This document shows positions 1 through 64,000 of a stretch of 64,000 nt of DNA, in pieces. The notes beneath the pieces were generated by a model. The model was not told the DNA's origin and searched no databases. It was given only the letters and a program-made list of their open reading frames with translations. A program made the translations under genes and the position numbers. Position 1 is the first letter of the stretch; each line of letters opens with the position of its first letter. The DNA comes from Nautiliaceae bacterium (GTDB lineage: Bacteria > Campylobacterota > Campylobacteria > Campylobacterales > Nautiliaceae), in assembly GCA_039831155.1 (NCBI GenBank), contig JBDONT010000011.1:32367-96366 (forward strand), in the 5' to 3' direction.

Positions 1-2
1 AG

Positions 3-791
3 TTATCTTTTAAGATTGTTTACCGTTTGTAGCATTTCGTCGCTGGTAACTATCGCTTTACTGGCGGCGTCATATGCTCTTTGACCGGTAATTAAATCGG
101 TCATCTCTTCTACAAGCTGAACGTTACTCATCTCTACAAACCCCTGTCTAAGTTCTCCTGCCCCGTCAAGTCCCGGAGTCGTTACTATAGCTACACCGGA
201 AGCCGATGTGTCTATGTATAAATTACTACCTAAAGAATGAAGACCGGCCGGGTTTATAAATTTTGCTAGTTGAATTTGTCCGATTTGCTGCATTTGGGTT
301 TGCCCGGCTTCTAGGATACTTACCGTTCCGTCCGTTCCTATTGAGATTTGAACGGTATCTGCCGGAATTGTGATATTCGGTACTAGTTTATAACCGTCAC
401 TTGTAACTATGTTTCCTTCTGCATCCAGTTTAAAAGCTCCGTCTCTTGTATAAGCTATTCTTCCGTCGGGAAGCTGTACTTGAAAAAATCCGTCCCCTTG
501 AATTGCAACGTCTAGGTTGTTTCCCGTTTCTTTAAAGTTTCCTTGAGTAAATATTTTAGTAACGGCTGTCGGTCTTACTCCAAGCCCTACGTTTATACCG
601 GTTGGGGATTGAGTTGTCGTTGATGTTGAAGTTCCGGCATACTCCATAGTTTGATAAAAAAGGTCGGCAAATTCCGCTCTTTGTTTTTTATATCCTATAG
701 TATTTACGTTTGATATATTGTTTGAGACGACGTCTATTTGCATTTGTTGAGCCATCATACCGGTTGCCGCACTGTAAAGACTTCTTACCAT
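3..791 (-). CDS. flgG: Flagellar basal-body distal rod protein FlgG
   Basis: N-terminal SNNISNVNTIGYK rod motif, YTRDGAF, C-terminal EMSNVQLVEEMTDLITGQRAY; 262 aa. Confidence 0.97.
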   Translation of the reverse strand: MVRSLYSAATGMMAQQMQIDVVSNNISNVNTIGYKKQRAEFADLFYQTMEYAGTSTSTTTQSPTGINVGLGVRPTAVTKIFTQGNFKETGNNLDVAIQGDGFFQVQLPDGRIAYTRDGAFKLDAEGNIVTSDGYKLVPNITIPADTVQISIGTDGTVSILEAGQTQMQQIGQIQLAKFINPAGLHSLGSNLYIDTSASGVAIVTTPGLDGAGELRQGFVEMSNVQLVEEMTDLITGQRAYDAASKAIVTSDEMLQTVNNLKR

Positions 792-812
792 TGTTTACCT
801 TTTTTTTAAGTT

Positions 813-830
813 AAGCAAAAATTGTTCCTA
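813..830 (-). promoter_or_regulatory. Sigma54 (-24/-12) promoter of flgG
   Basis: Minus strand TAGGAACAATTTTTGCTT = GG-N10-GC, matching the Campylobacterota GGAAC-N5-TTGCTT form; overlaps the flgF stop codon. Confidence 0.8.
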
Positions 831-1613
831 TACTCTTACATTTGCTAGTTTTTCAATAGCGTCACGGTTTAAATCGTCCATATATGTAGTCATTACTTTT
901 TGGTATTCTTCCACTAATCTGTTTGTTTCTATGAGATTGGTCATTTGGGATATCGGATTTACGTTTGATTTTTCTAAAAATCCTTGAAGCGTTGAGTTTT
1001 TAGGATTTAGGGTAACGGTTTGGGGGATAAAATCAAACATATTATCTCCGACTTTTTTTAAAGTGTTTAGATTATCTACCGATGAGATTTTTAAAGTTGC
1101 TATTTTTTGGTGGTTTTGGTAGATATTTGCGTTTTTGTCTATTGTAATAGGGTAGTTGGGAGAGAGTTGAATGGGCTTGTTTTTTTCGTCTAGTACTTTA
1201 AATCCGTCTTTATTTACCAAAAATCCGTCTTTGTCTATTTGAAAGTTCCCAGCACGCGTTAGTCTCTCGCCACCCGGGGTTTGAATTGAAAAAAACTGGT
1301 TTTTCTGTTTTAGGGCTATATCCAGAGGGTTTGACGTTTTTTTAATATCCCCTATACTAAAATCGGTATACTCTTCTACTACTATAGGGACTTTGTTTAA
1401 GTTTCTGTTTAAAAATTTAGCCGCTTCTTTTGTGTTGTTTTCAAGAGGCAATTCGTCTCTTTTTTCGCTAAATATTCGTTCAAAATCGCCGATTATAATA
1501 TCGTCTTGTTTAAAGCCCGGGGTGTTGACATTTGCTAAATTATTTGATATTACATTAAGTCTATTAAATTGGGTTACCATTGCACCGGTAGTGTCGTAAT
1601 AGCCGTTTAGCAT
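828..1613 (-). CDS. flgF: Flagellar basal-body rod protein FlgF (FlgG2-type)
   Basis: SNNLANVNTPGFK, LTRAGNF and LEKSNVN rod-family motifs; directly upstream of flgG. Confidence 0.88.
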   Translation of the reverse strand: MLNGYYDTTGAMVTQFNRLNVISNNLANVNTPGFKQDDIIIGDFERIFSEKRDELPLENNTKEAAKFLNRNLNKVPIVVEEYTDFSIGDIKKTSNPLDIALKQKNQFFSIQTPGGERLTRAGNFQIDKDGFLVNKDGFKVLDEKNKPIQLSPNYPITIDKNANIYQNHQKIATLKISSVDNLNTLKKVGDNMFDFIPQTVTLNPKNSTLQGFLEKSNVNPISQMTNLIETNRLVEEYQKVMTTYMDDLNRDAIEKLANVRV

Positions 1614-1634
1614 TGAAAAACCTTTTTAAATTTA

Positions 1635-1652
1635 AAGCAATAATCGTTCCGA
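1635..1652 (-). promoter_or_regulatory. Sigma54 (-24/-12) promoter of flgF
   Basis: Minus strand TCGGAACGATTATTGCTT = GG-N10-GC; the GC lies about 24 nt upstream of the flgF ATG. Confidence 0.8.
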
Positions 1653-1697
1653 AAAAATTTAGTATAATTTCAGCCCTCAATTTACAAAGGAGTATAA

Positions 1698-3512
1698 ATG
1701 GCATTGCCTAAAGAACTTGAAAAACTTTTCAAAACCAATAAAAACGGAATAGTTACTTACGAAACTATAGTAAACCTTTTACCTAAAGTTCCTACAAAAG
1801 CTCAAAGTAAAGAGATTTTAAAAGCTGCAAAAGAGAATAATATAAGATTAATGACGGCAGCTGAAGTTGCTAAACTTAAAAACCTTGAAGATGTTGTTAA
1901 GAGTGAAGAAGAGAGAGAAAGAAAAAAAGAAGAACTTGCAGAAGAGATTTTAAAAGATAAAGAACTGCTTGAGTGGAGTAGGTCTGATAGTCCTGTTAGG
2001 ATGTATTTAAGGGAAATGGGGCATATTCCACTTCTTGATAAAGATGAAGAGATTGAAATTTTTAGAAGAATTCAACTTGGCGAAGAGATTATATTAGACG
2101 CTATTTGTTCAATTCCTTTTTTAATTGATTTGGTTTTAAAATATAAAGAGCCTCTTTTAAACAGGGAAAGAAGAGTAAAAGAGCTTTTTAAAAGCTTTGT
2201 CGATGAAGAAGAGGTTGATGACGAAGAGTCTAAAGAAGGAAAAAGACAGAAAAAAATATCTTTAAGAGAAAAAAGAATTAACGAACTCTTTAAAAATCTT
2301 GAAAAAGCGAAAAAAGAATGGGAAAAAGTACTTGATGAGTATGACAGGGTAATTAACGCTAAAGATATGGATGAGCTTGAGAGACTTCATAAAATACTTC
2401 AGCTTACATTTAAAAAGAAAAAAGTAAAAGAATCTCTTAATGAGCTCGGATATACTTCAAAACTTATTAATGAAATCGTAAAAACCGTTGAAACGGCTTT
2501 AAAAGGCGATAAAGATTTTGAAAAAGAACTTAAGAAAAAAGAGTATAGACTGCCACTTTTTAACGAACAGCTTAGAAAGCTTCATAAAGAGATTTTAAGC
2601 AAAATTACGGAATTATCTAAAGAAGATATAGCGGTAATGGTTCCGGAACATACTATGGTAAACGTATATATGGATATTAAAAAACTTGTTGAAGCAAAAA
2701 AAGCCAGCGAAAATATGTTTGGAATGGACCCTAAAAAGCTTGAAGTAATTTTAGAACAGCTAAAAAGAGGTAAAAAAATCGTAACGGAAGCAAAAGAAAA
2801 AATGGCAAGAGCGAATTTAAGACTTGTTGTAAGTATCGCTAAAAAATATACCAATAGAGGTCTTCCGTTTCTGGATTTGATTCAAGAAGGAAATATCGGT
2901 CTTATGAAAGCTATTGATAAGTTTGAATTTGAAAAAGGGTATAAATTTTCAACATATGCCACATGGTGGATTAGACAGGCAATTAGCCGTGCCATTGCAG
3001 ATCAGGCAAGAACGGTTAGAATTCCTATTCATATGATTGAAAATATAAACCAAATTAATAAAATAGTTAGAAAATACGTTCAAGAGGAAGGAAAAGAACC
3101 GTCTCTTGAAGTGATTGCAAAAGAGATGAAAATGCCGGTTGAGAAGATTAAACAGATTTTAAAAATCTCAAAAGAACCGGTATCTCTTGAAGCTCCGGTA
3201 GGAGAAGAGGATGACGGAAAATTCGGAGATTTTATTGAAGATAAAACATTTACAAATCCTTATGAAGAGGTGGTAAACGAGGATTTAAGAAAACACATAG
3301 AAGAGATTTTGGAACAACTAAACGAAAGAGAAAGAGCCGTTATTAAGATGAGGTTCGGGCTTATGCCGGATAAGAGTGAGAGAACTTTGGAAGAGATAGG
3401 AAAAGCCCTTAATGTAACAAGAGAGAGAGTTAGACAAATTGAAAGCAGTGCTATTAAAAAGCTTAGACACCCGAATATCGGAAAGTTTTTGAAAAATTAC
3501 ATTGAGGGATAA
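1698..3512 (+). CDS. rpoD: RNA polymerase primary sigma factor RpoD
   Basis: [12 protein letters not shown] (region 1.2), [71 protein letters not shown] at 1663-1668. Confidence 0.98.
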
Positions 3513-4307
3513 ATGAAAAAAGATGTTATCTCAAAAGAGATTGTAAAAAGGGTAATTAAAGATTTAGCCAAAAACATCTTAAAAATTGAAATAAAAGAAC
3601 TAAAACTCTTAGATACCGAATTTGAGAGGATAGAGTCAAGAAGAGTCGATATTTTGGCTCTTGTTGATGAAACTTATTTACTTCATATCGAACTTCAAAG
3701 TCACTATGACTCTAATATGCCGTATAGAATGCTTAGGTACTACATCGATATAAAACAAAAATATAATTTTCCAATTAAGCAGTTTGTTGTTTTTTTGGGT
3801 AAAGGAAAATTGAAAGACAAAATAGAAGATGAGGTTTTGAAATTTAGGTATAATGTTATTGATATGAAAAAACTTGACTGCGATATATTTTTGAATAGTG
3901 AAGTACCAGAATCGCTGGTATTATCCGTTTTGTGCGATTTTAAAAATAAAAAACCGAATAAAGTTGTGGAAGAGATTATTCAAAAGCTCTTAAAAATTTC
4001 TAAAAGCAGACAAAATTTTGAAAATTATATTTTGATGTTGGAAGAGCTAAGCTCTCTTAGGGATTTAAAAGAGCTTGTAAAGGAGAGTGAAATGATACTT
4101 ACAAGTAAGGTAAAATGGGAAGATTTACCAAGCTATGAGATAGGTCTTGAAAAGGGAATGGAAAAAGGTATCGAAAAAGAGAAAGAAGTAGTGATATTAA
4201 ACGGATATAAAATGGGTCTTAAAATAGAAGATATTGCACTTTTGGTAAATAGTAGCGTAAGTGAAGTTAAAAAAGTTTTAAAGAGAAATAATGTGGAAGT
4301 TAATTGA
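3513..4307 (+). CDS. Rpn/YhgA-like PD-(D/E)xK nuclease (recombination-promoting nuclease / putative transposase family)
   Basis: RRVDIL..LHIELQS..NMPYRMLRY nuclease signature; C-terminal GLEKGMEKGIEK repeat and HTH-like tail. Confidence 0.8.
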   Translation: MKKDVISKEIVKRVIKDLAKNILKIEIKELKLLDTEFERIESRRVDILALVDETYLLHIELQSHYDSNMPYRMLRYYIDIKQKYNFPIKQFVVFLGKGKLKDKIEDEVLKFRYNVIDMKKLDCDIFLNSEVPESLVLSVLCDFKNKKPNKVVEEIIQKLLKISKSRQNFENYILMLEELSSLRDLKELVKESEMILTSKVKWEDLPSYEIGLEKGMEKGIEKEKEVVILNGYKMGLKIEDIALLVNSSVSEVKKVLKRNNVEVN

Positions 4308-5076
4308 AGAGTATTTAGTTAGGTTTATAAAAGAAGAAATTACAAAAACTGGACTTAAAAGAGGGATATGTGGACTTAGTGGAGGGATTGACAGTGCCGT
4401 TGTGGCAGTGCTTGCAAAAAAAGCGTTAGGAGATAATTTTAAGGCTTTTATGCTTCCAAGTCAATTTTCTTCCCCTTCTTCTATTGAAGATGCAAAAAAG
4501 CTTTGTGAAAAGTTTGATATAGATTATGAGATAATTTCTATCGCTCCACTTCTTAATGCGTATCCTATTGACGATAAAGTGAGGTTTGGTAATTTTTCTG
4601 CAAGAATGAGAATGGCAATTTTATATGATAAATCTGCTGAGCTTTCTGCGTTAGTAATTGGTACGAGTAATAAGAGTGAGCTTTTATTAGGATACGGGAC
4701 TCTGTTTGGGGATTTGGCAAGTGCCCTAAATCCAATAGGGGATTTATATAAAAGTGAAATTTTTGAATTTGCCAGGTATCTTGGGGTTAAAGAAGAGATT
4801 ATTAACAAACCTCCAAGTGCCGATTTGTGGGAGGGGCAAAGTGATGAAAAGGAGCTTGGATACACGTATGAGGAGCTTGATAAAGTTCTTAGGGATTTTG
4901 TGGACGAAAGAGCGACAAAAGATGAGCTTTTAAGAAAATACGATAAAGATTTGGTTGAATTTGTATTGAGAAAAGTTTATTTTAATCAGTTTAAAAGAAA
5001 AATGCCGATAATTGCTAAGCTTAAATCAAGAACTATTACTCACGACTTTTTGTATGAAAGAGATATTAAATTGTAA
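4291..5076 (+). CDS. nadE: NH3-dependent NAD+ synthetase
   Basis: GLSGGIDSAV, ARMRM, GTSNKSE, KPPSADLW motifs. Confidence 0.96.
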   Translation: MWKLIEEYLVRFIKEEITKTGLKRGICGLSGGIDSAVVAVLAKKALGDNFKAFMLPSQFSSPSSIEDAKKLCEKFDIDYEIISIAPLLNAYPIDDKVRFGNFSARMRMAILYDKSAELSALVIGTSNKSELLLGYGTLFGDLASALNPIGDLYKSEIFEFARYLGVKEEIINKPPSADLWEGQSDEKELGYTYEELDKVLRDFVDERATKDELLRKYDKDLVEFVLRKVYFNQFKRKMPIIAKLKSRTITHDFLYERDIKL

Positions 5077-5077
5077 A

Positions 5078-5971
5078 ATGGAGCGTTTAAAAGTTTTGGT
5101 TTATAGATTTTTTGAAGAGATGCTTTTTTATCCGAAATGGTATCATTGGCCTATAATTATTTTACTTCTTCCTTTTTCTTTTATTTATATGACGATAGTT
5201 CATTTTAAATTCCCCAGAAAACTTGAAAATTTAAAAATCCCTATAGTATCTGTAGGGAATATTATCGTAGGTGGTAGTGGAAAAACACCGTTTACGATAG
5301 CTTTGGCAAATGAGTTTAATTCTTATAAACCGGCTGTTGTTTTAAGGGGATACGCAAGAGAGAGTAAAGGGCTTTTTGTAGTAAGCGAGTGGGGGGATAT
5401 TAAAACGGATGTAAAAACAAGTGGCGATGAGGCTATGGAAATAGCTCTTAGTACTGAAGCTTTGGTAATTGTGAGTGAAGATAGAAAAAGTGGAATTTTA
5501 AAAGCCAAAGAACTTGGTGCCGGATTTGTTATACTTGATGACGGCTTTGATAAGCCTTTTAAGAAATTAAATATCGTAATAGATGAAAAGATAAAAAATC
5601 CTTTTTGTTTACCGGCCGGAGGATATAGGTATCCTAGAATTGCTCTAAGATATGCCGATTTGGTTTTAAAAGAAAGAAGGGATTTTAAAAGAGAGGTTAA
5701 GTGTCCAAAAGGAGATATTTTAGTAACGGCTATTTCCAAACCTAAAAGATTGCTTAAGTTTTGCAAACTGCCTTATAAATTTTTCCCGGACCATTATGAA
5801 TTTAAACAAAAAGATTTAAAAGAGTTTAAAAATAAAACGCTTATCACTACAATGAAAGATTATGTGAAACTCAAAGAGTTTAAGCTGGATTTAAGAATAA
5901 TAAGATTAAATATTATTATAAATGAAGAAATTTTGAAACAAATAGAAAATTATCTGATAAAATTTCAATAA
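5078..5971 (+). CDS. lpxK: Tetraacyldisaccharide 4'-kinase
   Basis: SVGNIIVGGSGKTP, RGY, GDEA, ILDDGF, FPDHY, TTMKD; ATG at 5078 preferred over the TTG at 5012 that overlaps nadE. Confidence 0.93.
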   Translation: MERLKVLVYRFFEEMLFYPKWYHWPIIILLLPFSFIYMTIVHFKFPRKLENLKIPIVSVGNIIVGGSGKTPFTIALANEFNSYKPAVVLRGYARESKGLFVVSEWGDIKTDVKTSGDEAMEIALSTEALVIVSEDRKSGILKAKELGAGFVILDDGFDKPFKKLNIVIDEKIKNPFCLPAGGYRYPRIALRYADLVLKERRDFKREVKCPKGDILVTAISKPKRLLKFCKLPYKFFPDHYEFKQKDLKEFKNKTLITTMKDYVKLKEFKLDLRIIRLNIIINEEILKQIENYLIKFQ

Positions 5972-5983
5972 AAAGGTTTTAAA

Positions 5984-6541
5984 GTGGAGATTAAAGAAAA
6001 ATTAAAGCAAGAAGAAGAACTCTTAGTAAAAGTGTTTAAGCTTGAGAAATTTGTAAAAAAATATAAATTTCATTTAATAGGAGCCGGGGTACTTATTGTT
6101 TTAATTGCGATAGGGAGTTATGTTAATTCTTATTTAAAAGAACAAAAGTTAATCAAAACCAACGAAGCTTACAATAAACTTCTTGCAAATCCGAATGATA
6201 AAGAGGCTTTAAAAATTGTAAAAGAGAATAAAAAACTTTATGATTTATATCTTTTAAGTACCGATAAAATTGAAAATTTACAAAAAATCACTACTCCGGA
6301 ATTAAAAGCTATAGCGGCTTATAAAATAGCGATGATTAAAGGGGATGAAAAGTCTCTTGAAAACTATCTTTTAAATCCCGAATATAAAATTTTAAAAGAC
6401 CCGGTAAGATTTGCTTTGATTAGACTTTATTTAAAAGACGGAAATAGAAAAAAAGCAGAAGTTATTTATAATCAGCTTTCGCCGAATTCGGAATTAAAGC
6501 CGCTTGCTAAATATTTAATTCATTATGGGATTGTTAAATGA
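5984..6541 (+). CDS. Conserved hypothetical membrane-anchored helical (YfgM/TPR-like) protein
   Basis: Single TM segment near the N-terminus followed by a helical repeat-like region; precedes a beta-propeller-like lipoprotein. Confidence 0.6.
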   Translation: MEIKEKLKQEEELLVKVFKLEKFVKKYKFHLIGAGVLIVLIAIGSYVNSYLKEQKLIKTNEAYNKLLANPNDKEALKIVKENKKLYDLYLLSTDKIENLQKITTPELKAIAAYKIAMIKGDEKSLENYLLNPEYKILKDPVRFALIRLYLKDGNRKKAEVIYNQLSPNSELKPLAKYLIHYGIVK

Positions 6542-7536
6542 GATATCTTTTATTAGTGCTTTTTTTGATTTTTAACGGATGTGCCGATAAGGTTTTTGAG
6601 CCTAAAAAGGTTGAAGTTAAAAAGTTAAAATCAAAAGATTTTAAAGAATTAAAAGAGTATACAAAACATAATTTTACTTTTGCCGACTTTAAATTAAAGT
6701 ATTCAAAACCCGATATTGCTTTTGACGGTGTAGAGGGAGTGGAGGTTCATTACGATTTAAACGGAACTTATTTGGGTAAATTTAATAAAGCAAACGATAA
6801 CTTGGCAGTTTTTGGAAATAAAATTTTTGTTTTAGATGAAAATAAAACTTATTCTCTGCCTTTTGTAATTTATGGGGCTACTAAACATAAAAATAAAATA
6901 GCGGTTGTTTTTGAAAACGGAAAATACGGTATTTTTGATACTAAAACAAAAAAAATGACTTCTGTTCTTCAAAGTGATGAGACTTTAAGCGTTAAATATC
7001 TCCACGCAAATCCCGTTTTTTACAATAATTTGGTTTTATTTCCTTTAATAACCGGAAATGTGGCTGTTGCGGATTTAAACGGAAATTATATAAGGACTCT
7101 TTCCATTTCTCAAAATCCATTTAACGATAACGTTATATTCTTAAAAATAGTAAACGGTAAGCTTTTTATGGCTACTCCTAGCCGTTTGATACTTTTTGAC
7201 CCTAACTTTTTGATAGATTACAGTGCGGATATTAAACATATTATCGCTTATAACGGATATTTGTATATTTTTACGCCGGATGGAGAGATTATAAAGTTAA
7301 ATTCCGATTTAAAAGAGATAAAAAAAGTAAAACTTCCTTATGCTAGTTTTTATGCACCTGGTGTTTGTAAAGGAAATATTTATACGGTTGAAAAGGAAGG
7401 GTATTTGATTAAAATTACTCCTAATTTGAAAGTAACCGTTTATAAAGGAAATAATTTTGATACTACTACCAACAGTATGCTAAAACTTAATAAGTGTAAA
7501 ATCTATAATTACGACAAGGTGTTTATAATTGAGTAG
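6538..7536 (+). CDS. Lipoprotein, beta-propeller/PQQ-like (BamB/PgbB-like)
   Basis: Lipobox-like FNGC after a hydrophobic signal; beta-rich repeats; ANPVF..LVLFP..G, FNDNVIFL. Confidence 0.6.
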   Translation: MRYLLLVLFLIFNGCADKVFEPKKVEVKKLKSKDFKELKEYTKHNFTFADFKLKYSKPDIAFDGVEGVEVHYDLNGTYLGKFNKANDNLAVFGNKIFVLDENKTYSLPFVIYGATKHKNKIAVVFENGKYGIFDTKTKKMTSVLQSDETLSVKYLHANPVFYNNLVLFPLITGNVAVADLNGNYIRTLSISQNPFNDNVIFLKIVNGKLFMATPSRLILFDPNFLIDYSADIKHIIAYNGYLYIFTPDGEIIKLNSDLKEIKKVKLPYASFYAPGVCKGNIYTVEKEGYLIKITPNLKVTVYKGNNFDTTTNSMLKLNKCKIYNYDKVFIIE

Positions 7537-8356
7537 ATATTTAGAGGCTTTTTTGGAGTATCTAAAGATAAATAAAGGTGTAAGCAACCACACTTATAAC
7601 GCTTATAAAAGAGATTTGACTCAATTTGAGGAGTTTATCGGAAAGCCTATTATCGAGGCTGATAACAGAGATATTATCTCTTTTTTATCTACTATTGAAA
7701 ATAAACGTTCTTTAAACAGAAAATTAAGTGCTATTAATTCGTTTTTTGATTTTGCGTATAAAAGAGACTGGGTTGAGAGTAAACACAAAATAAAACAAGC
7801 GAAAATTCCTAAAAATTTGCCTAAATATTTGACTAAAGAGGAGATTTTAAGAGGAGTTGAGCTGATTGATACCAGAATGTGGTACGGACTTAGGGATAAG
7901 GCTTTAATTTTGTTTTTATATGCGACGGGGCTTAGAATCAGTGAGGCTTTAAACGTAAAGCTTAGCGATATTGAAGACGGATGGGTTAAGGTTGAGATGT
8001 CAAAAGGAGAAAAGCAAAGAGTTGTGCCTATAGCTCCTATGGCTATGAGTGCTATTAAAGAGTATCTTCATAAAAGACCTTGTAACAGTGAATATCTTTT
8101 TGTAAATAAAAACTGTAAGCCTCTCTCTAGAATCAGTGCTTTTAAAATTACTAAAAAATATCTAAACGTCTCTCCTCACGTTCTTAGACACTCGTTTGCC
8201 ACGGCTCTTGTTTTAGGAGGAGCTGATTTGAGAGTCGTTCAAGAACTTCTTGGACACTCTTCTTTAAACACCACTCAAATTTATACTCATATTCAAAAAG
8301 AGAATTTAAAAGAGACCGTTTTAAAATATCATCCTTTAGAGATGCTTGATGAGTAG
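7529..8356 (+). CDS. Tyrosine recombinase, XerD/XerC-like
   Basis: Intact catalytic residues: YATGLRISE, KGEKQR, HVLRHSFAT, LLGH, TTQIY; N-terminal SNHTYNAYKRDL. Confidence 0.9.
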   Translation: MSRYLEAFLEYLKINKGVSNHTYNAYKRDLTQFEEFIGKPIIEADNRDIISFLSTIENKRSLNRKLSAINSFFDFAYKRDWVESKHKIKQAKIPKNLPKYLTKEEILRGVELIDTRMWYGLRDKALILFLYATGLRISEALNVKLSDIEDGWVKVEMSKGEKQRVVPIAPMAMSAIKEYLHKRPCNSEYLFVNKNCKPLSRISAFKITKKYLNVSPHVLRHSFATALVLGGADLRVVQELLGHSSLNTTQIYTHIQKENLKETVLKYHPLEMLDE

Positions 8357-8660
8357 TTTTAAAGAACTGACGGATATTTTAATAAAACACGGGATTTTGT
8401 GTAAAAAGCTAAAAGAGCTTAAATTAAACACCAGAAAAAAGTTGAAAGCCTATTTGGGAATAAATTTAAAAAACGAATATTGTTTTATAGTTAAACTTGA
8501 GAAAAGAAGCAGATTTTTAAGAAAAGATATTGAAACTTTATATGAGTTTATGCCAAAAGAGATTAATTTTAGATATAAAAAGAAAATTCTTATATTAAAT
8601 TCTCCGATATGTTCAAAAGCTAAAGAGGAACTTAAAAGTTGGAAAATAATATGGTCTTAG
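8349..8660 (+). CDS. Conserved hypothetical basic protein
   Basis: ORF overlapping both neighbours in the operon; SRFLRKD and PICSKA segments. Confidence 0.6.
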   Translation: MSSFKELTDILIKHGILCKKLKELKLNTRKKLKAYLGINLKNEYCFIVKLEKRSRFLRKDIETLYEFMPKEINFRYKKKILILNSPICSKAKEELKSWKIIWS

Positions 8661-9262
8661 TGGATATAGGCAATACCAATTTTCATATTTTTGACGGTAG
8701 AAAAGTAACTCATACCAAAAGGATAGTCTCTTTTAATGACGATGTTTATTATATAAGCGTAAATAAAATTAAAGAAAAAGAGTTTTTAAGTAAAAATCCG
8801 GAAGCTGTTAATTTAAAAGAGTTTGTAAAATTTGAAACTTCTTATAAGGAGCTTGGTATTGACAGAATAATGGCTTGTAAGAGTGTAAAAGAGGGTGTTG
8901 TGGTTGATGCCGGAAGTGCTATTACTATTGATGTTATGGAAAACGGGGTTCATTTGGGTGGTGTTATAATGCCCGGGCTTTTTAGTTTTAAAAAAGCTTT
9001 TGGTACAATTTCAGAAGTTTTAAAGGTTGAATTTTTTTTAATGGACGACAAAAAACTTCCAAATTCCACCAATGAAGCTTTAAATTACGGGAGTTTGGGG
9101 GCTGTTAAATGTTTGATAGAAAAACTTTCAAACGGTAAAAAGATATTTTTTACCGGGAGTGACGGGAAGTTTTTGTCTGAAATGTTTAGTAATTCGGAGT
9201 TTGTGGAAGATTTGGTATTTAGAGGAATGTTAAAGACAATAAACGAAATGGAGAGAAAATGA
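8651..9262 (+). CDS. coaX: Type III pantothenate kinase
   Basis: LVDIGNT, LGIDR, VVDAGSAITID, GGVIMPG, TGSDG. Confidence 0.93.
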   Translation: MVLVDIGNTNFHIFDGRKVTHTKRIVSFNDDVYYISVNKIKEKEFLSKNPEAVNLKEFVKFETSYKELGIDRIMACKSVKEGVVVDAGSAITIDVMENGVHLGGVIMPGLFSFKKAFGTISEVLKVEFFLMDDKKLPNSTNEALNYGSLGAVKCLIEKLSNGKKIFFTGSDGKFLSEMFSNSEFVEDLVFRGMLKTINEMERK

Positions 9263-9876
9263 GTTTAACTATAGCTTTGCCAAAAGGTAGAATTGCAAAA
9301 GAAGTATTGGAAATTTTTAAAAAGATTTTTAATGAAGATTTTGAATTTGAAAACAGAAAACTTATTTTAAAAAAAGCCGGGTTTACGTTTTTAAACGTAA
9401 GAAACTGGGATGTCGCGGTTTATGTTCAAAATCAAGCCGCAGATATAGGGGTTGTTGGATTTGATGTTTTGAGTGAATTAGAAAGTGATGTGCTTGAGGT
9501 TATGGATTTGGGGCTTGGTAAATGTAGAGTTAGTGTTGCCGGTATAAAAGGCGATGAGAGTTATAAAGAAAAAACCGAAATAGTGGTGGCAAGTAAACTT
9601 CAAAACATAGCAAAAAAATATTTTTCTAAAAAAGGTATTCCGGCGAGTATTATAAAGCTTAACGGTTCTATCGAACTTGCTCCTCTTGTAGGGCTTAGTG
9701 ATGTGATTGTGGATATTGTAGAAACGGGAAGTACGTTAAGAGAAAACGGGCTTGAAGAAAAAGAGGTTATTATGACTTCAAGTGCCAGAGTTATAGCCAA
9801 TAAAAACTCTTTTATAGAAAAAAAATATGAAATTTTGGATTTATTAAACAAAATAAAGGAAGTTCATGGGGCTTGA
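9259..9876 (+). CDS. hisG: ATP phosphoribosyltransferase, short form
   Basis: IALPKGR, ADIGVVG, GSIELAP, DIVETGSTLRENGL; 205 aa, no C-terminal regulatory domain. Confidence 0.95.
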   Translation: MSLTIALPKGRIAKEVLEIFKKIFNEDFEFENRKLILKKAGFTFLNVRNWDVAVYVQNQAADIGVVGFDVLSELESDVLEVMDLGLGKCRVSVAGIKGDESYKEKTEIVVASKLQNIAKKYFSKKGIPASIIKLNGSIELAPLVGLSDVIVDIVETGSTLRENGLEEKEVIMTSSARVIANKNSFIEKKYEILDLLNKIKEVHGA

Positions 9877-10537
9877 GCTTTACGGTAAAATTGAGGACTT
9901 GTTTTTAGATAAAGAGAGTGCTTATATTTTATGGGGTGAGTTTATAGATATTTTAAAAAAATTCGGAGTAAAAAGCGTACTTGATATAGGTTGTGGGAGT
10001 GGAGATTTTTGTGCCTTGGCTAAATCAAACGGTATAAATATTAAAGGAATAGATTTAAGTCAAACTCAAGTAAAAAGAGCAAAAGAGAAGTGCGATTGTA
10101 TCGTTAAAGATGTGTGTGATTTAAAAGAGAAATTTGAGGCTGCAGTGGCTATTTTCGATGTAATCAATTATATGAACGACGAAGAATTGAAAAAATTTTT
10201 TAAATGTGTGGAAAAAGTTATAGACAGATATTTTATTTTTGACGTAAACAGCTATTTTGCTATGAACGATTTAGCAATAGGTACTCTAAAAGCAGAGGAT
10301 GAAAACAGATTCGGTGTTTTATACAGTGACTTTGAAGATGATATGCTTATTACCGAAATTACTCTATTTGAAAAAGAGAAAGAGTGTTATAAAAAAGAAC
10401 AAAGAAAAATCATTCAATATTATCACAGTATAGAAAAACTCCAAAAATTAACGAATATGAAATTAATCGATAAAATTCCTATTTCGTTGTATGAAAGTGG
10501 AGAGATAGAGAAGTGGATTTTGGTGTTTGAGAAGTAG
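9866..10537 (+). CDS. Class I SAM-dependent methyltransferase
   Basis: VLDIGCGSG motif I, GIDLS, FDVINY, FIFDVN. Confidence 0.88.
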   Translation: MGLELYGKIEDLFLDKESAYILWGEFIDILKKFGVKSVLDIGCGSGDFCALAKSNGINIKGIDLSQTQVKRAKEKCDCIVKDVCDLKEKFEAAVAIFDVINYMNDEELKKFFKCVEKVIDRYFIFDVNSYFAMNDLAIGTLKAEDENRFGVLYSDFEDDMLITEITLFEKEKECYKKEQRKIIQYYHSIEKLQKLTNMKLIDKIPISLYESGEIEKWILVFEK

Positions 10538-11182
10538 TTATTTGGCTTTAAAACTCTCTTTGCTTACGCAAAATTCAGGTACAAAGCATTTTTCGCATTT
10601 CGGGTTTTTGGCAGTACAGATATAGCGACCGAAAAGTACAAAAGCTTGATGAAGTTCGTTTAAGTCGGTTTTGAAGGCTTTTATTAAATCTTTTTCCGTT
10701 TCTATGACGTCTTTTGCGTTCGTTATACCCAGGCGATGTACCACTCTAAAAACGTGGGTATCCACTGCCATTCTGTTTTCTCCGTTTAGTTCTATTAAAA
10801 ATACGTTTGCAGTTTTGTTACCCACACCCGGAAGCTTTATAAGCTCTTTATGTTCTCTTGGTATTGTTCCGTTGTAGTTTTCTTGAACCATTTTTGCCAT
10901 AGCTACCAGGTTTTTGGCTTTGTTGTTAAAAAAGTTACACGATTTTATAAGTTCTTTTACGTCTTCAATGTCGGCACAAGAGAGGCTTTTAATATTTGGA
11001 TATTTTTCAAAAAGTTTAGGTGTGACCAGATTAACTCTTTTATCGGTGCACTGGGCCGATAGAATAATAGCTACTAAAAGTTCGTAATCGTTTTTGTAGT
11101 TAAGTTCGGTTTTACTGCCTTTATAATGGGCTAAAAATCTTTTTTTTATCTCTTCTAGCTCTTTTGGCTTTCTTAAAACCAT
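10538..11182 (-). CDS. nth: Endonuclease III
   Basis: LSAQCTD, HhH LPGVGNKTANV, AVDTHV, CTAKNPKCEKC..C 4Fe-4S motif. Confidence 0.97.
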   Translation of the reverse strand: MVLRKPKELEEIKKRFLAHYKGSKTELNYKNDYELLVAIILSAQCTDKRVNLVTPKLFEKYPNIKSLSCADIEDVKELIKSCNFFNNKAKNLVAMAKMVQENYNGTIPREHKELIKLPGVGNKTANVFLIELNGENRMAVDTHVFRVVHRLGITNAKDVIETEKDLIKAFKTDLNELHQAFVLFGRYICTAKNPKCEKCFVPEFCVSKESFKAK

Positions 11183-11278
11183 TTTTTTCCTTTTTCAAAA
11201 ATTATATCAAAAAAACCTTGCATAATAACTCTTTAAATAAATGCTATAATAACAAATATTTTCTAAAAAAGGAGAAGT

Positions 11279-11995
11279 ATGGCTGGACATAATAAATGGT
11301 CTAAAGTTAAGCATATAAAAGCAAAAGAAGATGCAAAAAAGAGTAAAATTTTTACTAAACATGTTCGTGCTATTATGACTGCCGCTAGACAAGGTGGCGG
11401 TAATCCGGATAACAACCCGGCACTTCGTCTTGCAATTGACAGGGCAAAAGCAGATTCAATGCCTATGCAAAATATTCAAAGGGCTATAGATAAAGCTACC
11501 GGAAATTTAGACGGAGTTGTTTTAAGCGAAGTTACATATGAAGGATATGGACCTGGTGGTGTGGCTATAATGGTAGAGTGTTTGACTGATAACAAAAACA
11601 GAACCGTAGCGGAAATTCGCCACGCTTTTAAAAAAGCCGGAGGGAGCTTGGGTACTAGTGGAAGCGTTGCTTGGATGTTTGAGAAAAAAGGTATTATAGT
11701 AGTTACCAGAAGCGACAAAGATGATGAAGTTATGGAAAGTGCTATTGAAGCGGGAGCTGAAGATATTAAAGAGATGGATGAAGTTCTTGTTATAGAAACG
11801 GCTCCGGAGGATTTTAATGCGGTCCTTGAAGCGGTAAACGCAATTGAGGGAATAGAAATTCTTGAGAGTAACATTCAGTTAACTGCTACGAATTTAAGTG
11901 AAGTTGATGATGAAACTGCTGAAAAAGTAGAAAGACTTATAGAAGTTTTAGAAGAGCTTGATGACGTTCAAAACGTAATTCATAATATGGCTTAA
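11279..11995 (+). CDS. yebC: YebC/PmpR family protein
   Basis: [33 protein letters not shown]; extended -10 TGCTATAAT at 11242-11250. Confidence 0.95.
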
Positions 11996-12043
11996 TGTAA
12001 TATTTATGTTAGGTTTATACAATTAGAAAAAAAAGGAGATTTT

Positions 12044-12922
12044 ATGAAAAAAATTTTAGTAGGAAGTTTATTGGCAGTAGGTGCTTTATTTGCGTTTCCG
12101 GGAATGGCTGGTGGAAGTATGCACGGGAGTGCGGCTTTAGTAGGAAAGCCTTTACCTGGACTTAAAGATGATACGGTACTTGCAAAAGTAAACGGAAAAC
12201 CGGTTAGAGTAAAAGATATAAATGCTTATCTTCAAGGAATTACCGGAGATAATAGAATAAGACTTCAAGACCTTCCGGCTCAACACGTAAAACAGTTTGT
12301 AAAGCAATATATAGAACTTATGGAAATTTATAATTCTAAAGCGAAAAAAATTACAAATACGGCTCAATACAAAGCTGCGGCTATGAAACTTGCGGTTGGA
12401 ATCTGGCAAAGAAACGAATTTCAAAATATAAAAGTTTCCGATAAAGAGGTAAAAGAGTTTTATGAAAAAAATAAAGATTTATTTAAAACTACGCCTAAAG
12501 TAAAAGTTAGACATATTTTAGTAAAAGACGAAAAAGAGGCTGAAAAATTAATTAATGAATTAAAGGGTCTAAAAGGTAAAGCACTTGAAAAGAAATTTGC
12601 AGAACTTGCAAAAAAATATTCTCAAGGACCTAGTAAAATTCAAGGTGGAGAACTTGGCTGGATAGACCCGAATCAAATGGTACCTCCTTTTGCAAAAGCT
12701 GTTGAATCTATGAAACCAGGAGAAATTACTTTAAAACCGGTAAAAACAAGATTCGGTTATCACGTAATTTTAGTTGAAGCTAAAAACGACAAAAATTATA
12801 TTCCGTTTAATGCGGTAAAAGCTAAAATAGTTGAATATCTAAAAGCTAAAAAACTTGAAAACGAACTTCAAAAAATTAAAAAATCTTACAAAGTGGAATA
12901 TACAATTCCTAAATCAAAATAA
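12044..12922 (+). CDS. Exported PpiC-type peptidyl-prolyl isomerase (PEB4/Cbf2-like)
   Basis: Signal peptide; RHILV, FAELAKKYS, GGELGW, MVPPF, TRFGYHVI parvulin motifs. Confidence 0.9.
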   Translation: MKKILVGSLLAVGALFAFPGMAGGSMHGSAALVGKPLPGLKDDTVLAKVNGKPVRVKDINAYLQGITGDNRIRLQDLPAQHVKQFVKQYIELMEIYNSKAKKITNTAQYKAAAMKLAVGIWQRNEFQNIKVSDKEVKEFYEKNKDLFKTTPKVKVRHILVKDEKEAEKLINELKGLKGKALEKKFAELAKKYSQGPSKIQGGELGWIDPNQMVPPFAKAVESMKPGEITLKPVKTRFGYHVILVEAKNDKNYIPFNAVKAKIVEYLKAKKLENELQKIKKSYKVEYTIPKSK

Positions 12923-12931
12923 GGAGGAGAG

Positions 12932-13996
12932 ATGTTTGATTTTGTAAAACCTGGGGTATTAACTGGAAGTGAAGCTGCAAAAGTTATGGATGTTTGTAAA
13001 GAGAAAGGTTTTGCACTTCCGGCAATTAACGTAGTAGGGACAAATTCTGTAAATGCGGTAATGGAAGCTGCAAGAGAAGTAAATCTTCCTATTATCATTC
13101 AGTTTAGTAACGGAGGAGCTCATTTCTGGGCTGGAAAAGGGCTTGATAACGATAATCAAAAAGCTGCAGTTTTGGGTGCGATAGCAGGTGCTAAGCATAT
13201 CCATACATTAGCGGAGGCTTATGGAGTGCCGGTAATTTTACATACGGACCACGCGGCAAGAAAACTATTGCCTTGGATTGACGGGCTTTTAGAAGCCAAC
13301 GAAAAACATTATGAAAAATATGGAAGACCTCTTTTTAGTTCTCATATGCTTGATTTAAGCGAAGAACCACTTGAAGAGAATGTGGCAACTTGCAAAGAGT
13401 ATCTAAAAAGAATGAGTAAAATCGATTTACTTCTTGAAATTGAACTTGGAGTAACCGGTGGGGAAGAAGACGGAGTTGATAACACCGGAATTGATAACGC
13501 AAAACTTTACACTCAACCGGAAGATGTTGCTTATGCTTATAAAGAGTTAAGTGAAGTTAGCGATTTATTTACAATTGCTGCAAGCTTTGGAAATGTTCAC
13601 GGAGTTTATAAACCGGGACACGTAAAACTTGAACCGATTATCCTTAAAAATTCACAAGAGTATGTAAGAGAAAAATTTAATCTAAAAGATGAAAAACCTA
13701 TTAGATTCGTATTCCACGGAGGAAGTGGAAGTGAGCTTAGTAAAATTCACGAAGCTATTGATTATGGTGTCGTTAAGATGAATATCGATACGGATACTCA
13801 ATGGGCGTTTTGGAGTGGAGTAAAAGGTTATATTGAAAAATATCACGACTATCTACAAAGTCAAATTGGTAACCCGGAGGGTGAAGATAAACCAAACAAA
13901 AAATACTATGACCCTAGAAAATGGCTAAGAGAGGGTGAAAAAAGTATGAAAGCAAGAGTAATTGAAGCATATAAAGACCTTAGAGCTATCAAGTGA
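12932..13996 (+). CDS. fbaA: Fructose-bisphosphate aldolase class II
   Basis: HTDH, ELGVTGGEEDGVD, FGNVHGVY, FHGGSG, KMNIDTD, NKKYYDPR. Confidence 0.97.
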   Translation: MFDFVKPGVLTGSEAAKVMDVCKEKGFALPAINVVGTNSVNAVMEAAREVNLPIIIQFSNGGAHFWAGKGLDNDNQKAAVLGAIAGAKHIHTLAEAYGVPVILHTDHAARKLLPWIDGLLEANEKHYEKYGRPLFSSHMLDLSEEPLEENVATCKEYLKRMSKIDLLLEIELGVTGGEEDGVDNTGIDNAKLYTQPEDVAYAYKELSEVSDLFTIAASFGNVHGVYKPGHVKLEPIILKNSQEYVREKFNLKDEKPIRFVFHGGSGSELSKIHEAIDYGVVKMNIDTDTQWAFWSGVKGYIEKYHDYLQSQIGNPEGEDKPNKKYYDPRKWLREGEKSMKARVIEAYKDLRAIK

Positions 13997-16686
13997 TTTA
14001 TGAGTATATAAAAGAAGGGTTAAAAAACTCTTCTTTTTTTCTTCTGCCTTTTCCCACAGGAAGTGGTAAAACTTATGCCGTTAAGAAATTTATCAATTCC
14101 ACTTCAAAAAAAGTTTTATTCGTAACTCACTTACATCATCTTTTAGAAGATGTTTATAAAGATATTAAAAACAAAAAAGTACTTTATTTAAAAAGTGACG
14201 TCCAAAGCATTCTTGACGTTATAGATGAAAAATTTGAATTTGTAAATAGATATGAAGAGTTTAAAAACATTAAAAAATACTCCAAAATAAGGGGTGATTT
14301 GTATGATATTTTAAAAAATGACGTAAGTAAGTTGAAATTTAGGATTTTAAGCGATTCAAAAAGACTTCTCTCAAAAGATTTGACAAAACTTTTAAACGAC
14401 GCTAAAAAGCTTTTTCCTTCGGTTGAAATTGAAAAATACGATGTAGTAATTACTACCACCCAAAAACTTGCCAGAGGGTTTTTTAATTTTGAAAATAAAA
14501 CGTTTAAGAGTGTCTTTAAAGACGGTATTTTGTTCATTGACGAGTTTGACGCCCAAAAAGAGGTCTTAACGGATGTTTTTTGCGATTTAAAGGATGTTGA
14601 AATAATCGATTTGTTTTTAAGAATATATTTTGGCATTAATCAAAAAGAGTTTGTTAAAAGATATAACCCTTCCAAAGAGCTTCGTTTAAAATTTAAAACC
14701 CTTTATAAAAAAGGGGTTGACAGGTTTTATAGGGTCGATACTGTAGATAATTTTTACACTTTTGCTATGGACAGTTTTAACGGTGTTATGGAAAGTGGAA
14801 ATTTTATCGATAAAGAGCTTTTTGATGAAATTAAAAGTACTTTGAATTGGTTTTTCTCTTTTTCTAAAAGATATATTAATGAAATTGACGAATATTTAAG
14901 ATACGTTTTGGGTAAAAACAGGGATGAATTTTATTTGTATGCTTTAAAGAAAATTCTTTATCAGGATTTTGAGTTAGGGTCTTTAAAGGATGATTTTTAT
15001 TCTAAAGGTTTTAGTTTAATAAACGTCTCAAGAGAGGTTGATTCCGAAATAGAGAATTTTAAGTGTTATGATGTTTTTATAACGCCGGAAGGATTTTTAA
15101 AGAGTTTAAATGAATCTATGCAGATAGTTGGCATTTCTGCAACTTCCGAAATAGAAACGGTGGTAGGTAATTTTGACTTGGATTATTTGGAAGTTGATAA
15201 GTTTGAAGTGCCTTTAAAAAAACTTGAAGATAGAGAGATAATTCCTAAAGTGTTTGATGATGATTTGCATAAATGTATAAGAGAGTGTTTTTTAGGGGAT
15301 TTAAATGCTTTAGAGATAATGAATTTTATAAAAAGGGTAAACGAGTATGCTTTGAGAAAATTTATTCACTTTTTTTACGCTTATAAGGAGTTTATGGATA
15401 ATAACATTCATACCTTTTTGTATCTTGAGACGCCTTATTTAACTAATTATAAGAGTTTTTCAAAAGAGTTTAACGAACTTTTTATTCTTTTTTGTGCTGT
15501 TAACGGTTTTGAAAACTATTTAACCGAACTTAGAGATAAAAGAGAATTTAAAGCGGGTAAAAGAAGTTTTATCATAAGCAGTTATAAAAATATAGGGGTT
15601 GGGGTTAATCTTCAGTATGAATATAAAGGTTTTGTAAAAGATATAGACGCTATTTATCTTGGCGAAGTTACCAACTTAATTCCGGAAGATAAATTAAAAT
15701 CCGTTTTTATTTTGTATTCTTTATACGTAAACGGGTATATAGGAAGTTTTAAAAAATATTTTTTGGAAATTGTAAACGGAAACTTTAGGGGGTTTAAAGG
15801 ATTTTACGCTCAAACGGATGATTTTGTTGCAAATGTGGTTAAGGTGTTGATTCAGGCGGTAGGGAGGCTTTATAGAGCTAAAAACGATAAAATTTATGTT
15901 TATACGAATAAAGCAAACTCCGATATTATCGCTTCGTATGTCGGGGATGTTTATCTTCCAAAAGCTTTAAAGAGTTTAGCGGGAGTTGAGAGAGACAGTG
16001 TAAAACCCTCTTTTGAAACTAGGGTAAAAATTAAAAACTCCCATATAAAATCAAAATTTAGCTACTATAAAAAAGGGTTTGAAAATCCTAAGATAGTTTC
16101 ACAGTATAAAAAATTAAGAGAGGAGATTTACAATTCTTTTTCATTGGATGAAGAAAAAGAGTTTAATGAGAAGTTCGGAAGAGGGTATTTTTATAAACAA
16201 AAGGATGATTTTAGTTATCTTGAGATATCTTTTGAGAAAAAAAGAGGTTTTAGTGAATATAAGGAGTTTGAGTTTGAGGGGGAGTTTAAAAAGTTTGAGT
16301 GTAAAATAAAAGGAGAATATCTTCTTTTGCCTTATGCTTATGAGATATTTAAAGGGATTTTGGGAGAAAAGGTAGGAGAATATGTTTTTAATAACCGTTT
16401 TTCGATAAAACTTGAAGAGGTGGAAGAGTTTGAGGTTTTTGATTTTAAGTTTAAGGATAATTATATAGATTTTAAAAACTATTCCGATTTTAATTTAAAA
16501 AGAGATATAACGTCTTTAATAGAAAAAACGGCTTTGAAACTTAAAAGAGTAGGGGGTAAAAAGGCTTTTTTGATTAACGTCTTTGGAAAGGAAGGTAAGA
16601 TTTACGAGGTTGGGGATGTGGTTGTCGTGCCTTATTTAATAAAAGGGGATAAAGTTAATATGAAAGTGAGGGAGTGGTTTGATTAA
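13993..16686 (+). CDS. SF2 helicase fused to a C-terminal PD-(D/E)xK nuclease; DdmD-like
   Basis: Walker A LPFPTGSGKTY, Walker B FIDEFD, motif III GISATS, motif V SSYKNIGVGVNLQY, motif VI IQAVGRLYR; C-terminal FKGILGE..EVFDF..IDFKN. The DdmD assignment rests on recalled motif similarity. Confidence 0.78.
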   Translation: MIYEYIKEGLKNSSFFLLPFPTGSGKTYAVKKFINSTSKKVLFVTHLHHLLEDVYKDIKNKKVLYLKSDVQSILDVIDEKFEFVNRYEEFKNIKKYSKIRGDLYDILKNDVSKLKFRILSDSKRLLSKDLTKLLNDAKKLFPSVEIEKYDVVITTTQKLARGFFNFENKTFKSVFKDGILFIDEFDAQKEVLTDVFCDLKDVEIIDLFLRIYFGINQKEFVKRYNPSKELRLKFKTLYKKGVDRFYRVDTVDNFYTFAMDSFNGVMESGNFIDKELFDEIKSTLNWFFSFSKRYINEIDEYLRYVLGKNRDEFYLYALKKILYQDFELGSLKDDFYSKGFSLINVSREVDSEIENFKCYDVFITPEGFLKSLNESMQIVGISATSEIETVVGNFDLDYLEVDKFEVPLKKLEDREIIPKVFDDDLHKCIRECFLGDLNALEIMNFIKRVNEYALRKFIHFFYAYKEFMDNNIHTFLYLETPYLTNYKSFSKEFNELFILFCAVNGFENYLTELRDKREFKAGKRSFIISSYKNIGVGVNLQYEYKGFVKDIDAIYLGEVTNLIPEDKLKSVFILYSLYVNGYIGSFKKYFLEIVNGNFRGFKGFYAQTDDFVANVVKVLIQAVGRLYRAKNDKIYVYTNKANSDIIASYVGDVYLPKALKSLAGVERDSVKPSFETRVKIKNSHIKSKFSYYKKGFENPKIVSQYKKLREEIYNSFSLDEEKEFNEKFGRGYFYKQKDDFSYLEISFEKKRGFSEYKEFEFEGEFKKFECKIKGEYLLLPYAYEIFKGILGEKVGEYVFNNRFSIKLEEVEEFEVFDFKFKDNYIDFKNYSDFNLKRDITSLIEKTALKLKRVGGKKAFLINVFGKEGKIYEVGDVVVVPYLIKGDKVNMKVREWFD

Positions 16687-18079
16687 TAAAATAGTTTTTA
16701 ATTCGGACAAAAAAGAGCTTTTTAAAAAGTATTATTACTATAAAATGCAAAAATCAAAAGAGAATTTTAAAAAACTAAAAGAGATAAAAAAAGAGTTTTT
16801 CGAAGTAAGTGGGAATACTATTATAGTAGCTTCAAAAGAAAAATTAAACCTTCTAAAACTCTCTTTTAAAGAGTTTAATGAGCTGTGTTTTGATTCTCTT
16901 TTTAACATTTATCTTAAATCGTTAAATCAAGAGAATGCTTTTTGTGGTTATAGTGACGGATATTACACTCATTTTTCCAAAAATATTTATTTAAAATTTT
17001 TTTCTTTAAAAGGGGCTTTAAATATAGTAGCTAAAAAAATTAAAAAGAAAAAGTCTGCAAGATATACAGCTAGAGATTCTTTATATGTTTGTGAAAATGG
17101 GGAATACTCTTTTGTGCCTAATGATAAGCAGGTTAAATATTTGGGTTTTTACGATAAGGATTATTCAAAGACAAAGCAGTTTCATTTGATGAGGTTTATT
17201 GAAAAAAGTGGGGTTTGGTTTGAAGAGATTGAGTTTACGAAGTTTGTTTTCAGCAAGAAAGAAGGATTGGAAGATAAATTTAAAGACCTTGAAATAAAAG
17301 TTATAAATTACACCAAAAACATGGGTTATGAAAAAGAACTGATAGAAATGATAGAAAAAAAGGGAGCTAAAGTTGTAAAAAATTCTAATTTAATTCTTAC
17401 TATAACTCTTCCTAAAGAGAATTATTCTAAAAACGACCCTTATAAAAAAAAGGGTTTTCTTTCTCAAAACGTAACTGTTAAAACTCCTATTAATAAAAAT
17501 ACCGTTTCGGTTTTATTAAAAGAGCTTTTGATAAAAGAAGAGATAGAAAAAAATAGGTTTTTAATTCCTAAACATCTATTTGATGGATTTGAGTTTTATA
17601 TCCCTTATAAAGAGAAGCTTTACGGGATGAAGGTTTATAAGGATAGATTTGAGTTTGTGGTTGAAGATGATTATTATGACGCTTTAATGGTGGTTAAATA
17701 TGAAGATAATATCAATATAATAAAAACGACGCCTTATAGGAAACTTCCCAAACGTTTAAAAGAGATTGATTCTCTTTTGCAAAAGGGAGTAAAGATAAGA
17801 AATAAAAGCTACTCTTATCTTTATAATGATTTGATAGGAATAAACTATTTTGAAGAAGAAAACAGACTCTTATATTTTACAGGACTTTTACCAAACTCTT
17901 TACGTTCTACCTATAAAGGGCTTGTGATTAGGGAAATTGATGTAATTAAGGGTAGGGTTTTAAAGGAGGTGCTTGAATCTATGGATGAATTTTTTGTAAA
18001 TTTTAAAGAATTGACGGTTATGCCTTATTTTGCAAAATATATAAGGGAGAAGTATGAAATCCCCTATCGTGCCTTTTGA
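16679..18079 (+). CDS. Putative catalytically inactive prokaryotic Argonaute-like protein; DdmE-like
   Basis: TTG start with GGGAG RBS, overlapping the helicase stop; MID-pocket-like DPYKK..SQNVT..VLLKELLIK; PIWI-like C-terminus LTVMPYFAKYIRE. Confidence 0.62.
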   Translation: MINKIVFNSDKKELFKKYYYYKMQKSKENFKKLKEIKKEFFEVSGNTIIVASKEKLNLLKLSFKEFNELCFDSLFNIYLKSLNQENAFCGYSDGYYTHFSKNIYLKFFSLKGALNIVAKKIKKKKSARYTARDSLYVCENGEYSFVPNDKQVKYLGFYDKDYSKTKQFHLMRFIEKSGVWFEEIEFTKFVFSKKEGLEDKFKDLEIKVINYTKNMGYEKELIEMIEKKGAKVVKNSNLILTITLPKENYSKNDPYKKKGFLSQNVTVKTPINKNTVSVLLKELLIKEEIEKNRFLIPKHLFDGFEFYIPYKEKLYGMKVYKDRFEFVVEDDYYDALMVVKYEDNINIIKTTPYRKLPKRLKEIDSLLQKGVKIRNKSYSYLYNDLIGINYFEEENRLLYFTGLLPNSLRSTYKGLVIREIDVIKGRVLKEVLESMDEFFVNFKELTVMPYFAKYIREKYEIPYRAF

Positions 18080-18899
18080 GTTTAGAAGAAAGTTTTTTCA
18101 CATTAAAAGAGACGATTTGTTAAGACCTTTTGAGGGAAATAAGGCGAGAAAGTTTTATTATTTTTTTAAAAACGATTTTCCGGGTATTAAAAGGGTCGTT
18201 TCTTTCGGGTCTAATCAGTCTAACGCTTTTGGAGCGTTAAGCAGGCTTTGTAAGTTAAAAGGATGGGAATTTGTTTATTATACTTCCCATATACCTTCTT
18301 ATTTAAAAGAAAATCCCCAGGGAAATTATCTTTTGGCTTTAAAAAATGAAGCGAAAGTTATAGAATGCGGGCTTTATGGAGAAGAACTTAGAAGTTTTGT
18401 ACTTGGTTTAAAAGATAAAAAGACTCTTGTGATAGAAGAGGGTGGAAGGGTTAAAGAGAGTGAAGAGGGAATAAAACTTTTGGCAGATGAAATAAACGAC
18501 TATGCTAAAAAGCATAATTTAAAAGTTTTTTTACCGAGTGGGACCGGTACGACTGCCTATTTTCTTTCAAAACATCTTGATGTTGAGGTTATAACGACTC
18601 CGTGTGTTGGGGATGAAAATTATTTAAAAAAACAGTTTGAGTGGCTGGGTGGTGGAAAAATTCCCACTGTTTTACCTCCTAGAAGGAAATATCATTTCGG
18701 AAAACTTTATTTGGAGTTATATAAAATATGGAAAGAGTTAAAAAAGAGTGGAATTGAATTTGATTTATTATATGACCCTATAGGATGGGATACGATTTTA
18801 AGGCATAATCTTAAAGATATTTTGTATATTCATCAAGGTGGGCTTATAGGGAATGAGAGTATGTTAAAAAGGTATGAAAGAAAATTCGAATTTGTGTAG
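18054..18899 (+). CDS. ACC deaminase / D-cysteine desulfhydrase family PLP enzyme
   Basis: IKRDDL, GNKARK (PLP lysine), GSNQSNA, SGTGTT, FDLLYDP, IHQGG. Confidence 0.9.
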   Translation: MKSPIVPFEFRRKFFHIKRDDLLRPFEGNKARKFYYFFKNDFPGIKRVVSFGSNQSNAFGALSRLCKLKGWEFVYYTSHIPSYLKENPQGNYLLALKNEAKVIECGLYGEELRSFVLGLKDKKTLVIEEGGRVKESEEGIKLLADEINDYAKKHNLKVFLPSGTGTTAYFLSKHLDVEVITTPCVGDENYLKKQFEWLGGGKIPTVLPPRRKYHFGKLYLELYKIWKELKKSGIEFDLLYDPIGWDTILRHNLKDILYIHQGGLIGNESMLKRYERKFEFV

Positions 18900-18992
18900 A
18901 TTTGAAGCATTATTTATAAAATTTTCTTATATTAATTGTAAATGAAAAGGCATTTTGATATTATTATAGTATATTTCAAAACGGAGGGTAGT

Positions 18993-20852
18993 ATGGAATT
19001 TTATGTCACTGCTTCTATAGTGTTGCCTTGGATAGCGGCACTTGTTATTTATTTAGCTAAAAATGACACTGTTACAAATGTATTGTCATTTTTGATGTTA
19101 CCTATTTTAGGCTATTTTGCTTGGGAGGTTTATTTTAGTGATACTTTACCTATGTTAATCGAGACTCCTAAATGGGTGGGTAGTTTAATTACTATTTACG
19201 ATTTCGGTTTACTTAGTTATTTTTTATATCAAGGTATGAAAAACAGAAGTACTTTGGTTTCCGCTTTAGCTATTTTGCAATTGGCTCTTTTAATTATTGT
19301 GGTATTAATGATTCAACATTCGGATACCGCCGATATTTATGTGGATAAATTAACTGCTTTTATGTATATGATTGTAGCGATTGTCGGGGTTCCTATTGCG
19401 ATTTTTGCTACTAAGTATATGGAGTTTGACGAAAAAGGTAAACACAGTTTCGTTGCTATTTTAATTTGGTTTTTAGGTGTTATGAATTTTGCCGTAAGTG
19501 TAAATAACATCGAATGGTTCTTTGCACTGTTTGAAACGACTACTTTAGCTTCATTTGTTTTAATTAGATTCAGAATGGATAAAGAAGCCGTTAATAACGC
19601 CGTTTTAGCTTTATGGATGAATCAAATAGGTGGTGTTGCTATTTTATTCGCTTTATTAATGTTAATAAAAACTAGCGGAATGTATCATTTTACGGATTTA
19701 TTAAGTGTTGATCCTAAAATGTTGTCTTTAGCTGCTTTAGGATTTTTAAGTTTGAGTGCTCTTGTTAAAGGTGCTCAAATGCCTTTTCATAAATGGCTTT
19801 TAGGAGCGATGGTTGCACCGACTCCTGTTAGTGCGATACTTCACTCTGCTACAATGGTAAAAATAGCACCTTATTTACTTCTTAGAATTTCTCCTATTAT
19901 TAAAGGTACGCTTTTAGCTAAACTTTTGATAATTACGACGGGATTCGTTTTCGTAGCGGCGGCTGTAATAGCTCTTACGCAAGATAATTTCAAAAAAATT
20001 CTTGCATATTCTACTATTTCGCTTTTAGGTCTTATGATGCTTGCAGCAGTTGTAGGTACGCCTATTGCTATTACTGCTAGTTTAATTTTAATTCTTTTCC
20101 ACGCATTTGCAAAAGGTTTCTTATTCGTAGAAGCCGGTGTGCTTGAAAAAGTGTTCCATGTAAAATATATTAAAGAGATGAGAAGACTTATCGAAAAAGC
20201 ACCTCTTACACTGATGTTTATTTTCTTCGGATTTTTAAATATGACGTTTGTGCCTTTTGGTACTTTTATAGGTAAATGGTTAATGATAGAAGAGGTTAGT
20301 GGATTTTTATTTCACGGAAGTTATGTACTTTTAATTCTTTATGTAGGTGCCGGAAGTGCGTTTTTAAGTGTGCTTTATATGAAAGTTCTTGGAATTAGTG
20401 TAAGAAAATCTCACGGGATTGAAAAAGTAAAATTTACATCACTTCCTATTAGATTTAATTTCGTTTCGGTTTGGTATTATGCTTGGTTGTTCGCTTTAAC
20501 GATTTTTATCGCACCTTTTATCGCTACTCAATTAGTACCTATTGCCGGCGAAATTAGCGGTAGTTTAGTGAATATTCACGCTGACGGATTATCATTGATA
20601 ATTAATCATTCGACTCTTTATTTCTGGCAAATTATGGGAGCATTGGTAATTTTACTTTTAATTCACGCGTTGCCTTTCTTTGTGAATTTTAAAAATGTGG
20701 ATACGGCAATGCCTTATAACTGTGGGGAAGCGTTTCCAAGACATATCGAAACTTATAATTTCGTATGTATTTCAAAATATGAAAATTATATAGTAGCCTT
20801 TAGTGTTGCTTTATTTATTATGGTACTAGTTCTTGGAGGAGGTTTATTATGA
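18993..20852 (+). CDS. echA: Ech energy-converting hydrogenase antiporter-like subunit A
   Basis: Multi-TM; KGAQMPFHKWL, MVAPTPVSAILHSATMV, KKILAYST (NuoL/MrpA-like); ATG 18993 follows GGAGGG RBS. Confidence 0.88.
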   Translation: MEFYVTASIVLPWIAALVIYLAKNDTVTNVLSFLMLPILGYFAWEVYFSDTLPMLIETPKWVGSLITIYDFGLLSYFLYQGMKNRSTLVSALAILQLALLIIVVLMIQHSDTADIYVDKLTAFMYMIVAIVGVPIAIFATKYMEFDEKGKHSFVAILIWFLGVMNFAVSVNNIEWFFALFETTTLASFVLIRFRMDKEAVNNAVLALWMNQIGGVAILFALLMLIKTSGMYHFTDLLSVDPKMLSLAALGFLSLSALVKGAQMPFHKWLLGAMVAPTPVSAILHSATMVKIAPYLLLRISPIIKGTLLAKLLIITTGFVFVAAAVIALTQDNFKKILAYSTISLLGLMMLAAVVGTPIAITASLILILFHAFAKGFLFVEAGVLEKVFHVKYIKEMRRLIEKAPLTLMFIFFGFLNMTFVPFGTFIGKWLMIEEVSGFLFHGSYVLLILYVGAGSAFLSVLYMKVLGISVRKSHGIEKVKFTSLPIRFNFVSVWYYAWLFALTIFIAPFIATQLVPIAGEISGSLVNIHADGLSLIINHSTLYFWQIMGALVILLLIHALPFFVNFKNVDTAMPYNCGEAFPRHIETYNFVCISKYENYIVAFSVALFIMVLVLGGGLL

Positions 20853-21691
20853 AATTCGAGACATTAATGTTTCTTTTAACTCTTTTTGCTCCTATTTTAG
20901 GAGGACTTGTTTATGGAGTGGAGAGAATAGTAAAAGCTAGAATGCAAAGTAGAATGGGGCCTCCTTTAATGCAGCCTTTTTATGATTTTTTTAAGCTTAT
21001 GGATAAACGTCCTTTAATGGTACATTCATTGCACGCCGTTATGGGAATTATGTATTTTGTTGCTTGTTGGTTTTCTTTGCTGGTTTTATTTATGGGAAAT
21101 GATTTATTAGTAGCCGTATTTTTTCATGTAATTGCCGTTTTAGCTTTAACAATCGGAGCGTTTAGCGTTAGAAGCTCTTATAGTGTAATCGGGGCTATGA
21201 GAGAACTTATGCATATGATTAGTTATGAACCTTTAATGGTTTTAATGGTTGTTGCTTTTTATGAAGTTGTCGGAAGTTTTAATTTAAAAGATATTTTAAA
21301 TTATCAAGGAATTCCTCTTTTTGAAATTCCGGTTGTATTTATAGCTTTTGTTCTTGCTATTCCGATGATGTTACATAAATCTCCTTTTGACGTAGCCGAA
21401 GCTCATCAAGAAATTGTAGGAGGTCCTGAAATAGAATATAGCGGTCCTTTTTATGAAGCGTTATATACCGGTAAATGGATAGAGTATATTTATGTGTTTT
21501 TCTTTGTGTTTTTATTTGGAGGAAGTCATTATTGGTTGGGTGCGTTGCTTATAGTGTTGGTGTTTTTATTTGTAAATGCACTTGATAACGCTAGTGCAAG
21601 ACTTGATTTTAGAAGTATGGTGAAATTCTCATGGTTTGTGCTTATACCGATTTCAGCTCTTAATGTAATCTTTTTATCTTTATGGAGGTAG
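20849..21691 (+). CDS. echB: Ech membrane subunit B (NuoH-like)
   Basis: ARMQSRMGPP..QPFYDFFKL, PFD..EAHQEIVGGPEIEYSG. Confidence 0.88.
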   Translation: MKFETLMFLLTLFAPILGGLVYGVERIVKARMQSRMGPPLMQPFYDFFKLMDKRPLMVHSLHAVMGIMYFVACWFSLLVLFMGNDLLVAVFFHVIAVLALTIGAFSVRSSYSVIGAMRELMHMISYEPLMVLMVVAFYEVVGSFNLKDILNYQGIPLFEIPVVFIAFVLAIPMMLHKSPFDVAEAHQEIVGGPEIEYSGPFYEALYTGKWIEYIYVFFFVFLFGGSHYWLGALLIVLVFLFVNALDNASARLDFRSMVKFSWFVLIPISALNVIFLSLWR

Positions 21692-21693
21692 TT

Positions 21694-22188
21694 ATGGGAA
21701 TTTTTAGTAAATTTAGAAAAAAATCGCCTTGGATTTTACATTATAATACCGGTGGATGTAACGGATGTGATATAGAAATTTTATCCGCTCTTGCACCTAA
21801 ATTCGATATAGAAAGATTCGGAATGTTAAATAGGGGGAATCCTAAACAGTCCGATATTTTACTTGTAACCGGACCGGTTACTAAAAGATGTAGGGATGTT
21901 TTAAGAAGACTTTATCTTGAAATGCCAGAACCTAAAGTGGTAGTGGCAATGGGAGCTTGTGCTCATGGCGGAGGAATATTTAGAGATTTTTATCACGTGG
22001 AAAACGGGGTTGATAATATAATCCCGGTTGATGTTTGGATTCCCGGATGTGCTCCAAGAGTTGAAGCTTTAATTGACGGTATGGTTGAAGCCGTTAAAAT
22101 TTGGGAGAAAAAAACGAAAGAAAAAGAGTATATGAGAAATCATAGCGAAGAATTACTTAAAAAATTAGGAGCTAGAGATGATGATTAA
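21694..22188 (+). CDS. echC: Ech small subunit C (NuoB-like)
   Basis: GGCNGCDIE, GACA..GG, IPGCAPR; GGAGG RBS before ATG 21694. Confidence 0.9.
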   Translation: MGIFSKFRKKSPWILHYNTGGCNGCDIEILSALAPKFDIERFGMLNRGNPKQSDILLVTGPVTKRCRDVLRRLYLEMPEPKVVVAMGACAHGGGIFRDFYHVENGVDNIIPVDVWIPGCAPRVEALIDGMVEAVKIWEKKTKEKEYMRNHSEELLKKLGARDDD

Positions 22189-22552
22189 TCCTGAAGTTAC
22201 GTTTTTTGAAGTAACGCTTGATAATGTGGTTGAACTGATTAAAAATTGGTATGATGAAAACAAATATCATTATGTGACTGTAAATGCTACCGATAGTGGA
22301 AACGGCGTAACTATAGATTGGATATTTTCTAAATACTATGATAAAAATAAATTAGTGGTATTTAGAGCGGAAAATGTAGCGTACGATGCAAAGATTCCTT
22401 CTATTGTAAATGTTATACCTAGTGCATGGATAGCGGAATGGGAGCTTGCGGATTTATTCGGACTTGATGTTGAAAACGCTGCAAAAGGAGTGTTTATAGA
22501 ACCGGATGCTCCTCAAGCTCCGTTAAGAAAAGGAGATAATAATGGGAAATAG
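22178..22552 (+). CDS. echD: Ech subunit D (NuoC-like)
   Basis: IPSI..PSAWIAEWELADLFG; position between echC and echE. Confidence 0.85.
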   Translation: MMINPEVTFFEVTLDNVVELIKNWYDENKYHYVTVNATDSGNGVTIDWIFSKYYDKNKLVVFRAENVAYDAKIPSIVNVIPSAWIAEWELADLFGLDVENAAKGVFIEPDAPQAPLRKGDNNGK

Positions 22553-23627
22553 AATAGTTGTGCCTTTTGGGTCCCAACATGTGGCACTGCCAGAACCGGT
22601 TAGTTTTTTGTTTGAGACTCAAAATGAAGTAATTACAGACGTACAAGTTAATATAGGTTATGTTCACAGAGGTATAGAAAAAGCTGCAATTACTAAGTTT
22701 GAATATACCCAGCTTCCGTATCTTGTAGCTAGGGTTTGTGGGCTTTGTTCTATTACTCACGCCGGTGCTTATACTCACGGAATTGAAAAACTTTTAGGAA
22801 TTGAAACAAATAAAAAAATAGATTACTTAAGAATGCTTGTTGTAGAACTTGATAGAATTCATTCTCATATGCTTGCAAATGGACACGTTGCCGAGGTTGT
22901 AGGGTATGAAAATCTTTTTATGCAAACATTTAGATACAGAGAAGACGTAATGGACATACTTGAAAGAATTACGGGTAATAGAGTTCAGTATGATTATCAA
23001 GTAATAGGTGGTGTTTCTAGAGACTTTGATAAAGAGATAGAGGATTTTGCAAGAGAGAAACTTTTAAAACTTAAAGCAAATACTGAAAAATTGATGGAAT
23101 TTTTTGAAAATGACTATACCTTCGGACTTAAAACAAAAGGAATAGGAACAATTTCAAAAGAGGTGGCGGCTAAATTTAATACGGCGGGACCTATAGCTAG
23201 AGCAAGCGGGCTTGAAACGGACGCAAGAGCTGAATATGATTATCTTCCTTTTGAGGAGGTTGGATATAAGCTTCAAACAAGAACCGAAGGGGATGTTTGG
23301 GCTAGAAATATGGTTAGATTTGATGAAGTTATGAATTCTATTGAAATGTGTCTTAATATACTTGATGGAATTCCTGAAGGAGAACATAGAGTAAAAGTAA
23401 AAGGAAGACCGGACGGAGAAGTCTTTGTAAGAGTTGAAGCTCCAAGGGGAGAATGCTTTTATTATCTAAAAGGAAATAAGACAAAAGTTCTTGAGAGAGT
23501 AAGAATTAGAGTGCCGACTTATGCAAATATTCCGGTGCTAAAAGAACTTTTTGTGGGTGAAAAATATTCAGACGCTCAAGCGATAGTATTGAGCTTTGAT
23601 CCTTGTATGAGTTGTACGGCAAGATAA
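22542..23627 (+). CDS. echE: Ech [NiFe]-hydrogenase large subunit E (group 4)
   Basis: GYVHRGIE, L1 RVCGLC, EAPRGE, L2 DPCMSCTAR at the very C-terminus. Confidence 0.92.
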   Translation: MGNRIVVPFGSQHVALPEPVSFLFETQNEVITDVQVNIGYVHRGIEKAAITKFEYTQLPYLVARVCGLCSITHAGAYTHGIEKLLGIETNKKIDYLRMLVVELDRIHSHMLANGHVAEVVGYENLFMQTFRYREDVMDILERITGNRVQYDYQVIGGVSRDFDKEIEDFAREKLLKLKANTEKLMEFFENDYTFGLKTKGIGTISKEVAAKFNTAGPIARASGLETDARAEYDYLPFEEVGYKLQTRTEGDVWARNMVRFDEVMNSIEMCLNILDGIPEGEHRVKVKGRPDGEVFVRVEAPRGECFYYLKGNKTKVLERVRIRVPTYANIPVLKELFVGEKYSDAQAIVLSFDPCMSCTAR

Positions 23628-23637
23628 AGGAGAAAAA

Positions 23638-24144
23638 ATGATTCAAATGTTTATAGAATCTCTTAAAAACTTAGTTTCAAAACCGGAAACGATTAAATAC
23701 CCTTTTGCTCCTTCTCCTGAGCCTAAAGGATATAGGGGGACTATTCTTTACAATGAAGAGCTTTGTATTTTTTGTGACAAATGTGAAAACATATGTCCTC
23801 CAGGGGCTATAAAATTTGAGGTTGTAGATGTGGAAAGTGGTAAAAAACAATATAACTACAATCCTTATCTTTGTATTTATTGTGGTGCTTGTGTAGATGC
23901 TTGTCCTAAAGCAGATGAAGGATGTTTAATTCAAGCTGAAACAAGAACTCCTGTACTTGGAGAAAGTGTCGTAAAGGATAAGAGACTAGGGTATTTTATA
24001 AATGAGATAGATAACCCTAAGCTTGTAGAAAAAAAATGGCGTGAGCTTGAAATTAGAGCTGCTAAAAGCAGAGAAGATTTAGCAGCGTATAAAAAAGCTA
24101 AAAGAGCCGCAAAAAAGACAGCAAAGGCAAAAGCCTCTGAATAG
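23638..24144 (+). CDS. echF: Ech 2x[4Fe-4S] subunit F (NuoI-like)
   Basis: CIFCDKCENICP and CIYCGACVDACP. Confidence 0.88.
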   Translation: MIQMFIESLKNLVSKPETIKYPFAPSPEPKGYRGTILYNEELCIFCDKCENICPPGAIKFEVVDVESGKKQYNYNPYLCIYCGACVDACPKADEGCLIQAETRTPVLGESVVKDKRLGYFINEIDNPKLVEKKWRELEIRAAKSREDLAAYKKAKRAAKKTAKAKASE

Positions 24145-24164
24145 GCTTTGTTTGTTTGCTTTTT
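24121..24164 (+). terminator. Intrinsic terminator of the ech operon
   Basis: AAAGCCT-CTGAAT-AGGCTTT stem (24130-24149) followed by a T-rich tract. Confidence 0.6.
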
Positions 24165-24202
24165 AGATATAATATCCTTATGTTTTTAATAAGGATGTAA
24201 CA

Positions 24203-25135
24203 ATGAAAGTAGCGTTTTTTGAAGTAAAACCTGAAGAAAAAGAGTTTTTTCAAACACACCTAAAAGATAGTGGTTTAGAGTTTTTTTTCTTTTCTCATCC
24301 GTTGTCTGAAAAAGATAAAGGTGATTATGACGTTATTTCTATTTTTATTCACTCTAAAATTACGGTTTCTGTTTTAGACAACTTCCCTAATTTAAAGTAT
24401 CTTCAAACCCGTTCAACCGGATATGATCATATAGATTTGATGGAGTGTTATAAAAGAGGCATTTTAGTAAGTAATGTAAGAGGATATGCCGGACCTGCCG
24501 TTGGGGAGTTTGCTTTTGGTTTATTGCTTGAAGCTTTGAGAAAGATTTTTGTGGCGATAAACAGAGTAAAAGTCGGTGATTTGAATTATATGGATTTAAA
24601 AGGAAAAGAAATTAGGGGTAAAAAAATAGGTATTTTAGGGTTAGGGCATATCGGTAAAAGCATTGCTACGATAGCTAAGGGATTTGGAGCGGATGTAGTA
24701 GGCTTTGTAAGGGATGTGAGCAAATGTAAAGATGTGGAATGTTATGATAATTTGGAAGAAGTTTTAAAAAGAAGCGATATTTTATTTATCGCACTTCCTT
24801 TAACTCCAAAAACTAGAAATTTAATTAATAAGTCAAATATAGATAAATTGAAAGGGAATATTATTATTAACCCGGCAAGGGCTGAAATTATAGAAGAAGA
24901 TGTTTATGAGGATTTTAAAGGTATTATAGCCGCAGATGTATTGCCTAATTGGGAACTTGCAAAAAAAGATAATATTATAGCCACACCTCATATGGCTTAT
25001 TATACAAAAGAAGCTCTTAATAGAATACTTCAAATCTCCCTTGATAATTTAAACGATTTTCTACATCACAGTAAACCTAGATATTGCTTAAAAGAAGTTT
25101 GTAAAATAGAATACAATTTTAAGGATGAAAAATGA
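24203..25135 (+). CDS. D-isomer-specific 2-hydroxyacid dehydrogenase (D-LDH-like)
   Basis: TRSTGYDHID, GILGLGHIG, INPARA, ADV, TPHMAYYT. Confidence 0.88.
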   Translation: MKVAFFEVKPEEKEFFQTHLKDSGLEFFFFSHPLSEKDKGDYDVISIFIHSKITVSVLDNFPNLKYLQTRSTGYDHIDLMECYKRGILVSNVRGYAGPAVGEFAFGLLLEALRKIFVAINRVKVGDLNYMDLKGKEIRGKKIGILGLGHIGKSIATIAKGFGADVVGFVRDVSKCKDVECYDNLEEVLKRSDILFIALPLTPKTRNLINKSNIDKLKGNIIINPARAEIIEEDVYEDFKGIIAADVLPNWELAKKDNIIATPHMAYYTKEALNRILQISLDNLNDFLHHSKPRYCLKEVCKIEYNFKDEK

Positions 25136-25482
25136 AAAAATTGATATTTTTTCTTTTTAGTATTCCTTTGTTTGCTTGTAGTTCTGATTGTTTGGTTTGT
25201 CATCCTAAACTTAAACCACTTGAATACGACAAACACAATAAATACTATAAAGAACATCATTTTTTGATTACTTGTACAAAATGCCATCCTAATCATAATG
25301 ATAAAGAAATGAGTGAGTGTGGGGCTGACTGCTTTGAATGTCATAGTAGACAAAAACTTATAAATACACCTATTCCTCAACATCAAAGCTTAAAAAGCTG
25401 TACAAAGTGTCATAAAGGTAGTATTACAGATTTAATCCCAATGGATAGAAGTAATAAATTTTTAAATTTTCAAAAAAAATAG
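25132..25482 (+). CDS. Small exported tetraheme c-type cytochrome
   Basis: Signal peptide and four CxxCH motifs (CLVCH, CTKCH, CFECH, CTKCH). Confidence 0.75.
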   Translation: MKKLIFFLFSIPLFACSSDCLVCHPKLKPLEYDKHNKYYKEHHFLITCTKCHPNHNDKEMSECGADCFECHSRQKLINTPIPQHQSLKSCTKCHKGSITDLIPMDRSNKFLNFQKK

Positions 25483-25501
25483 AAATTTTTCTAATTTTTT
25501 C

Positions 25502-25530
25502 TTGACATTAAAAAAGTTTTTTCATATAAT
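25502..25530 (+). promoter_or_regulatory. Consensus sigma70 promoter of the tRNA operon
   Basis: TTGACA (25502-25507), 17-nt spacer, TATAAT (25525-25530). Confidence 0.9.
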
Positions 25531-25566
25531 TTCACTACCACAACGACAGGTTGTGAAAGAAAAGCT

Positions 25567-25642
25567 GACCCGTTAGCTCAGTCGGTAGAGCATCTGCCTT
25601 TTAAGCAGAGGGCCGTTGGTTCGAATCCAACACGGGTCACCA
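25567..25642 (+). tRNA. tRNA-Lys (UUU)
   Basis: Acceptor stem GACCCGT/ACGGGTC, anticodon loop CTTTTAA, GTTCGAATC, CCA end. Confidence 0.97.
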
Positions 25643-25649
25643 CTTAAAT

Positions 25650-25724
<75 letters not shown>

Positions 25725-25760
25725 CTTCAAAAGTCCTAATCCACTTATAAAATTTTGTTT

Positions 25761-25836
25761 GGTCGCTTAGCTCAGTTGGGAGAGCACCAGCCTTACAAGC
25801 TGGGGGTCGCAGGTTCGAGCCCTGCAGCGACCACCA
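25761..25836 (+). tRNA. tRNA-Val (UAC)
   Basis: GGTCGCT/AGCGACC stem, anticodon loop CTTACAA, GTTCGAGC, CCA end. Confidence 0.97.
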
Positions 25837-25844
25837 CTTCAAAT

Positions 25845-25921
<77 letters not shown>

Positions 25922-26133
25922 TTACTTCAAAAACTCCTTAATTTAGGTATTTTTTAAAAATCAAGGAGATAAGTGTCAGTTTTTTTTTGTTTATTTTCTG
26001 ACATCTTAACTGATAGTTAAGATATATTTATTGTATAATAACATCGTTTAAAAACGATGATTCTTTCATTCCAAGTATTTTATTTCTGATAATTTTAATT
26101 TCTTTTAAATCAGCACTTTTGCCATGAACACTC

Positions 26134-26476
26134 TCATTTATTTTGAAAATCTTTAATACAATTAGGAAGTATTTGCAATGTGAAAAAAGTAAAATTTTTA
26201 TTGTTAAATTTATCAAAAATTGCAGATTTTATTTTTGGAGTTTTAAGAAGTTTTTTCATTGTGCTTAAATTCGGTTTGTGGATAAAAAAATCTTTCATTT
26301 TAAAATCTACTCCCTGAACGGAATAAGAAATATCACTTGTTTCCTTACACTTTCTTTTAAATTTATTAAAGTGGCGAATTAATTGTTTTAATTCTGTTTC
26401 TGTGAAGTTTGTATTGTATCTTATATCGGTACAAACTTGAAATTCTCCAACCTCTTTACAATATAATGCCCCCCAT
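26134..26476 (-). pseudogene. Frameshifted hypothetical gene (about 113 aa if one G is removed from the G6 run after ATG)
   Basis: AAGGCTAAAA-ATG start context; ATG GGG GGC ATT ATA TTG TAA stops at once, but the adjacent frame stays open to TGA at 26136-26134. Confidence 0.55.
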
Positions 26477-26546
26477 TTTTAGCCTTTTTTTTAATTGTAA
26501 CTTGATAAATGTTATATCGTGGCGGGTTTAGAAAGAGAAAAGATTT

Positions 26547-27146
26547 TTAAAATAGTTCAAGATATTTTCTTTTTTTTATTCTTGCACCTGGATGGTAAGC
26601 TTTTATAAAGGTTACATTTGGAAAAAGTTCGCTTTTATATATGTTTTTTTCTTTATTTTTAAGTTTTAAAATATCTTTAACAAAATAAAATGTTCCACCC
26701 AATACAACAATTTTAGGCTTTAACAACTCCAATTCTTTAATAATAAATTCTTCATACCCCTCAACGAAATTACGCATTGTTTTATTACTGACTTTTGATT
26801 TAGCTTTAATCTTTTTTAAATTTAAAACTGCAATATTTAATAAACTTTTTTTTCTTTGTTTTTCCGCTTCACTAAAAGTTATATTTGGATTTAAAAGTTT
26901 TGCCGTAGCTCTTCCGACATTATGCCAAGTTATGCCTTTCCATAAACCTGATTTTTTATTATTTTCTTCAACAACTCTTTTAATCAACTCATTAATTGGC
27001 TTACTATAATCATTTGTGTCTTTTAAAATCCAAACAACATCTTGATATTTATCCTTATCCACAATTCCATCTTTTACAAAAGTTGCATTTATTCCTTTTT
27101 CATTGTAAGTTTTTTCCCATGCTTTGAATAATTTTTCTAAATTCAT
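26547..27146 (-). CDS. Uracil-DNA glycosylase-like superfamily protein
   Basis: WILKDTN, IAVLNLKK, ELELLKPKIVVLGG, C-terminal AYHPG; AAAGGAG RBS. Confidence 0.6.
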   Translation of the reverse strand: MNLEKLFKAWEKTYNEKGINATFVKDGIVDKDKYQDVVWILKDTNDYSKPINELIKRVVEENNKKSGLWKGITWHNVGRATAKLLNPNITFSEAEKQRKKSLLNIAVLNLKKIKAKSKVSNKTMRNFVEGYEEFIIKELELLKPKIVVLGGTFYFVKDILKLKNKEKNIYKSELFPNVTFIKAYHPGARIKKRKYLELF

Positions 27147-27158
27147 TGTTTTCTCCTT

Positions 27159-27713
27159 TCAAATCTCGATAATAATTATATAACAATTCATTTTTTTATA
27201 ACAACTATTTACAATTATGCTTTTATTTACCTTATCTTTTAATTTCATCGGATTGTGAATATGTCCACATAAAACAAATTCCGGGTTAAAATCGTTTTCA
27301 AGCAAAGCCCTTAAATATTCATCTCCGAAATCCCTGAACTTTCTATCCGTTGAAGTAAAAGTTTTGTTTGGTGGGACGTGATAGACTAAAATGTCACAGT
27401 CATAATCAAACTCATCACTCATATAAGGCTTTGAATCTATTTTTAATCCGTTGATTTCAAGCTTTTTATGGACGAATATATTATCACCTTCCAAATCATA
27501 CAGCCAGTTACCCTTATCAATTGCTACATCGTGATTACCGGAGGATATAATTACGGGTACTTTAAAATTTTTCAGCCAATCTTTGATTATTTTAATATCA
27601 TCTTCTCTTTCAATCAAATCACCGCTTATTGCTACAAGCTCATTATCATATTTTAAAGATTCTTTCATTATCTTAGTATTCCCGTGAATATCGGTGATGT
27701 GTAAAATTTTCAT
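27159..27713 (-). CDS. Calcineurin-like metallophosphoesterase
   Basis: DIH, GDL, GNHD, HVPP and GHIH motifs in canonical order. Confidence 0.9.
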   Translation of the reverse strand: MKILHITDIHGNTKIMKESLKYDNELVAISGDLIEREDDIKIIKDWLKNFKVPVIISSGNHDVAIDKGNWLYDLEGDNIFVHKKLEINGLKIDSKPYMSDEFDYDCDILVYHVPPNKTFTSTDRKFRDFGDEYLRALLENDFNPEFVLCGHIHNPMKLKDKVNKSIIVNSCYKKMNCYIIIIEI

Positions 27714-27758
27714 TTTATTTCTTCATTTAACAACTTTGATTTGAGGTAGACAACTTCT

Positions 27759-30700
27759 CTAAAGAGAAGTTCTTATATTTGTCGTAACTCTTAAAGCAAA
27801 TCCAAAAGGAGTGTTTAAAATTAAAATAGCTCTTTTATTTCCAGGATTTTTCTTAAGTTCGTTATAAATATTTAAAAGTTCTTCTTCGAAATTTTCTCCT
27901 ATGTTTCTTTGAATAATACTAACTTCTTCTTTTATAGCTCCTTTTTCGTCTTTTGCTTCTTCGAGGGTCATAACTTTTCTGCACGTAACCCTTAAAAACT
28001 CTCCCACTTTTTCTACTTGTGCTTTTATCGCTATAGGTTCGTCAAGGTTAAATTCGTTTAATTTTTCCAGGTCTCTTTCAAATATCATAATATCTATTTT
28101 CCCGTGAAAGTCCATAAGAGTAGCTATGGCGAATTTATTTCCTTTTTTGGAGATTTTTACTTTCATACTGTCTATTTTTCCGACAAACAAAGCTTCTTGA
28201 GAGATAATTTCTTCTACATCGCTTGAGAGGTTGTATTTTAGCTGTTGAATTTTTTCTTTGTATGGGTCTAGAGGGTGGGCTGAAACGTAAAATCCTAAGG
28301 TTTGGTATTCGTATTCAAGTAAAGTTTTTATATCAAACTCTACACTGTTTGGGATGTTTAAGTGTTCGTCTATTTCTTCTTCAGCCATATCGGCAAATAG
28401 AGAGTGTTCGTGGTTTATTGCGTTTTTTTTCTCTTCTACGCGTTTTTTAAATTCAAGTATCTCTTCCACGTTATTTAACATAGCTTTTCTTGAGAGTCCG
28501 AAATCATCCATTGCACCGGATTTTATGAGTTGTTCTAGGACTTTTTTGTTTACTTTGCTCGTATCGACTTTTAATATAAAATCTTCCAAACTTTCATAAG
28601 GTCTGTTGGCAACTATACTCTCAATCGCTCTTGCACCAACCCCTTTAATGGCACTAAGTCCAAAAAGAATTTTATTTTCAATCGGTGTGAATTCTGCATT
28701 TGATTTATTTACGTTTGGTGGCAGTACTTCAATTCCTAAGACTTTTGCCTCTTCTATGTATTTTGCGATTTTATCGGTGTTTTCCGCTTCGTATGTTAGA
28801 AGGGCACTTAAAAACTCCGTCGGGTAGTAGGTTTTTAGATATGCCGTTTGGTATGTAATCATTGCGTATGCGGCGGAGTGGGATTTGTTAAATCCGTATC
28901 CGGCGAACTTTTCTATAAGTTCAAATAGGCTTTTGGCGTTTTCGTATGAAAACCCTCTTTCTTTTGCACGGGTTGCGAACTCTTCTGCGTATTTTTTCAT
29001 AAGATCGACTTTTTTCTTACCCATAGCCCTACGGATAATATCCGCTTCTCCTAAGCTAAAGCCACCTATTGCCTGAACTATTTGCATAACCTGCTCTTGA
29101 TAAACAATCACTCCGTAAGTCGGTTCTAAGATAGGTTTTAACACTTCTTCAAATTCATCAAAAAAGTAGCTTATAGGCTTTCTTCCGTGTTTTCTTTCGA
29201 TGTAATCATCAAGCATTCCAGCATCCATAGGTCCCGGGCGATATAGGGCAAGCATAGCGATGATATCTTCAAAAGTAGTAGGTCTTAGGCGTTTTGCCAA
29301 ATCCTGCATACCGTCGGATTCTATTTGAAATAGCCCTAGAGTATGTCCTGATTGAATAAGCTCAAATACTTTAGGGTCGTCAAGAGAGAGTAGGTCTATG
29401 TTTATTTCTTTGTTTTTGTTTGTTTTTATGTTTTTTACGGCTCTGTCTATTACGGTTAAGGTTTTTAATCCTAAGAAGTCGAATTTAATTAAATCCACCG
29501 GTTCTAAGTAGTTTAGAGAGTATTGTGTTACTATTGTGTCGTCTTTTTCATCTTGCTTGTAAAGAGGGGATTTTTTCCAAAGCTCTTCATCGCTTATGAC
29601 AACTCCGGCTGCGTGCATTCCGGTGTTTCTTTTAAGTCCTTCTAGATGTTCCCCGAATGAATAGAGTCTGCTATAAAGAGGGTCTTTTTCTATAATTTCA
29701 TTTATTTTGGGTTCTAGTTCTTTTGCTTTTTCAAGGGTTATGCCTAGTTGGTCTGGGATTAGTTTTACAAATTTATCGGCTTCGCTGTAATCTATTCCGA
29801 AAATTCTGGCGACGTCTCTAAGTACACCTTTTGCAAGCAAAGAACCGAACGTAATAACTTGGGCTACGTTTACTTTTCCGTATTTTTCGCGAACGTATTC
29901 TATAATCTCGCCCCGTCTTTCCTGACAAAAATCCATATCTATATCGGGCATACTTACCCTCTCCGGATTTAAGAACCTTTCAAATAAAAGCCCGTATTTT
30001 AGAGGGTCTATGTTCGTTATTTGTAGTGAATAAGCAACAAGTGCCCCGGCTGCACTACCACGCCCGGGACCTACCGGGATTTTACGTTTTTTGGCTTCTC
30101 TTACAAAATCCCAAACAATCAGCATATATCCCGGAAATTTCATTCTTTTTATGATATCTATTTCATAGTCCAGTCTTTTTCTGTACTCTTCGTGCAGTTC
30201 TTCTGGTATGTATTTTAATCTCTCTTCAAGACCTTCTTTACATTTGTATTCGAAATACTCTACGTCGTTATCGATATCAAGTCCCTCTTTTTGGGCGTAC
30301 TCTTTTGTAAACTTAAAAGTAGGGGGAGTAGGGTTTCCAAGAGGTATTTCAAGGTTTATGGATTCAGCCAGTTTATCTGTATTTTCTATAGCTTGTGGGA
30401 GGTCTTTGAATATTTCTTCAAACTCTTCTTTGCTTTTAAAGTAGTTTTCTTTAACTACCGGTTTTCTGTGAAGGTCGTCAAAGAGTTTATTGTTTTCTAT
30501 ACATTCAAGAGCGTCTTTGTAGATGTAGTCTAGTTTGTTTAGAAAAAATATATTGGAAGAAGCAAGTAAAGGGGTATTTGTTTCTTTTGAGAGGGTTATT
30601 AAATCGTTTTGGATTAATTTTTCGTCTTCTGCGTCTCTTGTTATTTCAAGATAAATTTCGTTTAGATTTTCTTTGTAGATTTTTAGAATTTCTTTTGCTT

Positions 30701-31154
30701 TTTCATAACCTTCGGCACCTTTTAGGATGTTTTCTTCTTTAAAGATATTCAAATGAAATCCGGCTTCACTATCAAGCATAGGAAGTATAAAGCAAAGTCC
30801 TTCTTTGTTTTTTATAATCTCTTCAAAAGGTAAGTAGGGCTTTTCTCCTCTCATATTGTAAAGGTAGGATATGGAACTTAGATACATTAAATTATCGTAT
30901 CCGGTTTTGTTTTTGGCGATAATAATCAGTCTGTGGATGTTACCGTCTCTTATAATGCTTACTTCGCTTCCTATTATAGGTTTTATATCGTTTGCACGGC
31001 AGCTTTCATAAAATTCAATCGCACTGAACATATTGTCAAGTTCTGTTATTGCAAGTGCGTTAAATCCGTACTCTTTTGCTTTTTTGGTGAGGTCTTTTAT
31101 TTTTATGGTTGAATGTAAGAGTGAATAGTCGCTATGAATATGAAACGGTACCAA
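27759..31154 (-). CDS. dnaE: DNA polymerase III alpha subunit
   Basis: PHP HIHSDYSLL, GPGRGSAAG, FERFLNPERVSMPDIDMDF, KFDFLGL, YGFNKSHSAAY, C-terminal OB fold; no intein. Confidence 0.98.
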   Translation of the reverse strand: MVPFHIHSDYSLLHSTIKIKDLTKKAKEYGFNALAITELDNMFSAIEFYESCRANDIKPIIGSEVSIIRDGNIHRLIIIAKNKTGYDNLMYLSSISYLYNMRGEKPYLPFEEIIKNKEGLCFILPMLDSEAGFHLNIFKEENILKGAEGYEKAKEILKIYKENLNEIYLEITRDAEDEKLIQNDLITLSKETNTPLLASSNIFFLNKLDYIYKDALECIENNKLFDDLHRKPVVKENYFKSKEEFEEIFKDLPQAIENTDKLAESINLEIPLGNPTPPTFKFTKEYAQKEGLDIDNDVEYFEYKCKEGLEERLKYIPEELHEEYRKRLDYEIDIIKRMKFPGYMLIVWDFVREAKKRKIPVGPGRGSAAGALVAYSLQITNIDPLKYGLLFERFLNPERVSMPDIDMDFCQERRGEIIEYVREKYGKVNVAQVITFGSLLAKGVLRDVARIFGIDYSEADKFVKLIPDQLGITLEKAKELEPKINEIIEKDPLYSRLYSFGEHLEGLKRNTGMHAAGVVISDEELWKKSPLYKQDEKDDTIVTQYSLNYLEPVDLIKFDFLGLKTLTVIDRAVKNIKTNKNKEINIDLLSLDDPKVFELIQSGHTLGLFQIESDGMQDLAKRLRPTTFEDIIAMLALYRPGPMDAGMLDDYIERKHGRKPISYFFDEFEEVLKPILEPTYGVIVYQEQVMQIVQAIGGFSLGEADIIRRAMGKKKVDLMKKYAEEFATRAKERGFSYENAKSLFELIEKFAGYGFNKSHSAAYAMITYQTAYLKTYYPTEFLSALLTYEAENTDKIAKYIEEAKVLGIEVLPPNVNKSNAEFTPIENKILFGLSAIKGVGARAIESIVANRPYESLEDFILKVDTSKVNKKVLEQLIKSGAMDDFGLSRKAMLNNVEEILEFKKRVEEKKNAINHEHSLFADMAEEEIDEHLNIPNSVEFDIKTLLEYEYQTLGFYVSAHPLDPYKEKIQQLKYNLSSDVEEIISQEALFVGKIDSMKVKISKKGNKFAIATLMDFHGKIDIMIFERDLEKLNEFNLDEPIAIKAQVEKVGEFLRVTCRKVMTLEEAKDEKGAIKEEVSIIQRNIGENFEEELLNIYNELKKNPGNKRAILILNTPFGFALRVTTNIRTSL

Positions 31155-31282
31155 TGTAAGCCTTTTTGTGAAATTTTATCAAAAGTTACAATATAAAAAT
31201 ATATCTTAAAGTTTAAACCAAGGGAAAATTAAAATTAAAAATTAAATAAAATAAAGTATAATTTCACTAAAAAAGGCATTGT

Positions 31283-33064
31283 ATGCAAGATAAAATTAGA
31301 AACTTTTCCATTATCGCCCATATAGACCACGGTAAATCTACATTGGCTGATAGACTTATAGAGTTTACGGGTGGAATAAGTGAGAGGGAAAAAGAAGACC
31401 AGCTTTTAGATTCTATGGATATAGAAAAAGAAAGAGGTATTACTATTAAAGCCCAAAGTGTAAGACTTGAATATAAAGACCATATTTTAAATTTAATCGA
31501 TACCCCGGGACATGTTGACTTTTCTTATGAAGTTAGCAAATCTTTAAAAAGTAGTGAGGGGGCTTTGCTTGTAGTCGATGCAACGCAAGGAGTTGAAGCT
31601 CAAACACTTGCGAATGTTTATATGGCAGTTGAGAATGATTTGGAAATAATTCCGGTAATTAATAAAATCGACCTTCCAAGTGCCGACCCGGAGAGAGTTG
31701 CGGAAGAGATTGAACAAACCATAGGAATTGATGCCAGTGAAGCAATTTTAGTAAGTGCCAAAACGGGAGAGGGGATAGAAGAGCTTTTAGATGCTATAAT
31801 TGATAGAATTCCGGTACCAAAAGGCGACCCTAAAGCTCCTACCAAAGCTTTAATTTATGACAGTTGGTTTGATAACTATTTAGGAGCCGTTTGTCTTGTT
31901 AGGGTGTTTGACGGAAGCATTAAGAAAAATCAAGAAGTGCTTGTAATGGGTACGGGTAAAAAACACAAGGTTTTAGATTTATATTATCCGCATCCTATTA
32001 GAAAATTAAAAACCGACGAAATCAAAACCGGTGAAATCGGTGTAGTTGTAATGGGGCTTAAAAATGTAGCCGATATTAGGGTAGGGGATACCATAACAGA
32101 CGCCAAAAATCTGGCAAGTGAACCGGCAGCTGAATTTGAAGAGGCAAAAAGTTTCGTATTTGCCGGAATTTATCCTATTGATACGGATAAATATGACGAT
32201 TTAAGAGACGCACTTGAAAAACTTAAATTAAATGACGCTTCAATTACGTTTGAACCGGAAACTTCTCAAGCGTTAGGATTCGGGTTTAGGGTAGGGTTTT
32301 TAGGAATGCTTCATATGGAGGTTGTAAAAGAGAGACTTGAGAGGGAGTTTGGAATAGAACTAATTGCTACGGCTCCTAGCGTTACTTATAAAGTGAGATT
32401 AACAGACGGTAGTGAAATAGAAATTTCAAATCCTAGCGAACTTCCTCCACCGAATAAAATAGATAAAATTTATGAACCTTACGTAAAAGCCACTATTCTT
32501 ACACCGAATGAGTTTGTAGGGAATTTAATTCAGTTTTTAAACGAAAAAAGAGGAATTCAGACAAAAATGGAATATCTATCCCCGGAAAGAGTTTTACTAG
32601 AGTATGAGATTCCTTTAAATGAAATAGTTACCGATTTTTACGACAAACTAAAAACTCTTACAAAAGGTTATGCGAGTTTTGATTATGAGCCTATAGGATA
32701 TAGAGAAGGTGATTTGGTAAAAATGGATATAAGGGTTGCCGGGGAAGTTGTAGATGCACTTAGCGTAATTGTCCCAAGGGATAAGGCGGAAAGAAGAGGA
32801 CGTGAACTTATTAAGGTTATGAAAGAACTTATTCCAAGACAATTATTTGAAGTTGCTATTCAAGCTAGTATCGGAAATAAAATTATTGCCAGAGAAACCG
32901 TAAAAGCTCTAAGAAAAGACGTAACGGCTAAATGTTACGGTGGGGATATAAGTAGAAAAAGAAAACTGCTTGAAAAACAAAAACAGGGTAAAAAAAGGAT
33001 GAAAGCGATAGGAAAAGTAAATATCCCACAAGAGGCGTTTTTAAGCGTGTTAAAGATTGACTGA
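31283..33064 (+). CDS. lepA: Elongation factor 4
   Basis: [53 protein letters not shown]. Confidence 0.98.
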
Positions 33065-34029
33065 TGTATATTGTTTATATTGCAGCTGCAATTATTACTA
33101 TTATCGGACTTAAATTTCTTTCCCCTTTTTTAATTTATCTGATTTTATCGCTGTTTTTAACACTGTTAATTTATCCTTTTATATCTTTTTTGGAAAAAAG
33201 AAACATACCGTTAATTGCGGGTTATGTAATTTCCGCACTGCTTGTTGTTTTGGGCTTTGGCATTATATTTATGGTTATAAATTCGTCTTTGAAAGAGTTT
33301 TTGCAAAATGCCGCTTTTTATCAGGAGAAATTTTTAGGGCTTATAGGTGAAGTGAACGGATTTTTAAAAAATTACGACTTAAAAATAGATTCCGATATGC
33401 TAAGCGGCAGTGAAATAATTGTTTTGGCAAAAATGTTTTTGGCAAAGGCCGGGAATGTTTTAAAGGGCTTTTTAATCGTATTTATCGGTGTTTCGTTTAT
33501 GATATTTGAAGCCGGTAATTTCAATAAAAAACTCTCTTTAATTACTGCAAATAAAAAAATGTTTGAAACTTTTTTTAAAAACACTCAGAAATATTTTCTT
33601 ATAAAAACATTCACTTCTTTACTTACCGGATTTTTAGTGATTTTAATGCTTTTGTATTTTAAAGTACCTTATGCCTGGCTTTTAGGGATATTGGCTTTTA
33701 TTTTTAATTTTATTCCGGTTGTCGGTTCTATTGTTGCAGCAATTCCTGGGGTTTTGATAGCATTTGTAACATATGACGTAAGCGTTTTTATTTATGTGAG
33801 TATCGGTTATCTTATTATAAACAACGTAGTTTCAAACGTGATAGAACCTAAACTTATGGGTGAAGGACTTGGTCTTTCGCCCGCAGTTGTATTTTTTTCG
33901 CTTCTTTTATGGGGATGGGTTTTTGGTATTGTAGGAACGTTTTTAGCGGTTCCTCTAACAATGACGCTTAAACTGGCTCTTATGAGCTATGAAAAAACGA
34001 AATGGCTTGCCATTTTGCTTTCTAAATAA
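33064..34029 (+). CDS. AI-2E family transporter
   Basis: Multi-TM; NFIPVVG, IEPKLMG..LGLSP, WGWVFG..G.FLAVP. Confidence 0.9.
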   Translation: MYIVYIAAAIITIIGLKFLSPFLIYLILSLFLTLLIYPFISFLEKRNIPLIAGYVISALLVVLGFGIIFMVINSSLKEFLQNAAFYQEKFLGLIGEVNGFLKNYDLKIDSDMLSGSEIIVLAKMFLAKAGNVLKGFLIVFIGVSFMIFEAGNFNKKLSLITANKKMFETFFKNTQKYFLIKTFTSLLTGFLVILMLLYFKVPYAWLLGILAFIFNFIPVVGSIVAAIPGVLIAFVTYDVSVFIYVSIGYLIINNVVSNVIEPKLMGEGLGLSPAVVFFSLLLWGWVFGIVGTFLAVPLTMTLKLALMSYEKTKWLAILLSK

Positions 34030-34037
34030 TTTGGAAA

Positions 34038-34346
34038 TTAAGTCCCACAGGCTGCGGGACCTCCTTTCCAGTATTTTTGCTCTAATTCTAAAAATTTCTG
34101 TTTTTCCTCTTCACTCATTATTCTTTCATCATATTCAAACTCAAGTCCCATGCTTTTTAAAGGTATTGCGACGGAATTTATAATCTGCTCTCTTATCGGG
34201 ATATTAGGAAAAGGCCAAACGAAAGTAGCCTTTATGATGTCTCCTTCAAAGTCTATATCTTGAAGGATTCCCAGATTAGTAAGACTTGTGGCAATAGCCG
34301 GATGTTGGATACTCTCTATTGTTTTTACTATTTCAAAAAAGTTCAT
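34038..34346 (-). CDS. DUF59 / Fe-S cluster assembly-like protein
   Basis: IQHPAIATSLTNLGILQDI resembles the DUF59 N-terminal motif; directly downstream of metK. Confidence 0.6.
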   Translation of the reverse strand: MNFFEIVKTIESIQHPAIATSLTNLGILQDIDFEGDIIKATFVWPFPNIPIREQIINSVAIPLKSMGLEFEYDERIMSEEEKQKFLELEQKYWKGGPAACGT

Positions 34347-34355
34347 TTTAAACCT

Positions 34356-35504
34356 TTATTTTAAATTTAAAAAATCTTTAATTTCGTCAACTTTATTTAG
34401 TTTTTCCCAGCTAAACTCTTCTCTTCCGAAATGTCCGTAAGCTGCGGTGTTTTTGTATATAGGTTTTAATAAATCAAGTGAATCGATAATACCTTTTGGT
34501 GTTAAATCGAACACTTTTTTAACGGCTTCTTCTATTTTAGTTTCGTCAACTTTAGCAGTTCCGTGAGAGTTTACATAAATACTTACTGGCTCAACCACTC
34601 CTATAGCGTATGCAATTTGAACGGTAATTTTTTCAGCAGCACCTGCCGCAACTAAATTTTTTGCCACCCATCTAGCCGCATAAGCTCCGCTTCTGTCAAC
34701 TTTTGTAGGGTCTTTACCACTAAACGCCCCACCACCGTGAGGTGCAGCACCACCGTAAGTATCTACTATAATTTTTCTACCGGTAAGTCCGGCGTCTCCT
34801 TGAGGACCACCGATTACGAATTTTCCGGTAGGGTTTATAAAGTATTCTACGTTTTTACTTAGCATATTAGCCGGAATTACTTTTTTAATCACTTCTTCAA
34901 TTACGGCTTCTTTGATTTCGGAATAATTAATATCGGGTTCGTGTTGAGTTGAAACTACTACCTTTTCTACGCTTACCGGTTTTCCGTCTACGTATTTAAT
35001 ACTAACTTGAGCTTTTCCGTCCGGTCTTAGCCACGGGATTATTGCTTCTTTTCTTGCAACCGATAATCTTTTTGTAAGTTTATGTGCAAGCATTATAGGA
35101 AGTGGCATAAGTTCCGGTGTTTCGTTGCAAGCATACCCAAACATCATACCCTGGTCGCCGGCTCCTATAACTTCTCCTCTTTCAACTCCTTGACGGATAT
35201 CCGGGCTTTGTTCTCCTATACCGTTTAATACACCGGCTGTTCTGTAATCAAACCCGTATCTTGCGTCCGTATAACCTATTTCTCTTATAACTTCTCTTGC
35301 TATTTCTTGCATAGGAGCGTAAGTTGTTGTTTTAAGTTCTCCGGCAATAATACAAAATCCGTTACTAAGAAGTGTTTCACAGGCAACTTTTGCGTTTTTG
35401 TCTCTTTCTATAATATAATCAAGTATTGCATCACTTATTTGGTCTGCCATTTTATCCGGATGACCTTCCGTTACACTTTCACTACTAAAAAGATATTCTC
35501 TCAT
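34356..35504 (-). CDS. metK: S-adenosylmethionine synthetase
   Basis: [39 protein letters not shown]. Confidence 0.98.
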
Positions 35505-35583
35505 TAAATCTCCTTAAGGAATTTTTGTAAAAGTATAGCATAAAAAAAATTTGATATAATCAAATTAAAAAAAAGGTTTTTTT

Positions 35584-36234
35584 ATGAAAATTTTATTAGT
35601 GGAAGATGATGAATTTATCGGAGAGAGCATAAAAGATTATCTTGAGCTTCAAAACAACAGAGTTGATTATTACTCATCGTCTTTAAAAGCTTTAGAAGAG
35701 ATTTATCCGGGGAATTACGATATTTATCTGCTTGATTTGAATATGCCGCAGATGAGTGGATATGAGCTTTATGAAGAACTTAAAAAGTATGCAAGTGATA
35801 TTCCGGTTATTTTTATTACGGCTTATTCGGATATAGAACATATAGAAAAAGCGTTTGAGCTTGGAGCTGCGGATTATGTAAAAAAACCTTTTGAGTTAAA
35901 AGAGCTTGAATTAAGGATAAAAAGGCTTGTTTTTAAAAAAACAAATAGAGTTCGGATTACTGAAGATTACAGCTTTGATGTTAAAAACTTAAAGCTTTTT
36001 TATAAAGACGAAGAGGTCGAATTAACGCCTAATGAAAAATATTTTCTGGAGATTTTAGTAAAAAACATAGGTCAAGTTGTTGATATAGAGACGCTTAAAG
36101 ATTATATTTGGGAAGAGAAAAGTGTTTGCGATAACACTCTTAGGACTCAAGTTAAGAAATTAAGAGCCAAATTAAAAGAAAATTTCATTAAAAACGTAAG
36201 AGGGAGTGGGTATAAAATTGAGAAATACAAATGA
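35584..36234 (+). CDS. OmpR-family response regulator
   Basis: LLVEDD, LLDLNMP (phospho-Asp), KPF, winged helix LRTQVKKLRAK..RGSGY. Confidence 0.93.
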   Translation: MKILLVEDDEFIGESIKDYLELQNNRVDYYSSSLKALEEIYPGNYDIYLLDLNMPQMSGYELYEELKKYASDIPVIFITAYSDIEHIEKAFELGAADYVKKPFELKELELRIKRLVFKKTNRVRITEDYSFDVKNLKLFYKDEEVELTPNEKYFLEILVKNIGQVVDIETLKDYIWEEKSVCDNTLRTQVKKLRAKLKENFIKNVRGSGYKIEKYK

Positions 36235-37825
36235 TTTTAAATTTGACATAACGGTTGCGTTTGTAATTTATGCGTTTTTGATTGTAATGTCGTTAACTTA
36301 TATAAGTATTTTCTTTTTTACAAAGATTGCAACCAAAGAGTTTCAGGAAAAGGTAAAAATAGCTGCCAGCAATATTATCCATATTTATAAAACCAAAGAA
36401 AATATCGCAAAACAAAGCACTCTTGCCCTTTCTAACAGTGAGCTTATAAGCGGGAACTTAAAAATAGATTCCGATATTTTGGCTTCTATTTTTAAAATTT
36501 TCCTCTCTTCAAATATAGACTTTAAAAAAATAAAATACGTAAACAGATACGGAAAAGGAATAGTGTATTGTAAAAAGAGGGGAAACAGGATTTTTTGTGA
36601 CGGAAGTGATAATAAGAGTTTTGTTTATAAAAATTTAAAATTTGAGGACTCTTTATTAACGGAAGAGAAGTTTGTTGATGATTATATAGAGTATAAGGTT
36701 ATTTCTCCTTTAAAAAACGCAAAAGGATATATTGTCTTAGAGTCGATTTTCAGTTCTTTATTTAACGCTTCCAATAATTTTTACAATTTAATTGTAATAG
36801 ATAAAAAAGGAAAAGTTGTTTATAGCAGTTTTTTAAAAGCGACCAATCTTTACGATATTTTTAGTTATTTATTGGCGGATAATATAAAAAAAGCAAATAA
36901 CGAGTTTGTAACGGACGATATTTACGTTGTAAATTTAAACGATAAATATAAACTTATTTTTGTGCAGAATAAAAAAATTTTAAACCAAACAAACGCTATT
37001 GCTCAAAAACTTGCAATGATTATGATTGCTATTGCGTTTTTACTTGCGATTCCCCTTGGAGTGTTTTTCTCAAAACCTTTATATAATTTTTATAAAGAGC
37101 TTGATAAAAGGGTTCAGGAAGAAATTAAAAAAGTTCAGGAAAAAGACAGACTTCTTATGCACCAAAGTAAACTTGCAGCCCTTGGTGAGATGCTCGGTAA
37201 TATCGCTCATCAGTGGAGACATCCTTTAACACGGCTTTCACTGTTATTGCAAAATCTTGAGATGGCGTATAATTCCGGTAAACTTGATAAGGATTATTTT
37301 GAAAAGATAAAAACAAAAGCGAAAGAGCAAATTAATTATATGTCTCAAACGATAGACGATTTTACCAACTTTTTTAAAAAAGATACCCAAAAAGAGGAGT
37401 TTTGCCCTTATGAGATTATAAAACACGCAATAGAACTTATGGAAGGGAGGATTAAACAAAACAGAGTGGATATAAAAATTGACGTAATAAAAAAAGAGAA
37501 AATTTACGGTTATAAGGGAGAGTTTTCGCAGGTTATTTTAAACATTATAAACAATGCGATTGACGCTTTTAAAGAAAAAAATATTCAAGATAAAAAAATT
37601 GTAATAAGAATTAACGGTAAAAAAATAGAAATTGAAGATAACGCAGGAGGAGTGCCTAAAGAGATTCAAGATAAAATATTCGAACCTTATTTTACGACTA
37701 AGTTTCAATCTCAAGGTACTGGGATAGGTCTTTATATGAGTAGGGTTATTATAACCCAACATTTTGACGGTAAATTATATACCTATAATTCTAAAAACGG
37801 AGCTGTATTTGTAATAGAAGTATAA
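36218..37825 (+). CDS. Sensor histidine kinase with a periplasmic sensor domain (start uncertain, 36206 or 36218)
   Basis: Two TM segments flanking a large periplasmic domain; H-box IAHQWRHPL, NIINNAIDA, DNAGG, FEPYFTTK, GTGIGL. Confidence 0.92.
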   Translation: MRNTNDFKFDITVAFVIYAFLIVMSLTYISIFFFTKIATKEFQEKVKIAASNIIHIYKTKENIAKQSTLALSNSELISGNLKIDSDILASIFKIFLSSNIDFKKIKYVNRYGKGIVYCKKRGNRIFCDGSDNKSFVYKNLKFEDSLLTEEKFVDDYIEYKVISPLKNAKGYIVLESIFSSLFNASNNFYNLIVIDKKGKVVYSSFLKATNLYDIFSYLLADNIKKANNEFVTDDIYVVNLNDKYKLIFVQNKKILNQTNAIAQKLAMIMIAIAFLLAIPLGVFFSKPLYNFYKELDKRVQEEIKKVQEKDRLLMHQSKLAALGEMLGNIAHQWRHPLTRLSLLLQNLEMAYNSGKLDKDYFEKIKTKAKEQINYMSQTIDDFTNFFKKDTQKEEFCPYEIIKHAIELMEGRIKQNRVDIKIDVIKKEKIYGYKGEFSQVILNIINNAIDAFKEKNIQDKKIVIRINGKKIEIEDNAGGVPKEIQDKIFEPYFTTKFQSQGTGIGLYMSRVIITQHFDGKLYTYNSKNGAVFVIEV

Positions 37826-37827
37826 AA

Positions 37828-37859
37828 AGCACTTTTTTAGCACTTTAAATAATTATAAT
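37828..37859 (+). promoter_or_regulatory. Tandem direct repeat AGCACTTT x2 (11-bp period) plus TATAAT; putative OmpR-family activator site
   Basis: AGCACTTT at 37828-37835 and 37839-37846; TATAAT at 37854-37859. Confidence 0.6.
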
Positions 37860-37887
37860 TGCATTAAAATATTAAAAAGGCTAATGT

Positions 37888-38439
37888 ATGAAAAAGGCGA
37901 CTTTAGGAGCACTGATAGCAGGAGCCGTAATAGGGCTTGGAATTTCATATGTAACGGCGGTACTTGTAGATGTAACGGGAAAACCGGAGTTTTGTGCTAG
38001 CTGTCATACTATGAAACCAATGGTTGAGAGTTTTCATAATAGTGTACACGGAGGAAATAATCCTCAAGGATTTGCAGTACACCATTGTACCGATTGTCAC
38101 TTACCTAAAAAATCTTTAATGGGATATTTGGTTGCTAAAGGTATAAGCGGGACTCAAGATGCTTTAGCGGAATTCGGATTAATTAAAAAAGTTGATTTTA
38201 AAGAAAATTATTGGGAAATGAAACATTATGTATATGATAGTGCTTGTTTACAATGCCATCATATGGTAAAAGAACCGGAAAAAGCTCTTAGTATGAGTGA
38301 ATCTAGCAGATTTGCACATAAATATTATTGGACACAAAAGAAAAAAGGAGCCGATATTAGTTGTGTAAGTTGTCATAACGATTATACTATGCCTCATTTT
38401 GCCCATCCGGGACTCCTTGATAAATTAAGAGAAGAGTGA
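37888..38439 (+). CDS. NapC/NirT family membrane-anchored tetraheme cytochrome c
   Basis: N-terminal TM; EFCASCHTM, CTDCHLP, CLQCH, CVSCH. Confidence 0.9.
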   Translation: MKKATLGALIAGAVIGLGISYVTAVLVDVTGKPEFCASCHTMKPMVESFHNSVHGGNNPQGFAVHHCTDCHLPKKSLMGYLVAKGISGTQDALAEFGLIKKVDFKENYWEMKHYVYDSACLQCHHMVKEPEKALSMSESSRFAHKYYWTQKKKGADISCVSCHNDYTMPHFAHPGLLDKLREE

Positions 38440-38524
38440 TTTTTCCTTCTTTCTTCTTTAATCTTCTTAAAAAACGACTACTTTAATAGTAAAATTTGTT
38501 AAAATACCTTAAAAAAGGTTTGTT

Positions 38525-38938
38525 ATGAAAAAGTTATTTTTAGTAGTGTTGTTGGTCTCTAATTTATTTGCTCTGGATTGGAGTGGAAAAATTAATTGGG
38601 CTATGAGTTTTGATTTTGCTAAAAACCTTGCGAAATCTCAGCATAAATTAATTATGGTTGATATCGGTCTTACTACGTGTCCTCCTTGTAAATACTTGGC
38701 ACAGCACGTTTATACGGATAAAGATGTTTCTTCTTATATAAATTCTCATTTCGTTTCGTTGTTTTATTTAGCTGATAAAGATTATTTACCACCGATTATT
38801 CAGAACTATTTCACAGGTACGACTCCTACTATTTTATTTTTAAAACCGAACGGAGAACTTGTTTATTCTATGATAGGAGCCAGACCTCCTAAAGTATTTT
38901 TGCAAATTTTAAAAAATGTAAATAAAGGTGTGAAATGA
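38525..38938 (+). CDS. Exported thioredoxin-fold protein
   Basis: Signal peptide, CPPC active site, GTTPT cis-Pro loop; upstream of ccsBA. Confidence 0.85.
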   Translation: MKKLFLVVLLVSNLFALDWSGKINWAMSFDFAKNLAKSQHKLIMVDIGLTTCPPCKYLAQHVYTDKDVSSYINSHFVSLFYLADKDYLPPIIQNYFTGTTPTILFLKPNGELVYSMIGARPPKVFLQILKNVNKGVK

Positions 38939-41397
38939 TAAAAAAAATACTTAATGTGAGCTTTTCTTTGCAAACGACGGTAGTATTGGCATTGGTGTTT
39001 TTAATTGCTCAAGCTTATGCGACATTTTTGCCTAAAATGGAAATAGCTTGGGATATTGTTTATGGTAAATTTTGGTTCGAGTTTATTATGTGGCTTTTGG
39101 CTATTAATTTAATAGGGGTTTTAATTAAATATAAAACTTATAAAAAACCTCCCGTATTTACTCTTCATTTGGCAGTTTTAATTATTCTTTTGGGAGCCGC
39201 TATAACTAGATATTTCGGATATGAAGGGCAGTTATATTTAAGAAACGGGGAGACTAAGTGTGAAATTCTGGTAATAAAAGACAAGGCACATCCGTCGGAT
39301 GTTTATCAGAAAAAACCGGACTTTTGTATTAAGCTTGATAAGTTTGTAATGCATAAATACCCTGGAAGTATGATGCCTAGCAGTTATGATAGTTTTATAA
39401 GGGTAATTGATAACAATAAAAGTTTTAAATATCACATTTATATGAACCACATTTTGGTTTATAAAGGGTATAGATTTTATCAGGCTAGTTATTTTCCGGA
39501 TGAGAGAGGGAGTATTTTATCTGTTAATCACGACCCTGGAATGTGGATAACTTATTTAGGATATTTACTTTTAGCGATAGGATTTTTCTGGAGTATGTTT
39601 TATAAAAAGAGTAATTTTATGAAAACGGTTAGAAACTTAAAAAATAGCGGGTTGTTTGCGTTTTTACTTGTGCTGATGTTGCCGTCTTTTTCTAAAGCTA
39701 TGGATTTGGCTACTTTTAAATCTTCTTCTTTAAAAGTTAGTGATGAGTGGAGTAAAGTGTTGGTTCAGAAAATGGGTAGAATTGAGCCTATGGATACTCT
39801 TGATTTGGATATAGTTCATAAACTTACTTTAAAATCAAGACTTCACGGATTAACCTATAATCAGATAGTAGTGGGGATTTTAACTTATCCGGAAGTTTTT
39901 GAGAAACTGCCTTTAATCTATGTAGGTCATCCTAAAATTAGAAAAATTCTTGGGATAAAAGGAAAATATGCGTCTTTTGTAGACTTTTTAAATCCGGACG
40001 GTAGTTTTAAATTCGCAAAAGAAATTGAAAAAATAGACGCCATTCCGGATAAAAACAGAAACGTTTTACAAAGGGAATATTTAAAATTGGGAGAAAGATT
40101 TTTTATATATGAAACTGTTGAAGACGCTTCTATTTTTAATCTTTTTCCTACCCCGAAAGCTAAAATGATGAATTATAAATGGTTTAGCGTTTCCGATATT
40201 CAAAATTCTATAAAGATGGGACTTATGAGTCCTATGGACGCACAGTTTTATTATAATCTTTTTAAAGAGTTATATTTAGGACTTAAAGCGTTTGACGTTC
40301 AAAAAACAAAAGAGGTTAGAGAAAAAATTTATGAACTTCAAAAAACATATTCGGGAGATATTATCCCTTCTTGGAATAAGATAGAGTGGGAAATTAAATA
40401 CAATAGAATGCAGATTTTTCCTAAATTGATAGGAATATACACCCTTTTAGGTTTAGTTGCCATTATGCTTGGATTTATAGAAATTTTAAAACAGAAAAGA
40501 TTTGTAAAAACGGAAAACGTAATTGTATTTTTAGGAGTTTTAGCTTTACTTTTACATACTGCCAATATGATTTTAAGATGGTATGTAGCAGGTCACGCTC
40601 CTTGGTCTGATGCTTATGAATCTATTATATTTATCGCTTGGGGTAGTGCTTTTGCTTCTTTACTTTTCTTTAGAAAATCTATGCTGGCACTAGGGGCTGG
40701 TTTATTTGTAGCCGGTATGTTTATGATGGTTGCTCATTTAAACAATATTTCACCTCAAATTACGAATATGGTACCGGTGCTTAAGTCTTACTGGTTGTTA
40801 ATTCACGTAGCCGTTATTACTTCAAGTTACGGATTTTTAGGTGTCGGTAGTATGCTTGGATTTTTAAATTTAATTCTTTTTGCTTTAAGAAAAAAATATC
40901 CACTTGAAGTTCAAATTAAGCAGTTGAATAATATTATTTATATTGCACTTTATATAGGGCTTGCACTTTTAAGTATAGGTACGTTTTTGGGCGGTATTTG
41001 GGCAAATGAAAGTTGGGGAAGATATTGGTCTTGGGACCCTAAAGAGACTTGGAGTTTAATTTCTATGATAGTTTACGCTCTTGTAATTCATACTAAAATG
41101 ATTCCTCAAATGAGAGGGCAGTTTATATTTGCACTTTTGAGCTTTTTAAGTTTCTTCTTTATTTTAATGACATATTTCGGGGTAAACTTCTATATCGCTC
41201 AAGGGCTTCACAGCTACGGACAAGGTGTGGCTGACGGATACGGATGGATTAGGGTTATTTTTGCCGGAATGGGAGCTTGGATAGCAGTTGTATTCGTTTC
41301 TCTTTTTATTTCTATAGTTAAAAACACAAAAGACCCTATGAGTGTCGTTAAAATTAATGAGTCAAACGAGTATCATCCGGAATATAAGGATAAATGA
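38935..41397 (+). CDS. ccsA: Fused cytochrome c synthase CcsBA (system II)
   Basis: LHLA..G, GHAPWS, SYWLLIHV, WWD domain WANESWGRYWSWDPKETW, GLHSY. Confidence 0.93.
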   Translation: MIKKILNVSFSLQTTVVLALVFLIAQAYATFLPKMEIAWDIVYGKFWFEFIMWLLAINLIGVLIKYKTYKKPPVFTLHLAVLIILLGAAITRYFGYEGQLYLRNGETKCEILVIKDKAHPSDVYQKKPDFCIKLDKFVMHKYPGSMMPSSYDSFIRVIDNNKSFKYHIYMNHILVYKGYRFYQASYFPDERGSILSVNHDPGMWITYLGYLLLAIGFFWSMFYKKSNFMKTVRNLKNSGLFAFLLVLMLPSFSKAMDLATFKSSSLKVSDEWSKVLVQKMGRIEPMDTLDLDIVHKLTLKSRLHGLTYNQIVVGILTYPEVFEKLPLIYVGHPKIRKILGIKGKYASFVDFLNPDGSFKFAKEIEKIDAIPDKNRNVLQREYLKLGERFFIYETVEDASIFNLFPTPKAKMMNYKWFSVSDIQNSIKMGLMSPMDAQFYYNLFKELYLGLKAFDVQKTKEVREKIYELQKTYSGDIIPSWNKIEWEIKYNRMQIFPKLIGIYTLLGLVAIMLGFIEILKQKRFVKTENVIVFLGVLALLLHTANMILRWYVAGHAPWSDAYESIIFIAWGSAFASLLFFRKSMLALGAGLFVAGMFMMVAHLNNISPQITNMVPVLKSYWLLIHVAVITSSYGFLGVGSMLGFLNLILFALRKKYPLEVQIKQLNNIIYIALYIGLALLSIGTFLGGIWANESWGRYWSWDPKETWSLISMIVYALVIHTKMIPQMRGQFIFALLSFLSFFFILMTYFGVNFYIAQGLHSYGQGVADGYGWIRVIFAGMGAWIAVVFVSLFISIVKNTKDPMSVVKINESNEYHPEYKDK

Positions 41398-42656
41398 TGT
41401 ATTTTATTATTAGTTTTAATTACAGAAATTCGGATGTAGCTTTAAGAAGTAAACTTGCTAAGCTTCAGTTGGAAGATTTTAAGGACTTCAAAGAAGTCTT
41501 TTTGCTTTCCACTTGTAATAGAATTGAAATTATTTTTGATAAAAAATGGGATTTAACCCAGCTTTACGATAAAGTGTTTAAAAAAGTGATAACCCCTGAA
41601 GAACTTGTTAAAGCTGAAGTTTTTGAAGGAAAAGATGCGGTAGAACATATATTTAAAGTAGCTGCAAGTCTTGATTCTATGGTTGTCGGTGAAACTCAAA
41701 TTACCGGTCAGCTTAAAGAGGCTTTTTATGAAGCTTACGAAAAACATTTCATAGGTCAGGATTTAACAAGGCTTATCCATTTTTCCTTTAAATGTGCTAA
41801 GAAGGTGAGAAATCAGACTCAAATCTCAAGTGAACCGGTTAGTGTTGCTAGTATTGCGGTAAGAAGGGCAAAAGAAGAGTTAGACGATTTGAGTGGATAT
41901 AGTGCCGTAGTGGTTGGGGTTGGAGATACTGCAAGAATTGTTTGTAAAAATTTAATAAAAGAGGGTGTTAATATCGTTTTGCTTAACAGAACTGTTGAGA
42001 ATGCGTTTGCTTTAAAAGAAGAACTTGGAGATGATGTAAATATAGATATTCATTCTTTGGAAAAACTTCCAAAGCTTATTAACAACTATAGGCTTTTATT
42101 TTCTGCCACAGCTTCAAATTACCCTATTATCAGAAGAGAACATATAAAAGAGACCTCTTTTAAAAGATTATGGTTTGATTTGGCTATTCCTAGCGATATT
42201 GAAGAGGTTGAGTGTGATAATATTAAAATTATAAAAGTCGATGACTTAAAAGAGATTAGTCAAAGAAATCTTCAAAAAAGACAAAAAGAGCTTCAAAACG
42301 CAAACGATTTAATTAAAAAATGTGTTGATGAGTTTGAAAAATATCTTCAATCCGTTTCTATTGATCCGGTGATTAAATTTTTACAAGAAAAAGCAAAAGA
42401 GTGTTCAAGAGCCGCTTTGGATAATGCCATTAAGAAAAAGTATATTCCAAAAGAGATGGAAGATGAGGTTGAGAAAATTTTACACAACGCGTTTAAAAGA
42501 TTTTTACATAATCCGAACGTTACATTAAGAAAAATGGCAGACAGTGCGGAAGTGGATGTCTTGGTGTCTTCTATTAAGAGGCTTTTTGGAATGAATAGTG
42601 AAAGTTTGGATATGAATAAGTGTGAATATCATATGGAAAAAGGAATTTTTAAATAA
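41394..42656 (+). CDS. hemA: Glutamyl-tRNA reductase
   Basis: LSTCNRIE, SLDSMVVGETQI, DLAIPSDIE. Confidence 0.95.
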   Translation: MMYFIISFNYRNSDVALRSKLAKLQLEDFKDFKEVFLLSTCNRIEIIFDKKWDLTQLYDKVFKKVITPEELVKAEVFEGKDAVEHIFKVAASLDSMVVGETQITGQLKEAFYEAYEKHFIGQDLTRLIHFSFKCAKKVRNQTQISSEPVSVASIAVRRAKEELDDLSGYSAVVVGVGDTARIVCKNLIKEGVNIVLLNRTVENAFALKEELGDDVNIDIHSLEKLPKLINNYRLLFSATASNYPIIRREHIKETSFKRLWFDLAIPSDIEEVECDNIKIIKVDDLKEISQRNLQKRQKELQNANDLIKKCVDEFEKYLQSVSIDPVIKFLQEKAKECSRAALDNAIKKKYIPKEMEDEVEKILHNAFKRFLHNPNVTLRKMADSAEVDVLVSSIKRLFGMNSESLDMNKCEYHMEKGIFK

Positions 42657-42665
42657 GGAGAAAAA

Positions 42666-43694
42666 ATGATTTTTATTGATGCCTGTTTTGGGAAAGAGAC
42701 CCCTTATACGCCGGTTTGGATGATGAGACAAGCCGGAAGATATTTACCCGAATATATGGAAGTTAGACGAAAAATCGGTAATTTTTTGGATATGACGAAA
42801 AATCCGGAAGTTGTAGCGGAAATTACGCTTCAGCCTATAGATATTTTGGATGTGGACGCCGCTATACTTTTTAGCGATATTTTAAATTTACCTATGGAAA
42901 TGGGGCTTCCTCTTAGATTTGAAAAAGGTATAGGTCCTGTTTTTGATAAAACTATAGAAAACGAAGAAGATATAGAAAAATTAGACCCTAGTGCAGATGA
43001 GAAACTGGAATATGTTTATAAAGGGGTTAAGCTTATAAGAGAGCGTTTAGCTGAAGATAAAGCCTTAATCGGATTTGCTGGAAGTCCTTGGACTATTGCT
43101 ACTTATATGGTAGAAGGTAGAGGTTCTAAACAGTATGCGAAAATAAAAAATATGGTATATTCAAATCCTATGATGTTACATAGACTTTTGGCTTTTAATA
43201 CAAAAGAGACTATTGAGTATCTTTCAAAACAGATTGAAGCCGGAGCAAATGCCGTTATGATATTTGACAGTTGGGGAGGGGCACTTGAGAGAGATAAATT
43301 TTTTGAGTTTTCTTGGAACTATATGAAAACGATAGCAAAAGAGTTAAAAGCCAAATATCCTTATATTCCGGTTATCGGTTTTTCAAAAGGGGTAGGGCTT
43401 TATATGAGAGAAATGGAGGGAGAATTTGACGTAATAGGTATAGATTGGAACACTCCTATGGATTATGCTTTAGGGATTTTTAAAGATAACTACACCCTTC
43501 AAGGAAATATGGACCCTACAAGGCTTTATAGTAAAAGTGCCACTCGCGAAGCAGTTGAGAAGATAGCTGCTATTATGAAAGGACATAGACACATATTTAA
43601 TTTAGGTCACGGGATTTTACCGGATGTACCGGTTGAAAATGCCAAATATTTTGTAGATTTATGTAAAGAGATTACAAAAAAGGTAGAGAGATGA
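42666..43694 (+). CDS. hemE: Uroporphyrinogen decarboxylase
   Basis: [31 protein letters not shown]. Confidence 0.97.
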
Positions 43695-44668
43695 ACTTAA
43701 GAAGACTTAGACTAAATGGAAATATCAGAGATTTGGTAAGAGAGACTTATGTAACTAAAAATGACCTTATTATGCCTATTTTTATAAAAGAGGGTTTAAA
43801 AGGAAAAAAAGAAGTAAAATCAATGCCGGGTATTTTTCAGTTTGGCGAAGAAGAGTTTTTGGATGAAATTGCAGAGTGTATAGATTTGGGAATTAAAGCC
43901 GTAATTTTGTTTGGAATTCCTAAGTTAAAAGATAGTTGTGGAAGTGACGCGTTGGATGAAGAGGGCTTGATTGCCAGAAGTGTGAGAAAAGCCAAAGAGA
44001 CTTTTAAAGATAAAATAGCTATTATTACGGATTTGTGTTTTTGTGAGTTTACGGACCACGGGCATTGTGGAATTATAAATCCTCATTTAAAAACGGTAGA
44101 TAACAAAGCCACTCTTGAAATCAGTGCCAAGCAAGCACTTATTCACGCTAGTGCCGGGGCTGATATGATAGCACCTAGTGGAATGATGGATAATATTATA
44201 AAAACTTTAAGAGATACTTTAGATGATAACGGATACTCTCATATTCCTATTATGAGTTATTCTACAAAGTTTGCAAGTGCGTTTTACGGACCTTTTAGAG
44301 ACGCTGCGGAGAGTGCTCCGGTTGATAACGAATATGTTCCTAAAAACAGAAAAACTTATCAAATGGATGTGGCTAATTCTCGTGAGGCTTTGCTTGAGAG
44401 TATAATAGACGAAGCGGAAGGTGCGGATATTTTAATGGTAAAACCGGCACTTAGTTTTATGGATATAATTAAAACGATAAAAGAAAACACCCTAAAACCT
44501 CTTTGCGTTTATAACGTAAGTGGAGAGTATTCTATGGTAAAGGCTGCGGCTCTTAACGGATGGGTTGATTATGAGGCTTTGATGATGGAGATACTTACTT
44601 CATTTAAAAGAGCCGGGGCTGATATGATTATAAGTTATCACAGTAAAGATGCGGCAAAACTTTTATAA
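43691..44668 (+). CDS. hemB: Porphobilinogen synthase (ALA dehydratase)
   Basis: [40 protein letters not shown]. Confidence 0.97.
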
Positions 44669-44699
44669 TTTGGTAAAATTAATATAAAAAAGGATGTAA

Positions 44700-45575
44700 A
44701 TGAAACTTACAATTGCAACTCGTGGAAGTAAACTTGCTTTGTGGCAGGCTGAATGGGTAAAAGAGAGACTTGAAAAACTTGGTCACGAAGTGGATTTAAA
44801 AATAGTAACCACTACAGGGGATAAAATTTTGGATAAGCCTTTGGCTCAAATCGGGGGTAAAGGACTTTTTATTAAAGAAGTTGAAGAGGCTTTATTAAGA
44901 GGAGAAGCTCAAATAGCCGTTCATTCTTTAAAAGACTTTCCGACTCAATACGACGAAGAACACTTCACTCTAGCGGCGATTCCTAAAAGAGAGTCTGTTG
45001 AAGATGTGTTTTTATCCGAAAATTATGAAACACTTGCGGAACTTCCTCATAACGCAGTGATAGGAACTAGTTCCATTAGACGTGCTATGCAGCTTAAAGG
45101 CTTTAGGGACGATTTGGTAATTACGGATTTAAGAGGAAATGTTGATACCAGAATTAATAAATTAAAAGACGGAAAGTATGACGCTATTATTTTGGCTTAT
45201 GCCGGGGTTAAGAGACTGGGACTTTTAAAAGAGGTTAAATACTTTGAAGTGCTTGATACTGATATTATGGTACCGGCAATGGGGCAAGGTGCTTTGGGAA
45301 TTGAAACTATAAACGATGAAGCCGTAATTAATGCGGTAAAACCTCTAAATGATTTAAGAACACAAATTGCAGTAACGATAGAGAGAGATTTTGTGGATAC
45401 TTTAAATCTTGGATGTCACGCTCCGGTTGGAGTTCACGCTAAATTGATGATAGATGATTCTATTAAAATTAAGGCTGCTTTATTAAAAGATGATAAAGTG
45501 GTAAAAAAAGAGATGGTGGTAGATTTTGATGAGTGGAAGAATGCCGGAAGAGAGTTTGCCAGAGAATTTATATAA
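44700..45575 (+). CDS. hemC: Hydroxymethylbilane synthase
   Basis: ATRGSKLALWQ, GKGLF.KE, VHSLKD, GTSS.RR, RGNVDTR, GCHAP. Confidence 0.97.
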   Translation: MKLTIATRGSKLALWQAEWVKERLEKLGHEVDLKIVTTTGDKILDKPLAQIGGKGLFIKEVEEALLRGEAQIAVHSLKDFPTQYDEEHFTLAAIPKRESVEDVFLSENYETLAELPHNAVIGTSSIRRAMQLKGFRDDLVITDLRGNVDTRINKLKDGKYDAIILAYAGVKRLGLLKEVKYFEVLDTDIMVPAMGQGALGIETINDEAVINAVKPLNDLRTQIAVTIERDFVDTLNLGCHAPVGVHAKLMIDDSIKIKAALLKDDKVVKKEMVVDFDEWKNAGREFAREFI

Positions 45576-45584
45576 AGGTTTAAT

Positions 45585-46943
45585 ATGGAAAAGATAGATT
45601 TTAAAAAATTATCCAAATTTTCAAGACACGCACCAAGATACACAAGTTATCCTACAGCAGTTGAGTTTAGGGATTTAAAAGAGAAGGATATATTACCGTT
45701 TTTGAAAAGCAATAAACCTCTTAGTTTGTATTTTCATTTACCGTTTTGTAAGAGTGCTTGTTATTTTTGCGGATGTAATGTTGTTTATACTTCAAAAGAA
45801 GATAAAAGAAAAAGATATATTGAATATCTGAAAAAAGAACTAAATAATTTATCAAAATATCTGGATACTTCAAGAGTTGTAAGGCAGCTTCATTTTGGAG
45901 GGGGAACTCCTACTTTTTTTACTCCCGATGAACTTAAAGAGATTTATGAGCTTATTTACTCTTATTTTAAAAATTACGAAAAAGACGCAGAGATTAGTGT
46001 AGAAATCGACCCTAGGTTTTTTTCAAAAGAACATATGGCAGTTATGAAAGAGTTCGGGGTAAATCGTATAAGTTTCGGAGTTCAAGATTTTAACGAGGAG
46101 ACTCAAAAAGCGGTTAATAGAATTCAGCCTTTTGATTTAACAAAAGAGGCTGTCGATATAGCAAGGGAAGCCGGGGTGGATTCTATAAATATAGATTTAA
46201 TTTACGGTCTTCCTTATCAGAGTTTAGAGACTTTTAAAAAGACTCTTGATTTGGTTTTAAAACTTGATCCGGATAGACTTGCAGTATTTAATTACGCTCA
46301 CGTTCCGTGGCTTAAAAAGGGTATGAGAAAGATTGATGAAACAACACTTCCAACTCCAGAAGAAAAACTGAAGATTTTTAAATACGTAATAGACTTTTTT
46401 GAAAATAACGGTTACAAAATGATTGGAATGGACCATTTTGCAAAACCAAGTGATGAGCTTTTTAGGGCAATTGAAAAAGGTGAGCTTCACAGAAACTTCC
46501 AAGGATATACTACAAAAGGTGGGGCTGATTTAATAGGTGTCGGTCTTACTTCCATTAGTGAAACCGAAGATGCCTATTTTCAAAATTACAAAGATTTAAA
46601 ATCTTACGAAAAAGCGGTTGACGAAGGAAAAATACCGGTATTTAGAGGTGTTATACTAAGCGAAGAGGATAAAATTAGAAAATATATAATTATGGAAATG
46701 ATGGCGAATTTTTCTTTTGATATAGAAAGATTTGAAAAGAAATTCGGAATTAATTTTTTTGAAAAATTTGAAAACGAAATAGAAGAACTTCAAGAATTTG
46801 TGGATGAGGGGCTGGTTGAAATCACTCCTAAAAAAATAAAAGTAAACAAAACCGGAAGTTTACTTATAAGAAACATTGTTTTACCGTTTGATGAGTATTT
46901 CAAAAAAATGAAAAATCAAAAAGTTTTTTCTAAATCAGTATAA
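45585..46943 (+). CDS. hemN: Oxygen-independent coproporphyrinogen III oxidase
   Basis: PRYTSYPTA, radical SAM CKSACYFC, HFGGGTP, LHRNFQGY, FSKSV. Confidence 0.97.
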   Translation: MEKIDFKKLSKFSRHAPRYTSYPTAVEFRDLKEKDILPFLKSNKPLSLYFHLPFCKSACYFCGCNVVYTSKEDKRKRYIEYLKKELNNLSKYLDTSRVVRQLHFGGGTPTFFTPDELKEIYELIYSYFKNYEKDAEISVEIDPRFFSKEHMAVMKEFGVNRISFGVQDFNEETQKAVNRIQPFDLTKEAVDIAREAGVDSINIDLIYGLPYQSLETFKKTLDLVLKLDPDRLAVFNYAHVPWLKKGMRKIDETTLPTPEEKLKIFKYVIDFFENNGYKMIGMDHFAKPSDELFRAIEKGELHRNFQGYTTKGGADLIGVGLTSISETEDAYFQNYKDLKSYEKAVDEGKIPVFRGVILSEEDKIRKYIIMEMMANFSFDIERFEKKFGINFFEKFENEIEELQEFVDEGLVEITPKKIKVNKTGSLLIRNIVLPFDEYFKKMKNQKVFSKSV

Positions 46944-46952
46944 AGGTTAAAA

Positions 46953-47645
46953 ATGGTTATTTCAATAGGTAATTTACCTTTAAAAGAGATTAAGGCGGAT
47001 TTGTTTTTACATCCGGTTAAATATAAAGACAGTATAACTTACGAACCGATGGCTGAAGAAGCTGTAATTGCTCTTATAGCTAAACATTTCACATACGATA
47101 AGGTACCACAAAAGATAAAAGAGTATTTTGACGATATGGATGATGGTTATTTGTTTAGTGAGAGTAATTTTGACGAGTGGGATTTGGAAAAACTTAAAGT
47201 CGGAAAACTTTTAATAGGAAAAGATATTCATTTTCATCCTAAGCTTGAAAATATTAAAAAATTTTTGGCTATTTTAAGAGATTTCGGTGGATTTGAGATT
47301 GAGGGAATTGAGATTGAAAAGTTTTTTAAAGCCAGTGACCCGATTTTGGAGGAGATAGTTGAGGTTGAAAAGAGTTATGAACTTTCATTAGAAGAGATTG
47401 ACGAACTTCCTAGTTTTGACGGTAGTGTCGTTTATGCCTGTAACGATACGAATGTAGTAAAAAGCAGTGAACTTTTGTGTTCTAATCAGTTTATAATTGC
47501 AAATAGAATCAAATCTTTAAAAGTTGAAATTGACGGAGAAATTAAAGAGGTAAAAAAGATACCGGAGCTTAAAGGGACTTTCGGGGTTATATTAAAAGAT
47601 GTAAATAATTATCCGTTTTTAAGGGGTAATATAAGGAGTTTGTGA
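46953..47645 (+). CDS. Conserved hypothetical protein resembling the C-terminal region of epsilonproteobacterial NuoG
   Basis: YEPMAEEAVIALI, DDGYLFSESN, GKDIHFHPKLENI, LPSFDGSVVY; similarity recalled, not searched. Confidence 0.45.
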   Translation: MVISIGNLPLKEIKADLFLHPVKYKDSITYEPMAEEAVIALIAKHFTYDKVPQKIKEYFDDMDDGYLFSESNFDEWDLEKLKVGKLLIGKDIHFHPKLENIKKFLAILRDFGGFEIEGIEIEKFFKASDPILEEIVEVEKSYELSLEEIDELPSFDGSVVYACNDTNVVKSSELLCSNQFIIANRIKSLKVEIDGEIKEVKKIPELKGTFGVILKDVNNYPFLRGNIRSL

Positions 47646-48166
47646 TGAGCTTTAATCCTCCGGTTTACAAATATAGTGATTATATAAAATGGGAAGGGGA
47701 TTGGGAGTTAATAGAAGGATATCCTTTTGCGATGGCACCAAGCCCTTTTGGAAAATATCAGCATATTATGCTAAAACTTGCAAGATATCTTGATGAAGCT
47801 TTGGAAGAGTGTGAATACGAATCATACCCAGAGCTTGATTGGATAATAAACGAAAAAACAATCGTAAGACCGGATATTGCCGTTTATTGTGAAGAGATAG
47901 AAAAGTATCCGACAACAACTCCAAAGATTGTAATAGAGATAATATCGGAATCAACAGCGGAAAAAGATGAAGAGATTAAGTTTAAGTTATATGAAAAAGA
48001 GAAAGTTGAGTATTATGTTTTGGTTTATCCGGATTTTGAAAAGGTAAAAATTTATAAGCTTGATAATAAACATTATGATAAAGTTTATGAAGGGGATAAA
48101 AAATTTAAGTTTGATTTGTGTGAAATTGAGATAGATTTTGGTAAAATATTTAAAAAAAGGAGGTAG
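47642..48166 (+). CDS. Uma2 family PD-(D/E)xK endonuclease
   Basis: WELIEG..AMAPSP, VRPDIAV, PKIVIEIISEST, KFKLY..VEYYVLV.P. Confidence 0.88.
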   Translation: MMSFNPPVYKYSDYIKWEGDWELIEGYPFAMAPSPFGKYQHIMLKLARYLDEALEECEYESYPELDWIINEKTIVRPDIAVYCEEIEKYPTTTPKIVIEIISESTAEKDEEIKFKLYEKEKVEYYVLVYPDFEKVKIYKLDNKHYDKVYEGDKKFKFDLCEIEIDFGKIFKKRR

Positions 48167-48168
48167 CA

Positions 48169-48723
48169 ATGGCAGTAAGAGTTTGCGTTCCGCTTGCAAA
48201 CGGATTTGAAGAGATTGAAGCTATGAGCTTAATTGACATAATGAGAAGAGGTGGAATTGATGTGGTTGTGGCAGGAGTTGGAGGAGATGTAATTTATGGG
48301 GCTCATAATATTAGAGTAATTCCGGATACCAAAATTGAGCTTGTAAATGCTGATGATTTTGATTTAGTAGTACTTCCGGGAGGTCTGCCGGGGGCTATAA
48401 ATCTAGCAGAAGATAAATACGTTCAAAATCTTTTAAAAGAGATGGATAATAAAGGTAAATATGTAGGTGCTATTTGTGCGGCTCCTTATGCTTTAAAAGA
48501 AGCAGGAGTACTAAAAGATAAATATACGGCATATCCCGGATGGGAAGAGAATATTAAAAAAGAAGGGTATGTATCTGATGCAAAAGTAGTTGAAGATAAA
48601 AATGTATTAACTTCAAAAGGTCCCGGGACTGCAATTTGCTTTGGACTTGAAATTGTTAGAAAATTTGTGGGAGAAGAGACTTATAAACAATTAAAAGCGG
48701 GACTTTTAGCAGATTTTTGTTAA
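48169..48723 (+). CDS. DJ-1/ThiJ/YajL family protein
   Basis: GFEEIEA, LPGGLPGA, AICAAP, TSKGPGTA. Confidence 0.93.
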   Translation: MAVRVCVPLANGFEEIEAMSLIDIMRRGGIDVVVAGVGGDVIYGAHNIRVIPDTKIELVNADDFDLVVLPGGLPGAINLAEDKYVQNLLKEMDNKGKYVGAICAAPYALKEAGVLKDKYTAYPGWEENIKKEGYVSDAKVVEDKNVLTSKGPGTAICFGLEIVRKFVGEETYKQLKAGLLADFC

Positions 48724-48742
48724 TAAAATTAAGGAGGGGAAA

Positions 48743-49036
48743 ATGAGAGGAATTGAAGCACTTGAATATTTTCTTGAAACGTGGCATTCTAAAATGAGAG
48801 ATTTAGAGGAGGTTTGCGAATTTGATGCACTGATTGAATATCATTTTGGAAACGATACGAAAGTGTATAATGCTCCGGTTGTTGTTGAAAAGTTTTTCGA
48901 TAGAAAAATATGTTTAAACGGAATTGACGATATTAACGAATTTTTACCGGAAGAAATAGAATACGACCCGTTTAGTGGAAATCTTTATATAAAAAGAAAT
49001 CTTTTTGAAATAAAAATAGCCCCTAGAATCTGCTAG
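48743..49036 (+). CDS. Hypothetical protein
   Basis: 97-aa ORF with strong AAGGAGG RBS; no recognised motif. Confidence 0.65.
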   Translation: MRGIEALEYFLETWHSKMRDLEEVCEFDALIEYHFGNDTKVYNAPVVVEKFFDRKICLNGIDDINEFLPEEIEYDPFSGNLYIKRNLFEIKIAPRIC

Positions 49037-49039
49037 GGG

Positions 49040-49384
49040 TTATGTTTCAAGTTCCATACTCATAAGATACATATCTTCACCGTCTACAATTTTTATATTT
49101 GGTGAATGACAATGGGGACAGAGATATTCGTCTTTTTTCAGTTCGCTTGTTTTATTGCAGTCTTTACATTCTACAACTACCGGTTGTATATGCATAATAA
49201 ATTCAGCTTTTTCACACATTGTACCTTCTTTGAATGTTTCAAAAGCCGTTTTTAAAAGTTCTGGTTCCACTCCGCTTAATATTCCTATTTTTATTTCAAG
49301 TTTTGTTACGAATTTCGCGTTATGTTTTTTGGCATTTTCTTCCGCTAATTGGAGAAGGGAATCAACTATAGAGTATTCGTGCAT
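49040..49384 (-). CDS. hypA: Hydrogenase nickel metallochaperone HypA
   Basis: MHEYSI, CKDC..CPHC zinc site, GEDMYL. Confidence 0.96.
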   Translation of the reverse strand: MHEYSIVDSLLQLAEENAKKHNAKFVTKLEIKIGILSGVEPELLKTAFETFKEGTMCEKAEFIMHIQPVVVECKDCNKTSELKKDEYLCPHCHSPNIKIVDGEDMYLMSMELET

Positions 49385-49466
49385 AATGAATCCTTTAAAA
49401 AAATATAAATTATTGGATTAATAAGTTTTGAAATTATATTATAATAATGACAAAAAAGGCTAAAAA

Positions 49467-50048
49467 GTGACGAAAGAAGAGAAAAAAGAATTAATAATGA
49501 AAACCGCTTTGTCTCTTTTTGCTAAAAGAGGGTTTTATAATACTACTATTTCAGACATTGCTAAAGAGATGGAGATGAGTGTCGGAAATATGTATAACTA
49601 TTTTCCTTCTAAGGAGTCTTTGGCTAAAGAACTTTTAATTTACGCTTCCAAAAAATTCGGGAATGAGATTAAAAAAATTAACGAAAGTGATATTTCAAGT
49701 AAAGAAAAAATTTATAAGATAGTCGAGCTTTATTTTGATATGGCGGATAACGAACCCGAATTGGTGGACTATTTTATGAGAGTGTATTTATCGAATAAAG
49801 AAATTTTTGCAAACGGATGCGAAGGAATGCTTTGTGTAAGTGCTTTTGTAACGGAAATAATGATATTTTTTGAAGAGGGAGTTAGAAAAAAAGAGCTTAA
49901 AAACCAGGATTTTTTTGCGGCTTTCGGACTTTTTATGGGATATATAGGAGGACTTGCTTTTTTAAATAAAGAGGGTATTTTATCTAAGCCTTTAAGAGAA
50001 TATATACCTTTGGTAAGTGAGAATATTTATAATGCACTCAAAGTTTAA
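49467..50048 (+). CDS. TetR family transcriptional regulator (hydrogenase-associated)
   Basis: LFAKRGFYNTTISDIA..SVGNMYNYFPSKE HTH; Cys pair GCEGMLC in the C-terminal domain. Confidence 0.92.
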   Translation: MTKEEKKELIMKTALSLFAKRGFYNTTISDIAKEMEMSVGNMYNYFPSKESLAKELLIYASKKFGNEIKKINESDISSKEKIYKIVELYFDMADNEPELVDYFMRVYLSNKEIFANGCEGMLCVSAFVTEIMIFFEEGVRKKELKNQDFFAAFGLFMGYIGGLAFLNKEGILSKPLREYIPLVSENIYNALKV

Positions 50049-50889
50049 AGTTTTATGGATTGATGCGAATACTTGTTACGGATGTTCGCATTCTTTTTTT
50101 AATTATAAGGAAATCTCTTCTCTTTTTGACGAAATAGAGTTTTTATATCATCCTCTTTTTTTATCTAATGATTTTAGTATTCAAAATAGCGATTTGTTAA
50201 TAGTTGAAGGGGCTTTAAGGGAAAATTTTTTTAGAATGGGGTATGAATTTAATGAATTGTTGGATTCTTTAATTAAAAGAGCTTCTAATATTTTAGCATT
50301 GGGTACATGTGCGGTTTACGGAGGAATTTACGGAGAAGGGCTTATGTTTAATAAAAAAGAAAAAGGAAAATATTTCGATTTGAATATTATAAATTTACCC
50401 GGTTGTCCTCCTCATCCGGATTGGATTGTTTATATTTTAAATATGTTAAAATCGAATAAGCAAATTTTACTTGACGAACTTAATAGACCTAAAGAAATTT
50501 TCGCTTATACTTCTCATATGGGATGCATAAGAAACGAATATTTCGATTGGAAAATCGATGCAAAAGATTTTGGAGAAAAAGAGGGGTGCCTTTTTTATCT
50601 GCAGGGTTGCCAAGGACCGTTTACTCACGGTAATTGTAATAAAATTTTATGGAATGAAGTGAATTCGAAACCAAGAGCGGGGACTCCTTGTTTCGGATGT
50701 ACGGAAGCTGATTTTCCAAAAGATAATCTTTTTAAAACCGATACGTTTATGGGGATACCGGCTAATATTCCGTTGGGAGTTAGTAAAAGAGCTTATTTAA
50801 CTTTAAGTGGAGTTGCTAAAAGTCTTAAAAACGATAGACTTGAAAAGAAACTTATAAATTATCTCAAGGAAAAAGATGAAGATAAATAA
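50032..50889 (+). CDS. Cytoplasmic [NiFe]-hydrogenase small subunit (group 2d-like)
   Basis: No Tat signal; CYGCSHS, GTCAVYGG, PGCPPHP, HMGC.RNEY, GCL..QGCQGP, CN..WN, PCFGC. Confidence 0.85.
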   Translation: MHSKFKVLWIDANTCYGCSHSFFNYKEISSLFDEIEFLYHPLFLSNDFSIQNSDLLIVEGALRENFFRMGYEFNELLDSLIKRASNILALGTCAVYGGIYGEGLMFNKKEKGKYFDLNIINLPGCPPHPDWIVYILNMLKSNKQILLDELNRPKEIFAYTSHMGCIRNEYFDWKIDAKDFGEKEGCLFYLQGCQGPFTHGNCNKILWNEVNSKPRAGTPCFGCTEADFPKDNLFKTDTFMGIPANIPLGVSKRAYLTLSGVAKSLKNDRLEKKLINYLKEKDEDK

Positions 50890-52030
50890 AAAAATTATCT
50901 CTAAGATAGAGGGTGAGGCGGTTTTAAAAATTCAAGGAAAAGAGAAAATAGAATTTGTGGAAATAGAGTTTTGGCAAAATAACGGAATAGAAGAGTATTT
51001 AAAAAACAGGCATTTTTTAGACGCTCTTGTGGTTAACCCTAGAGTGTGTGGAATTTGCGGGCATTCTCATCTTTTTGCAACTGCAAAAGTTATAGAAAAG
51101 GTTTTTGATGTAAAAATTTCCAGTAAAGCAAAAATATTTAGGGAAATTACCACTTCTTTAGAGATAGTGCAAAATCATATAAAATGGTTTTATATGACTC
51201 TTTTTCCGACAATTATAAAAGATAAAAAATATATTTTTAAAGCAGTTAAATTCGCTTCCGAAATTTCAAAAGCTATAGCTGTTTTAGCCGGGCAATTTCC
51301 CCATAATTCTTATATTGTACCGGGGGGAGTTACATGCGATCCGACTTATGTAGAAATAATAAAATTAGAAAATATTTTAAAAAAAATAAAAGAAGATTAT
51401 ATGAAAGAAATAATGGATGAAGAGTTGTTTTCTTGTGATTTGAATCTCTTTTTCGAAAATTTGCCTAAAGATATCGGTAAAAGTTTAAATAGATTTTTAG
51501 TGTTGGGAAATAACGCTTTTTTTGAAGCGAACGGAACGGTTGAAAAAGTGGAGGAAGAAAAAGGATTTTTTAAAAACGCTTTTTATAAAGGAGAGTTTTA
51601 TGAAGTCGGTTCTTTAGCCAGATCTATCGTAAGAGAAGATAAAATTATAAAAAAAATTTATAAAGAATATAAAGATGGAATTTATACGAGAGTGGTATCC
51701 AGATTATATGAAGCTTTATTGCTTTTAAAATATGTGAATCTTATTATAAAAAAAGTCGACTTAAGAGAAAAATCTTTTGAAAAGCCTTCTATAAAAGATG
51801 GAAAAGCTAAAATTGCGGTTGAAGCTCCAAGAGGTAGTTTGATTCATGAAATTGAAATTAAAAATGAAAAAATATCGTTTTATAATATTATAGTTCCTAC
51901 TCAATTTAATTTAGGTTCTTCTAAAAAGAGATTTTCTCCCGCTCAAGAAGCTTTAATAGGCGAAGATTTAAAATATACCGATGTGATATTTAAATGTTTC
52001 GATGTATGTGCGGTTTGTATGTCTCATTAA
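50876..52030 (+). CDS. Cytoplasmic [NiFe]-hydrogenase large subunit (group 2d-like), 384 aa
   Basis: KIEGEA, L1 PRVCGICGHSH, EAPRGSLIH, L2 FDVCAVCMSH at the terminus. Confidence 0.85.
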   Translation: MKINKKIISKIEGEAVLKIQGKEKIEFVEIEFWQNNGIEEYLKNRHFLDALVVNPRVCGICGHSHLFATAKVIEKVFDVKISSKAKIFREITTSLEIVQNHIKWFYMTLFPTIIKDKKYIFKAVKFASEISKAIAVLAGQFPHNSYIVPGGVTCDPTYVEIIKLENILKKIKEDYMKEIMDEELFSCDLNLFFENLPKDIGKSLNRFLVLGNNAFFEANGTVEKVEEEKGFFKNAFYKGEFYEVGSLARSIVREDKIIKKIYKEYKDGIYTRVVSRLYEALLLLKYVNLIIKKVDLREKSFEKPSIKDGKAKIAVEAPRGSLIHEIEIKNEKISFYNIIVPTQFNLGSSKKRFSPAQEALIGEDLKYTDVIFKCFDVCAVCMSH

Positions 52031-52149
52031 AATTAATATTGTTTTCATAAATATAATTTTATCTAATATCTATTGAAAAAAGAATATTTATTTGAGTATA
52101 ATAAAAATCTTAAACGAATGCTTAAATGAAAAAATTTCGGAGGGTTAAA

Positions 52150-53283
52150 ATGAATAAAATTTCTTTAGAAAAAGTAAAAGAGAGATTGGAATCTCTAAAA
52201 AAACTTCCGGCGATAGGTGGTAGAAACGTTTCTCAAATTTTAGAAGAAAAAGGATTTACAAGAAGAGATTTTCTAAAATGGTCGGCGGCTATGGCTGCAA
52301 TGTTGAGTTTGCCTAGTTCGTTTACTCCATTGATTGCCGAAGCGGCGGAAGTGAGTGACAGACTTCCGGTTATTTGGTTACATATGGCTGAATGTACGGG
52401 ATGTAGTGAAAGTTTAATCAGAACGGATACTCCTACGATTGACGATTTGATTTTTAATTATATTAATCTTGAATATCACGAAACTCTTATGGCGGCTGCC
52501 GGTTGGCAAGCGGAAGAAAATTTAAAAGAAGCTATGGAAAAATATAAAGGTAGATATATTCTTTGTGTTGAGGGTGGAGTACCTACGAAAATGAACGGAG
52601 AATTTTTAACTTTGGGGCCGCATGCGGAAAGTGGAATAGAAGTTTTAAAAAAAGCGGCGGATGATGCAGCGGCTATTATTAGTGTCGGTACTTGTAGTGC
52701 GTTCGGAGGAATTCAAGCGGCGGCTCCTAATCCTACCGGTTCTAAAGGAGTATATCAAGTAATTGATAAACCTGTAATTAACGTACCGGGATGTCCTCCT
52801 AGTGCTAAAAATATCGTAGGTACTATTATTTATTATATTTTATTCGGTCAACTACCGGCGGTTGATAATTTCAACAGACCTAAATTCGCATACGGACTTA
52901 GAATTCACGATTTATGTGAAAGAAGAGGTCATTTTGATGCCGGAGAATTTGTAGAAGTATTCGGAGATAGCGGTGCGGAGAACGGATTTTGTTTATATAA
53001 AGTAGGATGTAAAGGTCCTTATACGTTTAATAACTGTTCGCGTGAGAGATTTAACCAACATACATCTTGGCCGGTTCAAGCGGGACACGGTTGTTTAGGA
53101 TGTAGTGAGCCGGATTTTTGGGATGCTATGTCACCTTATGAAGAGCCTTTGGCGGATAAAAAATTTGATTCGCCTTTAGCGGATGAAACGGCGGATAAAT
53201 ACGGTGTTACTATTTTAACGGTAGCTGGTGTGGCGATTGCGGCACACGCGGCACTTAGTGCGATTAAAAATCCAAAAGAGTAA
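52150..53283 (+). CDS. hydA: Group 1b membrane-bound [NiFe]-hydrogenase small subunit
   Basis: Tat RRDFLK, ECTGCSES, PGCPP, HDLCERR, CLYKVGCKGP, C-terminal TM; start 52150 preferred over 52126. Confidence 0.93.
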   Translation: MNKISLEKVKERLESLKKLPAIGGRNVSQILEEKGFTRRDFLKWSAAMAAMLSLPSSFTPLIAEAAEVSDRLPVIWLHMAECTGCSESLIRTDTPTIDDLIFNYINLEYHETLMAAAGWQAEENLKEAMEKYKGRYILCVEGGVPTKMNGEFLTLGPHAESGIEVLKKAADDAAAIISVGTCSAFGGIQAAAPNPTGSKGVYQVIDKPVINVPGCPPSAKNIVGTIIYYILFGQLPAVDNFNRPKFAYGLRIHDLCERRGHFDAGEFVEVFGDSGAENGFCLYKVGCKGPYTFNNCSRERFNQHTSWPVQAGHGCLGCSEPDFWDAMSPYEEPLADKKFDSPLADETADKYGVTILTVAGVAIAAHAALSAIKNPKE

Positions 53284-53301
53284 ATATAAAGGAGAAACGA
53301 T

Positions 53302-55041
53302 ATGGGAAAAAGAATAGTAATTGACCCTATTACAAGGATAGAAGGTCATTTAAGGGTTGAAGTTGTCGTAGATGAAAATAATAAAATTACGGATGCGTTT
53401 TCAAGTGCCACTTTATGGAGAGGGATTGAAGTTATCGTAAAAGGAAGAGACCCAAGAGATGCCGGATTTATTACTAGTAGAGTATGTGGGGTTTGTACTT
53501 ATTCTCATTATAAAGCCGGAATTGTTGCGGTAGAGGATGCTCTTGGTATAAAACCTCCTTTAAATGCTCAATTGACAAGAACTTTAATGGATTATGCTTT
53601 ATTCTTTCATGACCATATAGTTCATTTTTATCAATTACACGCACTTGATTGGGTTGATGTGATGAGTGCACTTAAAGCCGACCCTAAAAAAGCGAGTGAG
53701 CTTGCGTTTAAATATGTACCGGAGGGATATAATCCGATAGCAACAGGTGAGGATGAATTAAAAGAAGTTCAAAAAAGAGTTGCGAAATTTGCTGAGAAGG
53801 GTGATTTAGGACCGTTTAAAAACGGATATTGGGGTCATAAAACTATGAAATTTACTCCGGAACAAAATTTAATTGCTCTAAGCCATTATTTAAAAACACT
53901 TGAAATGCAAAGAATTGCGGCTCAAATGATGGCGATTTTCGGTGGTAAAAACCCACATCCGCAAAGTTTAACGGTTGGTGGGGTAACTTGTATTATGGAT
54001 CTTCAAGACCCGGCTAGACTTGCAGAATATAAAACTAAATTCGAACAATTAGCCGATTATGTAAACAGAGCTTATTATGCAGATATCGTAATGGCTGCTG
54101 AAGCTTATAGAAATGAACCTAGTGTTGTTCAAAAAACCGAATTAGGAAATTTCTTAGCTTATAAAACTATGCAAACCGGTGAAAATTCTTGGTTGTTCGA
54201 TGCTTGCGGATATATTAAAAATCACGATTTATCTAAGTTTTATCCGATTGACGAAGATAAAATTACAGAAGAGGCTACTCACGCTTGGTATAAAAATCTT
54301 GATACTCCGACCCATCCTTATGATGAAACGACAGAACCTTATTATACGGGCTATGTTGAAGGTGAAAGTATAGACGGTCAAGGGAAAATTGTAAAAACGA
54401 AAGTTGTTAACGAAAAAGGTAAATACTCTTGGATTAAATCACCAAGATACGATAACGAGCCTATGGAAGTCGGACCTCTTGCTTGTATGGTTGTAAACTA
54501 TGCTAAAGGAAATAAAAGAGTTCAAAAAGTTGTAAATGATTTCTTAGCTAAAACGAATCTTCCGGCGGAAGCGTTGTTTACGGTACTTGGAAGAACTGCC
54601 GCAAGAATGCTTCAAGCTAAAATGATTGCTGATTACGGATTGGAAACTTTTAATAGTTTGGTTGAAAATCTTAAAAAAGACCAAACAACGGTAGCACCTT
54701 ATATAATTGATAAAACTAAAGAATATAAAGGTAGATTTATCGGTGACGTTCCAAGAGGAATGTTGTCTCATTGGTGTAGAATTAAGAATGGAAAAATAGA
54801 AAATTGGCAAGCTGTTGTTCCATCAACATGGAATGCCGGTCCGGTAGACGGAAAAGGTAAAAAAGGAGCTTATGAAGTAAACCTTATCGGTATGACTCTT
54901 CAAGACCCAGCAAAACCTTTAGAAGTTATTAGAAGTATCCATTCATATGACCCATGTATCGCATGTGCAGTGCATGTAATGGATGTTAAAGGTAAAAAAC
55001 TCGGTGAATTTAAAGTAGACCCGCTTTACGGGGCATGCTAA
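53302..55041 (+). CDS. hydB: Group 1b [NiFe]-hydrogenase large subunit
   Basis: DPITRIEGH, RVCGVC, DPCIACAVH plus a cleavable C-terminal extension. Confidence 0.96.
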   Translation: MGKRIVIDPITRIEGHLRVEVVVDENNKITDAFSSATLWRGIEVIVKGRDPRDAGFITSRVCGVCTYSHYKAGIVAVEDALGIKPPLNAQLTRTLMDYALFFHDHIVHFYQLHALDWVDVMSALKADPKKASELAFKYVPEGYNPIATGEDELKEVQKRVAKFAEKGDLGPFKNGYWGHKTMKFTPEQNLIALSHYLKTLEMQRIAAQMMAIFGGKNPHPQSLTVGGVTCIMDLQDPARLAEYKTKFEQLADYVNRAYYADIVMAAEAYRNEPSVVQKTELGNFLAYKTMQTGENSWLFDACGYIKNHDLSKFYPIDEDKITEEATHAWYKNLDTPTHPYDETTEPYYTGYVEGESIDGQGKIVKTKVVNEKGKYSWIKSPRYDNEPMEVGPLACMVVNYAKGNKRVQKVVNDFLAKTNLPAEALFTVLGRTAARMLQAKMIADYGLETFNSLVENLKKDQTTVAPYIIDKTKEYKGRFIGDVPRGMLSHWCRIKNGKIENWQAVVPSTWNAGPVDGKGKKGAYEVNLIGMTLQDPAKPLEVIRSIHSYDPCIACAVHVMDVKGKKLGEFKVDPLYGAC

Positions 55042-55051
55042 GGAGGCTAAA

Positions 55052-55747
55052 ATGAAATTTTTAACTAAACCCATGAAATACCTAGGAGGTATTGAGTTTT
55101 CAGCCGGTTATAGATGGCAACATTGGATTAGGGCTATTTCTATTTTCGCCCTAATTATTACCGGGTTTTATATTGCTAATCCTTTTATTATATTTGCTAA
55201 TACGGCAGCCGAGCCTACTAGATTTTTACAGGCTTATATTAGAGAGTGGCATATAATTTTCGGTTTTGCTATGATTGGTGCGGTTTTATATAAAACGTTT
55301 TTCTTTTTCTTTTTTAAAGAAGGGAAATACGAAAGAGAATCTATTAAAGATGCTTTTAATATTAAAATAGCCCTTCAGCAAATAGGATACTATTTATTAG
55401 TGGCGAAACACCCTCATACTAAAGGTGTTTATAATCCTTTACAATTTTGGGCTTATGCTATGCTTTATGTATTCTTTTACGGAATAATTATTACCGGGCT
55501 TGCATTGTACGCCGAAGTTTATCACAACGGACTTGGAGCGTTTTTTTATCCTCTTGCTAAAGCGGTGGAAAGTTTTTGTGGAGGACTTGCTTATGTAAGA
55601 GTTTGGCACCATATCTTTATGTGGGCTATTATTGTAGTCGTATTCGTTCATATTTATATGGCGGTTTATAATGCCGCTTTTGGTAAAAACGGAGGAATGG
55701 ACGCAATTTTTTCCGGTATGAAATGGGAAAAAGAAGGCCATCATTAA
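55052..55747 (+). CDS. hydC: Hydrogenase b-type cytochrome subunit
   Basis: RWQHW, EWHI, YNPLQ, VWHH..HIYM heme-b histidines in TM helices. Confidence 0.94.
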   Translation: MKFLTKPMKYLGGIEFSAGYRWQHWIRAISIFALIITGFYIANPFIIFANTAAEPTRFLQAYIREWHIIFGFAMIGAVLYKTFFFFFFKEGKYERESIKDAFNIKIALQQIGYYLLVAKHPHTKGVYNPLQFWAYAMLYVFFYGIIITGLALYAEVYHNGLGAFFYPLAKAVESFCGGLAYVRVWHHIFMWAIIVVVFVHIYMAVYNAAFGKNGGMDAIFSGMKWEKEGHH

Positions 55748-55752
55748 TTCTC

Positions 55753-55815
55753 TTCCCCTTTTGGGGAAATAGATAATACAAAATGGATTTAGTCTGTTTT
55801 GTAGTGTCTATTTTT
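55753..55815 (+). terminator. Tandem stem-loops between hydC and hydD
   Basis: TTCCCC-TTTT-GGGGAA, then an approximately 20-bp G:U-rich hairpin at 55767-55813. Confidence 0.55.
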
Positions 55816-55829
55816 GATGAAAGGTTGTT

Positions 55830-56405
55830 ATGAAAATATTAATTTTAGGAATAGGAAATATTTTATTTGGAGATGAAGGTATAGGAGTTCATTTAGCAAA
55901 TTATATCGATGAGAAATATGAATTTAAAGGTCATTACCAAGTAGACGTAGTTGACGGGGGGACTTTAGCTCAAAGATTAATTCCTATAATTACCGATTAT
56001 GATAAAGTGTTTATTTTTGACTGTGTTGATGTGGATGACGCAAATATAGGAGATGTTTATTTCTTTGATTTTAGGGATGTACCGGAATGTGTAAGCTGGC
56101 AGGGAAGTGCCCACGAAGTGGAGATGCTGCAAACTCTTCAGATGATTGAAATGATGGGGGATTTGCCCGAAACTAAAATTATAGGAGTGGTGCCTTATGT
56201 AATAGGAGAAGATACTACGTTTAGTATAACTCCTGAAGTTCAAAAAGCGGCTAAACTTATGGAGAAAATTTTGATTACAGAACTCAAAAAATTAGGAGTT
56301 GAGCCGGTAGTTAAAAATGATAAAGTTGAACTTACTCAAATAGCCAAAGAGTCTTATAAAAGAGGAGTTCCTATTGAATCATTGCGTGGCTTAGAGGTTA
56401 AATAA
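55830..56405 (+). CDS. hydD: Hydrogenase maturation protease
   Basis: LGIGNILFGDEGIG, DGGT, SAHE. Confidence 0.94.
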   Translation: MKILILGIGNILFGDEGIGVHLANYIDEKYEFKGHYQVDVVDGGTLAQRLIPIITDYDKVFIFDCVDVDDANIGDVYFFDFRDVPECVSWQGSAHEVEMLQTLQMIEMMGDLPETKIIGVVPYVIGEDTTFSITPEVQKAAKLMEKILITELKKLGVEPVVKNDKVELTQIAKESYKRGVPIESLRGLEVK

Positions 56406-56414
56406 AGGAAAGAT

Positions 56415-58133
56415 ATGATATTAAAATTTAGATTCGAATTAGATTCTACAAACGGAGTTGTTGAGAAGATTTTGTTAAGGGTTGCAAAAGAGGTGGGAGT
56501 TGAACTCGGATTAAGTAGAGATGAAAGAAATTTATTTGCTTATGTAAAAGATTCTCAAGAACTTATTGAAGATTTTTCAAGAAAACTGGCAAATGAACTT
56601 CCTATTAGTATATTTTTAAAATCTCTTGATGCAGAGGTAACGGATGAGTTTAAAGATGATTTAAAAAAAGAATTCCCTAGTATCAATTTACCTCCTTGTC
56701 CTAAGTGTTTGAGAGAGGTAAAAGATAGAAATAATCTTAACTACTATAATCCTTTTCATCATTGTGAAGTTTGTGGTTATAAGGCTAAAGGAGAAGGAGA
56801 CTATAAAGAAGTTTTTGAAAATTTAGCTTTTAAATTAAAAAATAAAGAAAAAATTTATATTCAGACAATGAACGGAAAATATGAAGTTTCTACATCTTTA
56901 GAAAATGCGGAAATTATAGTAGCAGTCGATTTATCGGCAGTTGCTACATATTTTATGAGTTTTGAAGGAGAAGCAAAAGCACTTGGAAGTATTGAAAAAC
57001 CACTTGTAAATTTAAAAACGAATCTTAACTTTAAAAAAGAGTTTGGAATTTCAAATCCTTCATTTTTAGTAAAACTTCCGGATTGTATGGTACTTGAGCT
57101 TTTATGTGAAGAGATAAAAGATGATATTAAACTTTTAGGGCTTAAAAAAACTCAAAAAAGTGATGATTTTAGCTTTGAAGTTGAAAATGAAGATGAAGTT
57201 TTATTAGCAGTGGTTACCGATACTAGAAACAAAGATATTTTAATTCAAAGAGGAGATAGGGCGTTACTTCCTAAGTATGAAAAACCTTTTAGTAAAAAGG
57301 TTGTAGGTGCTTATAAAGAGTACAGTGCTTATGTAATGGATGATAAAACCGTATTAAAAAAAGAGAAAAACGACTCAAAAATAAAACCGGCTTTTGCAGG
57401 ATATTTTGGTGTGTTGGCCCAATGGAATTTAGAAAATAAAAATAGTATGGGATTTGCGTTTTACAAAGAAGAAGAGAGTAAAGTTATGCTTAATTCCCCA
57501 AAATTCGGGTTAGTTGAGTATATTGATTTTGATTTTAAATTTTCTTCTTTTGAAGAAATTTTCGCTTCAATAAAAGCTATGAATGAAACCGGAGAAAAAC
57601 TTGTTAAAAACTTTTTTGACAAACAAAAAGATTTGGCGTTAAAAGCTTTAAACGCAGATTTTTCTACCTCAAAAAAAGGGATAGCCTATTTATGGGGGAT
57701 TATTGGAGTGTTGTTGGGATTTGGAGATAATATTGATGAGGGATTTAACGGAATTTTAAAATATGCGAACTCTGCTATGACTAAAAAAGGTCCTAGAATA
57801 GATTATAAAATGAAAGATAAAAACTTAGACCCTCTTTGGGCTGTTAGGACGGTAATGAGTTTTAAATTGGCAGGGGTTGACGATTATTTGTTAAGTTTCG
57901 GTGTGATTGAGAGTTTTGCCGAATTTTTAACAAATATTTACGACCAACTTCATAAAGAATCTCTTTTAGACGGAGCTGTTATTGTAGGGGATTTGTTTGA
58001 AGGGGAATTTTTAAATAAAGTTTATACAAATATTAAGAAAAATTATCCGACCTTTACTCCTAAGGCACTACCTATTAGCGGAGCTGTTGAAGCGTATGGA
58101 AGTGCTTTTATTTTATCAAAAACGGATAATTAA
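56415..58133 (+). CDS. hydE: HydE hydrogenase accessory protein (degenerate HypF-like)
   Basis: Position after hydD; LPISIFL, CPKC..CEVC, KGPRIDY, SFKLAGVD..LSFG..ES. Confidence 0.75.
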   Translation: MILKFRFELDSTNGVVEKILLRVAKEVGVELGLSRDERNLFAYVKDSQELIEDFSRKLANELPISIFLKSLDAEVTDEFKDDLKKEFPSINLPPCPKCLREVKDRNNLNYYNPFHHCEVCGYKAKGEGDYKEVFENLAFKLKNKEKIYIQTMNGKYEVSTSLENAEIIVAVDLSAVATYFMSFEGEAKALGSIEKPLVNLKTNLNFKKEFGISNPSFLVKLPDCMVLELLCEEIKDDIKLLGLKKTQKSDDFSFEVENEDEVLLAVVTDTRNKDILIQRGDRALLPKYEKPFSKKVVGAYKEYSAYVMDDKTVLKKEKNDSKIKPAFAGYFGVLAQWNLENKNSMGFAFYKEEESKVMLNSPKFGLVEYIDFDFKFSSFEEIFASIKAMNETGEKLVKNFFDKQKDLALKALNADFSTSKKGIAYLWGIIGVLLGFGDNIDEGFNGILKYANSAMTKKGPRIDYKMKDKNLDPLWAVRTVMSFKLAGVDDYLLSFGVIESFAEFLTNIYDQLHKESLLDGAVIVGDLFEGEFLNKVYTNIKKNYPTFTPKALPISGAVEAYGSAFILSKTDN

Positions 58134-58240
58134 TATCTTTTTAATGAATATTATTTATAATTTTAAGGCAAGAAATTGCTTTTTTCATTTTTTCTCCTTT
58201 TTTCCTTTTCCTCCTTTTATTTTAATACAAAAGGCTTCTT

Positions 58241-60385
58241 TTGAGAACAAGATACATAATTGACGGAATTGTGCAGGGTGTCGGATTTAGACCTACTGTC
58301 TATAAAATTGCAAATTCTCTTAATTTAAAAGGTTTTGTTTTAAACAGTGGAGAGGGTGTTATTATTGAAATAGAAGGTGATAATAGCAGTAAGTTTTTAG
58401 ATGAGTTAAAAAAAAATCTTCCTCCTCTTGCTAGAATAGATTGTATAAAAGAAGAGAGACTTCCTCTAAAAAACTTTAAAACTTTTGAAATATATTATTC
58501 AAAATCTTCAAATAAAACCACTTCTATTTCACCCGATATCGCAGTATGTGAAAAGTGTTTAAAAGAGATGTTTGATGTTAAAAACAGAAGATATTTGTAT
58601 CCTTTTATCAATTGCACGAACTGTGGTCCAAGATATACGATAATTAAAGACATTCCTTATGATAGAAAAAACACATCTATGTCTAAGTTTAAAATGTGTA
58701 AAGAGTGTGAAAAAGAGTATAACAATCCTCTTGATAGAAGATTTCACGCAGAGCCTATTAGTTGTTATGACTGTGGACCTAAACTAAAAGTAATTGATAA
58801 TGAGGGTAAAGTTTTAAATGTAAAAAATAAAATAAAATTTATAGCCGATAAAATCAAAGAAGGAAAAATTGTAGCCGTGAAAGGTTTAGGAGGGTTTCAT
58901 TTGGTTTGTAACGCTACTGATTTTGAGGTTGTAAAAGAACTTAGAGAAAGAAAAAGACGCCCTTTTAAGCCTTTTGCTATGATGTTTAAAGATATTGAAA
59001 AAATTAAAGAGTTTTGTGATGTGGATAAAAGGGATATTGAGCTTATTACTTCTAAAGAAAAACCGATAGTTTTGGTAAAAAAGAGAAAAGATTTAAAGTA
59101 TATAGCGGATAAGATAGACAGATACGGGGTGTTTTTGCCTTATACTCCGGTTCATTGTCTTTTGTTTGAGTATTTGGATTTTCCTATTGTGGCTACAAGT
59201 GCCAATATTTCGGATGAACCTATTATAAGAGATTCTAAAGAGTTGGTAGAGAAATTAGGAAATGTGGTTGATTATGTTCTGGATAATAATAGAGAAATAA
59301 TCAACGCTTGTGACGATAGTTTAGTCCAAGCGATTGAAGATGAATTTATTACGTTAAGGAGTGCTAGAGGATTTGCTCCTTTTAGTTTGAGTTGTAAAAC
59401 TAATAAAAGTATTTTAGGAGTGGGGTCTAATCAAAAAAACACTATTTCCCTTGGCTTTAACGATAAATTTATTCTCTCTCCTCATATAGGAGATTTGGGA
59501 AGTGTAGGGAGTATTGAATATTTTGAAAGGACGATAGAAACCTTTAGAAGGCTTTATGAGTTTAATGAAGACGTAATTATTTGTGATAAGCACCCTTATT
59601 ACGAATCGACTAAATGGGCTCTTAGTCAGCAAAAAGAGATAGTTCAAATTCAGCACCATTACGCTCACGCTTTATCGACTATGTTTGAATATAATCTTAA
59701 CGGAGAGTTTTTGGCTTTTATATTTGATGGGACGGGATACGGAGATGACGGAAGTATTTGGGGAGGCGAAATTTTTGTAGTTAATAGGCATACTTATAAA
59801 AGAGTACATCACTTTAAAAATTTTAAACTTATAGGTGGAGAAAAGGCTATAAAAAATCCTTCCAATATGGCTGTTGCTTTGCTTGATGAAAAGATAGGAG
59901 AGGGGTTTAAAAATTATAAACTTGCAAAGAATCTTTTAAAAGGGGCTTTTCCTTTAACTTCTTCTATGGGAAGAATATTTGATATGGTTGCGTATCTTGG
60001 TGGAATGATTGATAGGAATGAGTGGGAAGGATTAAGTGGTCTTATAATTGAAAAATATTATAATGAAAACATCAAAGATTTTATAGATTTTGAAATAAAA
60101 GATGAAATAGATTTTTTTGAGATTTTAAATTTTGCTGCTAATAGTAGAGGTAACTTTGAGCTTGTTTCATCGGTGTTTTTAAATTCTATAGTAAACGTAA
60201 TGAAAAAGATATCTTTGATGTATGATATGGATGTGATTGTAGGTGGAGGGGTGTTTCAAAATAAAACTTTACTCACTCAAGTTATAAAACAGCTTGATAA
60301 GAAAGTATACTTTAATAAAAAAATACCTATAAACGATGCAGGAGTAAGTGTAGGGCAGGTAGCCTGGGGGATTTGGAATTTATGA
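58241..60385 (+). CDS. hypF: Carbamoyltransferase HypF
   Basis: GIVQGVGFRP, CEKC, CTNCGPRY, CKEC, KGLGGFHL, QHHYAH, DGTGYG, GGVFQN, NDAGVSVGQ. Confidence 0.96.
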   Translation: MRTRYIIDGIVQGVGFRPTVYKIANSLNLKGFVLNSGEGVIIEIEGDNSSKFLDELKKNLPPLARIDCIKEERLPLKNFKTFEIYYSKSSNKTTSISPDIAVCEKCLKEMFDVKNRRYLYPFINCTNCGPRYTIIKDIPYDRKNTSMSKFKMCKECEKEYNNPLDRRFHAEPISCYDCGPKLKVIDNEGKVLNVKNKIKFIADKIKEGKIVAVKGLGGFHLVCNATDFEVVKELRERKRRPFKPFAMMFKDIEKIKEFCDVDKRDIELITSKEKPIVLVKKRKDLKYIADKIDRYGVFLPYTPVHCLLFEYLDFPIVATSANISDEPIIRDSKELVEKLGNVVDYVLDNNREIINACDDSLVQAIEDEFITLRSARGFAPFSLSCKTNKSILGVGSNQKNTISLGFNDKFILSPHIGDLGSVGSIEYFERTIETFRRLYEFNEDVIICDKHPYYESTKWALSQQKEIVQIQHHYAHALSTMFEYNLNGEFLAFIFDGTGYGDDGSIWGGEIFVVNRHTYKRVHHFKNFKLIGGEKAIKNPSNMAVALLDEKIGEGFKNYKLAKNLLKGAFPLTSSMGRIFDMVAYLGGMIDRNEWEGLSGLIIEKYYNENIKDFIDFEIKDEIDFFEILNFAANSRGNFELVSSVFLNSIVNVMKKISLMYDMDVIVGGGVFQNKTLLTQVIKQLDKKVYFNKKIPINDAGVSVGQVAWGIWNL

Positions 60386-60970
60386 GAGTAAAAGTGCTAT
60401 GTCGGTTGGGGTTAGCAGGTTTAAATTAAAAGCTGACAGCTGGTTTGTAGGATAGTATATTTCATACGGATTAAAATCGGTTTGGGTAGGTAAAGAAAAG
60501 CTTAGATTATTTAAAGTATCATATAGAGAATCGTATTTTTCTTGTATAAGCTTTTCGTATTCTTCTATTGTTTGGGTGTTAGGATCAAAAAGAGGAATGT
60601 TTAAATCGACTTCTTTATCGTTAATGTTTAAAGTTTGGTTAAATACGTTTATATCGTTAAATGTAGTATTTTGAATAATATCGTTTATCTCTTGTGTGAA
60701 ATTGTTTATAATCTCTTCGCTTTTAGGGTTTAATTCTTTTAGTTCGTCTGTTAGGGTTAAGATTTTATCTAAAGAATTAACGGCCGTTTGTAAAATTCCA
60801 ATGTTTTGATTAAACGTATCTACATTTGCAAACAGAGGATTTGTATTAAATTGAGTGGGTGAAAAATAGTCTGTTATATTTAGTGCTAGTAAATTATTTA
60901 CGTATTCGGGGTTTAGTGTAATAGGAGTGGTGTTATAAACGCTTGGTAAGTATGATAGAGGATATATCAT
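60380..60970 (-). CDS. Flagellin-N-domain-like hypothetical protein
   Basis: NQNIGILQTAVNSLDKI..ELKEL..QEINDIIQNTTFN resembles the flagellin ND1 segment; GAGGAG RBS. Confidence 0.55.
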   Translation of the reverse strand: MIYPLSYLPSVYNTTPITLNPEYVNNLLALNITDYFSPTQFNTNPLFANVDTFNQNIGILQTAVNSLDKILTLTDELKELNPKSEEIINNFTQEINDIIQNTTFNDINVFNQTLNINDKEVDLNIPLFDPNTQTIEEYEKLIQEKYDSLYDTLNNLSFSLPTQTDFNPYEIYYPTNQLSAFNLNLLTPTDIALLLS

Positions 60971-61073
60971 TTTTAACTCCTCACTTAAAATTCATAATTT
61001 TTCATTATTCTTTATTTTATATATATAATACCATATTTTTGATAAAATTTTTAAAAAGCTTTTAAGGTTTTCA

Positions 61074-61835
61074 ATGATAGAAATTAAACATTTAAAAAAG
61101 GTATTCGGCTCAAAAGTTGTTTTAAAGGATGTGAATTTAAATATCTACGAGAATAAAATAACTTATATTTTGGGTTTATCCGGGCAGGGTAAATCGACTA
61201 TTATTAAGCATATAGTGGGACTTTTAAAGCCTACTAGCGGAGAAGTACTTGTAGATGGTGTGGATGTTGGGAAAGCCGATATAAAGACTCTTTATGAAAT
61301 AAGAAAAAAGATAGGTTTTATGTTTCAAGAGGGGGCTTTGTTTGACAGTATGAATATATTTGATAATGTAGCGTTTCCTTTGGTAGAACATACTAATTTA
61401 TCAAAAGAAGAGATAAAAAAAAGAGTGTTTCAAACGCTTGAAATGGTAGGGCTTGAAGCTGATAGGGTTGCAAAGCTTTTTCCTCACGAACTTAGTGGAG
61501 GGATGAGAAAAAGAGCCGCAACTGCCAGAGCGATTATATTAAAACCGAAATATGTTTTGTATGATGAGCCTACAAGTGGGCTTGACCCTATTATTAGCGA
61601 TAAAATAACCAAAATGATTGAGCATTTAACCAGGGATTACAATATGACAAGTGTTGTAATTTCTCATGATTTGAAAGAGACGTTTAAAAGTGCGGATTAT
61701 GTGGCTATGCTTTATAACGGAGAGATTATAGAGTATGGAAGTGTTGAGGAGTTTAAAAACTCTAAAAATCCTATAGTCCAGGCGTTTATTAAAGGTGAGA
61801 GTGAAGAGTATGAAAAAATAGCTGAAGCCGTATAA
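61074..61835 (+). CDS. ABC transporter ATP-binding protein, MlaF/Mkl type
   Basis: GLSGQGKS, FQEGALFDSM, LSGGMRKR, YDEPTSGLDP, SHD. Confidence 0.9.
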   Translation: MIEIKHLKKVFGSKVVLKDVNLNIYENKITYILGLSGQGKSTIIKHIVGLLKPTSGEVLVDGVDVGKADIKTLYEIRKKIGFMFQEGALFDSMNIFDNVAFPLVEHTNLSKEEIKKRVFQTLEMVGLEADRVAKLFPHELSGGMRKRAATARAIILKPKYVLYDEPTSGLDPIISDKITKMIEHLTRDYNMTSVVISHDLKETFKSADYVAMLYNGEIIEYGSVEEFKNSKNPIVQAFIKGESEEYEKIAEAV

Positions 61836-61852
61836 ATTAAGAAAGGATGGAT

Positions 61853-62572
61853 ATGAAAAAACTAATTATATTTTTAGCAGTATTATTGTTTGCTTATGAT
61901 GCTAAAGTTGAGGTTTTTGATACTTATAAAATTAAAGCCCCGGTAGCCGGTGAGGTGGTATTTAGTAATAAAAAGTTAGAAGCCAAGGAAGTAAATTCGA
62001 CTATTGTAAAGTTAGATGACACTCAAAATTTAATAGATTTGAAAAATTTACAAAATCAGGAGAAGTTATTAAGACTTCAAATAGAAAATCAAAAAAAAGT
62101 GGTTGATAAAAAAAGGTCTGTTTATGAAAAATATAAAAACTTAAAAACAAAATCTCAAAGTGAAAAGGATTTGAAGTTTTATGATTATATAGGGGCTTAT
62201 AATCAGCTTTTGAGTTTAAAATCTTCTCTTTTTAATACGATTGCCAACATTAAAAAATTAAAAGATACGATTAATAAAAAGCGTATAAAAGCAACCGGAT
62301 ATGTAGGTAAAATATATGTGAATAAAGGAGATTACGTAGCTCCCGGAGTGTTGATAGCAGATGTTTACGATATTTCTAAAGAAAAGCTGACAATTTATGT
62401 ACCGGTAGGAGAAAAAATTAAACCAAATGTTTACATAAACGGTAAACCGAGTAATTTTAAAATTTATAAGGTTTGGAGGGTGCCTGATAGTAAATATGTT
62501 ACAAGTTATAAAGTTGAGCTTGTAGGAAAAGGGTTAAAAATAGGAGAGATAGTAAAAATTGAATTAAAATAA
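61853..62572 (+). CDS. HlyD-like / membrane-fusion-type exported protein
   Basis: Signal peptide; lipoyl-like halves IKAPVAGEV and YVNKGDYVAPG flank a coiled coil. Confidence 0.7.
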   Translation: MKKLIIFLAVLLFAYDAKVEVFDTYKIKAPVAGEVVFSNKKLEAKEVNSTIVKLDDTQNLIDLKNLQNQEKLLRLQIENQKKVVDKKRSVYEKYKNLKTKSQSEKDLKFYDYIGAYNQLLSLKSSLFNTIANIKKLKDTINKKRIKATGYVGKIYVNKGDYVAPGVLIADVYDISKEKLTIYVPVGEKIKPNVYINGKPSNFKIYKVWRVPDSKYVTSYKVELVGKGLKIGEIVKIELK

Positions 62573-62773
62573 AGAAGGGGTTTTTATCGTTTCTTCTTTA
62601 ACTTCTTCTACTAAAACTCCTATTTCGTCTATATCAAGATAATCCGGATAAACAATCTCTATACCCCAACTGTTGTAAAAAACTGCCTTATCTCCTCTTA
62701 TTTCTTCAAATTCTATAATTTCGTCATCCACTAGAAGTTGAGCTCCTTTTTTTAGTTCGTATACTTTTCTCAA
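62564..62773 (-). CDS. Small acidic hypothetical protein
   Basis: AAGGAG RBS with TTG start; 69 aa; follows dapE on the same strand. Confidence 0.6.
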   Translation of the reverse strand: MRKVYELKKGAQLLVDDEIIEFEEIRGDKAVFYNSWGIEIVYPDYLDIDEIGVLVEEVKEETIKTPSLF

Positions 62774-62821
62774 GTTGCTCCTTTTTTAATTGATTATATC
62801 AATAAAAATTTTAAATTTCAA

Positions 62822-63922
62822 TTAATAGTTTTCTATGGTCTCTTTAAAAATTAAAGAAAGTTTTTCTACTTCTTCAATGCCGGTGCGTTCGTTTGGGGCG
62901 TGGATTGTATCGTTAATTACTCCAAATTCAATTACCTTTACACCATATTTTGCAAAAAATCTTGCATCACTTGTCCCACCGGCAGTTGAGTATTTTGGAG
63001 TGATGTTTGTTATTTTTTCAATCGATTCTTTTAAAACTTGCGTTACTTTTGTATCCGGGTTTGTTAAAAACGGCTCTGAGCTTACTTTGATTGTTAAATC
63101 ATATTTTAAATTTGCTTTATTAAGTTTTTCTTTTAGCCATTTTTCTATTTTTTTTTCATCAGTTAAAGTATTGTTTCTTACATTAAACATCATTTTAAGC
63201 TCTCCCGGAGTTACATTTGTAACTTCCATACCGCTTCTTATATCTGTAATTACAAATTTGCTTGGTGCAAAATGTTCATCTCCATAATCTAAATTAAATC
63301 CTGCAATTTCAGCTAAAATAGGGGCAAATTTATGAATTGGATTTATAGATTTTTCAGGATATGCAGCGTGACCTTGAAGTCCGTAGATTTTTAAAACTCC
63401 GTTTATACTTCCTCTTCTACCTACCTTTATAGCATCTCCAAACTCTTTTTCACAAGTTGGTTCAGCTACTATTGCGTAATCTGGTATTAAGTTTTTCTCT
63501 TTTAAAATTTCAAGCATATATTTTGTACCCCAGATTGCATCTCCTTCTTCATCGCTTGTAATTAATGCAGATAAGGTTCCATTGAAGTTTTTAGCGTTTT
63601 TCATAGCCCAAAGAAATGCCGCTAAGCCGCTTTTCATATCCTGAGCACCTCTTGCGTATATTTTGCCATCTCTCTCAATCGGCTCAAAAGGGTCAGTATT
63701 CCAACCATCTCCCGGGGGTACTACATCTATATGCCCTCCAAAACATAGATGCTCCTCATCTCCAAATTTTTTATAAATAAATAGATTTTTTACTCCCTCT
63801 TTTTGAGTCTCTATTACTTCAAAATCATCTAAATAACTCTTTATAAATTCCATTGCCCCATCATCGTTTGGGGTAATTGATTTGAATTTAAGCAAAGTTT
63901 TAAAAAGTTCTATAACTTCCAT
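62822..63922 (-). CDS. dapE: Succinyl-diaminopimelate desuccinylase
   Basis: [44 protein letters not shown]. Confidence 0.95.
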
Positions 63923-64000
63923 TTTTATCCTTTTTTTAGCTGATTATATCAAATTAAATAAATCCCATTTAGGGAGTTAAAATAATTTTGTGTCTGTTAT

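Follow-up and report, generated by a model that had tools for sequence, protein, structure and literature searches.

The closest described relatives of the two-gene locus analysed here are the DdmDE systems of V. cholerae (PDB 8u0j, 8u3k, 9ezy, 9bgk) and L. casei (PDB 9iw3, 9ixm, 9ix4), in which the Argonaute-like DdmE is reported to bind 5'-phosphorylated DNA guides of 12-14 nt and to eliminate plasmids jointly with the helicase-nuclease DdmD. Published accounts present an insertion in the PIWI domain of DdmE (INS/DID) as the recruiter of an auto-inhibited DdmD dimer, whose auto-inhibitory interface is described as formed by the INS and Arch domains of DdmD in both species. In the two solved complexes the insertion docks on DdmD HD2 and is reported as the principal interface with DdmD, and its deletion from V. 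cholerae DdmE abolished activity. The PAZ-like/L1 region of DdmE is described as also touching HD2 in both complexes, the PAZ substitute (C-APAZ) being a hairpin of about 35-40 residues. Short pAgo systems (SPARTA, SPARDA, SiAgo) comprise MID-PIWI proteins with a catalytically dead PIWI domain and APAZ-effector partners. In ApsAB of E. coli ST38, an anti-plasmid system, the Argonaute-like ApsB works with the helicase-nuclease ApsA; the paper describing it assigns ApsA and DdmD to one broad family and finds ApsB and DdmE to be dissimilar in sequence (PMC11096173). DdmDE is thus already known, and the new variant described here is a small form of both proteins, lacking the INS of DdmE. We consider it probable that this miniaturised DdmE-family Argonaute and its miniaturised DdmD constitute a compact DdmDE-type defence cassette, horizontally acquired by a vent Nautiliales bacterium.

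The mini-ddmDE locus and its insertion site

The cassette and its flanking genes are arranged as follows.

12932..13996, + strand: fba, class II fructose-bisphosphate aldolase, left flank (Pfam F_bP_aldolase, E=1.9e-83)
13993..16686, + strand: mini-ddmD, predicted 897-aa SF2 (XPD/DinG-like) helicase fused to a PD-(D/E)xK nuclease
16679..18079, + strand: mini-ddmE, predicted 466-aa DdmE-family (long-C) catalytically inactive Argonaute
18054..18899, + strand: gene for a PLP-dependent enzyme, right flank (weak PALP match)

The gene order, D then E, is that of V. cholerae; unlike the V. cholerae system, this one resides in a vent member of the Campylobacterota (Nautiliales), outside any pathogenicity island. 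The host genome, from a hydrothermal vent, is streamlined (1.5 Mb), and the cassette lies within a tightly packed same-strand run of housekeeping genes whose stops and starts overlap. Mini-ddmD begins with GTG and overlaps the fba stop by 4 nt, while mini-ddmE, an open frame that starts with TTG behind a GGGAG at 16670-16674, shares 8 nt with the end of mini-ddmD and its final 26 nt with the start of the PLP-enzyme gene. No intergenic space is left to hold a promoter of the cassette's own, and no defence or mobile-element genes neighbour it in the window (the whole 64,000-nucleotide stretch that was analysed).

The two flanking genes mark the insertion site and stand outside the system. They adjoin each other, with 15-30 bp between them, in three of the four related genomes examined; in the present genome, 4.1 kb carrying mini-ddmDE has been inserted precisely between them, at an otherwise empty site. 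A DdmE profile finds matches in only 5 of 401 Campylobacterota genomes, the present host included, and this rarity, together with the empty site in relatives, points to horizontal acquisition. Two further Campylobacterota genomes contain DdmE-like open reading frames truncated to 231 and 247 aa. A second small pair is present in a metagenome (P0007, 501 aa, and P0040, 908 aa; 33-36% and 35% identical to the window proteins, respectively), with the same 8-nt overlap of the D and E genes, and ddmE likewise adjoins a DdmD helicase-nuclease gene at L001, L005 and G191.

Family membership and size reduction of mini-DdmE

Mini-DdmE matches no family in Pfam (above cut-off), NCBIfam or PADLOC, and searched as a single sequence it has no match in the PDB. 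Its description as an orphan in an initial annotation of the sequence therefore stands for these three libraries, but fails against an exhaustive HMMER search, which returned 28 proteins at E<=1e-3. The Pfam Piwi model (PF02171) is silent in mini-DdmE, anywhere in its genome, and in 10 DdmE-like relatives, placing the DdmE family beyond the reach of that model. When mini-DdmE and 15 relatives were combined (profile A1, 16 sequences), DdmE alone was matched in the PDB, with E-values of 1.3e-70 for V. cholerae (profile positions 10-623 of 627) and 1.6e-46 for L. casei. A profile of three small forms only still reached V. cholerae DdmE (E=7.8e-4; nothing else <0.1), and hhalign joined the small-form profile to a 672-aa DdmE from another genome of the same order over 450 columns (probability 96.1%, E=3.2e-9), spanning mini-DdmE from end to end (residues 1-458).

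The structure prediction and comparison with DdmE and other pAgos suggested by the same annotation were also carried out. An AlphaFold2 model (30-row alignment; pLDDT 77.6, pTM 0.74) shows the bilobed Argonaute fold, with an N lobe and a MID-PIWI lobe, at low confidence over residues 88-150. Among the Foldseek matches listed, the top six are six DdmE chains (E 2.8e-14 to 1.1e-11, TMq 0.51-0.63), followed by other Argonautes and PIWIs (E>=1.4e-4, TMq<=0.39); the model was built on an alignment of DdmE relatives, so this agreement in fold cannot count as evidence separate from the sequences. Together, profiles and model support the proposed Argonaute-like character and place mini-DdmE in the DdmE ("long-C", catalytically dead) Argonaute family, within which we file it as an architectural variant and not as a typical member. 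The predicted subdivision of the protein, all on the + strand, is given below.

16679..17257: N-terminal lobe, residues 1-193, by profile mapping onto L. casei DdmE limits (N 1-71; L1 72-114; PAZ-like hairpin / C-APAZ 115-147; L2 148-193)
17258..17572: MID, residues 194-298, 105 aa, by alignment to the V. cholerae DdmE MID
17435..17536: putative guide 5'-end pocket motif DPY...Q...E...K (Y255, Q263, E282, K286)
17573..18076: PIWI-like domain, residues 299-466, by alignment, model and Foldseek
18011..18049: C-terminal motif LTVMPYFAKYIRE, residues 445-457 (contains K453, E457)

The N-lobe boundaries, which follow the reported L. casei DdmE order N-L1-PAZ-L2-MID-PIWI, are precise to about +/-5 residues. 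By this mapping MID starts near residue 194, in keeping with the approximately 190 preceding residues counted previously, and the first 193 residues are colinear with N, L1, PAZ-like and L2 of full-size DdmE in both the alignment and hhalign. MID itself is modelled at pLDDT ~86-94 over most residues. L1 and the PAZ-like region (residues 88-150) fall below 50, so the retention of these subdomains is argued from alignment, in which 33 residues (115-147, also at pLDDT <50) correspond to the L. casei PAZ segment.

Miniaturisation, as originally claimed, is evident: at 466 aa, mini-DdmE compares with 583-688 aa among the full-length relatives found, with 715 aa in L. casei, and with the 677-690 residues of deposited V. 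cholerae chains, which may include tags. Its partner has 897 aa, against 1190-residue chains in V. cholerae and 1192 aa in L. casei. Both proteins are thus about 25-30% smaller than their characterised homologues, with cuts in nearly every domain. N, L1, L2, MID and the first half of PIWI are each 20-30% shorter than in V. cholerae DdmE, and MID is likewise shorter than the 123-134 aa of full-size relatives (177 in one). The largest single loss, overlooked in the initial annotation, is that of the PIWI insertion: the INS/DID position holds 25 residues (358-382), compared with 88-119 in INS-bearing DdmE proteins, the DdmE profile match in this genome breaks at profile positions 468/529, and the 107-residue insertion (510-616) by which L. 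casei DdmE is reported to touch HD2 is absent. The N, L1 and L2 segments are shortened, as had been proposed, but the reduction reaches nearly all domains rather than these alone. INS/DID is also missing from 5 of the 13 longer proteins in profile A1, and so is not universal across the sequence family.

The proposed proximity to short pAgos holds for length, but not for design. Mini-DdmE shares with short pAgos a similar size, a dead PIWI domain and the need for a partner effector; unlike them, it has an N-L1-PAZ-L2 lobe homologous and colinear to that of DdmE in place of a MID-PIWI-only build, its partner is a DdmD helicase-nuclease with no APAZ fusion, and its nearest relatives in both sequence and fold are DdmE proteins. 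Assignment as a short pAgo was rejected on the basis of the 193-residue N lobe and the DdmD partner. The combination of an Argonaute-like protein with an SF2 helicase-nuclease is also that reported for ApsAB. Compared by published motif only, the Y-x3-K...QG...K signature of ApsB (PMC11096173) does not fit mini-DdmE, which has Y255-K-K-K-G and Q263-N.

The guide pocket and the partner nuclease

The MID pocket motif noted in the initial annotation falls at exactly nt 17435-17536, encoding residues 253-286 (DPYKKKGFLSQNVTVKTPINKNTVSVLLKELLIK). In V. cholerae DdmE, the guide 5'-end pocket has been defined experimentally as Y363, Q376, E401, K405, K674 and E678 (10.1101/2024.05.10.593530), and is described as taking a flipped 5' nucleotide and a Mg2+-bound 5' phosphate, K674 and E678 contacting the Mg2+. 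In the profile alignment all six are kept, as Y255, Q263, E282, K286, K453 and E457. D253, Q263, E282, K286, K453 and E457 are invariant in 16/16 aligned family members, while Y255 is absent from the columns listed as at least 90% conserved; the match exceeds chance. K453 and E457 lie in LTVMPYFAKYIRE, consistent with the PIWI/DdmE-like C-terminus first suspected. Likewise, no G-x-D tripeptide occurs downstream of residue 286, and within residues 299-466 the 16-sequence alignment shows only one acidic position that is invariant or nearly so, E457, which belongs to the MID pocket. PIWI of mini-DdmE thus seems to have no DEDX slicer tetrad, as predicted from the sequence at the outset and as described for the DdmE family (10.1101/2024.05.10.593530). 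Full-length homology, the complete pocket and the missing slicer residues are all shared with V. cholerae DdmE, as may be a small PAZ-like region, to judge by the alignment.

The helicase-nuclease partner postulated alongside the Argonaute is, on homology, identified as DdmD. Searched singly with phmmer, mini-DdmD has L. casei DdmD as its top PDB match (E=5.2e-20), followed by V. cholerae DdmD (E=3.6e-10), both colinear; profile A3 matches DdmD at 1.3e-153 and 1.3e-125. Walker A (GSGKT, residues 23-27) and motif II (DEFD, 183-186) are present, and mini-DdmD keeps all the residues invariant in 33 sequences, both in the helicase part (P21, T22, G23, K26, D183, E184, S382, A383, T384, Q621, G624, R625, R628) and in the nuclease part (E792, E814, D817, D826, K828). 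The latter correspond to V. cholerae E1059, E1082, D1085, D1100 and K1102, and the helicase motifs are the same. These features support a DdmD homologue whose ATPase and nuclease residues are intact; it differs from V. cholerae DdmD in that INS (82 residues vs median 108), Arch (162 vs median 239), the HD2 stretch facing the DdmE INS (75 vs 102-105) and the nuclease domain are all shorter.

A candidate mechanism and its competitors

By analogy with the V. cholerae and L. casei systems, mini-DdmDE may bind guides, target DNA, recruit DdmD and act against plasmids. Mini-DdmE would hold a short 5'-phosphorylated ssDNA guide, its 5' nucleotide and Mg2+ clamped by the six pocket residues, and would pair with complementary invading (plasmid) DNA in the absence of cutting. 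The displaced strand would then pass to mini-DdmD, which would move 5'->3' on ATP while its PD-(D/E)xK nuclease degrades the DNA. As the INS/DID docking domain is missing, contact between the two proteins must differ from that in the solved complexes, and could involve the L1/PAZ-like surface, for example, or DNA alone. The lost INS, the shortened HD2 docking stretch, the low-pLDDT residues 88-150 and the lack of room for a promoter of the cassette's own count against a DdmDE-type defence cassette. A more specific proposition, that this is a naturally minimised yet complete Argonaute effector, with N, L1, PAZ-like, L2, MID and PIWI in 466 residues, which would work with an equally compressed helicase-nuclease in the absence of the DdmE INS that current models regard as the hand-over interface, is offered tentatively, at somewhat short of even odds.

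The same losses could mean that the pair is functional but rewired, with mini-DdmE making no stable protein-protein dock with DdmD: either the D-loop that it makes would itself be the site where DdmD loads, DdmD forming no auto-inhibited dimer, or mini-DdmE would be a specificity or licensing factor only. The absence of the DdmE INS, the contracted DdmD INS and Arch and the reduced HD2 docking stretch all agree with such rewiring, as does the position of the L. casei authors that INS recruits DdmD rather than activating it. However, the PAZ-like/L1 region retained in the alignment may preserve a reduced direct interface, and the tight joint shrinkage and preserved gene coupling seen in two lineages that share about 35% identity suggest co-evolving partners; we regard rewiring as unlikely. 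Decay of a full-size DdmDE into a non-functional remnant, shrunk by deletions within a streamlined 1.5-Mb genome, might be suspected from the 25-30% of length lost in both proteins, which includes a domain reported as essential in V. cholerae, from the lack of promoter space, and from the truncated DdmE-like frames elsewhere in the phylum. Yet both frames are intact, and dN/dS against a MAG copy (94% identical) is 0.115 for mini-ddmD and 0.100 for mini-ddmE (0.04-0.06 in flanking genes); mini-ddmE is a real gene under purifying selection. In addition, the losses are spread through all domains of a still colinear alignment, no catalytic or pocket residue that is invariant in either family has been lost, and the compact architecture, shared with a pair only ~35% identical, has persisted across long divergence. 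Decay is accordingly very improbable. Least credible of all is a chromosomal DNA-transaction module (serving repair or natural-transformation control, for example), co-expressed with central-metabolism genes and devoid of a defence role. Its packed housekeeping surroundings and lack of defence or mobile neighbours would suit such a module, but its patchy occurrence (absent from the same site in three of four close relatives; 5/401 genomes in the phylum) is typical of accessory defence genes, and the characterised homologues are all described as eliminating plasmids.

With a DdmDE-type cassette as the preferred reading, nature supplies a pair under selection in which INS is gone and the DdmD domains for dimerisation and docking are reduced, so that the contacts truly required for hand-over and activation can be tested directly. 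Mini-DdmE also illustrates how much an Argonaute can shrink while keeping its full N lobe, reaching approximately the size of a short pAgo with the architecture of a long one. If the system is indeed minimal and INS-free, then DdmD recruitment and activation can use an L1/PAZ-like surface or a D-loop alone, and the vent pair would represent a minimal, probably heat-tolerant module for DNA-guided DNA targeting; a small vent protein that may bind DNA under the direction of DNA guides could have practical interest. Because standard annotation libraries miss mini-DdmE, small DdmDE systems are probably under-counted in defence surveys, above all among streamlined genomes from vents. An RNA library yields contigs on both genes that are identical to the window, although possible DNA carry-over means that transcription is not proven, and a vent DNA run from a separate study contains the entire cassette in a variant form of about 95% identity.

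A DdmE-family Argonaute and its DdmD partner

The 466-aa protein is a DdmE-family Argonaute within a compact DdmDE cassette, which is set in a closely packed series of genes on one strand of the window. The two cassette genes are:

13993-16686, forward strand: mini-ddmD, encoding mini-DdmD (P0002, 897 aa); GTG start, 3' end overlapping mini-ddmE by 8 nt
16679-18079, forward strand: mini-ddmE, encoding mini-DdmE (P0001, 466 aa); TTG start, GGGAG at 16670-16674

On its upstream side, mini-ddmD shares 4 nt at its start with the stop of a class II fructose-bisphosphate aldolase gene (fba; Pfam E=1.9e-83). Downstream, the last 26 nt of mini-ddmE (18054-18079) also form the first codons of a gene for a PLP-dependent enzyme.

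Taken singly, mini-DdmE reached the cut-off of none of the Pfam families (two rows, at E 0.05 and 0.11, are at chance level), matched no PADLOC or NCBIfam family and, by phmmer, no PDB sequence (best E 0.97); the Pfam Piwi model had zero matches across the whole 1.53-Mb genome. A word-indexed protein search returned only a 94% copy with mini-DdmE alone and seven proteins with the alignment as query, while exhaustive phmmer against 1.84 billion representatives gave 28 proteins at E<=1e-3. Among these are P0006 (466 aa, 94% identical) and the metagenomic P0007 (501 aa), which matches end to end (E=6.5e-31; identity 36% across the stretches that match and 33% in a MAFFT alignment); these two and mini-DdmE are referred to as the three small forms. 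The remaining matches, mostly of 600-690 aa or fragments, match the last 90-130 residues of mini-DdmE.

A family alignment of mini-DdmE with 15 of the 27 other matches (the 13 left-out sequences being all of 414 aa or shorter) is colinear across its full length, and the resulting 16-sequence profile retrieved DdmE only from the PDB (V. cholerae, E=1.3e-70, profile positions 10-623 of 627; L. casei, E=1.6e-46). As long proteins dominate this profile, the test was repeated with the three small forms alone, which matched V. cholerae DdmE (E=7.8e-4); no other entry scored below E=0.1. In hhalign, the small-form profile aligned over residues 1-458 with a DdmE of 672 aa encoded by a different genome in the same order (probability 96.1%, E=3.2e-9).

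A first AlphaFold2 model of mini-DdmE, from 16 alignment rows, was weak (pLDDT 57.7), with residues 1-196 poor; a second, from 30 rows, reached pLDDT 77.6 and pTM 0.74, and fell below 50 only at residues 88-102 and 107-150. Structure prediction had been proposed as a check in the initial annotation, and in a Foldseek search of the PDB with the 30-row model six DdmE chains rank first (E 2.8e-14 to 1.1e-11, TMq 0.51-0.63), a match that rests on a model built from the alignment of DdmE relatives, so that fold and sequence evidence are not independent. Next come Aquifex, Kurthia, Clostridium, Marinitoga and Thermus Argonautes together with animal PIWIs (E of at least 1.4e-4, TMq at most 0.39), and the ranking with the 16-row model is identical.

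The helicase-nuclease partner named in the initial annotation is supported by the upstream protein, which matches DdmD alone among PDB sequences: six distinct sequences were matched, all DdmD (L. casei, E=5.2e-20; V. cholerae, E=3.6e-10), and the five matching stretches, which run from Walker A through the nuclease, are colinear. A DdmD profile of mini-DdmD and 32 of 36 homologues (three low-coverage matches and one weak 839-aa match left out) matched PDB DdmD at 1.3e-153 and 1.3e-125. The helicase motifs GSGKT (residues 23-27), DEFD (183-186), SAT and QxxGR are present, and the nuclease residues E792, E814, D817, D826 and K828 correspond to V. cholerae E1059, E1082, D1085, D1100 and K1102. 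One 1132-aa DdmD homologue (P0041) is named 'TorA maturation chaperone TorD' by one source, which is probably an annotation error.

Other Argonaute classes were considered for mini-DdmE and rejected. A short pAgo identity is at odds with an N lobe that aligns with full-size DdmE and with a partner that is DdmD; for the PIWI-RE/ApsB type, the ApsB MID motif, as given in PMC11096173, is unmatched; and for the Pfam Piwi class, the Piwi model is without match.

Guide pocket and proposed function

The motif DPYKKK..SQNVT..LLKELLIK, from which the initial annotation had read an Argonaute MID pocket, lies exactly at residues 253-286 of mini-DdmE (nt 17435-17536); no G-x-D was found after it, and the C-terminus is, as noted there, LTVMPYFAKYIRE, so that the original observation stands in full. 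According to two reports on V. cholerae DdmE, Y363 and K405 hold the flipped 5' nucleotide of the guide, Q376, E401, K674 and E678 contact Mg2+ at the 5' phosphate, and alanine substitutions abolish plasmid elimination (10.1101/2024.05.10.593530; 10.1101/2024.07.20.604412). Counted along the printed profile-PDB alignment, in which chain 8u3k_E carries the numbering of the papers, these residues map to the DPY, Q, E..K and K...E profile columns, and their equivalents in mini-DdmE are Y255, Q263, E282, K286, K453 and E457. D253, Q263, E282, K286, K453 and E457 are invariant in all 16 sequences; in the 30-row alignment, fragments included, K453 and E457 are still invariant, and conservation is at least 90% for D253, Q263, E282 and K286.

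The suggestion that the protein is slicer-dead holds up, in that E457 is the sole conserved acidic residue of its PIWI part and, because this residue belongs to the guide pocket, there is no sign of a slicer tetrad. The DdmE family is likewise described as lacking the tetrad in one report (10.1101/2024.05.10.593530). By homology, mini-DdmE would most likely bind short 5'-phosphorylated DNA guides and, once loaded, recognise foreign DNA complementary to the guide while leaving it uncut, and the displaced strand would most likely be passed to the helicase-nuclease mini-DdmD.

Reduction of both partners and the missing INS

Sizes of DdmE and DdmD regions. DdmE relatives are the 11 full-length relatives in the alignment; DdmD medians are those of 30 long homologues. 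Domain limits follow L. casei (10.1101/2024.10.09.617351), were set by eye from HMMER alignments to profile positions, then scripted to residues, with an accuracy of about 5 residues.
DdmE N: mini-DdmE 71 aa; relatives 89-105 aa
DdmE L1: mini-DdmE 43 aa; relatives 62-78 aa
DdmE PAZ-like: mini-DdmE 33 aa; relatives 33-45 aa
DdmE L2: mini-DdmE 46 aa; relatives 59-65 aa
DdmE MID: mini-DdmE 105 aa; relatives 123-134 aa, 177 in one
DdmE first PIWI half: mini-DdmE 59 aa; relatives 77-97 aa
DdmE INS: mini-DdmE 25 aa; INS-bearing forms 88-119 aa
DdmE last PIWI half: mini-DdmE 84 aa; relatives 82-89 aa
DdmD HD1a: mini-DdmD 66 aa; median 84 aa
DdmD INS: mini-DdmD 82 aa; median 108 aa
DdmD Arch: mini-DdmD 162 aa; median 239 aa
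DdmD HD2: mini-DdmD 248 aa; median 326 aa
DdmD nuclease: mini-DdmD 230 aa; median 280 aa

Region by region, these sizes indicate that both partners have shrunk throughout. The initial annotation had placed the trimming in N, L1 and L2, each of which is indeed shorter than in full-length relatives, but the shrinkage extends beyond them to MID, the first PIWI half and INS. In HD2 of DdmD, the stretch with the helical element has 75 residues in mini-DdmD versus 102-105 in five long homologues compared; this element of DdmD is a wedge in DdmE, with INS on one side of it and the PAZ-like part on the other.

Unlike V. cholerae and L. casei DdmE, mini-DdmE is without INS/DID, the domain inserted in PIWI through which DdmE, in both complexes that have been solved, mainly contacts DdmD (10.1101/2024.07.20.604412; 10.1101/2024.10.09.617351). 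Deletion of INS is reported to inactivate the V. cholerae DdmDE system, and a 2026 review places the DdmE-DdmD hand-over 'at the INS domain'. Because INS is missing and the docking and dimerisation parts of DdmD are reduced, the DdmE-DdmD contact is not transferable from the known systems. A complex prediction with DdmD residues 420-897 and full DdmE scored 0.00 without controls, and is evidence neither way.

Five further DdmE homologues (P0016, P0017, P0022, P0025 and P0030), of which four are full-length proteins of about 590-670 aa, have 19-26 residues where others have 88-119. This INS-less group is at odds with the INS conservation within long-C pAgos stated by Loeff et al., in whose report DdmE orthologues were gathered at 60% identity or above (10.1101/2024.05.10.593530). 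A maximum-likelihood tree of 22 DdmE-like proteins, quickly built and unrooted, unites the three small forms (SH-aLRT 94) and nests them within a group of INS-bearing proteins (SH-aLRT 95); a separate group (SH-aLRT 97) holds the five INS-less proteins and six unscored for INS. That the small forms lost INS independently is a suggestion only, because this tree lacks V. cholerae and L. casei DdmE, and the careful search is unfinished. Among the titles and abstracts listed by literature searches on DdmE, DdmD, DdmDE, long-C and Argonaute, none describes a small or INS-less DdmE; supplementary data may mention one, and Fig. S6 of 10.1101/2024.05.10.593530, on how far INS is conserved, and PMC11096173 Supplementary Data 8, on DdmD/ApsA homologues, which fall outside the scope of that negative, may already list such homologues.

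Second pair, insertion site and occurrence

The small DdmDE pair is no one-off, and is unlikely to be a product of decay. Scans of genome contigs and of metagenome contigs gave one locus each. The metagenomic P0007 is carried by a 1998-bp contig on which a DdmD-like C-terminus precedes it with the identical 8-nt overlap; this C-terminal piece matches the end of P0040 (908 aa) at 98% identity, and P0040 in turn aligns with mini-DdmD across 98% of its length at 35% identity. By size, the 36 DdmD homologues comprise two as small as these, 33 of 1118-1208 aa and one of 839 aa. A Nautiliales MAG copy of the locus (L001) retains the gene order of the window, and dN/dS between the two is 0.115 for ddmD and 0.100 for ddmE, against 0.04-0.06 for three flanking genes.

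In three of four related genomes (two from the same genus and one from the same family) a gap of 15-30 bp separates fba from the PLP-enzyme gene, and the 4.09-kb pair is therefore a precise insertion; its junctions contain no spare intergenic DNA, and its GC is 0.28-0.29 versus 0.32-0.35 in the surroundings. In the fourth relative (G034, L014 2596-3894), an unrelated reverse-strand gene of 432-487 aa occupies the junction, which seems to be a recurrent insertion point. By eye, the junction sequences suggest a PLP-enzyme N-terminus about ten residues shorter than in an empty-site relative, so the start of this gene was apparently reshaped when the pair inserted.

Part of the cassette is present in 11 public runs, the organism-labelled ones being hydrothermal-vent or epibiont metagenomes; contigs of four of the 11 were compared with the window. 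Two RNA-library runs of one sample (X1 and X2, vent metatranscriptomes) gave contigs with 0-1 differences on ddmD (14223-14770, 15427-15685, 15901-16532) and on ddmE (16993-17516, 17516-17808, 17790-18065), which are compatible with, and no proof of, transcription, DNA carry-over being the alternative; a promoter serving the pair would presumably be that of the fba operon. In these runs, bins with little or no cover (e.g. 16712-16945) are uninformative, and depth differences between fba and the cassette are unusable for expression ranking. A 4228-nt contig of a DNA run from another study spans 13909-18136 with 213 differences. One contig of run X3 joins 13990 to 18138, skipping 4147 nt, with a shorter side of only 21 letters at 90% likeness, and hints weakly at best at an empty-site allele. 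In X5, a vent DNA metagenome, both ends of the cassette contig (13909, 18136) lie no more than about 85 nt from the borders of the cassette, and the flanks are on separate contigs; a population in which some members have the cassette and others lack it would fit this picture, contig ends alone being no demonstration.

The DdmE profile has matches in 5 of 401 Campylobacterota genomes, that of the window included, and mini-DdmE as query in 2 of 201 genomes of the order. Among the matched genomes, G191, of the same order, carries a full-size pair (1182 + 672 aa). Two others hold only ORFs of 231 and 247 aa (G459:C8:50903-51499 and G485:C196:112-735; loci L009 and L010) that match the C-terminal third of DdmE, and these may be remnants or contig-end fragments.
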